A stretch of DNA of 57,371 nucleotides, the filler included, from Dugesia japonica (Eukaryota), in the NCBI GenBank assembly GCA_001938525.1. It is 5 parts of 5 records of this genome, joined end to end, with 100 filler letters (N's around TTAATTAATTAA, not from the genome) between each part and the next. Parts side by side here need not be neighbours in the genome. Positions count along the whole stretch, not along the records: positions 48,724 to 57,371 come from MQRL01609909.1; 4 more parts are not named here. One strand, 5' to 3'. Position 1 is the stretch's first letter, and the number at the start of each line of letters is the position of its first letter. The notes under the pieces are model-generated. The model worked only from the letters and a program-made list of their open reading frames with translations, did no database searches and was not told where the DNA came from. Positions 1 through 57,371 of the stretch are shown one piece after another. The position numbers were made by a program, and so were the translations under genes.

Positions 1-13232: not shown

Positions 13233-13440
13233 ATATATATATATCAAATCTCAACCTATGATTTCATTTATCATAGTTTAAATTTTGATATAATAATTTC
13301 CATTTCTTATTTTTACATACGATGGAATATTAATTATCTCTCGAAGAGCTTACGATGCGAATTATGTGACACAAACATTAATACATATATAAATTTAAAT
13401 ACGTATATTATTTAAATTAATTAGTTAATTATATCTATAA

Positions 13441-14070
13441 TATCCCCCCTTCTTTAAAACCTTTGAGCCATTCAACATTTCTTATAAATTTTCTTCCCTT
13501 TATATCTGTAATTTCATANNNNNNNNNNNNNNNNNNNNNNNNNNNNNNNNNNNNNNNNNNNNNNNNNNNNNNNNNNNNNNNNNNNNNNNNNNNNNNNNNN
13601 NNNNNNNNNNNNNNNNNNNNNNNNNNNNNNNNNNNNNNNNNNNNNNNNNNNNNNNNNNNNNNNNNNNNNNNNNNNNNNNNNNNNNNNNNNNNNNNNNNNN
13701 NNNNNNNNNNGCTTTTTATCCGTTTTATGCCATTCTGTTATGTTTATTTTAAAACCAAAAACAACTTTGGCAGGACTCTTTTTATTTGTTTTTTGAGTTG
13801 AAGCATTCATGGAAAATTCAATTTCCGGAATCAAATCTGCCCAATTTTTGTTCTCATTATTCGTTACGGAAGTATTTATACGATCTTTAATGGTTCTAAA
13901 TTGTCGTTTTATTAATCCATTAGCGCTTTGGTGATATGGACTAGAATAAACTACTTGTATCTTATATTTATCAGCCCATTCTTTCATCATCTTTGATTCA
14001 AAACTTTTCCCGCTATCTAAATGTATTTTACGAGGTGCACCATATTTTAGAATCTATTTCTTAACCAAAG
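13441..14070 (-). mobile_element. Ty3/Gypsy integrase C-terminal half plus polypurine tract
   Basis: ILKYGAPRKIHLDSGKSFES..SSPYHQSANGLIKRQFRTIKD..WADLIPEIEFSMN..SPAKVVFG (ORF 13514-13990); PPT AAAGAAGGGGGGA at ~13443-13455. Confidence 0.9.
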
Positions 14071-14071
14071 T

Positions 14072-14496
14072 ATAAACTCTTTATTCAAAAATAATCTAGT
14101 TACCAAATATTTTACAGTTTTTAAATAAACATCGATCTTTTCATTTCCACATTTGTAGTTAATGAAATGTTGAAAATCTTTGACATCTTTCTATTATGAC
14201 AACCGTAAACGAACCTGAAACTCGTCAATCTTTTCAACGTCTTGGTACATTCTTCCAGTACATCGTCGTCTAACAAATACGAAATTATTTTTTTATATTG
14301 TTTGTTCTGTGAAATGCGTTTCGCATCAAAATATAATTCACAACGCTTTATGAAATTTTCGACGTCATCACTCCTACAGAATAAATTTGGTAATAATCAT
14401 TTTTGTAATTGCACTGGTATTTACCACTAACACGATGTTAGGAAAATCATTCAAACACAATTTATTTTCAATATTCAAACTTTTAATTTCAGACAT
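14072..14496 (-). mobile_element. gag: Gypsy LTR 3' end plus 5' gag fragment
   Basis: Near-identical inverted copy of 16285-16710. Reads MSEIKSLNIENKLCLNDFPNIVLVVNT..DDVENFIKRCELYFD; homologous to the gag at 53591-54287. Confidence 0.85.
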
Positions 14497-15180
14497 TTAT
14501 TAAAATAATTTTATTTATTTTTTACAATAAAATATTCTAAGTAGAATTGTTCTAAAAAATATTTCATTCAGTTTTTATTGTTTAATATTTTTACAATTAA
14601 TTTTTCTTCAATTGTAAAATTTCTTTTTATAAAAATTAATTTTACATAGGCTCCATTTTTTCAAACTACCCCATTCGAAAAATACGCTAATTTATCTTGT
14701 TATAGATATTTTCAAATAATGTTTTAAAATTGTTTCAAGATGTTTTATATTATTAAATAAATTTCAATTTATTTTATTATCAAGTTTCGAAAGTTTTAAT
14801 GAGCGAATTCGATTTTCAACAATTAGTGTAATATAGAAAACCAAAATAATCTTTGAATTGAAAATAATTTACGGACGTACAAGATTTGAACTTTGAAGAA
14901 ATTAAAAGAAAAAACTTTCAAAATTTTTATTTTATTTTAATTTTTCAAAAACTTTTAATAATGGATTAAAATTCTAAATTTCCATTATTAGTAATTTAAT
15001 TAATATTATCCACCTCTTAATCGTACAATGCAAATTATTAAATTCTATATTGGTTATTATGTGATATTTTGCATGTTTGTAGAATTTCTTTTGTTTTCGA
15101 ATTTTTTACGTTTCTTTTTGTATCAATAAATATTATTATTATTATACGGTTTATTTAAATGGAGATAATATATTATTTAG

Positions 15181-15324
15181 ATTTATCAAAACGTTAAAAA
15201 CAGAGGAGAGCTGACATTTGATTATTTATGCTTCCTGGTGACTGCTGCTGGTATAGCAACCTTATCACTGTCTACTAACAACTATGCAGGAATTGTAGCG
15301 AGCATGCTTCTTTCTCCACTTATG
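15181..15324 (+). CDS. DUF389-like membrane protein, internal exon (phase 0-0, 144 nt)
   Basis: ttatttAG|IYQNVKNRGELTFDYLCFLVTAAGIATLSLSTNNYAGIVASMLLSPLM|GTattt; LTFD..ASMLxSPLM is the DUF389-family pattern. Confidence 0.85.
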
Positions 15325-16277
15325 GTATTTATTTGTTCTATTTGTAGAATGATTGAATATTTTATTACATTTATTTTATAAAAAATACTTAAGAAAAATG
15401 ATAAGCTTTTGTTAATCTTTATAATATGTAGTGCATTAATGATCTTAAATTTATTAGCTATATTTAATATGCAGTGAGTAGTTGAATTAATATTAAAATT
15501 ATTGATTTTCTGTGTATTTTCTATCTGTTGTTATTTATTACGCCTATTGTAAATGAATATATTTTACTTTATTGTACATAAATTAGAAATAAATCTGTAA
15601 AAAAATATTTTGATGTTCGTCATTGTTTCTATAAATAAACTTTAACTACAATAATATAGTTTTTATATAATTTTTCAGATTTAAAATACAAATTAAATAG
15701 TTTTGGATTTTATTCTTAATTTTTATCAAAATATCTGAACTCGAATGATTTCAATATTTTTTTCTCGATATTGAAAAAATTTTAGTATCAACTAATAATT
15801 CCATTTCTTGATTTCAAACATTGTTAATATTAAATGATTTCTAAATACATTATTCATTTTATACATTTTTTTCATTAAATACATTTTTATGTCAGATGAA
15901 AATTTTAAAAGCTATTTTAACATTTAATATTTATTCAGAATATCATTTTTTGTTTATTTAAAAAGTTTTATAACACTGCGACAGTGGCAGTCATAATATT
16001 TATTAGGCTTGATTCAAGTATTAGTTGTGGTTACCCTTGTATTTTTATGTTATGGCTTTATTTTTTTTCAATAATAAATGTTTTTTTGTCTATGTTACTA
16101 TTCAAATTATGTTATATTATACTGCTAGAATAATGTATATTATATAACTAGGAAAAAATTAAAAAAGAAATGATTGAATAAAATTTTAACCAATAAAAAT
16201 TGGTAAAAATAATTTTAATTTCGAGAAATATTTCTTTTTGATTATATTTTATTATAAATTTATCCTTCAGTTATGAG

Positions 16278-17110
16278 AATAAAAATGTCTCAAATTATTA
16301 GTTCAGATATTGAAAATAAATTGCGTTAGAATGATTTTCCTAACATCGTGTTAGTGGTAAAAACCGGTGCAATTACAAAAAGATTATTACCAAATTTATT
16401 CTGTAGGAGTGATGACGTCGAAAATTTCATAAAGCGTTGTGAATTATATTTTGATGCGAAACGCATTTCACAGAACAAACAATATAAAAAAATAATTTCG
16501 TATTTGTTAGACGACGATGTACTGGAAGAATGTACCAAGACGTTGAAAAGATTGACGAGTTTCAGGTTCGTTTACGGTTGTCATAATAGAAAGATGTCAA
16601 AGATTTTCAACATTTCATTAACTACAAATGTGGAAATGAAAAGATCGATGTTTATTTAAAAACTGTAAAATATTTGGTAACTAGATTATTTTCAAAAAAA
16701 GAGTTTATAGAGAAAAAAATGATAGCAAAGGTATTAAGTATTTTGTGCGGATAATAAAAATTGAAAAAGAGATGACTTTGCAGAAACTACAGAATATAGC
16801 AGATTTTGAAGTAACATTGACGTTAGTAAATCGCATAGATGAAAGAAGAGGTCAAGTTAATCCAGTTAGAAGTTACATCAGAATTACAAATCTAGATTAT
16901 CGGAGACTGGTAAATCATACAGTGGATCAAAGGAAAGGGAAACGAAATATCAAAGGCTGATAATGTCATAATGTTGATCATACTAAATGGAATTGTCCAA
17001 CAAAAGAAATATAATTGAGACTATGCAATAATCTAAGTCAGGATGAAACCCGAATCAAAGATAGACATCCAAGCAATATGGCACAGATATGGGTAACCGG
17101 CACTCATTTT
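16278..17110 (+). mobile_element. gag: Gypsy LTR 3' end plus degraded gag
   Basis: MSQIISSDIENK..FPNIVLVVKT..RLLPNLFCRSDDVENFIKRCELYF, then VRSYIRITN..VNHTVD and a decayed CCHC knuckle (CHNVDHTKWNCP); colinear with the gag at 53380-54287. Confidence 0.85.
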
Positions 17111-17459
17111 GAGATAAAGGTTATGAGTACTCGATTGAATTTAGATAAGTATCTAAAAATTCTTTTCTATTAATATACCATTTAATTTTCAAAATGAGAT
17201 TAGTAAAATTCAATATGATGTTATTAAATTTCAATAAGAGAATTTTTTTATTTATTCTAACCATTAAAATTTATCATAAAATAAAATTTATAAAATTAAT
17301 CAAAAAGAATAAAATTTACTCAAGAGAATTTTTATTTTGATTTAAAACAATTAATTTAATATTACCTATTTTACATTGAATTCGTTTATATTGCATATTT
17401 TCTAAGTTAAGAGCTGCAGTGAATTTTCTTTGAATACTTGCGATGGAATTGACACATGG

Positions 17460-19140
17460 TTAGTGTAATTGTCTGCAGACCTTCTTTCATAAGGCTTTAT
17501 AATGCTCTTACTCTCTGTTCTTTGATGGTTAATTTGCATTTGTTATTAAGAATATTTGACAACTTTTTTGAGAGTTCTCTTTTAATATAACTCTTTACAG
17601 CAGTCCAGGCAACGACAGACCAGAACTACAGGCAAAGTTTGACAAAAATCGCCACCAAAAATAAGCATCTTGCAAACGAATTGCTCAAATGCCACCCGAT
17701 CGTTCTGCATTTTCTCGTGAAGTAAAAGATCGTTTCATCACGTAAAACTGAAGAATCAGTTGATTCCAAACACATCGACAAAATGGAAGTGTCCAGAAGA
17801 AGTACGATGAGATTGGAACCACTATTAACTTTTCAGCCTTCGTTCGAAAGTTTAGCTGCAATGCCGGTTGTCGCATATGGAAGTGAAGTTTGATCACAAA
17901 AGTGTCATATACATGGAGGTTTTGCGTAATCCACCTGGTCTGTTGAAATAGACAGGCAGCAGCAAGCTGATTGATCGGCAAAATTGAGAGCATGTCAAAT
18001 AGTGTCGAAAGCTTGTCTCTGTCTGTCTTTTAGTCTATCGATGTTGATTTGCGCAATGTATGTCTCCTGTACAATGTCCGTGAAGAGTGGGATGAACAGA
18101 AATTGTGCAACTCAAACCATGCTATTGAAAATACTCTCGATTTGAAGCCATTTCATCTGGCATTGATAGCGAAAATTCGAGGGTAAAGTCATCTTTGAAC
18201 AGTATCCACAGATTGATATGACTCGCAAGGTAACCAAAGCAGAGAATGAAAGCAAAAGTGTCATGGAGCTCTCGTAGCATTTGTTTCCTCTAAACAGCGA
18301 ACCCACTCTCAATCAGATTCCATCAGACCATGTGCTATGGCAGCAGCCTTCGATGTCGGATAAACTGTGACTTAGTGTGGGCGCAAATTGGTAAAGTTAC
18401 TTTAACCACGAACATGTAAAAGCAAATTGCGTAAATAAAATAGGTTTTCATTTCAGGAGCTCACAGAATACATCCATGGGATCTTACTTGCACCTCGCTG
18501 GCGACGCTGTCACTTGTTGGGCACGTAAGCAAATTATAGAGACAACTCAATGTAGAGTAATTAACGGGCATTGGTATCGGACTCGTTGAGTTTGGAGAAG
18601 AATTCGAGCTTAGTGAACTTGGTTTGAGCAGGTAAAGTTGCCTGTTCTATATTTCCTTTCTCAAAGTAAATTCGCTGTTGAATGGGCAAATTCACAGAAA
18701 GGAGCAGGAAATTGTGAAATTCATCATGGATTTTTCACTGACGCAAACATCAGACATCATCAAGAGCAATCACAAAACGGCAGTTAAGGAAATTAGTGAT
18801 TTCTTCTTATTTAAGCAGCTGGTTTCCGTAACTGCGATGTTTGCACAGTCGAAGCCTTTAAAAATGTACTTTTAAATGTACTTGATGGCTGACAAAGATG
18901 TGCACACCTTGACGTTGATTTGCATGTTGTACTGCAGCTATAGATAAGAGCTGTACGATATGACAGAACGGTTGTTTATCCATACACTTCAAAATAAAGC
19001 TCCTTCACTTCGGTGACGTCTGTACACTGGATAGCCGCTGACATTTGGAATCGTCACTTCGGTGAAGTCTTTCGGGAATTTCTTTTCGCAAATACCATTT
19101 TTATGCATGGAGAGTGAAGATTATGGACGCAGCATGGTTT
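17460..19140 (-). pseudogene. Helitron RepHel (Rep + PIF1-like helicase), internally deleted
   Basis: Rep-side motifs PCCVHNLHSPC..GICEKKFPKDF..GYPVYRR and INNRSVISYSSYL*LQYNMQINVKVC..IKY..KYIFKGFD; helicase motifs YATTGIAAKL and GGDFCQTLPVV. Lies in an intron of the DUF389 gene. Confidence 0.9.
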
Positions 19141-19405
19141 TAATGTCTCATTTTCTTAATTATCTACTTTGATAAATTTTTTTTGTTCTTTTTTAAAATA
19201 ACTTTCATTGAAAGTATTAAAATTTTCATTTAAAATTTTAAAATTATTATCATAAAATTGACCATTTCTGAATAATTTTTCTGGTCATTTTCTTTTTTTT
19301 CATATAGTTATAAGAGCAAAAGACAATGCTGATTATTTTAAAATTAACCTTTGATATAATATTTAGGCTTTTTTAAATGTAGCTTACTCGTTTTTTTAAA
19401 TTTAG

Positions 19406-19511
19406 AATCCTATCTTAGCCATTCTTTTTGGAATTATATTACATCAAAAAGGCCTTATCAAGGAAGGATTGCGAAATTTATTAATATCAGTAACGATTCT
19501 TATATTTATTG
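19406..19511 (+). CDS. DUF389-like protein exon (phase 0-1)
   Basis: tttAG|NPILAILFGIILHQKGLIKEGLRNLLISVTILIFI-G|GTattt; continues ..SPLM|NPI in frame (cf. SPLMGPI). Confidence 0.85.
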
Positions 19512-19555
19512 GTATTTATTGTTTATGACAATTAATTATTTTAAAAAAAATTCAG

Positions 19556-19634
19556 GGTTCTTGTTTGGCATGATTTGTCACTATATTAATTATTTAGAAA
19601 AAATAGTTTATCCGACTAATTTGATGATGGACAG
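19556..19634 (+). CDS. DUF389-like protein exon (phase 1-2)
   Basis: After a 44-nt GT-AG intron: (G)FLFGMICHYINYLEKIVYPTNLMMD(R)|GTaaac (cf. GFLFG..PTxEMxxR). Downstream exons were not found. Confidence 0.85.
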
Positions 19635-20389
19635 GTAAACAACATTTTATTTTGAATAAATAAGTTATACATTATGGGCACTCTTTATAATAGGGATGAT
19701 TAATCTTTATGGGTCATTAGGCCACTGTCAAAAATTTTTTTAAATGTGTCGCATAGACCAAAAGATAAAATAAACTTTTTAAAATAAAATAATTTTAATA
19801 AATTGAACAATTCATTTTATTCCAAATTAAAATTTAATAAGACTTCTTCTGTTGTATAATTTTTGAGAATTCATTTAAATCGAGATCTTAGAATGTTTTG
19901 AATAGTATCATCTTTGTCTTGTATTATCATTATCGTCTAGTATTTTGATTAAATAATATTTATTTTTGAAAACGTTTGCTAGCATAAATGTGTACTTCCA
20001 AAAATGAAAATAATTTATTTTGTTAAGTTTAAGTTATAAATTTATTTTCTGATAAACGTGAATAAAATAATATCAAATCATTTTCATCTAAATTGGATGC
20101 TTTTAAATCAAATAATTTCAACTTTGAATAACCAAGTGCTTGTGCTGAATTATATTTTAAGGGATTTTCGAATATTTGTATATTATTTTCTTCGGCAAAG
20201 AAATTTTGAAATTTAATACAAGAATTATCCTTCCATAATTTAAGAAACTCTAGAAAAACGAAGACCTTCATTTTTGACTAAAACCGATTTGCAAGATAAA
20301 TTGGTGACCATATAAGTAATAATGGAATTCCTTAATCGCGTAAACAATTGTATATAGTTCTTTTTCTATCTTTGACCATCTCAGCTGTG

Positions 20390-22100
20390 ACTCAGTTAAC
20401 TTCTTTGTACGAAAAGTTTACATTTTCCAAAGTTTCAATATGCTCTTGGTTTGTATGTGAATAGACTATAATATTATCTATAAAAGCAACAGTATTAGTA
20501 ATATTTTTAAATAGACTTTCCATTATTCTTTGATAAGCTGCTGTGACATTTTTAAATCCAAATGACATTCTTTTAAATTGATAAATATTGAAAAGAGTAA
20601 TAAATGCACTTTTAGATCTGTCCCGGAGTATTATTTGCACCTGATAATAGATCAATTATCAGGTAGATCAATTATTTTACAATTGCAATTATTGCGAGAA
20701 TAATTGTTGGAGAATAATTGATCATTTTTCAGAATTCATTTATCGTTAATTTAATTTTACTAATATATTTTGAATTTTCTAACGAATCGATAATTTTCTC
20801 GATCTCTGGCATCAAATATCAGTCAGAAAGTGTCTTTTCATTAAGTCACCGATAATTTTGTACTAATCTTAGTGTTCCATTTTTTTGGAACGAATAAGGT
20901 AGGACTGGCATACGGACTTGGTGATTCTTCAATTATATCTTCCTTAAGTAACATCGCGATTTCATTCTTCATTGTATCTCGAAGCGAATGTGTGACTTCA
21001 TAGGGCTTGAGAGCTATTTGCTAATTATCAGTCAATTGAATAATGAATTCCGCTGACCTTGTCAAACCTGGTTTGGACGAAAAAACGTCTTCGTAAAGTT
21101 CTATTAGTTTTTTACACGTTTGAAATAATTTATCTGACAATTCTTCATTGCTTTGGACGGTTTTCCAATATGTTATTTGGATTCAGATTCTAGAACTGAT
21201 TGTACGATGATTTCTTGCTGATTTATCCATAGGCTCAGTAGATTGACATGAAATGTTCTATATCTTTTCTTTGTTCGTCCTGTAACAACTGTATAGTTAA
21301 CGTCTCCAATTTTTTCTACAATTTTATAGGGACTTTGTCATTCTGACACAATTTTATTAGCAGATATCCGTAATAAAACTAAACCTTAATCCCCTAGAAC
21401 AAATTGTCTATTTCTTGATTTTTTATCATACCATTTTTTCTTTTTTAATTTTTAAAATTTTTCTTCCTGTAACTTTATTTCTGTAAATTGCATTAATTTA
21501 TCTTGGGGAAGTTCTGATGTGTTTGATGCCAAGAAAATTATATAATCGAATCATTATTGAGCTTAAAAAGTTTGTTCCCTGATCAGTAAGATTCTTTGTT
21601 GGTATACCTACCTTACAGAAATATTTCTCTAATGAAATATTAATGAAATATTTCTCTAGCCACTGTTTCTGCTCGCATATTTGGAACCAGTATAGCTTCT
21701 GGATATCTAGTTGCATGATCAATTATAACGATTATAAACCTGTTTTTACTGTTTGATAAATTTAATGGTCCAATCATATTGATTCCAACTTGGAAAAATT
21801 GTTCACCAATAGTTGGTGTCGTAACAACAGGAGCTCTGTTAGCAGCTAGCATTCTGTTACCTTTTTGGCATTAATAGCAACCTTTACACTATTCCTGGCT
21901 AATTGAAGAACTTATCAATTTCTTTTTAAGTTGTATTTACTCCTGCGGTACGTACATCTTGAGCTAATTCAAGAATTGTTCTTCGATACTTTTGAGGAAC
22001 AAAAATTAGTTTTTCAGACGTCACAGAATTTTTAAACATCAAAATTCCATTTTCTAAGAAATACTTTTCATGTTGTTACAATGGCTCCAATTCTTTGTGC
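20390..22100 (-). mobile_element. pol: Gmr1-like Ty3/Gypsy pol fragment with integrase upstream of RT
   Basis: Minus strand order: integrase (C..CQK, GINMIGPL, IDHATRYPEA, GIP..LTDQGTNF), GPY/F-like tail (QSPYKIVEKIGDVNY..FHVNLL), then RT (DVFSSKPGLT, IIEESPSPYASP..VPKKNG, YYQV..KSAF..YQFKRMSFG..AFIDNIIVYS). Confidence 0.85.
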
Positions 22101-22119
22101 AATAACGATTTGAATCTGA

Positions 22120-22450
22120 ACTGTGGGAAGAAATCAGTTAATAAATAAACGTCCAACTTCAAATAAACCATTATTTAGTCCAGAAGGGTCTTGCAATGGG
22201 TTATTCTCTATATTTCCATTGCTTTTTCATACTCTTGCTCGTTAATTTCATCCCATCTCGGTAGCATATCAGTAGTTTCAACCAGAACTTGCCAATTGGT
22301 TGGATATTTGCATGGGAATATCCTCTTTGACGATCTAATTATTTTATCTTTAAACTCCTTTAACGTCAAAGGTGTCTCTTTTAAGTATTTTATTGCTGAA
22401 TCAAGTGATGAGTTTATAAATTGATTAGAATTTATAAACTTGATAGTCAA
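22120..22450 (-). pseudogene. Polinton pPolB internal (ExoIII) fragment
   Basis: FINSNQFINSSLD..SKRIFPCKY..LVETTDMLP..EQEYEKAMEI..YLKLDVYLLTDFF (cf. FxDS..SL..RKGVFPYEY..ETxLP..Y..A..YLKxDVLLLAD). Confidence 0.8.
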
Positions 22451-22659
22451 TAATTTAGTTTAATGCACTATTAAGCAAAATAAATTTTCCGTTGTTGTTA
22501 CAATTTCAAGATATGATGCAAATCATATCCTCTTAAATTTAGAAATACAACAGAAATTTGCATTTTCATACTTTTGCTAAAATAATATAATATAAGAACA
22601 CTCAGAGAATATAATAATACTTACTTCCTAACAATTGATTCGAGTATACATCACATTGT

Positions 22660-23290
22660 TTACACTAATCTTGTTTTGTTTGCATTAATTTGAATTTCCT
22701 TTTCAAATACCCCATAAATGATAAATTGGAGTATTCATACTGATGATGTTATAGATTTAGCAAACTTGATGTTCAATCTCAAATTTCTTTGTTGAGGTAA
22801 TTGACTCCGATTAAAATCGAAATCCGGAGCAAGAACTAATGTAAAACATGGATATTTAGTTTTAAATTCCTCAAGTGTTATTCCACAATTCAGATTCTTA
22901 TTCAAATAACCCATATTTCGACCAGTAGATTGCACATATGATGTGTTATAATTATTTTGTTCAAAGTCTTGATTATATATTTCATGATAATCAGTGTTTT
23001 TTGCAAAGAAAACGGAAGTAGCATTAAGATGTTGAAATGTTGAACAGGAACTTTTTTAAATATCATTAAATTGATCTCTATTTTGAAAGGCAACTAGAAT
23101 ATAATTAGGTAAACGTCGATCACCAAAGATTTGTTACTTATAAAACGATGAACAATCTTTACTAATTGCAAATGCAAGAATTTCCTTGGTTCTTATTGAA
23201 TAAACTGCATTTTACTTTTTTAATCTCAACTGATTACCCGCCGACACTGAATGCTCAACATGAACACGTGACCATTAATTTTGCATCAAG
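22660..23290 (-). pseudogene. Polinton/adintovirus major capsid protein, C-terminal half (degraded)
   Basis: DAKL..RVHV..NAVYSI..IFGDRRLPNYILVAF..FQH, then CGITLEEFKTKYPCFTLVLAPD..QRNLRLNIKFAK..IIYGVFEKEIQINAN (cf. GI..EF..GY.LF.FDLTPD..GNLRLE.KF..IVY.EF...IEID). Confidence 0.75.
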
Positions 23291-23409
23291 TAATATATAG
23301 GTAGGTTCGTTGAATTCATTGAAAACGCATTTTAAAATGAACCAAATTCAACAGATGCTTGTGGAAATGGACGATCAAAGATACATAATTCAGTTTTATC
23401 ATTCGATAT

Positions 23410-23618
23410 ATCGTTCTGTGTCATGAAACTGATTTTTGATTTACTATACACTGGAAATGGAGAATATACAAAGATGAAATCTAACAATACTACTTCCTAC
23501 TTACCATCTAAATACATCAGGTGTTGAAGCTCAACAATGAATTTACTAGCTGTATTTTCCGGATGAATAAGCGGACAACTATTAGTGGGTAACATTGTTT
23601 AGAAATGATTTCATTTCA
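23410..23618 (-). pseudogene. Polinton/adintovirus minor capsid (penton) N-terminus
   Basis: MLPTNSCPLIHPENTASKFIVELQHLMYLDGK*EVVLLD (cf. LPSNS....P.NT.S.F...L...I.L.G.WEV.L.E). Confidence 0.75.
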
Positions 23619-23775
23619 TCTGATTTTTTTTCTTCTTGATTTAACTATCTGTGACGATAATATTCAACTAAGTTTTTTATATTTATGACACTTTACATAG
23701 TATTGTTTATTCTCACCACTTTATTACTTTATTTACTTTGATTTGATGATTATTTTCTATTCTATATATTTTAAG

Positions 23776-24840
23776 TATGGTTCGCAATTTACCGTCAAAT
23801 TTCAATAACCGGTAAATAATTTTATCCTTTACCGGTAAATGAAAAAAAATAGTCATTGATAAATCATTAAAGTATAACTGACAGTTATTAACTGTACGTA
23901 GCTATTTTTTTTAAAAACGTTTTCTAGATTGAAACATAAATAATTTAAAATATATTTAAGGGGAGTAATAATGCCATAAAAGCTACCTATACGGTTGAAA
24001 TGTACATTTTGTTTAATTGAGAAATGGGAAATCTGATAATTTATTATTTGCTACATCCTGTTTGGATTATTAAAATTACGACTGTGTATTATTTGATATA
24101 CGTGCTGTAAGATGTTTTCACGGTTAACTATTAGTTTACCCATTAACTTATTGATGTGTGTACATATTAAATACACACTTGATATCCACCAATATAGATT
24201 AAAAGAAAATAAAAAAAATAATGGATTCAAAATTTTATTTTAAATATTTATATTTATAGATATAATGATTTTTCAGAGTTAAAATATGCCCTCAAGAAAA
24301 AAATTATATCAATACTTTCTTCTTTTAAATTTGATCTGAATTTGGTACATATTTTTCCCGCAGATGAAAATGATCGTTCTGATTCAATACTAGTTGGTCG
24401 GTCAATCATTAGATGGCGCAATGCGATGTTCAAATATTTACCACGATTTTTTTCTACTTCCAAATATAAAATTTCTCTCTGAATAACATTGTTTGTATCA
24501 TTTTTCTGTATCATTATGTCATCNNNNNNNNNNNNNNNNNNNNNNNNNNNNNNNNNNNNNNNNNNNNNNNNNNATTTTTCCCGCAGATGAAAATGATCGT
24601 TCTGATTCAATACTAGTTGGTCGGTCAATCATTAGATGGCGCAATGCAATGTTCAAATATTTGTCACGATTTTTTTCTACTTCCAAATATAAAATTTCTC
24701 TCTGAATAACATTGTTTGTATCATTTTTCTGTATCCTTATGTCATCAATTTTTATACTTTTGCTATTTATTCCTAATTTGAGCTTTTCTTTCAGTGTTAA
24801 TTTTTTTCCTATTTCATTTTTTCCATGTCTTTCTGTTTAA
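23776..24840 (-). mobile_element. hAT transposon 3' part (dimerisation domain plus terminus)
   Basis: RGKYLNIALRHLMIDRPTSIESERSFSSAGKICTKFRSNL..LRAYF; subterminal (t)accggt motifs and a TIR-like tatggttcgcaat at ~23776. A ~170-bp segment is duplicated across the gap. Confidence 0.85.
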
Positions 24841-25065
24841 AAATTTTTGCAATTCTCATTCTTTAAAAAATCATGCTTAATAATATATATATATATAATT
24901 TGTGGGGAGAAAATTAATAAATAAACAATTTGAATTTCTCATCGTTGTAAGTTGTATAACTCAGTNNNNNNNNNNNNNNNNNNNNNNNNNNNNNNNNNNN
25001 NNNNNNNNNTTAATTAATTAANNNNNNNNNNNNNNNNNNNNNNNNNNNNNNNNNNNNNNNNNNNN

Positions 25066-25111
<46 letters not shown>

Positions 25112-25139
25112 TATAATAATAAAAATAATAATAATAATA
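25066..25139. repeat. (TAA)n microsatellite
   Basis: Direct reading. Confidence 0.95.
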
Positions 25140-25395
25140 TGCTAATATGATTATATGCTAACGATAATGAAAATAAAAAATCAAATACTTCGAAATATAT
25201 TATCGAATTAGGAATATAACTGAATTTTATAGGTAATTTCCATAATTAATTACTTAATAAATATTAATTAATTTATAATTTTTTTTATCGGTTTTAAGAA
25301 AAAATCAAATTTGATGTAAAATTTGAAATCGCATAAACAATATTAAATAGAATATCGTGTGAAACTAATTTATTAATGATCTTAAAGTTATTATA

Positions 25396-26060
25396 TTAGG
25401 TTAAACGGAAAGTTTTTCAGTTGGCTAAAAGCGGACATTTATTAGGTAATTTGGTTGCTAAAAGTCAAATGATCAAAATACATATCGACTGTAATTGTTT
25501 TGCCAGATGACAACAATTCAAAATGTAGGAGTCTTTTTCAATCTTACCAGAAAAATAGCATAAGCTTTTGTAGATAGATAACTGGCTTTGTTATCGCAGG
25601 TACTGGCGGTAAAAACATGGGGTATTTTACGTATGAAATCATGGTATCGAATACATATTTTAATCTCCAGTTATTATTCTACCCAAAAATAGTTTGCTCA
25701 TATTTTGTAAAAGTAGATAAGAACATATGGAAATTTGATTCGATTTGTTTTTACTCACAATTCATAAGGTGCCCATTAAGATCATTTACAAATAAATCAA
25801 AGTTGTTTGTAAAACCTGAAGTCTCTTTGCTATTTTACTCGTAGTTAAAATGGATCTACTCCCAAATCAGACTTTAAGATGGCGTCATCAACTGTACTTT
25901 CTTTAACTTATTCTTTTCTAAATATTTCATGCAAAATCCTTCTCCTGGAACTCATATAGCATGTAATGTCACAAATATTGTTTATTACAATTCATTTTGC
26001 CACTCTGTTTCTGTAAACACCACTTATAAATAATTAATATTGTTATTCGTTCAAACCTAA
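25396..26060 (+). mobile_element. Internally deleted mariner-like element with TIRs and TA target duplication
   Basis: TA|TTAGGTTAAACGGAA at left and TTCGTTCAAACCTAA|TA at right; internal VIAGTGGKTW..KSW resembles IVTGDEKW..KSW. Confidence 0.6.
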
Positions 26061-27389
26061 TATATGCCTCTCAACAAGAAAAATATAACTATAATGCAGA
26101 AGAATGTGTTATTATGAAAAATCGACAAGAGCTTTCTGTTTAATTTGATTTGTTCTATTGATATATTTTAAGAACAAAACCTTTAAAATCTTTTTTAATT
26201 TAGTTTTTTTTTAAATTTTTTATGTAGAATCTTATTTGGTAATTGCTTGTATTTGTTGGTAAAATTAACATTTCATAAATCCGCATAACCGTTTACACAA
26301 AAAAAATATCAAAGCAATGCAAATTATTATCAATTTACTTATAATTTGGCAATGATAATTGACAATCGAGTTCTTTTATAAATATTTGGAACAATTACAA
26401 AATAGGATTTTTCAAAATAATAATGATAATCCCTATTATTATTTGTTTTAATGTTGTTAACCTTAAATAAAAGCTTATATTGTTTATAGAAACAATAAAA
26501 ACTATTTATTTGGCTGATTCAATAAAACATAGTTATATGGAACAAAGTCAAATGTTCTAAAACTAATACAATAGAAACTATTTTTAGGAAAATTGTCATG
26601 AATTATTTTTTTCTTTTTAATATATGAAAATCGGTTTAAGAAAATCGTTTTACATTTATATGATAAACTACTGTCTTATTTAGCTTAATTCACGCGCGTC
26701 GATCAAATGGGTTAAATAAAGTATTGTTAACCTTAAATCTTTATGAAAACAAGTTTAAATTTCGCTTCCAAAAGATGCTAATTTCGTATAAATTTATATT
26801 AAGATTTCAATTATATTCATGGCTTGTAAAGTAGTTAAAAAATAGTTTTACCAGTTCATTGAGTAGGCAAGATAACCTATCAATAAAGTATCAAAACCGC
26901 AAAGTTTATACAAATCTGAAAATATTTCACTTGATCTAAAAATTTATTGTATAGTATTAGTAACAACTACGATGTGCAAATAGTTCTCGCGAATTTTTAT
27001 TCAGTCAAGACTTGAACTATTTTATCAGAAATAATAATTATACGAATAGATCAGTGGTGTATGCTTGTTTGTATGTTTATTTGTAATGCTCAATATTATT
27101 CATAAAATTTCAAAAAGTTTATAAATTGTAATTTGCTTACTATACGTTTTAAAATTTCCAATTAATATATTCAAAACCCAGTGGTGTATGTTGGTTTCCT
27201 TGTTTTTATTGAAAATTTATTTAAGTTTAAAAAATTTGAAAGAGTTAATGAAAATTATTCAAAAATTATTAACTTCAATGGTGATAATTTTAAAATTTTT
27301 AATGAAAATTTTAAATCTTTCAATGAAAGTTATTTTAAAAAAGAACAAGAAAAATTTATAAAAAATTCGTACTTTTATTCTCCAATTAG

Positions 27390-27800
27390 GTCAGCAAGTC
27401 CTATAGATCTGTGGTAGCAGTTCAAAGATGATTTTACTTTTTGCGATCAATGTCAGATGAGTTGACTTCAGATCATACATTATACGCTAAGTACAATTTT
27501 ACAATCACCGAAGCAAGGCCAGTTACTGAAAGACGACCGAGAATTCACTCGCAATGTAGTCCATAACGAAGTCTTACACATGTAACTTCAAAGATACGAC
27601 TTCGATCAAAATGAGAACAGGCAGGAAACATCTTATGTCGAAGAATATCAATAAATGACGGTGAACATGATCAAGCAAATTTCTAAAGAGATTGATNNNN
27701 NNNNNNGCCAAATAAGGGGAGTGGTTAGTGGGAAAATCAAAGCTGATATGAGGTTTGTTGGACAACAGAAAGAGAGCAAATGGAAAGCACTAATATCAAG
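27390..27800 (+). pseudogene. Possible Helitron Rep-helicase linker remnant
   Basis: ASPIDLW*QFKDDF and a downstream RYDFD..MIKQI resemble the P..P..LW..KD and E..YD..Q..IY segments of RepHel; GC-richer island. Confidence 0.4.
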
Positions 27801-28562
27801 AAAATAAGATCTACTGAGCAAGTTCAATGCATAAAAATGAATATGACAAAAAATAAGATGCATAAATAAAATTTAATTCAAATATATTTCTGCAAATGTG
27901 TTTTTTTCTACGCACAATCTTTGATGACGGAGCCGTTCATAAAATACCTAGTTATTACATGATTTATTTTCCGTTAAGTAAAATCACTCAAACAACAAAT
28001 TATATTCTTTCAGACTTGTACAAACATAATGAGGAATCTTTACAATATGTTTACTGAATGATTTAAATATATTAAAATGAACTAACGAATTTCACAAAAA
28101 CATCAGAAAATTTCAATTTGGAAAAAGTTAATTCATTCGGATAAATAAACACTGATAAGCGTCATGCTACCGGTAATATGTAAACTTCATTTTATTAATT
28201 TTTTGGGTACAAAATATTTACTAGTGAACTAATATTACGCAAAGATAACTAATATATTGTTTAATTTTTGCTCATAAAATATTGATTGCAAACTAATGCT
28301 TATAGAAAATCTTTTATTTATCAGTTAATGTATTGTGCTAGTAGTATTGTTTTAAATTAAATCTCATGCATTTTTTGCCAAGAATCCTTACATCGATTTT
28401 TTATCATTTCGGAAAATTATGCTGGAACAGAGGTAATATACTAATAATATACTAAGACAAAAATTGTTAGCTTTTAGAGAAATAAATGAAATAATTAATT
28501 ATCAATTCCAAATTATTGTAATTTAATTGATTAATTAATGAATTTAATTAACTTACTAAAAT

Positions 28563-29712
28563 TTATTTTAGATTTTAATTTGACCTAAAAACATTTTAAA
28601 TTGTATTTACATTTAAATTCAGTGCTCAAAAATATATTTCACGAGAAGTGATCGAAACTCATCCGAATATAAATAAGGCCTAAAATTCATTGTATTACGG
28701 CATTAATTTCTTTATTTAAATGTTTTATACAAAAATGTAGAAGGGTAAATAAAGTAAAAAAAAATCTTAATTCACATCTAATATAAATAGTTAAACTTGA
28801 TGTTCGGTATGTAAGTAATCGACAACACCATATGGTAAATACATTTTCTTGACGTATATTTTATTCGATTAAAATTGATTTGTTAAATATTAAAGAAACT
28901 TAATAAAACTTTTGATTATCAAATACTTAGTATTGGTTAAATCTTAATGATTACATTAGATAATCTAGAGATAATCTATTTCAAATTTTACTTGATAATA
29001 TTATTAGACAACATCAAAATATTAAATAATTAAAATAACTAAACCGAGAACTAACATCGAACATGATAAAATAAAATCAATGAATTTATTTTACTAACTA
29101 ATTCGTTTTTATTTAATTTTTAATTTATTCGGCTAATTTCAAATTTCCTAATTTTTAAAATTTTCTTTTCAAAAATCTATTTATATTTTGATGGGGTATC
29201 GTAATTTTTAATATTTTTAAGAAATCAATGTAAGAAGAAGACTATTGTCGAAACTTTGAACTTATTTTTACAAATACATTTTATTTTGATCGAAGCTTTT
29301 TCATTATTTTAATGAAATCAATGTAAATTTTATCACAAACAAACTGATCAGCAGTTATAAATGAAACCCAGAAATAAATATATTATGACTAGGGCAATTT
29401 TTAAGACCTAAATAATGTATGTTCTTAGACCTTAAATTTAGATCTAAAAAAATTTTCAAGACTTATTGAGACCTAACCAACTTATTTTAGATCTTAATTA
29501 GACCTAAAAATATTTTAAATTGTATTCATATTTAAATTCAGCGTTAAAAACTATATTTCACGAGAAGTGATCCAAATTTATTACCGAAAACAAATAAGAC
29601 CAAAATTCATAGTATTACTGTTATTAATAATTATTAATTATAAGTTATAATTTATAACAATCAATTACTAAATTTAAACACCAGTAATACAATGAAGTTT
29701 AGGCCTTATTTA
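28563..29712. repeat. Dispersed repeat family: two direct copies and one short inverted copy
   Basis: ~135 bp at 28563-28700 matches 29482-29622 (gacctaaaaa..tatttcacgagaagtgatc..aaattcattgtattac); the end is inverted at ~29681-29712. Confidence 0.7.
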
Positions 29713-31089
29713 ATGCTAAAACAATATTTTTTGACTTTTCGAACCTTAAAAAATTTAAAAATAATGTAAATTCATCAAAGAAAGAGCTGCAAAGTTTAAA
29801 AATTAAAAATAAAAAATTTTAGAGTTTATGACATTTTAGCAAAAAAATTGAGAGAACTATGGTTAAAAGCTTTGTCTTTTGATCTTCGAAATGATCAAAT
29901 ATTCATTAAATACCGTGGAAAAAATCAAATCTTTTTCAAAGAATATATTATCAAGATTACTTTATCAATTTATTAAAGAAAATTAATTACGAAAAAAGAA
30001 ATAATATAATTTCATGAAAAATATTAAAATTAATCCATGTAGAAAGCAATAAAATCATTATAAAACTAACTCTGGGTCAAAATTACTATTTGAGCTTGAA
30101 TTTTGATTTGAGGACTTGAAAAGCTTAAGAGCTTTCTTTTTAGAAGCTGAATTTCTGACTCCTTGCAGCAACTGAGAATTCATTATCTGAAATGTCATCA
30201 AAGTAATAAAGGTTTACAATAAAAAANNNNNNNNNNNNNNNNNNNNNNNNNNNNNNNNNNNNNNNNNNNNNNNNNNNNNNNNNNNNNNNNNNNNNNNNNN
30301 NNNNNNNNNNNNNNNNNNNNNNNNNNNNNNNNNNAAACAGATTCAAAGGTAAAATGATAAAATATTTTTAAAAATCAACGCAATTTACTAGATTCAGATA
30401 TTAAAATTAAATACAAATGTATAATTTATTATGAATAGCATTTCATAACTTATTTCTTTTGTTAATAATGTTTGATAAGAAAACATAATTAAAAATGGTT
30501 CATTTATCATATGTAACAACTTCAAAAATGTGATATTTTCACATCACTTAAAAAGTTGATTCTTAGATTTTTAATTAAATAATTATAACTATATTGATTA
30601 ACATTAAAAGTCATGAAAATAAATTACTTGGATTATGAGAAAGCAATAAAGTTCTTATAATCAATTATGCTAAAAAGTGTTAAATACTACAGAGTTAGCC
30701 AAAAGATTCTTACTTATTATACGAATTCATTTAATATAAAAGCTTTGATCAAAATTTAGGTTTTAATTATTGATATTGGATAACAATTCGATATTACGAC
30801 CTTGTCTTCGTCAGGAATTGACAATTTTTTATACGAAGTTCAACTTTGTGAACACTCTGATGGGTAACATTCAATTTAATTAAAAAAGATTTTTTGAGAT
30901 TTAATTTATAATAAAAAATTTTTAAAAGTTTTTAATTTTTTGTTACGTTTTGACATTTTTTTTAAAAAGAAGTAGGAAGTGACCTTTGGGCCACACTGTA
31001 TTACTACTATTAATAATAATAAACCACACTATTTAAAAATTATGCATTTTTTCAAATTTATTAATGAATCCTTAAAATTTTATAATTAA

Positions 31090-32290
31090 AATTATCCCAA
31101 GAATAATTGTTAGACTTAATCATTGATCGCATTTGAGATTTCATTAAAAAAAAAGTTTCGATCAAAATAAAATGTATTTTTATAGAAATTCAAATTTTCG
31201 ACAATTGTCTTCTTCGGGAATATGATGATGACTTTTGATAGATTCAAAACAATAATTGATCTTTGTTACAAAATTCTTTATATTTTCAAAAGTTCTATTG
31301 GTTTATTTAAATTATAAATTTTTTATTTTAAATTAAATCTCAAAATTTTTTAATTAAGTCGAAAANNNNNNNNNNNNNNNNNNNNNNNNNNNNNNNNNNN
31401 NNNNNNNNNNNNNNNNNNNNNNNNNNNNNNNNNNNNNNNNNNNNNNNNNNNNNNNNNNNNNNNNNNNNNNNNNNNNNNNNNNNNNNNNNNNNNNNNNNNN
31501 TTCAATTTAATTTTTATTATTATTGACTCATATTATTTTTTAAAATTATTTATATAAAATTATTATTATTAAATATTTTTATTTTTAATTAAATCTCCAA
31601 AAATCTTTTCTAATTAAATTGAATTGAAAAGCTCTCAAATTAAAAAAAAAACAAATATATTAAAATATTAAAACATAAATATTAAAATATCAAAATATTA
31701 AATTAAATTAGTTTTCTATTGACTTTTAATAAACAATGAAAAGCTTCTCACAATTTATATATAAATAATTTTTATCAATATTATTTCGTTTTTTACTAAA
31801 CAAATTATTTTAAAATTTAATCTATTCATATTGATACTAACTTTTTTAATTTTTTTTAAAAATTTTTTTATTATTATAATTATTGAAAATCACAATAATC
31901 TTAGGTTTATCCTTTTTAATTTCTATTTGTTCGTGTTTTTTCTGTGATGTGTAGAAATGTAGCCTGTTCCTAATGGTTTCCATGGTTTTTCTAGTAAAAT
32001 ATTATGTTTATGTTGAAAGTGTTTTAATATTTTGAAAAATTTTTTTATTTTAAACATTTGAGAGATTTTCAATTTAATTAAAAAAAAGATTTTTAGAGAT
32101 TTAATTTAAAATAAAATAAATTTAGACCAATAAAATTTTGATAAAATATAAAGAATTTTGTAACAAAGATCTATTATCGTTTTGAATCTATCAAAAAGTC
32201 ATCATCATATTCCTGAAGAAGACAATTGTCAAAAATTGGAATTTTTATAAAACATTAATTTTTTTGATCGAAGCTTTTTTTATATTAACG
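31090..32290. mobile_element. Foldback/MITE-like element with ~200-bp inverted arms
   Basis: 31148-31345 (tcgatcaaaa..gacaattgtcttcttc..atatgatgatgacttttgatagattcaaaac) is the reverse complement of ~32075-32280. Related pieces at ~4960-5155, 20677-20740, 29230-29320, 32418-32550 and 56608-56720. Confidence 0.75.
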
Positions 32291-33199
32291 AAATTCTTAA
32301 AATAATAATAATAAATCAGCTCATTATTATTATCTTTATTATTATTAAAACAGTTAATTTATAGTTAAAAATTTCAAAATATTTTTAATAAAAAATAATA
32401 ATTCATTGATACGGCTTTACAATTGCAATTATTACGAGAATAATTATTGGACGTAACAATCGATCATTTTGCTGAATTCATTAAAAAAAACTTCGATCAA
32501 AATTTGTATTTTTTGTTTTTGATAATAATTCTAAACTTTGTCTTCTTAAGGAATTGACTTTTCAAAAGTCAAATTATTATAATAAATAGATTTTAATGAA
32601 AACGTTACAAAATGAATTTATATAACTATTTACATAGCATTTCATTTTACTCAATTTCAAATGATAATATACATTTTAAAAGCAGAAATCCAATCAGAAA
32701 GAAAGATACTAAAATCGGTCTTCCTTAAAATTCTGTTAAAGCACTTCACTTCTATTAAATTTAAGAAAAAACATTAAAATTTATCTTAGCAACCAATGAA
32801 AACAAAATGAAATTAATAATGCTAACATTTATTGTCCAAAATATTGTATAAAAAGTAAAACTATTTATTTTTGAAATAGCTATAATTTGATATATTTGAA
32901 ATAATATTGTATTTCAATTGTTATAAAATATGTTAAATTAATAAAAAATAATTTATAATAATTTTGGAAAATAAGATGTCATTAAAATCTTATCTGAATT
33001 ATATAATATTCCCAATATAATTTTGGTTGAGTCATAGAAAGCTTGATTAAAATAGGATTAAATTTTAAGATTGACTTGAAAGTTTTGACAATGAAAATTA
33101 TGAAAATAAATTCTAATTTAAATTGTAAAATTTTAAAATAATATTAATAAAAAATTAGAAATCATTTAATTAAAACTTTTCATAAATAGTTTTTTCACA

Positions 33200-34701
33200 G
33201 TTGGTCGAAATGGGATATGGGACGCACTCATTTGGCAAAAGATAGAATAGTGACAAATGAAGACCCAATGAAAGTGAAGCCATATTAAATGTAATGACAA
33301 AGAGACAAGCATTTCCTATGCCGAACATAGATGAGATGGTGGACTCTCTACATACGAATATGTATTTTAGTTCAATTGATTTGACAAATGCATATTATCA
33401 GGTAGAACTTGAAAATGATTCTTTAGAGAAAACAATTTTTTTGACAAAACACAGGCAATAATGTTTTACCCGGATGCTATTTAGAATAGCAGCATCGCCA
33501 GCTACATCACAGGAGATGATGGGGAAAGTAATTAATAACTTGAAGGAAACAATTGTATATCTTGACAAAATATTATTTTTTTCAAAGGAAAAGGCAAACT
33601 ATTAAATTATAGAAGACGAAGTTTTGAAACTGATAATAGATGGGTTGAGAGTTAACCCGGAAAAGTGTGAATGTCTGAAACGAAAAATTAAATTTCTGGG
33701 ACATATTGTAAGTGGAGAAGAAATAAAAATGAATCCCGCCAAAGTCAAGGCTATTAAAGAGTTTGGTTGGTCAAATTTTGTGAAAGAAATGCCCAGTTTT
33801 CTCGGTATATGTAACTACTATCGAAAATTAATTATTGGTNATGCAACTAAAGCATGAAAGCTGGAATAATTTGGTAGCGGTGCAGATAATACGAATCTGA
33901 ACTGGAATGAAGAATTAGAATAATTTTTTCAAGTGTTGAAAGTTGGGCTGATGTTGGCACCAATTTTAGCATTTCCGGACATGAGCAACAAATTCACTTT
34001 AGGTGCAGATGCTAATTTTTATAAAATTGGAGTTATGTTATCCAGATGGACGATTTAGGTAGGTGTAGAGTCATTGTGTATAGATCGCATGGGATGAACA
34101 GCCATGAAAAAGGGTATTGTACCACAAGGAAGGAGTTGATAGCAGTATATTATTTTTGTAATTTATTTAAACATTATCTTTATTGAAAGCGGTTAAGACT
34201 CAGGACGAACCACAAGGCATCAATTTTATGGTGGCAACAAAGAAACCAGTAACTGCACGGTTTCATACGGGGGGGAACTATTTGAGTAGCTTGGATATAG
34301 AATTATTAGGCGGGAAAGGAGAATTGAATAATAATGCAGATATACTGTCACGACATGAGTGTGATAATTTTACTTAGAGTCAGATGTATAATGAAGCAAT
34401 AAACAACACATAGAGTCTAGAAGAACTAATCAATAGGAGATGTATCAGTCGAGAAGTTGTTGGGGAAACATGGTAGAACAAAAGTAGTGAATACAAAATG
34501 AAAAACGTGACTCGTACACACTTTCAGGTGGGAGAATGGGTATTAGCCAGAAGTGAAGGAGTGATAAAAATAAAAAAAAATTCGGACCATATCGATTGAT
34601 ATAAAAGCAACACGAGAGGTGATAAGGGTTACAAGATGAGCAGGGTAAAAAGATAGAAAAAAATGTGGAAAAGTTGAAAATTTTCTTAATGGAGGAGGAT
34701 A
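33200..34701 (+). mobile_element. pol: Ty3/Gypsy pol remnant (RT, RNase H; integrase largely deleted) with PPT
   Basis: KRQAFPMPNIDEM..FSSIDLTNAYYQVEL, IVYLD, GLRVNPEKC..FLGHIVS, FLGICNYYRK, PILAFPD..LGADA, NNNADILSR; PPT GGAGGAGGA at 34691 followed by TG at 34702 (probable 3' LTR start). Confidence 0.9.
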
Positions 34702-35479
34702 TGAGGTGAATGATTAATTAAAGAAATTTTGTATTATTTTAATTGTTAGATTTATGTAAGTTTCAGAATTTAGAAAGTAGGAAATTTAAATTAGAAACAT
34801 TTAATTCTATTGAAGCTTAAAGTTTTTCAACAAGTTATCATCTGTAAATTGTTGTTATACTATTAAAATTCATGTAGTAATTTGCAATTTTTATAAACAA
34901 TTTGTATTTAATAAATATTAAATTGTCAAGTTATTAATTATAAAATTCGTGTAATGGTTTGGAAGTTTTTTAAACAATTTAGATTTGGTAAATTGTAATT
35001 AGAGAAGTTAAAAATTGTAAAATCTACAGTAAAACATTTTTGTAAATTCTTTTAATAATTGTTGTCTAATAAATTTTTGAAAATAATTAGTTATCATGCT
35101 TTATATGAATCTAGGTAATTCCGAAGTATGTATGCCGCACAGTGCTGATTCATCTTGCGTGCACCATGATCTTTTTCGATTGATTTTATTATAAATAATC
35201 CATTTTTTTAATCAAATCTTTCAAAAAAAATCAGTTATGTTAAGCTTTATTTGTAAATCGCAGATGCTAATGCGTTGTATTAGATTAATTTCCTTAAGTT
35301 CATAAGGAACTCAAAAAATCAAGCTTTTTAATCGTTTTTCAATGTATGTATTGATATATCTTGTCTTTATTGTTTCCCATTTTGCAATATGTCAATTCAA
35401 TTTTATTATTATTTACATTTCATGTTAATAAACCTCAATTGGACAATTAGAAAGTTATTCTTCTTTCGTGAAAAATTGA

Positions 35480-35610
35480 TCACAACATAATTTTGAATAG
35501 CAATTTCGACAATGTCTTTTCTTTAAATGCTTCGTCACTATATACATCATATGACATTTTATGAGTTTGTGTTGTATTTTCTTTATATTTTTGAAATGAT
35601 AGAGTAAATT
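35480..35610 (-). CDS. Unknown Ser/Asn-rich protein, putative last coding exon
   Basis: ccctAG|(E)FTLSFQKYKENTTQTHKMSYDVYSDEAFKEKTLSKLLFKIML*; phase fits the 19-nt exon upstream. Confidence 0.45.
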
Positions 35611-35726
35611 CTAGGGTTAATATATTTTACTTTTACATTTTTTTCAAATATTTTGCAAAGAAAATTTTCACAAAAATATAATTGACTAAATCAGTTGTGT
35701 AAATAAATAGAAAAATAAAAACTCAC

Positions 35727-35745
35727 CAAATTTTTTGTTTTCTTG
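35727..35745 (-). CDS. Putative 19-nt micro-exon of the unknown protein
   Basis: tttttatAAG|QENKKF-G|GTGAGT; phase 0-1 links the neighbouring exons. Confidence 0.45.
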
Positions 35746-35916
35746 CTTATAAAAATCACTTTAAAATTACATTACTGGTATTCCGCAACCGAATAGTACT
35801 GTTTTAAAAAAAATTTTATTTCGGAAATAAATTACATTTTCCGTATGTAAAATAATATATTGAAATTGAGAATAATTAAAAAATAATATTTAGGCAAATA
35901 GAAAATAAATTCTTAC

Positions 35917-36071
35917 TTCTTGACTTTCGGTTTCATTTATAATATCACTTGAAACTTTATCAGTAATATTATTAGAATTAAAATTTAATGTTTCATTTTC
36001 TTTCCGGCGACTTCCAGCACTTCTACCAAGTGCAGGTTTCGTTGGAATTGGACTAGTTTCAATTGCAGAAT
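35917..36071 (-). CDS. Unknown Ser/Asn-rich protein, internal exon
   Basis: ttttcaattatAG|(D)SAIETSPIPTKPALGRSAGSRRKENETL..TESQE|GTAAGA; open for 51 codons, phase 1-0. Confidence 0.7.
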
Positions 36072-36296
36072 CTATAATTGAAAATAAAGAGAAATTTTAT
36101 TTTAATTTATCTACTATTCATTAAATTAATTGTTTTTCTTTATTGATAATTTAGCTAAATTTGGAAAATATTTCAAATAAAGAAATCCGAATAATACAAA
36201 AAACATTAAGACATATTGGTAAAAAAATAAAAAACAACACACCAACACTCATGTTTTTGCTTTTAAATATTTATATTTTAAATTTATATGTATATA

Positions 36297-37344
36297 CTGT
36301 CAACACTCATTAATCCAAAAAATTAGAAATAGATTTCCTTTCCGATTGTGAATTAATTCGGATAATGAAGGAATTTAAAATCTATATGATCGCCAGATTA
36401 ATGATGAAATCATTAAGAAAAAGACAATTATTTATTTAAAAAATCATCTCAAGTTTTTTGTAGAGTTTTCTTTTGAATGAATTTCTGTAAATCAACTTTG
36501 AATTCTTTTAAATTTTTTACTGTATCATTGGTTATTTGTTGAGTAGAGCTGTTTGAAGACGAACTTGCTTTGATGACAATTTCAATTGCATGGAATAAAT
36601 TGCTTGAACTTATGTTGTAACTGTTATCGATCTGACCATCTTCAGCACTAAGTACAACATCTTCAACAGTGTATTCTTCTTGACATGGTGCAATGATTTC
36701 ATCATCATCAATGACTTCTTGTGTTTGAATCATATTCTCTTCAACGATTATTTGGTCAAACTCATTCTTGTGTGTCTCAAGAACGGGATCTGATGACAAG
36801 TTTTCTTCGGCATAAGATCCTGGAATAATCGCAACCTTTTTGAAATAATTTGTGATGGTTTCTTCTTTCACATCTTCCCAAGCTTCATGAAGTATCAATA
36901 TGGCTTTATTAAGATTAACAACAAAGGCTTTTATTTGATCAAGCGAGTTCATGTAATCAACTACCAACTTTTTTCTGTAATAATGCTTGAAATTTTTTAT
37001 TATATCTGCATCCATGGGTTGAAGATGAGCAGTTGAGGTCTTCGGAAGCATTATAACCTTAATGTTCTGAAAATATTTCTTCAAGCTATGACTTGGAGTG
37101 TTATCAAGAAGTAGATAAAATTAAAATTGTAAACAAGTTTAATATTTAAACAACATTAATGAGAAACTTTAAAAAATTATTAGAAACTTAATTCAAAAAA
37201 GAGCCTTCCGATTGCGGATCATGAAGTTTCGGAATAATGAATCAAATTTGTCTGAAAACGTTCGAAAATTGACGAAATAAATAAATATTTTTCGGACTAT
37301 GAAGTTTTCGGATTATTGAAAATCGGATTAATGAGGGTTGACTG
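36297..37344 (-). mobile_element. Internally deleted pogo/Tigger transposon (DDE_1 C-terminal half) with both TIRs and TA TSD
   Basis: TA|CTGTCAACACTCATTAATCC ... GGATTAATGAGGGTTGACTG|TA; LLDNTPSH..LPKTSTAHLQPMDADIIKNFKHYYRK..AWEDVKEETITNYFKK (ORF 36449-37084); repeated TTCGGA-based subterminal motifs. Intronic. Confidence 0.92.
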
Positions 37345-37611
37345 TATTATATATTTTATATTTAATAAATGAAAAAATTGAAAAAATTCATTTTTAATAA
37401 TTTCTGATTCTGTAAGAAGTAATATTCTGCAATGTATTATTTAGTCTTTTGAAAAATTTGACATAGGAAGCATATTTGTGTTTTCAGCTTATTTAAGAAT
37501 AACTTTATTAAATACCACATTTAAATATTTGGAAAGAATAACACAAATATGACTGAACTGTACACAATAAGATGCCCGGGATTGTGTTTTCGGTTAATTT
37601 ATTAGAAACAC

Positions 37612-37681
<70 letters not shown>

Positions 37682-37746
37682 TANNNNNNNNNNNNNNNNN
37701 NNNNNNNNNNNNNNNNNNNNNNNNNNNNNNNNNNNNNNNNNNNNNN

Positions 37747-37809
<63 letters not shown>
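37612..37809. repeat. (AAT)n microsatellite (gap inside)
   Basis: Direct reading; source of the poly-N and poly-L ORFs. Confidence 0.95.
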
Positions 37810-37869
37810 GTAAATGTATTTTCAATTTCTTAACTGTTAAATGTTTAAGTACATCAACCAAATATTAAC

Positions 37870-38014
37870 CTTCTTGACGACTTGTAGGCGGATTGTTTCT
37901 CGGAGTAACACTATTGGAATTTGTTGCAGTTGAACTGTCGTAATTACTTTTGTACATGTTTTCGTAATTGTTTCTGAAAGTATTTGATCCACTTGAATAA
38001 CCAGATGTATGAAT
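37870..38014 (-). CDS. Unknown Ser/Asn-rich protein, internal exon
   Basis: ttctatcAG|IHTSGYSSGSNTFRNNYENMYKSNYDSSTATNSNSVTPRNNPPTSRQE-G|GTtaat; phase 0-1, joins 36071 in frame. Confidence 0.7.
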
Positions 38015-38157
38015 CTGATAGAATTAATTAAATAATAACTTAGGTTACAAAACATTATCATCCATTATTAAAATGAAAACTATAGGTATATTTAACAATG
38101 GTTGTCGTCATTTAAATTTCCCATAAATTTATAATTATGATAAAAAAAAGTATTTAC

Positions 38158-38409
38158 ATAAGAGCTATTATCTGATGAATACGATCTTCCAGAAATGGGC
38201 TGACTTTTACTAGATATTCGTTCACCTTCAATAGAATTACTTTGTTGTAAATCATTAAATTTTCGAATAGTTCTCCCTTCATTAATTAATTCCTTATTTG
38301 ATACTGTTAATGGGCCTTGACTGTATTGAATAACTACATCTGATGGATAAATTTGATTTTGTCCAGGAGCTTTAGACAATGGAATGGATTTATGGTTATT
38401 AGTATTACC
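38158..38409 (-). CDS. Unknown Ser/Asn-rich protein, internal exon
   Basis: ttttattttAG|GNTNNHKSIPLSKAPGQNQIYPSD..SSDNSSY|GTaaat; 84 open codons, phase 0-0. Confidence 0.7.
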
Positions 38410-40542
38410 CTAAAATAAAAAAATATAAAAATTTCAATTATAGTGCAATGAATTTATTGTAAAAAAAACAAAATTTAAAAAATGAAGAAAAGTCATTACT
38501 AGTTGTGAACAAAACTACACACAAATAAATAATAATGAAAAAANNTTTTTCAGAGTTTTTGTGTATTTCAAAAGATTGTGTATTTCATTCAACTAATTTA
38601 ATTAGATCACAATTTTTTTGCCATATAATTTTCATTATTTAAATTCTTTATAAATAATTTTTATCGAATATAATGAAAATTAAATTCATGAACTTAGATA
38701 AAGCTTTTATCATTTCAAGTGTCAGAAAAATTAAATTATTCGATAAAATATAATTTAAAAAAATATTTTTTTTAATTAAATCAATAAAAATATTTTTNAA
38801 ATTATTTATTAAGAAAAATATTTACTTTTTTTCATTAATTTAAAATATAGATAAATTAATATTAAATTCAAAGAAACATATTTTATGTATCATACAAATG
38901 CAAAGAAAAAAAATTATTAAAAATTAAGCTATGATTGCATACCATTAGTAGCCAAAATAAATTTACAGAAACTGAAAAATATTAGTCCTATGATGTATTA
39001 TTTATGTATTATCGTAAAAATCTAGTTAGTATAAGCTTGCAGATATCAGATAAATTTATATATTTTATATTAATTGAAGTAATAAATTATAAATACGAGA
39101 AAAAACCTCANNNNNNNNNNNNNNNNNNNNNNNNNNNNNNNNNNNNNNNNNNNNNNNNNNNNNNNNNNNNNNNNNNNNNNNNNNNNNNNNNNNNNNNNNN
39201 NNNNNNNNNNNNNNNNNNNNNNNNNNNNNNNNNNNNNNNNNNNNNNNNNNGTTTAAATACACTTCAATTTTGAAATTAGCTTCTGAATCGTAGAATACTT
39301 TATTTAAAATATAATTAATATTAAGCAGATCCGTTTTAAATTAAAAATCATTTATTACAGATATAAAGAAATTATTGCATATTTATACCTTTCAAATATA
39401 TGATACATAAAAAATTAGTTTTTATTAAGAAATATACTAAACCTGCAGCAAATGTAATAATTCAGTGATATTTTAAGATTAAGAATTTGAAAATATCTAA
39501 ATCAAAAAATAGCAATATATTTTGTTTTGTGACAGTTTTTAATAAATTTAAATTAGAAGCCCTTCTCAGATGTTTTTTGACCTGTGGTTCAAAAGTAATG
39601 GTGAGTTATAATNNNNNNNNNNNNNNNNNNNNNNNNNNNNNNNNNNNNNNNNNNNNTTAATTAATTAANNNNNNNNNNNNNNNNNNNNNNNNNNNNNNNN
39701 NNNNNNNNNNNNTTTTATTGTTTCCACACATGTAGCAATGTGTGTTGTTAATTAAAAATGAATTTTTTCAATCGATAATTAATAGTTTATAATTATTTAT
39801 TGATAATAATTAAATAAAATATTGTTTTTCTAGTTTCTATCAGTTCTTCAAGCACCAGTTGAAGACTCAAAAACCGACAATAAAGAAGAAGAATGGATGC
39901 AAGTTAATAAAATTATTTATACTTTAAAGTTATTAAAAGAAAGTCATTAAAAAAACAGTTTAAAAGTAATTCTGAAAAAATCAAAAATAAAAACTTAAAA
40001 ATATTTAATCCGTTAATTTTTCACTAATTATTTTCAAAACACGTATTTGTTTGAAATTTCGAAATTAATTTTGTCTGCAAGATTAGATAGTGAATCCTTT
40101 AATTGCTTATCGATTTATTCTTTTAAATACAAGTAATCATCATAGAAAATGTCTAAATATGATAATTTATTTTGTTTCAAATACTCGAAAAATATTTGAA
40201 GAACAGCCAAGTGATTATAAAAGATTAGTAATTAATTTTTTGTTAAAACTTTTTTGAATAAAATAAAAGACATTTTCTTTATTGTTTTCATTTTACACTT
40301 TATAATTTTTTATATTTGTGTTTTATTAGTTAAATTCGAAACTTCACAACTCTCCATAAATTTTATTTTTTATTACAATAAAAATAAATAAATTAAAATA
40401 AAAATTATATCAAGAATAATTCGTAGTATTCAAATAAATAATCTAAGAAATTTTTCAATAAAATAATAAATATTCTACTATACATAAAAATTTAAAAAAT
40501 AGTTTAAAAATGTCGAGTTATTTAATTTAATGAAATATCTCA

Positions 40543-40717
40543 TTTTACATAAAAATTTCATAAAATATTTTACCTAATAATTTATTAAATAAATTAAAAA
40601 TATTTAATTTTATGGAATATTTTATTTTACAAAAAAATTTCATAAAATATTTTACCAAATAATTTCATAAAATAAATTAAAAATATCGATTTAATTTTAT
40701 GGAATATTTTATTTTAC
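40543..40717. repeat. ~87-bp tandem duplication
   Basis: aaaatttcataaaatattttacc..ttaattttatggaatattttattttac occurs twice. Confidence 0.8.
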
Positions 40718-42253
40718 GTTTTAAAAATAAATGACAACCAATTAACTTCCATATAATCATATTTTGCAGCTATTTGAAAGCCTTCTATTCCAATTGTTAT
40801 AATATAAGGATTATTGCTTGAATGATACACTTTCAATAGCTCTCACTTTCCCGATGCCGTTAATAAATGTTTTTTCTTGGGATGCCTCTGTTATGATTCT
40901 GTAAACAATTAGCAAGAAATCAGCTAAGAATAATTTCTTTGTTGTTCAAACATAAGCTAAATAATTGAAAAATTTGTATCTCTAGAAAAAGTACTTAAGA
41001 AATCATAAAAGTTACTCCACTGTGACTTTTCAGCCTAATAATCCCAACTTAAAGATTATTTTAAAACTGAATAATTCAACCTTCTTCGTAAGAGTATTCA
41101 TATATATTTAGAAGTCAGACATAATCAGCATTAGTTGAGTAAAAATTTCCAATTTTAAGAAATTTTAAGTCGGAAAACATACATTGCCATTTTCATGTGC
41201 AAATGAACGATTTTTTTTTACTTTAAAATAAATTGCAATATTTCTATTTAAGAAAATTTTACAGCAATTTTAATGGCCACTTTAATGCTTATTAATACAA
41301 CTTGCGTGCAAAAAAACTTTTGATTTAAGACTATTAGTAAAATGAATGTGTGGTGGAATACACACATACATTACCACTGACAATTACTAGCATTGATCAC
41401 AGATACTTTTTAAATTTTTAGAAACAATCTATTGGATTTGTTAGATTTATTTGTTTATTTCATGTAATTCCATTAAAATAAGAATTTCAAGTCAAAACTT
41501 TATTAAAAAACAAATAATTGTTCTATAAAATTCTTCTTGAACGTTTCTTCTCGAAATTGATTTATCCAATTTGTGTATTTTTATAATTTATTTAAACAAA
41601 TTATTTAAAAAACATTTTATTAAATTACTTATTTTAAAATAAACCAAATTATTATTTTTTATTAAATTAATATATATTTTAAATTATTTCAAAAACTAAA
41701 ATAATTTTTATAATAAATATTTATATTTAAAACCCTGAAATTAAACTTTACATTTAGATTACAAAATCTTCAAATTGAAAAATTGTAAGACAGTTTTATA
41801 CTAAGAGTTTCCATTAAAAAAATTTTGTAAACATTTGTGAAATTTTGTACAATTAAGTTTTAAATTTACATTTATAAATTTATGCTAACAAACATTAATT
41901 TTAATAAAATCCTTGCGGTTTTCTAAAAATACCTAATTTAATTTTCTTTTTAGAAATTGTTTTCTTTTATTGATTAATCAATATTCCAAAAGTATTACCT
42001 TTAAAAATAAATGTTAATTTAAAACCACTTAAATTAAACCACTTGTCTGACATTCTCTTGTCAGAAATCAACTTCTATTTATTCCCGAGATTGACTTACC
42101 CGAGAATAGCACGGGCATCGTGATAATTTACGCTATTGTTTTGATTTACCTGTGTTTTGCTGCTTGCTTCATTCATGAAATTCTTGATTTACTCCGTTGA
42201 TGTGCTTCTCATAACTCACACTAGTAACAATAAGTGGAAATTATAGATTTTAA

Positions 42254-42323
42254 CACGTTAACTGCAGCAATACTATTTTTATGTGTATGTGAGGCATATT
42301 TGTGGCACACGGCGTGCACCGTG
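42254..42323. mobile_element. 70-bp piggyBac-like miniature element
   Basis: TTAA|CACGTTAACTGC ... GCGTGCACCGTG|TTAA: TTAA on both sides and imperfect CACG termini. Confidence 0.45.
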
Positions 42324-43139
42324 TTAATATAATATTAAGATGGAATTTTAGAAAATGTTCTTGTAGATTTGCAAGTTTCGTTAAATCAATTAATATAGTT
42401 TAATTAAATATTCTTTTAAATTAAACAAAATGTTTAAATGTTATCTGGAAATGATTCAAGAAATTCATAATTCAAATATCCAACTTATTTTATTTACGTT
42501 AAGACGTGATAATTTGAAAATTAAAAAAACAAGTTATTTCAAATATAAATCACAAAATAAAAACAAAAAAATGCATTTTTAAAAAGTGAAATATTAACGA
42601 TATCTTTTCATATTTGACTTCCTTTAATTAATTACTTTGAAACTTAACTTCCTTATTTTTAGAAATTTTTAAAAAACAAACTGCATTGACAAAGTAAAAC
42701 ATCATTATTAGACTGTAGTCTAATGGCTGTTCAAATAAAAGATTTAATGCAAATAGTTTATAATTAATTATTTTTTATTAAAAGATTTTTAAAGAAAAGT
42801 TGCAACTTATAATTACTGCAAAATCTTTAAATTGAAGACTTCTTAGAAATATTCATAAAGTAAAACAAATAGGGAAAAAAATCTACTGCATTATTTACAT
42901 TATCTGTAAACACATTAAAATGTGCAGTAGATATTTCCAATAAATTTACTTGTAAGAATGCTAATTAGTAGGCAATATTTGTATCTANNNNNNNNNNNNN
43001 NNNNNNNNNNNNNNNNNNNNNNNNNNNNNNNNNNNNNNNNNNNNNNNNNNNNNNNNNNNNNNNNNNNNNNNNNNNNNNNNNNNNNNNNNNNNNNNNNNNN
43101 NNNNNNNNNNNNNNNNAAATTTTATTTACCTCAGTAGGC

Positions 43140-43604
43140 TTTGGAAAATTCTATTTTATAAAAATTATAGTTTAATATGCAAAATATTAAAGTATTATTT
43201 AACTGGAGACACTTAAAGAAACATAATCTTTTGAAAAGTGGAACTATTTCTTTCAAAAAGAGCCTGCCCCAAATTTATTAAAAATAGCTCATTACGTCTT
43301 TTCGATTCCAGTTTCGAATGCGAATGTTTGAATGATTTCTAGCGTAATGGACAATCTATGGACCAACAAACGTTATCGAATGTCGTTGAATTTAGTTTAA
43401 AGCGAACTTTATATCTTCTTTAATATTCCTTAAACATTCCAAAATGTAAGAGAAAAAGTTTCTAAAATTAAATTCTGCTAAGAGCTACTTACCAAAATGA
43501 AAAATATAAAAAAGCATAGTTTTATTTTAAAATTTAGTTTTATTTAAATACTTTTCATTTTAAAATTGTGTCCGGTATTTTTTCGGTTTTAACTGGCAAC
43601 CCTA
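43140..43604 (+). mobile_element. hAT transposon 3' remnant
   Basis: PNLLKIAHYVFSIPVSNANV*MISSVMDNLWTNKRYRM (cf. SIPxSNAxVERxFS..WT..RNRL); ends in TIR ctggcaacccta (reverse complement TAGGGTTGCCAG). Confidence 0.8.
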
Positions 43605-43973
43605 TTTGTATCTACTAAGAACTAAACTTTTAAATAGTGTAATTTAAGAATGAAATAACTTAAATAGATTAAAATTTTTAAATTTATATTACCAAAGATT
43701 TGAAAACATTTATTAAACTAGAATTTTAATAATCAATTCTTTAACTAAATTTTTTAATCCAAATCAAAAATTCTTAAATATTTATGGGTTAATATTTTGA
43801 ATACACCACAGTAAAGCACAAATTTAATTTTGTTAATCCATTTAATGGGAGTAAATTCAGCGTATTAAATTGTATTGGAATAAGAATAAAATTAGATGGA
43901 AAATAATAATGAGTTTAAAAATATTAATTTCCAGGCAATATAAATGAGAGTCAATGTAATTGACCATAACCGA

Positions 43974-44455
43974 CAAGGGTCTCAAACTCAAATGGTCTAT
44001 CGGGCCGCATTAGACCATAGTCGCTAGTCAACGGAACGCACTAATAGTGTAATAATAATCTTCATTTTCAGCTTTTCGTACAACAATAAATTACTATTAA
44101 TTATTTAACAGTAGAACATTTAATCAACTTTTCTTAAAGCATTTTGTTGGAATTTTTTAAAATTATTTCAAGATTTTTCATCTGTCAAAAAATCAGTAAT
44201 CTAAATTTGACATATTTTAGATACTATTCATGCTGATCTACCGTAGTTACCTAATGGTAGTATATTCAAAATAAATATACGCATTTTGTTTAATAATAGC
44301 AAAAAAAGAGTATAATNAAAAAAAATGTTAAGCGAATTATATCTAACTTATTTTTAATATGCGTCGGTTTGTTATTTAATTATATGTTATTGTGTGCCGA
44401 TATATTGGCCGGGTAGCAAAAATGTTCGTTGAGGGCTGCAAATTTAACACCCCTG
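43974..44455. mobile_element. hAT/Charlie-type MITE
   Basis: Termini CAAGGGTCTCAAAC ... ATTTAACACCCCTG, subterminal gggccgca/gggctgca, and an imperfect 8-bp TSD ataaccga/ataacctg. Confidence 0.75.
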
Positions 44456-46860
44456 ATAACCTGATTAATCTCATTATGTTAATAAAAAATTGTTATTTTT
44501 ATTATTCTTAAATATATATTTTTGTTAAATAAAAATTATATATTTATTTCAATTTTGTTATCTCATTGATTTTAGTATAGAGCCGTACTTTTGAATTGTT
44601 TTAAATTTTGGAGGTTGGTAATGCTTAGTAGATCCTAATATTTTACTATGTGAAATATTATCTGATGTTATAATAATAAATTGAAAGTTTAATATTAAAG
44701 GTTTACCACTCAATTCAGAACGAAACTAGACAAGATATTAAACGTGTACTAAATAATAGAACACGTGCAATTCTGGCGTACAATGGTAAACTTATTTTTG
44801 CCATCATAATAAAATAGAAATAAATATATTAATTGTAAAAGATAACTTATTTTCTTCAAACCTTTGATAATTTGTTCTTATGTTTATTTTTTAAATAATG
44901 TAACTGTTAAAAATTTGATTTCATATTAAATGCTGAGATAGTTATACATAGACAACATTTTATTTCCAAATTTTCTTTAATCATCTTCTTTTCTTGAAAT
45001 GCTTCCAAANNNNNNNNNNNNNNNNNNNNNNNNNNNNNNNNNNNNNNATAGACCATTGTTGAAAAATACTGAAAAAAGTAAATACAACGAATAAATTTTA
45101 ACCATAAATTTTATTTCTACATAAAACGAATATTAAAACATAATATTCCCAATGATCTCAATATCAATCAAATAAACAATTAGTCAAATTATTGTCAAAA
45201 GATGTTCTTTCCAAAAATGTTCTTTTACCGAAGCGTTTATCCTTGCGCTTTATAACCCTTTGATTCCGGATACTCGAAGGATTTACAACTACTCTCTGTC
45301 TCAATGTTATATAGGCACACCATCAAATTTCCACACATGTGATACGTGTCTTAGGACTTTACATTTTCAAATAAATAAATGTGATTTATTAAAAATAAAG
45401 TCGAAAGTAAATAAAACATTCTACGNNNNNNNNNNNNNNNAATTTTGGCTTTCAGTTCAAAATTTGTATCCTGAAATCAGCATAAAAATAGTTTAAAATA
45501 TTTTTTCATTTGAATCCTCATGGCTATGTGAATTTGGATTTTCAGTAGTGACATAAATCTAGTCAAAAAAGAAAGACTTTTAAAAGTTGACGATAAAATA
45601 AGAACTTGTCTGTCAACTTTGGAAACATGTTTTGATAAAAATCCCTAAAAAACAAGTTAAATCTTATTATTAATATAAAAATTAGCAAAAATATTTTATT
45701 TTTTTTATAATATTTAAAATGCTTTTTCAACAGAGCTGCGAAGAATTTTAGATATTTTAGGGTGCCATCGGGTAAATAAAACACTGATATAAAATAATGA
45801 TATTCCAATTGGTAATAAAAAACAAAAATGAAATTTAAATGAAATTTGTTTAAACCATTTTAAATATTTTAAAAATAATTTTTCAATAGCGTTTCATTTT
45901 CTTAACCTATTGTAACTAAATGAGAGGTAAACTATTAAAAATTTTAATAGGAAATGTATCCAAACTAACTAAAATAAACAAAGCAAGCTATTCAAGACTT
46001 CATATTACTATGGAGTCGTAAAATGATATAACAATTTGTATTCAATAATAATTTATTATTAATTACAATAAATGACGTTTACAAATTGAAAATATACCTT
46101 TTTAAAATTAAGTAACAAAAAATATTTTTGTTTGAAAAAAATATTTTATTTTTCGCAGATTATTAGTTAATTTATATTTGTAATATTGATAATGTATTTT
46201 CAGTTTTGAGATTTTATTTTATTTTACTTATATTGATTAATATAAACAAAGTTTATTTCCCTACATTTTCCATATTATTAAAACAATTTTCATATTAATT
46301 TAAAGATAATTGCTACACGGGTTGTTGTTTTAAAGTGTAATTTTTTATATTGCTACTAGGAAATTTTTTTGAAAGAACTTGCTGCTTATTAAAAGGAAAC
46401 GAAATAATTTTTTTATTCCAAGTAAAATTTATTCATTGAATAAGCTAATGAAAGAATCAACAAACTAAAATAAGATATAATTCTACTAAAATATCACCGG
46501 TTTTTGCCAAAATATATTTAAAAAGTTTGAAAATATATTTAAAATTTGTTTGAATTTACATGATATAACACACTTTCAAAAAATGAATATATTTGAAGAA
46601 CAAACATTATCCAATGATATTGATGATACTCAAGTTTTAATCAAACAGCGAAGAAAAAGACCAACAATTACAGTCGACATGCTGAAAAGCATTAGACAGG
46701 ACCTTGCTAAATACTGCTCTGTTGAAAATATATCAAATAATGAAAATATTTTCCTACAAGCAGGTATAAGATCATGTATAAAGTTTATGATGGTCTTTCA
46801 GACAAGGAGATACTAATTAATAACTTGTTTCTCATTTTCTACTGAATAGATATAATGGAA

Positions 46861-47230
46861 CAGTTTCTCGCAAACGTTTTTAGTCTCCGGCATATCAAAA
46901 TATAATATTTTTATCCGTGACACATCAATTTCTTTCATTCATTCTGTTTTAAATACTTGTCCATTCTACATATTATACAAATATTATTACCAAATAACAT
47001 CTAGAATTTTTCTAGATTCTAGAAAAAAATTTTTATTTGATGTGTCGCAGACTAAAAAAGTTCTAGATTCTAGAACTTTATTAATATTTAAAATCTCTTG
47101 CTGCAATCTTGGATTTCATCGCTGCACACAGTTGGCGACACACTGTTCCAGATTCTAGGACTTTATTAAAATTTAAAATCTTTTGCGGCACACTTGGATT
47201 TCATCGAGGCACACAGTTTGCGAGAGACTG
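46861..47230. mobile_element. hAT-like MITE with tandemly duplicated right end
   Basis: CAGTTTCTCGCAAAC ... GTTTGCGAGAGACTG; an ~85-bp unit is repeated at 47063-47146 and 47149-47230; no matching TSD. Confidence 0.65.
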
Positions 47231-49918
47231 AGATAGAGCAATAATTGATTTTCTTATATTTTGAGCTTTTACAAGATTATTATTTAAAANATATTTCTGC
47301 AAAAATCTGTAATTAACACAAACGTTTTTCAAACCAAATTGAAATTTTACTTTAATAATAAAAACGTAAAAGAAATCGTTCAACAGTTTGATTAATTTCA
47401 TTCTCATCTATTTTAATCTAAGCATTTAAAAGAATTAAATCCCTGAATATTGAAAATTATTGTTTTTATTTTCTTTCGTTTGATTAAGTAAAATCTATTA
47501 AAGAAAATCTTTATTAAATCAAATCCACAAAAGGCGACAAAGTATTTCATCAGTTTTCGCAGTTCAAATGTCGATTTTACTCTAAACCACTTGTCTATAA
47601 ATATTTCCTTTAAGATTATTTNATTTATTAAGAAATTGTAAAATGTCTCAAATGATACTTTTAAAGTTAAAAGAAAACTTTATTAAAGAGTACAGAATTA
47701 TAATTCAGAAATCAAAGGAGTAAATTGCATTTAAATCACTAAATGGCTGTCACAACAACGTAGAGTTTAAGTAGAGTTTATCAAATAAATTCTTCGTTTA
47801 TTTATAGATGTATGTTGGGCAAGACTAATTGCCAACAATTATAACCATGATCATAAATCGAAGTCATTAAATGTCCATGAGAATACGATTTCTTAAATTA
47901 ATGTATGCATATGAAATTCGTGTATTAATGCATAATGTATTAATCTTTAGAAATGATATGTCAACAGAAAAAAAGAATTAGAAAATATTGTTTTTTATTA
48001 TCAAGTCATAAAGGAAAATTTGATTATATAAATGGATAAATAGTAGATCAACCAGATGGGTAAATCGCAAAATAAATTTGAAAAACCCCTAGGGTTTCCT
48101 TAAAGTCTCAATTGTAATGTTCAATTTTTTAATATTTCTAATTTAAGGCTATGAAAAATAGAGAATTTCTGAATACATTAAATTTTTAGCTTAAAGAAAC
48201 TTATCTATTGATATATAAAAACAAAGGATTACTGAAAATCTTTTGTATACATCTTGTTTTGTTCTACAAGTATTATGCTATTGTTAAACANTTAATATTC
48301 TATCAATCGAAATTCACGACGAGTTGAGAGATTTTTAGTTGTTTAAATAAATTAAATTAATTATGTATGATTTCTGATTAATTATGAAATTTTATAAGCT
48401 TAAATCATTTTTGGTCAAGACATACGAAATATTGAACAATGTTGTAAAATAATATAAAAACAATTTTGATCTTTGCATATTAAAAGAAAGATTGTGTAAT
48501 GTTATCTATTAACTTAGTAATAAATAATTAAAAACAAATACGAAGTTGATTACTGAATTTAAATTGATTTTAAGATGAATTATAACATTGAGGTCCTAGA
48601 TTTCTTTCTATCCATATGACAAANNNNNNNNNNNNNNNNNNNNNNNNNNNNNNNNNNNNNNNNNNNNTTAATTAATTAANNNNNNNNNNNNNNNNNNNNN
48701 NNNNNNNNNNNNNNNNNNNNNNNAATTATACGATTTAAGAAGAGGAAGACTGTAAATTTATTTTTACAAAGATCCGTTCCTGAACTTCTACAATAGTATT
48801 TCGTAAAACTTATCCTCATTTTTTGAAGTATTAAATACTAAAATAATTCCAATATAACACATTTTGAGTTGATGATAATAGGCGAAAATACTTTTTAATG
48901 GTATCCTAATTAAAGTTCGGTGTACCAACTTTTTACATTTGAAATTAATATACAAAGTATTTGAACCAAAGTTGGATGTACCTGGGGAATATTATTTCAA
49001 CTAAAGTGCAAATACATATAATCTTTTTGTTTTTTATTATATTTGGTTCAATTTAATTTCAATAAATGGTAAATTAAAGTAGAAAGCAGTAAAACGCGAA
49101 TTCTTTATTAGTTATTANNNNNNNNNNNNNNNNNNNNNNNNNNNNNNNNNNNNNNNNGGTATATTTTTAGGCATATTTCTGAAATATAAAATTTGGGCCA
49201 GCACAAATACACACACACAGAAACACAAGCTACGTTGTATGATCACCTTGTTTTTCATCTTCACTATTCTCGTATACGAAATGAGAATTGGGGGAAAAGA
49301 AAATATTTAGTTAGCATATACACAAAGATGTCTTTAGTATTTGAAAACTTTTATTGAGTCCTTAGTCAAAATTTAATTTAAAGTCATTAACCATTTTACA
49401 TAAATTCTACCATTTTTAAAAACGAGAAATTAAAATCATATTGTCCAATTTTTACTACTTTACTAAAATTTTTATTACATCTATTAATATTTACCAGTTT
49501 TTAGATATTTCAATGCGGGCACTTTTAAATTGTCTCGTGGGCACCACGTTGCCGACTCCTTCTTTAAACGAATACAATCAGAAAAGCATGATAAATTTAA
49601 TTTAGAATTCATTTTTGAAATGATATTTTTATTTTAAAACAAATTTCAAATATAAAATTAAAGAAATAAAATTAAACTTTTGTTGATTTAAATAAACATT
49701 TTACAATCAATTGTAAATTAGAATTGTATTAACTAAATTTGGTTATGTATACAAATAAAACTGCAAGTTTGTACCTAGATCAAAGGTTCAATTTCTATTA
49801 TATTTTAACTAGAAAGGAAGAAGTTTACATTAAATCTGACTACACTTATTATTTAATCGATTTATCTCCATAAATACACATGATTATATCAAATCTTTGT
49901 TTTAATTGGTCATTTTTC

Positions 49919-49920
<2 letters not shown>

Positions 49921-49985
<65 letters not shown>

Positions 49986-50035
49986 NNNNNNNNNNNNNNN
50001 NNNNNNNNNNNNNNNNNNNNNNNNNNNNNNNNNNN

Positions 50036-50092
<57 letters not shown>

Positions 50093-50103
50093 GTTATTGT
50101 TAT
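49921..50103. repeat. (ATT)n microsatellite abutting a Gypsy LTR
   Basis: Direct reading. Confidence 0.95.
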
Positions 50104-50291
50104 TGTTAGGTAAATCTTCAAATGGTAATTCATTTTCCAAATCAGAACTAATATTTTGGGACATCATTTATTTTACTACTACAACTCTGCCATTTATAAA
50201 GAATTATCATTGAAAAGAACTGATTGAAACTTAGTACTGAATTAATTCAATTTCTATGGGCTAAAAATATTAAATAAAAATTATTTCCTTA
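50104..50291 (-). repeat. 3' LTR (~188 bp)
   Basis: Matches 54227-54375 with 8 differences in 149 nt by hand count; preceded on the minus strand by PPT AAGAAGGGGAG (50304-50294). Confidence 0.9.
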
Positions 50292-53200
50292 TACTCCCCT
50301 TCTTAAGAAACTTCTAAGTTTTTCCACATTTCNNNNNNNNNNNNNNNNNNNNNNNNNNNNNNNNNNNNNNNNNNNNNNNNNNNNNNNNNNNNNNNNNNNN
50401 NNGATAAAATCCTTCAAATCTGTCTTGACTTTTATTTCTTGTTTCTATCTTAATCAGTACAAAATCGCCCACTTTTTATTCTCTATTTTTATTCTCATCT
50501 GAAGTGTTTTCTTTAGTTTTACCAGAAACTTCTGACTCATACCATTTTTCTCTGCTAATCTTCTTTCCAAATACGATCTCAGCTGGGCTCACTCCAGTCG
50601 TCTTCTGCTTTGTTGCGTTCATTGTAAATTCTATTTCCGGTCTGCCAAAATCTGTTGTCTTTCTTTTCTGAAGTGTTGCATTAATCAAATCTCGAATTGT
50701 CCTGAACTGTGTTTCAATTTGTCCGTTTGCATTATGATGATAGGGACTCGAAAAGCAAAGTTTAATATCTAACTTCAGTTCAAACTCTCTCATAACTTTG
50801 GATTCAAAAGCTTTTCCACAATCGAGTCTTATTTCTCTTGGACATCTAAATCTCAATATCCACTTTTCAAAAATAGCTTTTCGTATTGTTTCCTCGTCTT
50901 GTCTTGTCTCAAGAAACAAATATTTACTGTACAGGTCGATTATTCCAAGAATGTATTTTTTTCATCCACTTGTTTCCAGTATTGGCCTACATATATCTGT
51001 GAATATGACTTCAAACAAATTGGTAGCTTCTAATCTCTTTGTCTTCTCTTTAGTTGCTGTCGTCACTACTTTGATCTTCTGGCAAATTTCACAACTACGA
51101 ACTATTTTTGTATTGGGCTCCACAAATTCTTCGCAATGTATTTCTTTCTCATATATTCGTACACTTTCTCAACTCCTGCATGACATAATAATTTATGTAT
51201 TTCTTCTATTGTCTTATGTATTTTGTCCTCCGAAATTTTTATTTTCTTGATTAAATCTGTGTCCTTAGAAATGTTTAATTGCTCTTGTTTTTCCTTTTCA
51301 ATCATGTTTAGTATTCTCGTTTTAATCTTCCCTTTCTTGGCATCTTCATGTGACTTTAAATATTGTACACATACCTAAAATTTTGGTCTAGATAACATAC
51401 CTTCATTACCATGTTGAATTCTTTTTCTATATTCCAAAACCATGTCTAGACAACTCAGATGATTAATCCATGTCTGCAATTGTGACGTAATTGGTTTCTT
51501 CGTCATCATCATGAAGGTTAGAAATGTTCTGTTATAAAAGTAAATCTTCTACCGTACAAATAGTGTTCAAAGTGCATGCAGAAATAATAATTTATTCGTG
51601 TGATGCAATATCATTTTTCATGACTCGTCATTGAGTGTGATCCATTGACAACAACTCTTTCTCTTCCTTCCTTATCTCTGTGACAATTATTGCTTCTTTT
51701 TTAAACGGATTAGTTCTGACACCATCCTTGCTAATTATGTATCCAAAAATCTTGATTTCGCTTTGAAGACACTGACACTTTTCTGGATTAATTCTTAAAC
51801 CAGCCTTCATTATTTCCATCAATACTCTTTCAATTACTTCATATTATGGATCTTAATTGTTCGTGAATATGAGGATGCCATCAAGATAAACCATGGCTCC
51901 ATTGATTCCGCCTACCACTTTTGTCATCATTTCTAGAAATGTTCCTGATGCCGCTGCGATACCAAATGGCATTCTATTAAAACAATATTGTCCGCGCTTC
52001 ATTGAAAACCCCTTTTTGTCTTGAGATTTTTCTTCGAGCTCTACCTGATAGTATGCATTTCCCAAATCTATTTAACTGAAATATTTGGCTTCATCTAATT
52101 TGTCCAGCATTTTATCGACATTAGGCATATGAAAGGCTTGTCGTTTCATTACAGCATTCAATTGTCTGAAATCCAAACACATTCTTATTTCTTTCTTTTC
52201 CTTGTTCCATACACAGACCAGTGGGGTATTCCATGGAGAGTTTGATTTCCGGATAATATTATTCTTGAAAAGGTTTTGGATAGCTTTTTTAATTTTAGAT
52301 TTTAAGTTTATTGGTTGTCTATATGGTTTTACATTGATTGGTTCACCACTTGTGATTATTTTGTGTCTTATCAGATGTGTNCGCCCTACATCCCATTTAT
52401 CTGCCGTAAAAGCATCTTCTTTACTTTCAATTATTTTCAATAACCGTTGATCCTCTTTAATCATCAAAATATTTAAGGCGCTTGTCAATCGCTCTCCTTT
52501 TTTAATTTTTTATCCGAATTTCACTTCAATATTGCAAATATAATTTTCTACTTTTTCATCNNNNNNNNNNNNNNNNNNNNNNNNNNNNNNNNNNNNNNNN
52601 NNNNNNNNNNTTTTTATCCGAATTTCACTTCAATATTGCAAATATAATTTTCTACTTTTTCATCCGTTTTGCTATCGACCTTTCACATAAGCTGGTATCC
52701 AAAATTCTTCTACATATCTATTCCTCCTATCAGATCTGGTGTTACTCTTTCAGCAACTTTGAACGTATTCTCTTTGCAAACTTCATCAATTATTACTCCG
52801 GTTCTAACTTTTCCAATAATTTCAAGTGTACTATTATTTCCACAACGNAATCTTTTATCACTCATTTCTAAATTTACTTCTCGTAATTTATTAAAACAAC
52901 TCAAACTCATCACGTTAATTCGAACCCCTGTATCTAATAGACATTTTACTTTATTTCTTTGAATTGATACCGTAACACTTGGTCTGCCTTGCAATTTATG
53001 GTACTAAATATTTCTTTTACTATATATATTCTTTTCTGCTTTAACTGTTCCAAACCTTTCTACTTTTCTATCATCCGCAAAACTTTCCTTTTTTAAGAAC
53101 CTGTATACTTTTTCTGCAACTTTCCCGATATCATCCAACTTTTTGACCCGTTGAGGACTAACTTAATTTAACAATGAATGGCTCCAACTAACTCCTCTAC

Positions 53201-54215
53201 TGGTGAAGCCCTGCTTTTTTGGGTACTGTCTTTCGGAATAATTTTCATATACTTCCTCTTATCCATCGTTTATACTGACATCTTCATCTGCTATCGCATG
53301 TACTCGATTATATCGGTTTCTTGATCTTTCTGCAGTCATAAATTTCTGATTTGTTCTTTTCATTTTCAAGTTTGTGTAGCACTCTTCTGCTATATGTCCA
53401 CCATTACCACATCGTTTTCACCTCACTTATTGACATAAGCTTCTAATATGACTAACCTTCCCACATCCAAAACATTTTTTTGGTTTTTTTGGACAATTTT
53501 GACTTATATGTCCTGTTTTTTACAAGTCCAACACTCTACCACTTTTTTGGTCGGACAATTTGCTTTAGTANNNNNNNNNNTATGACATGACTAACATTCG
53601 ATATTTTGTTTTTCCTTTCTTTGCTCCACATGTCTATCCACTGTATGGTTTACCGGTTTCTTATAATTTCGATTTGTAACTCTCGCGTAGCTTCTAACTG
53701 CATCAACTCTATCTCTATTTTTCTCTACTCGATCTACAAACGCCATTGTTTCTTCAATTTCTTTTATATTCCCTCGTTTCCTCAAAGTCACTTCTTCTTC
53801 AACTTTTTTGTTATCTGAATAATATACTTGCATCTTTGCTACCATTTTTTCTACAGTAAAATCTTTACTTGTAAATAATCTTTCCACTAAATCTTTTACA
53901 TTTTTAAAATAAACTTGAATNNNNNNNNNNNNNNNNNNNNNGTTAATCAAATTTTGAAAGTCTTTGATAACACCTTTCTTTTTCTCAAATGCCATACGTA
54001 AACGGGCCTGAAATCCTTCAACTTTTTTCAACGTCTTTGCAGATTTTTCCAACAAATCTTCATCTAACTCAAAAGAGACTTATTTATCTTGTTGTTTCAC
54101 ATAAGTGATGTTTTTAGGTTCAAAATACAATTCACACTGCTTGATGAATTTCTCAATATCATCTCTTTTGCAGAATTCTTTCGGCAATAACCTCTGTAAT
54201 GGAATCGGTATTTAT

Positions 54216-54226
54216 CGCTGCCACCA
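54216..54226 (-). promoter_or_regulatory. Primer binding site, tRNA-Leu type
   Basis: TGGTGGCAGCG directly after the LTR ...CA end; complementary to the ..CGCUGCCA-CCA 3' end of animal tRNA-Leu(AAG/UAG). Confidence 0.8.
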
Positions 54227-54375
54227 TGTTAGGTAAATCTTCAATTGGTAATTCATTTTCCAAATCAGAACTAATAATTTGTGACATCGTTTATTTTACT
54301 GCTACAACTCTGCTATTTATAAATAATTATCATTGAAAAGAACTGATTGAAACTTAGTACTGAATTAACTCAATT
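54227..54375 (-). repeat. 5' LTR (truncated by gap)
   Basis: Direct repeat of 50104-50252. Confidence 0.9.
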
Positions 54376-54584
54376 NNNNNNNNNNNNNNNNNNNNNNNNN
54401 NNNNNNNNNNNNNNNNNNNNNNNNNNNNNNNNNNNNNNNNNNNNNNNNNNNNNNNNNNNNNNNNNNNNNATTATTATTATTATTATTATTATTATTATTT
54501 TGTTTATTGCGAAAATTACACTTTGTGTAATTATTCACTTTTCTAAATTTTTTAACCATGATCAGTGAAATGAAAAAATTAAAT

Positions 54585-54783
54585 ATTTTCAAAATAACGA
54601 AAATAAACTAAGGCGTAGATCAAAAAAGTTTCAAAAAAAGGTTTCTTTTTTATTTTTTCCAAATTTTCAAATTTCTCTTCTTCAGGAATTAATTTTGTTA
54701 TTTTAATACAAATTTTTAAAAAGAAACATTTTTTTGAAACTTTTTTGATCTACGCCTTAGTTTATTTTCGTAATTTTGAAAAT
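54585..54783. repeat. Near-perfect ~65-bp inverted repeat (foldback core)
   Basis: attttcaaaataacgaaaataaactaaggcgtagatcaaaaaagtttcaaaaaaa.. is mirrored at ~54718-54783 with 2 mismatches; runs into a gap. Confidence 0.9.
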
Positions 54784-57371
54784 NNNNNNNNNNNNNNNNN
54801 NNNNNNNNNNNNNNNNNNNNNNNNNNNNNNNNNNNNNNNNNNNNNNNNNNNNNNNNNNNNNNNNNNNNNNNNNNNNNNNNNNNNNNNNNNNNNNNNNNNN
54901 NNNNNNNNNNNNNNNNNNNNNNNNNNNNNNNNNNNNNNNNNNNNNNNNNNNNNNNNNNNNNNNNNNNNNNNNNNNNNNNNNNNNNNNNNNNNNNNAGGTA
55001 GCTTTTACATGCTAGGGTAAATATTTTTTTAAGAAATAAGGAAGATAAATTTCTTTAATTATAAACCAATAACTAAGAATCTTGTTATTTCTTAGAATGT
55101 AATCAATTAGAAAAATAAAAACATACATTAAAGTTATTTTTTGCAAGCATATTATAATTTAGATAAAAAATACAATAAAGAATGACAATGACTGTTTTAT
55201 ATTCTTTATGGTGAGTAAAAAGTGTTGGAGTGTGGGTAGTTATTTTAATAATTTGTGTTCCGACGATTGATAGAAAGCCTAGGTGACCTGTCCATACTTG
55301 TCCATGACTTACCCAGCCATCCTAAGATTGGTTTTCTCGATGGCACCGGTGACTCCAAAGTGATAGAAGCTCTGTAATTAACTGAAATACCTTTCGAAAT
55401 AAACAGAATTTAAAACTAAAAGTTTATTTGAGCATTATAAACACAATCATGATGGTCCTACAAAGCAGTATTATTTCACTAGTTCGTTACTACACATCAT
55501 AGCATGGTCATTACCAGGGATTGATCTAATAACGTTGATTTTCTTTTTCAATGATTCTCGAAATCCTCTTAGAGGAATTGTACAGATGGTTCCCAGAAAT
55601 CATCATGCATAATTTTGAATTTGTTTATTAGTTCTCTTATGGGAAATTCACTATCTGCCTGGTTTACTATCCATACCCTATATAGAGTATCAGAAATGAA
55701 GATCGGTAGTTGAGTCAACTGATATTCACTTCCATTCTACAGGAGAGCATCCATCGTGTATCAAAAATCTGTCAATCAATTTGGTTATCATTATAGCTTT
55801 ATCGATTTTGCCTTTTGCAGTTCATTGTCAGAAAATCATTTTTTTATAGGTTTAGACTTGTCGTCAGCACTATCAGCCATTATTTTTCTGTTTTTTGAAT
55901 TCGAGTAATCTATTTTATATTGTATAAAGTTTTTCTCCTATTTTATAGTTGAAACTGGAAGAAATAAGCTGGTTGCCGTGTTAGTTTTTTTGTTTTCTTC
56001 ATTTCAATAAACTAAAATAAGACTTTTAATTCAATACTTTATTTAAAATACAAATAATTCTTCTTTGAAATTCTTCTTGCTTTTGAACGCTTCTTTCAAA
56101 ATTTGCCTTTCCCAATTTATGTTTTTTAAATAATAATAAATTTAAACAAATTTATTATATTTATTAAAAATATATTTTACAAANATTTCGAATTTACATT
56201 TTAAAAATTTCAACTAATAAATATTGATTTAATAAAAATCTTATTGAATTAAATTTTTAAAATATTTACGAATTTTTAAAATTACCTAATATATTTTACA
56301 AATATTTCGAATTTTTAAAATTACCTAACAACCGTCATATCATAAATTATACTCAAATACGTTAATTGTTTTTATATTTTAAAGTTTAAATATTATTTTA
56401 AAGATTAGATTTTAAATTTTTAAGAAGAATTAAATACTTTAATTAAAATAAAAGTAATTTCTGGAATATAATAAAATTTTAAAAATACATAGAAAATTAA
56501 ATAATTTACGTTTCAGTGATTTTAAAATAAAATAGAAATGTAAAAATTGTTTTAGTATTCATTTAGTTATGAGAGAAATTTTTTTTAATGTTCAATGAAT
56601 TTTATAATTACAATTATTGTGAGAATAATTGTTGAACTTAACCATTGATCGCATTTGAGATTTCAATAAAATAAAGAAAATGCTTCCATCAAAATAAAAT
56701 GTATTTTTGAAGAAATTCAATTGAATGATAGATAATTGCGAGAAGACAATTTCAAATAAATAGTAAATAAAAGTTTGAAACCTGTTGTCAAAGATGAAAT
56801 GATTGTATTGAATAAAGTTTTAATGAATTGATTTAATTGGAAATTATTTTAATTGTTTTTAATATGTTGCATTAAATTACGCATATTTTTACATTTCAAT
56901 TATAACTTCATTTACTCTTTCTAGTTTGTTATTGTATATTTTACTATAGTATTGAGACCCAGCAATATTGTATTACTAATACTATTATTATAATTATTAA
57001 TTTAATCTTATTTATTTTCAATTTATTTAGGAATCTAGTGGTTGTATACTCATGTTTGATTTATCAGATAGAAAATCGTTCAATAGTGTCCTAAAATGGA
57101 AAAGAGATCTTGATACTAAATGTATTTTTGGAGATGGGAAACCAATTCCTTGCATATTACTTGGTTCAATTAAAATTTATTATATTTTTATTGATTGAAT
57201 TTATTTGGAATCAGTTAAAATCGAATAGGAATTTTCAAATTAGAATTGAATTTCTATTTTAAGAACCGTAATTCGTTAAATTTTAAATTTTATTGAAAAT
57301 AGTTTAATTTTCTGGTGTAATTCGGGTGGCTAGAAAGTGGAAATCGCAAAAGAAAACTTTCTTGTGAAATG

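Follow-up and report, generated by a model that had tools for sequence, protein, structure and literature searches.

Our analysis of a 57,371-nucleotide stretch of Dugesia japonica DNA (hereafter the window) led us to a reading that we consider likely. In an unnamed clade of Ty3/Gypsy retrotransposons, the end of the LTR and the primer-binding site (PBS) together spell an ATG in the gag frame, and most families have a second ATG 7–22 codons further upstream that is likely translated into a short, acidic tail predicted to be disordered. Comparisons of sequence established the course of the gag frame through the LTR end and the PBS, the presence of both ATGs, conservation across the clade, the acidic bias of the LTR-coded residues and the repeated change of the upstream ATG.

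The element in which this was seen is a decayed Ty3/Gypsy LTR retrotransposon on the minus strand of the window, at 54375-50104 (Table 1). It has two direct LTRs, a PBS and a polypurine tract, as expected of Metaviridae, and the match between its LTRs stops exactly at 54227/50104. Protease, reverse transcriptase (RT) and integrase were located in the window in the order of Metaviridae pol; Ty1/copia membership was ruled out, integrase not being placed before RT. RNase H families were detected in relatives and were not located in the 54-kb copy. The zf-CCHC domain of Gag was found in five of the five relatives scanned. The 3' LTR of the 54-kb copy begins with TA, not TG, and the LTRs of relatives begin with TG. 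With regard to a target-site duplication, both flanks are (AAT)n, and the start of the 5' LTR lies inside a gap. This microsatellite borders the element on both sides (window positions 49920-50103 and 54470-54500).

The window also contained other material. A further decayed copy of the same clade runs from RT to the polypurine tract at 33200-34700 (+). A fragment of a protein-primed type B polymerase (PF03175, E 3e-4) lies at 3774-4046 (+), and a fragment at 22735-23055 (-), which had no Pfam hit, resembles a Polinton-type major capsid protein. Remnants of pogo/Tigger-type transposases with DDE_1 and HTH_Tnp_Tc5 domains were identified at 36449-37120 (-) and 10133-10579 (-). The host DNA is AT-rich, with genes that contain introns. 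A probable host exon with splice sites lies at 15181-15324 (+); it resembles DUF389-type membrane proteins, and a homolog search with this exon found nothing.

Table 1. Features of the 54-kb element and of related copies, in window coordinates.
Feature	Position	Strand	Remarks
5' LTR, visible part	54227..54375	-	141/149 identical to 3' LTR; remainder in N gap
Initiator-like TCAGTT, candidate transcription start	54341..54346	-	57 nt upstream of LTR ATG; consensus TCAKTY from a passage of PMC3601003
TATA-like motif	54314..54321	-	34 nt upstream of LTR ATG; not invariant in family
AATAAA, candidate polyadenylation signal	54290..54295	-	8 nt upstream of LTR ATG; putative function
LTR-internal ATG and 20 LTR-coded codons, in frame with junction ATG	54228..54287	-	same position in 14-, 16- and 50-kb copies
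Junction ATG (last LTR base and first two PBS bases)	54225..54227	-	A at -3, G at +4
Primer-binding site, Leu-type by comparison	54216..54226	-	codes Met-Val-Ala-Ala; 11 letters shared with cestode element primer
Frame exit from gag in 54-kb copy	54191..54193	-	2 nt shorter than many family copies
Gag body, capsid and CCHC knuckles	53168..54193	-	53 phmmer relatives; broken by stops and shifts
Slippery heptamer, probable -1 gag-pol frameshift	53217..53223	-	out of register in 54-kb copy
Pol: protease, reverse transcriptase, integrase	50330..53216	-	Gypsy order; broken; lower end approximate
Polypurine tract	50294..50304	-	by sequence
3' LTR, 190 nt	50104..50293	-	same in-frame ATGs at 50167 and 50164
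Read-out ORF, 3' LTR into (AAT)n	49910..50167	-	crosses 50-N gap 50035-49986; no sign of function
Decayed related copy	16285..17011	+	ATG 20 codons before junction; stop at codon 15; junction ATG lost
Second decayed copy	14071..14496	-	inverted duplicate of 16-kb copy over 333 nt; frame change before RLLP

An earlier note on this DNA had reported that an ATG at 54287 opens a frame coding through the LTR/PBS junction, and we confirmed this on the minus strand. From this ATG it is 60 nt (20 codons) to the final base of the 5' LTR at 54227, and the frame of the 54-kb copy reads MSQIISSDLENELPIEDLPN-MVAAINT through the junction and the PBS. What the note had missed was the constant feature, namely that the junction (54227-54225) is itself a second in-frame ATG. 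The ATGs at 16285 and 14496 are, as had been stated, exactly 20 codons before the homologous junction. The 16-kb frame does continue into RLLP..FIKRCELYF with one stop, which we placed at codon 15, inside the LTR-coded part. Synonymous changes in these diverged copies were present as described, and a clear enrichment of them was not (3 of 9 and 2 of 12 changed codons relative to the 54-kb copy).

In both the 14- and the 16-kb copy the junction ATG is lost and the PBS decayed. In addition, 14071-14403 and 16377-16709 are inverted duplicates of a decayed gag piece, lying 2 kb apart, and because they are 99% identical over 333 nt the two copies are not independent. As duplicates of one another that have lost the junction ATG and carry a stop or a frame change, they are weak witnesses. 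An integrase fragment directly follows gag in the 14-kb copy. The similarity among the window copies was high over the 60 coding nt (z 8.2–13.3) and was no more than background in the 60 nt ahead of them (z -0.1 to 2.1). Compared with the 54-kb copy, the coding values were 10.9 for the 16-kb copy and 8.2 for the 14-kb copy, and the corresponding upstream values were 2.1 and -0.1.

Copies of the host family were examined in four public runs of the host, in which 8809, 8616, 8620 and 1204 contigs matched 53960-54375. The 2-nt deletion that had been noted in the 54-kb copy was borne out, many family copies being 2 nt longer at 54191 (15, 18, 24 and 10 contigs in the four runs), and loose contig ends were found at 54192/54193 (52+78 in X3, 53+76 in X8 and 56+81 in X9). 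Based on the longer contigs and the loose ends, the frame break is particular to the 54-kb copy and other copies are in frame. Within the LTR-coded part (54227-54287) there was no indel at 3%, and at 1% a single contig of depth 2. Loose ends at 54270 and 54280 represented diverged subfamilies that have the ATG at the same position and unlike DNA upstream of it. The LTR ATG was altered in ~4% of the X3 depth, and two positions of the TATA-like motif were changed in ~27% of it. In run X1, which we guessed to be RNA, cover faded upstream of ~54315; run X4 covered the whole stretch, and the ends were loose, so the fading was not taken to mark a start site.

The earlier note had called for a check of codon-level conservation over the last 60 nt of the LTR, and in this check purifying selection was not evident. 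Among the changes listed (40 of 81 rows), 28 fell in codons 1–20; classified by hand, these comprised 7 synonymous changes, 21 non-synonymous changes and 0 stops, as compared with 33, 136 and 11, respectively, of the 180 possible changes. In the host family, amino-acid constraint on the LTR-coded residues is weak.

The gag body, stripped of its N-terminus, was the sole query of a HMMER search that identified 53 relatives with 22–63% identity; a word-index search with the gag piece returned no match. The junction motif (M-A-T/S/N/F, M-S-T or M-V-A-A) was present in the first 60 residues of 40 of the 53, the other 13 being mostly fragments or later gene calls. Seven of the motif-bearing proteins begin at the motif and 33 have 7–35 residues ahead of it, a number that is an upper bound because gene callers may start at non-ATG codons (P0047 versus L005). 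The residue just before the motif in these 33 proteins was N in 26, Y in 4, H in 2 and E in 1, and N, Y and H are as expected from an LTR ending in AACA, TACA or CACA. The closest relative (P0010, 63%) has exactly 20 residues before MVAA, followed by the capsid, all in one ORF. For pol, ~90 relatives without an organism name were 41–67% identical over the RT query, and since organism-named RT hits reached 37% at most the clade was left without a name. The first nine residues of one pol-like protein (P0078) are those of the gag protein P0005, after which it jumps into the protease region. Both are encoded on 4060-nt contigs, and P0078 may represent a copy with an in-frame deletion, a spliced copy or a join made in assembly.

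Loci at the DNA level were obtained by searching metagenomes with the pol alignment, the gag alignment being too diverse for a locus search. This identified 42 loci; a search of viral contigs with the pol alignment gave no match. Among the 24 closest loci, 17 had a gag match and 7 did not; 14 of the 17 hold the gag 5' end and 3 do not, and removal of the duplicates L004 and L020 reduced the 14 to 12 distinct elements. No LTR pairs were found in the more distant loci, L022-L042. The junction was an in-frame ATG in all 12 distinct loci, and a search in all frames found in each of them a single PBS close to the start of gag, immediately behind the LTR end. In every case this ATG had a purine or C/T-A-C context and G at +4. 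A whole LTR (157–264 nt) was visible after the polypurine tract in seven loci, and in L010 and L015 the LTR–LTR repeat ends exactly at the junction.

An in-frame, stop-free ATG was found 5–22 codons upstream of the junction in 8 of the 12 loci, and in 0 and 1 of 12 for the other two frames. The chance rate of such an ATG was 11.8% in shuffled LTRs, and in a separate comparison 109 of 979 sliding positions had one. The excess has a P of ~1.5e-5 if the loci are independent, a value that is optimistic because the proteins had already been seen when the 5–22 codon range was set, and because the loci are related to one another. The four loci without the upstream ATG include L007, which has a 99.4% terminal repeat and open ORFs. 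Several loci have out-of-frame ATGs between the two starts, and AATAAA lies upstream of the candidate ATG in six of the eight tail-bearing loci. The earlier proposal that U5 and the PBS are dual-coding was supported in part, at the level of sequence, in the host family and across a wide clade, with the amendment that the junction ATG is the invariant part (12/12) and the LTR ATG is present in only 8/12.

The two starts need not both be in use. Where an LTR ATG is present it may be the only one used, the junction ATG then being a frozen accident that arose where the LTR end meets the PBS, with no role beyond that of a fallback. First-AUG scanning favours the upstream ATG, and the 14- and 16-kb copies retain the LTR ATG without a junction ATG. 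A frame change across the junction would also need two compensating indels, which could freeze the junction ATG. Against this, the 14- and 16-kb copies are decayed and are not independent, tail-less families have the junction ATG as their first in-frame ATG, and the second stop-free frame across the junction is, to judge from the junction sequences, used in 0 of 12 loci. Sole use of the LTR ATG is a possibility to which we give appreciable weight, short of even.

The LTR-coded tails are not alignable, and their composition is protein-like and acidic (97 D+E versus 17 K+R in 381 residues), whereas the upstream LTR frames contain 68 D+E versus 163 K+R. For the eight tails checked at the DNA level, the ratio of acidic to basic residues was 18:8 in frame and 10:27 off frame (P 0.0017). 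In the structural model of P0003, residues 1–24 mostly have a pLDDT <50 and helices begin from residue 27; dArc, Copia and Ty3 capsids were its top Foldseek matches, none of them at E 0.001 or better. We interpreted the LTR-internal ATG as probably encoding an acidic, disordered tail.

The history of the tail was followed on an unrooted gag tree of 45 rows, aligned from the junction onward, which omits locus duplicates, proteins <220 residues except P0010, motif-less rows, P0040 and L017. The tail label changes four times on this tree, and at least three of the changes are forced by supported branches. For example, L005, with a tail, and L007, with none, are sisters with support of 100/100, and the LTR of L007 has a deletion of ~100 nt. 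The presence of the upstream ATG has therefore changed at least three to four times on the tree.

A second alternative is that the junction ATG alone is used, and that the upstream ATG with its open frame is a by-product of U5 (a polyadenylation downstream element, RNA structure or higher GC) or lies before the start of the RNA. The tail regions are richer in GC, so a lower stop frequency is expected in them. The four loci that do without an upstream ATG, L007 with its open ORFs among them, fit such a reading, as do the sequence context of the junction ATG, which has G at +4 in all 12 loci, and the lack of a synonymous excess in the host family. It accounts poorly for the specificity of both ATG and acidic bias for the gag frame when other frames of the same DNA are compared, or for the similarity of the window copies starting at the ATG. 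The AATAAA upstream of the candidate ATG in tail-bearing loci also counts against it, given that passages on a related Metaviridae clade (PMC3601003) place the U3/R border, and with it the RNA start, upstream of AATAAA. We consider exclusive use of the junction ATG unlikely.

The earlier note had further suggested that 3' and solo LTRs export a start codon into their flanks and so make host-relevant peptides such as poly-Asn. By construction, the ATG is present in every LTR of the family, and the frame that leaves the 3' LTR meets no stop in (AAT)n before the gap. In each DNA run ~190 contigs join the LTR end to varied flanks, and passages of PMC4558846 report solo-LTR fusion transcripts for a cestode element; but poly-Asn depends on the strand and phase of an insertion in a microsatellite, ORF 49910-50167 is arbitrary beyond the gap because it crosses 50 N, and the AATAAA 8 nt upstream of the LTR ATG means that element-initiated RNA probably ends near that ATG, so that we rejected poly-Asn as a functional product and regard such read-out as very improbable.

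In the reading that we prefer, with the upstream start translated where a family has one, the RNA would start in the 5' LTR upstream of AATAAA. Scanning ribosomes would initiate at the LTR ATG, and translation would then cross U5, the end used for integrase attachment and the PBS; where ribosomes pass this ATG by leaky scanning, or where it has been lost, initiation at the junction ATG would yield a shorter Gag. With the TATA-like motif as the promoter, only a few bases of leader would precede the LTR ATG. The tail may be a dispensable acidic linker, and U5 would therefore be free to drift provided that the frame is kept, stops are avoided and acidity is retained.

The residues that follow would be fixed by the primer tRNA, as MAT with a Trp-type PBS and as MVAA in the Leu-type subclade that includes the window copy. 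A cestode element described in passages of PMC4558846 has a Leu-tRNA PBS, and the primer given there for its internal region starts with the 11 letters of the window PBS; 7 of the 12 distinct relatives match the first 11 letters of a Trp PBS in a passage of PMC4724089. There was no tRNA gene in the window. The subclade of the window copy (P0003, P0010 and P0062; support 100/98) has the Leu-type PBS and most other relatives have the Trp type; a swap of primer between Trp and Leu would accordingly be expected to rewrite Gag residues.

The CCA end of the tRNA would pair over the junction AUG, because of which priming and initiation at the junction could not coincide. This suggests a fuller model in which the Gag AUG of the clade is made from the LTR end and the PBS with the primer CCA annealing over it, an optional start in U5 gives long and short forms of Gag, annealing acts as a switch between translation and reverse transcription, and primer swaps rewrite the N-terminus. 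We hold this model, taken as a whole, to be doubtful, and the switch is speculation on our part.

Near the end of gag, all 12 loci tested (L002, L003, L005-L010, L012, L014, L015 and L018) have a slippery heptamer (CCC or GGG, AAA, N), located exactly 49 nt ahead of the gag stop, and a hairpin is predicted to follow it (z -1.0 to -4.0). At the heptamer the -1 frame becomes open, and it extends for at least 167 codons in 11 of these loci. To judge from this arrangement, pol probably follows gag by a -1 frameshift. In Ty1, by comparison, pol is expressed by a +1 shift.

The layout of the leader is like that of Ty1 of S. cerevisiae (Pseudoviridae), in that the gag frame takes its start in the LTR and continues across the PBS. 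According to passages of PMC5454406, Ty1 GAG has its start in the 5' LTR and includes the PBS in its coding region, with a 53-nt 5' UTR, R from nt 241 of the 334-bp LTR and the PBS at RNA nt 95-104. Ty1 differs in belonging to another superfamily, whereas the window element has the order protease-RT-integrase. Moreover, the window clade has an in-frame ATG at the junction itself and can do without the LTR ATG; its primer is of the Trp or Leu type, not initiator Met, and pol is probably reached by a -1 and not a +1 shift. The layout is Ty1-like in an element that belongs to Gypsy, and we see the junction ATG as the sharper finding.

The window clade shares with Ty3 and typical Metaviridae the Gypsy domain order, a CCHC nucleocapsid and an Arc/Ty3-like capsid fold, the last from hits that fell short of the E 0.001 cut. 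The 193-nt 5' UTR of Ty3 puts its gag start after the LTR. That length is given for Ty3 of S. cerevisiae in a passage of PMC11381356, and Diaspora gag starts 873 bp after the LTR according to a passage of PMC1142308, as opposed to a frame that begins at the LTR end in the window clade. The CsRn1 clade (CsRn1, PwRn1 and AgCR) is described in passages of PMC2582038 as having a tRNA-Trp PBS, short LTRs, a length of 4–6 kb, often a -1 gag-pol overlap and a CHCC Gag motif, and these passages make no mention of a start inside the LTR. The short LTRs, the 4–6 kb length and the probable -1 overlap resemble this description, and as to the PBS, a putative Trp type is seen in 7 of 12 distinct relatives and a Leu type in the subclade of the window copy. 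However, CHCC defines CsRn1 and the window clade has several CCHC knuckles with nearly invariant C-C-H-C columns, and we rejected CsRn1 membership on this motif. Membership of Troyka, which has mostly a single Gag-Pol ORF in the passages of PMC12440569, was also rejected, gag and pol being in separate frames here. The passages of PMC7175516 and PMC11410931 contain nothing on start sites. In the literature searched, which excluded Repbase, GyDB and most subscription papers, no Gypsy element was reported to start gag within the LTR or to have it overlap with the PBS, and no description of this family was found. Some Gypsy and BEL elements have ORFs that begin in the LTR.

As a concept, a gag start at the LTR end is already known from Ty1. 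Annotation of Gypsy elements normally assigns no coding role to LTR ends and primer sites, and the Gag N-termini of this clade would be miscalled if ORFs were sought only inside the LTRs. One stretch of sequence would here be an integrase attachment end, a primer site and a start codon, across elements with Gags 22–63% identical to that of the 54-kb copy. With families that have the upstream start and families that do not, and with a swap of primer, the clade may offer a natural series for how translation and priming share one segment of RNA.
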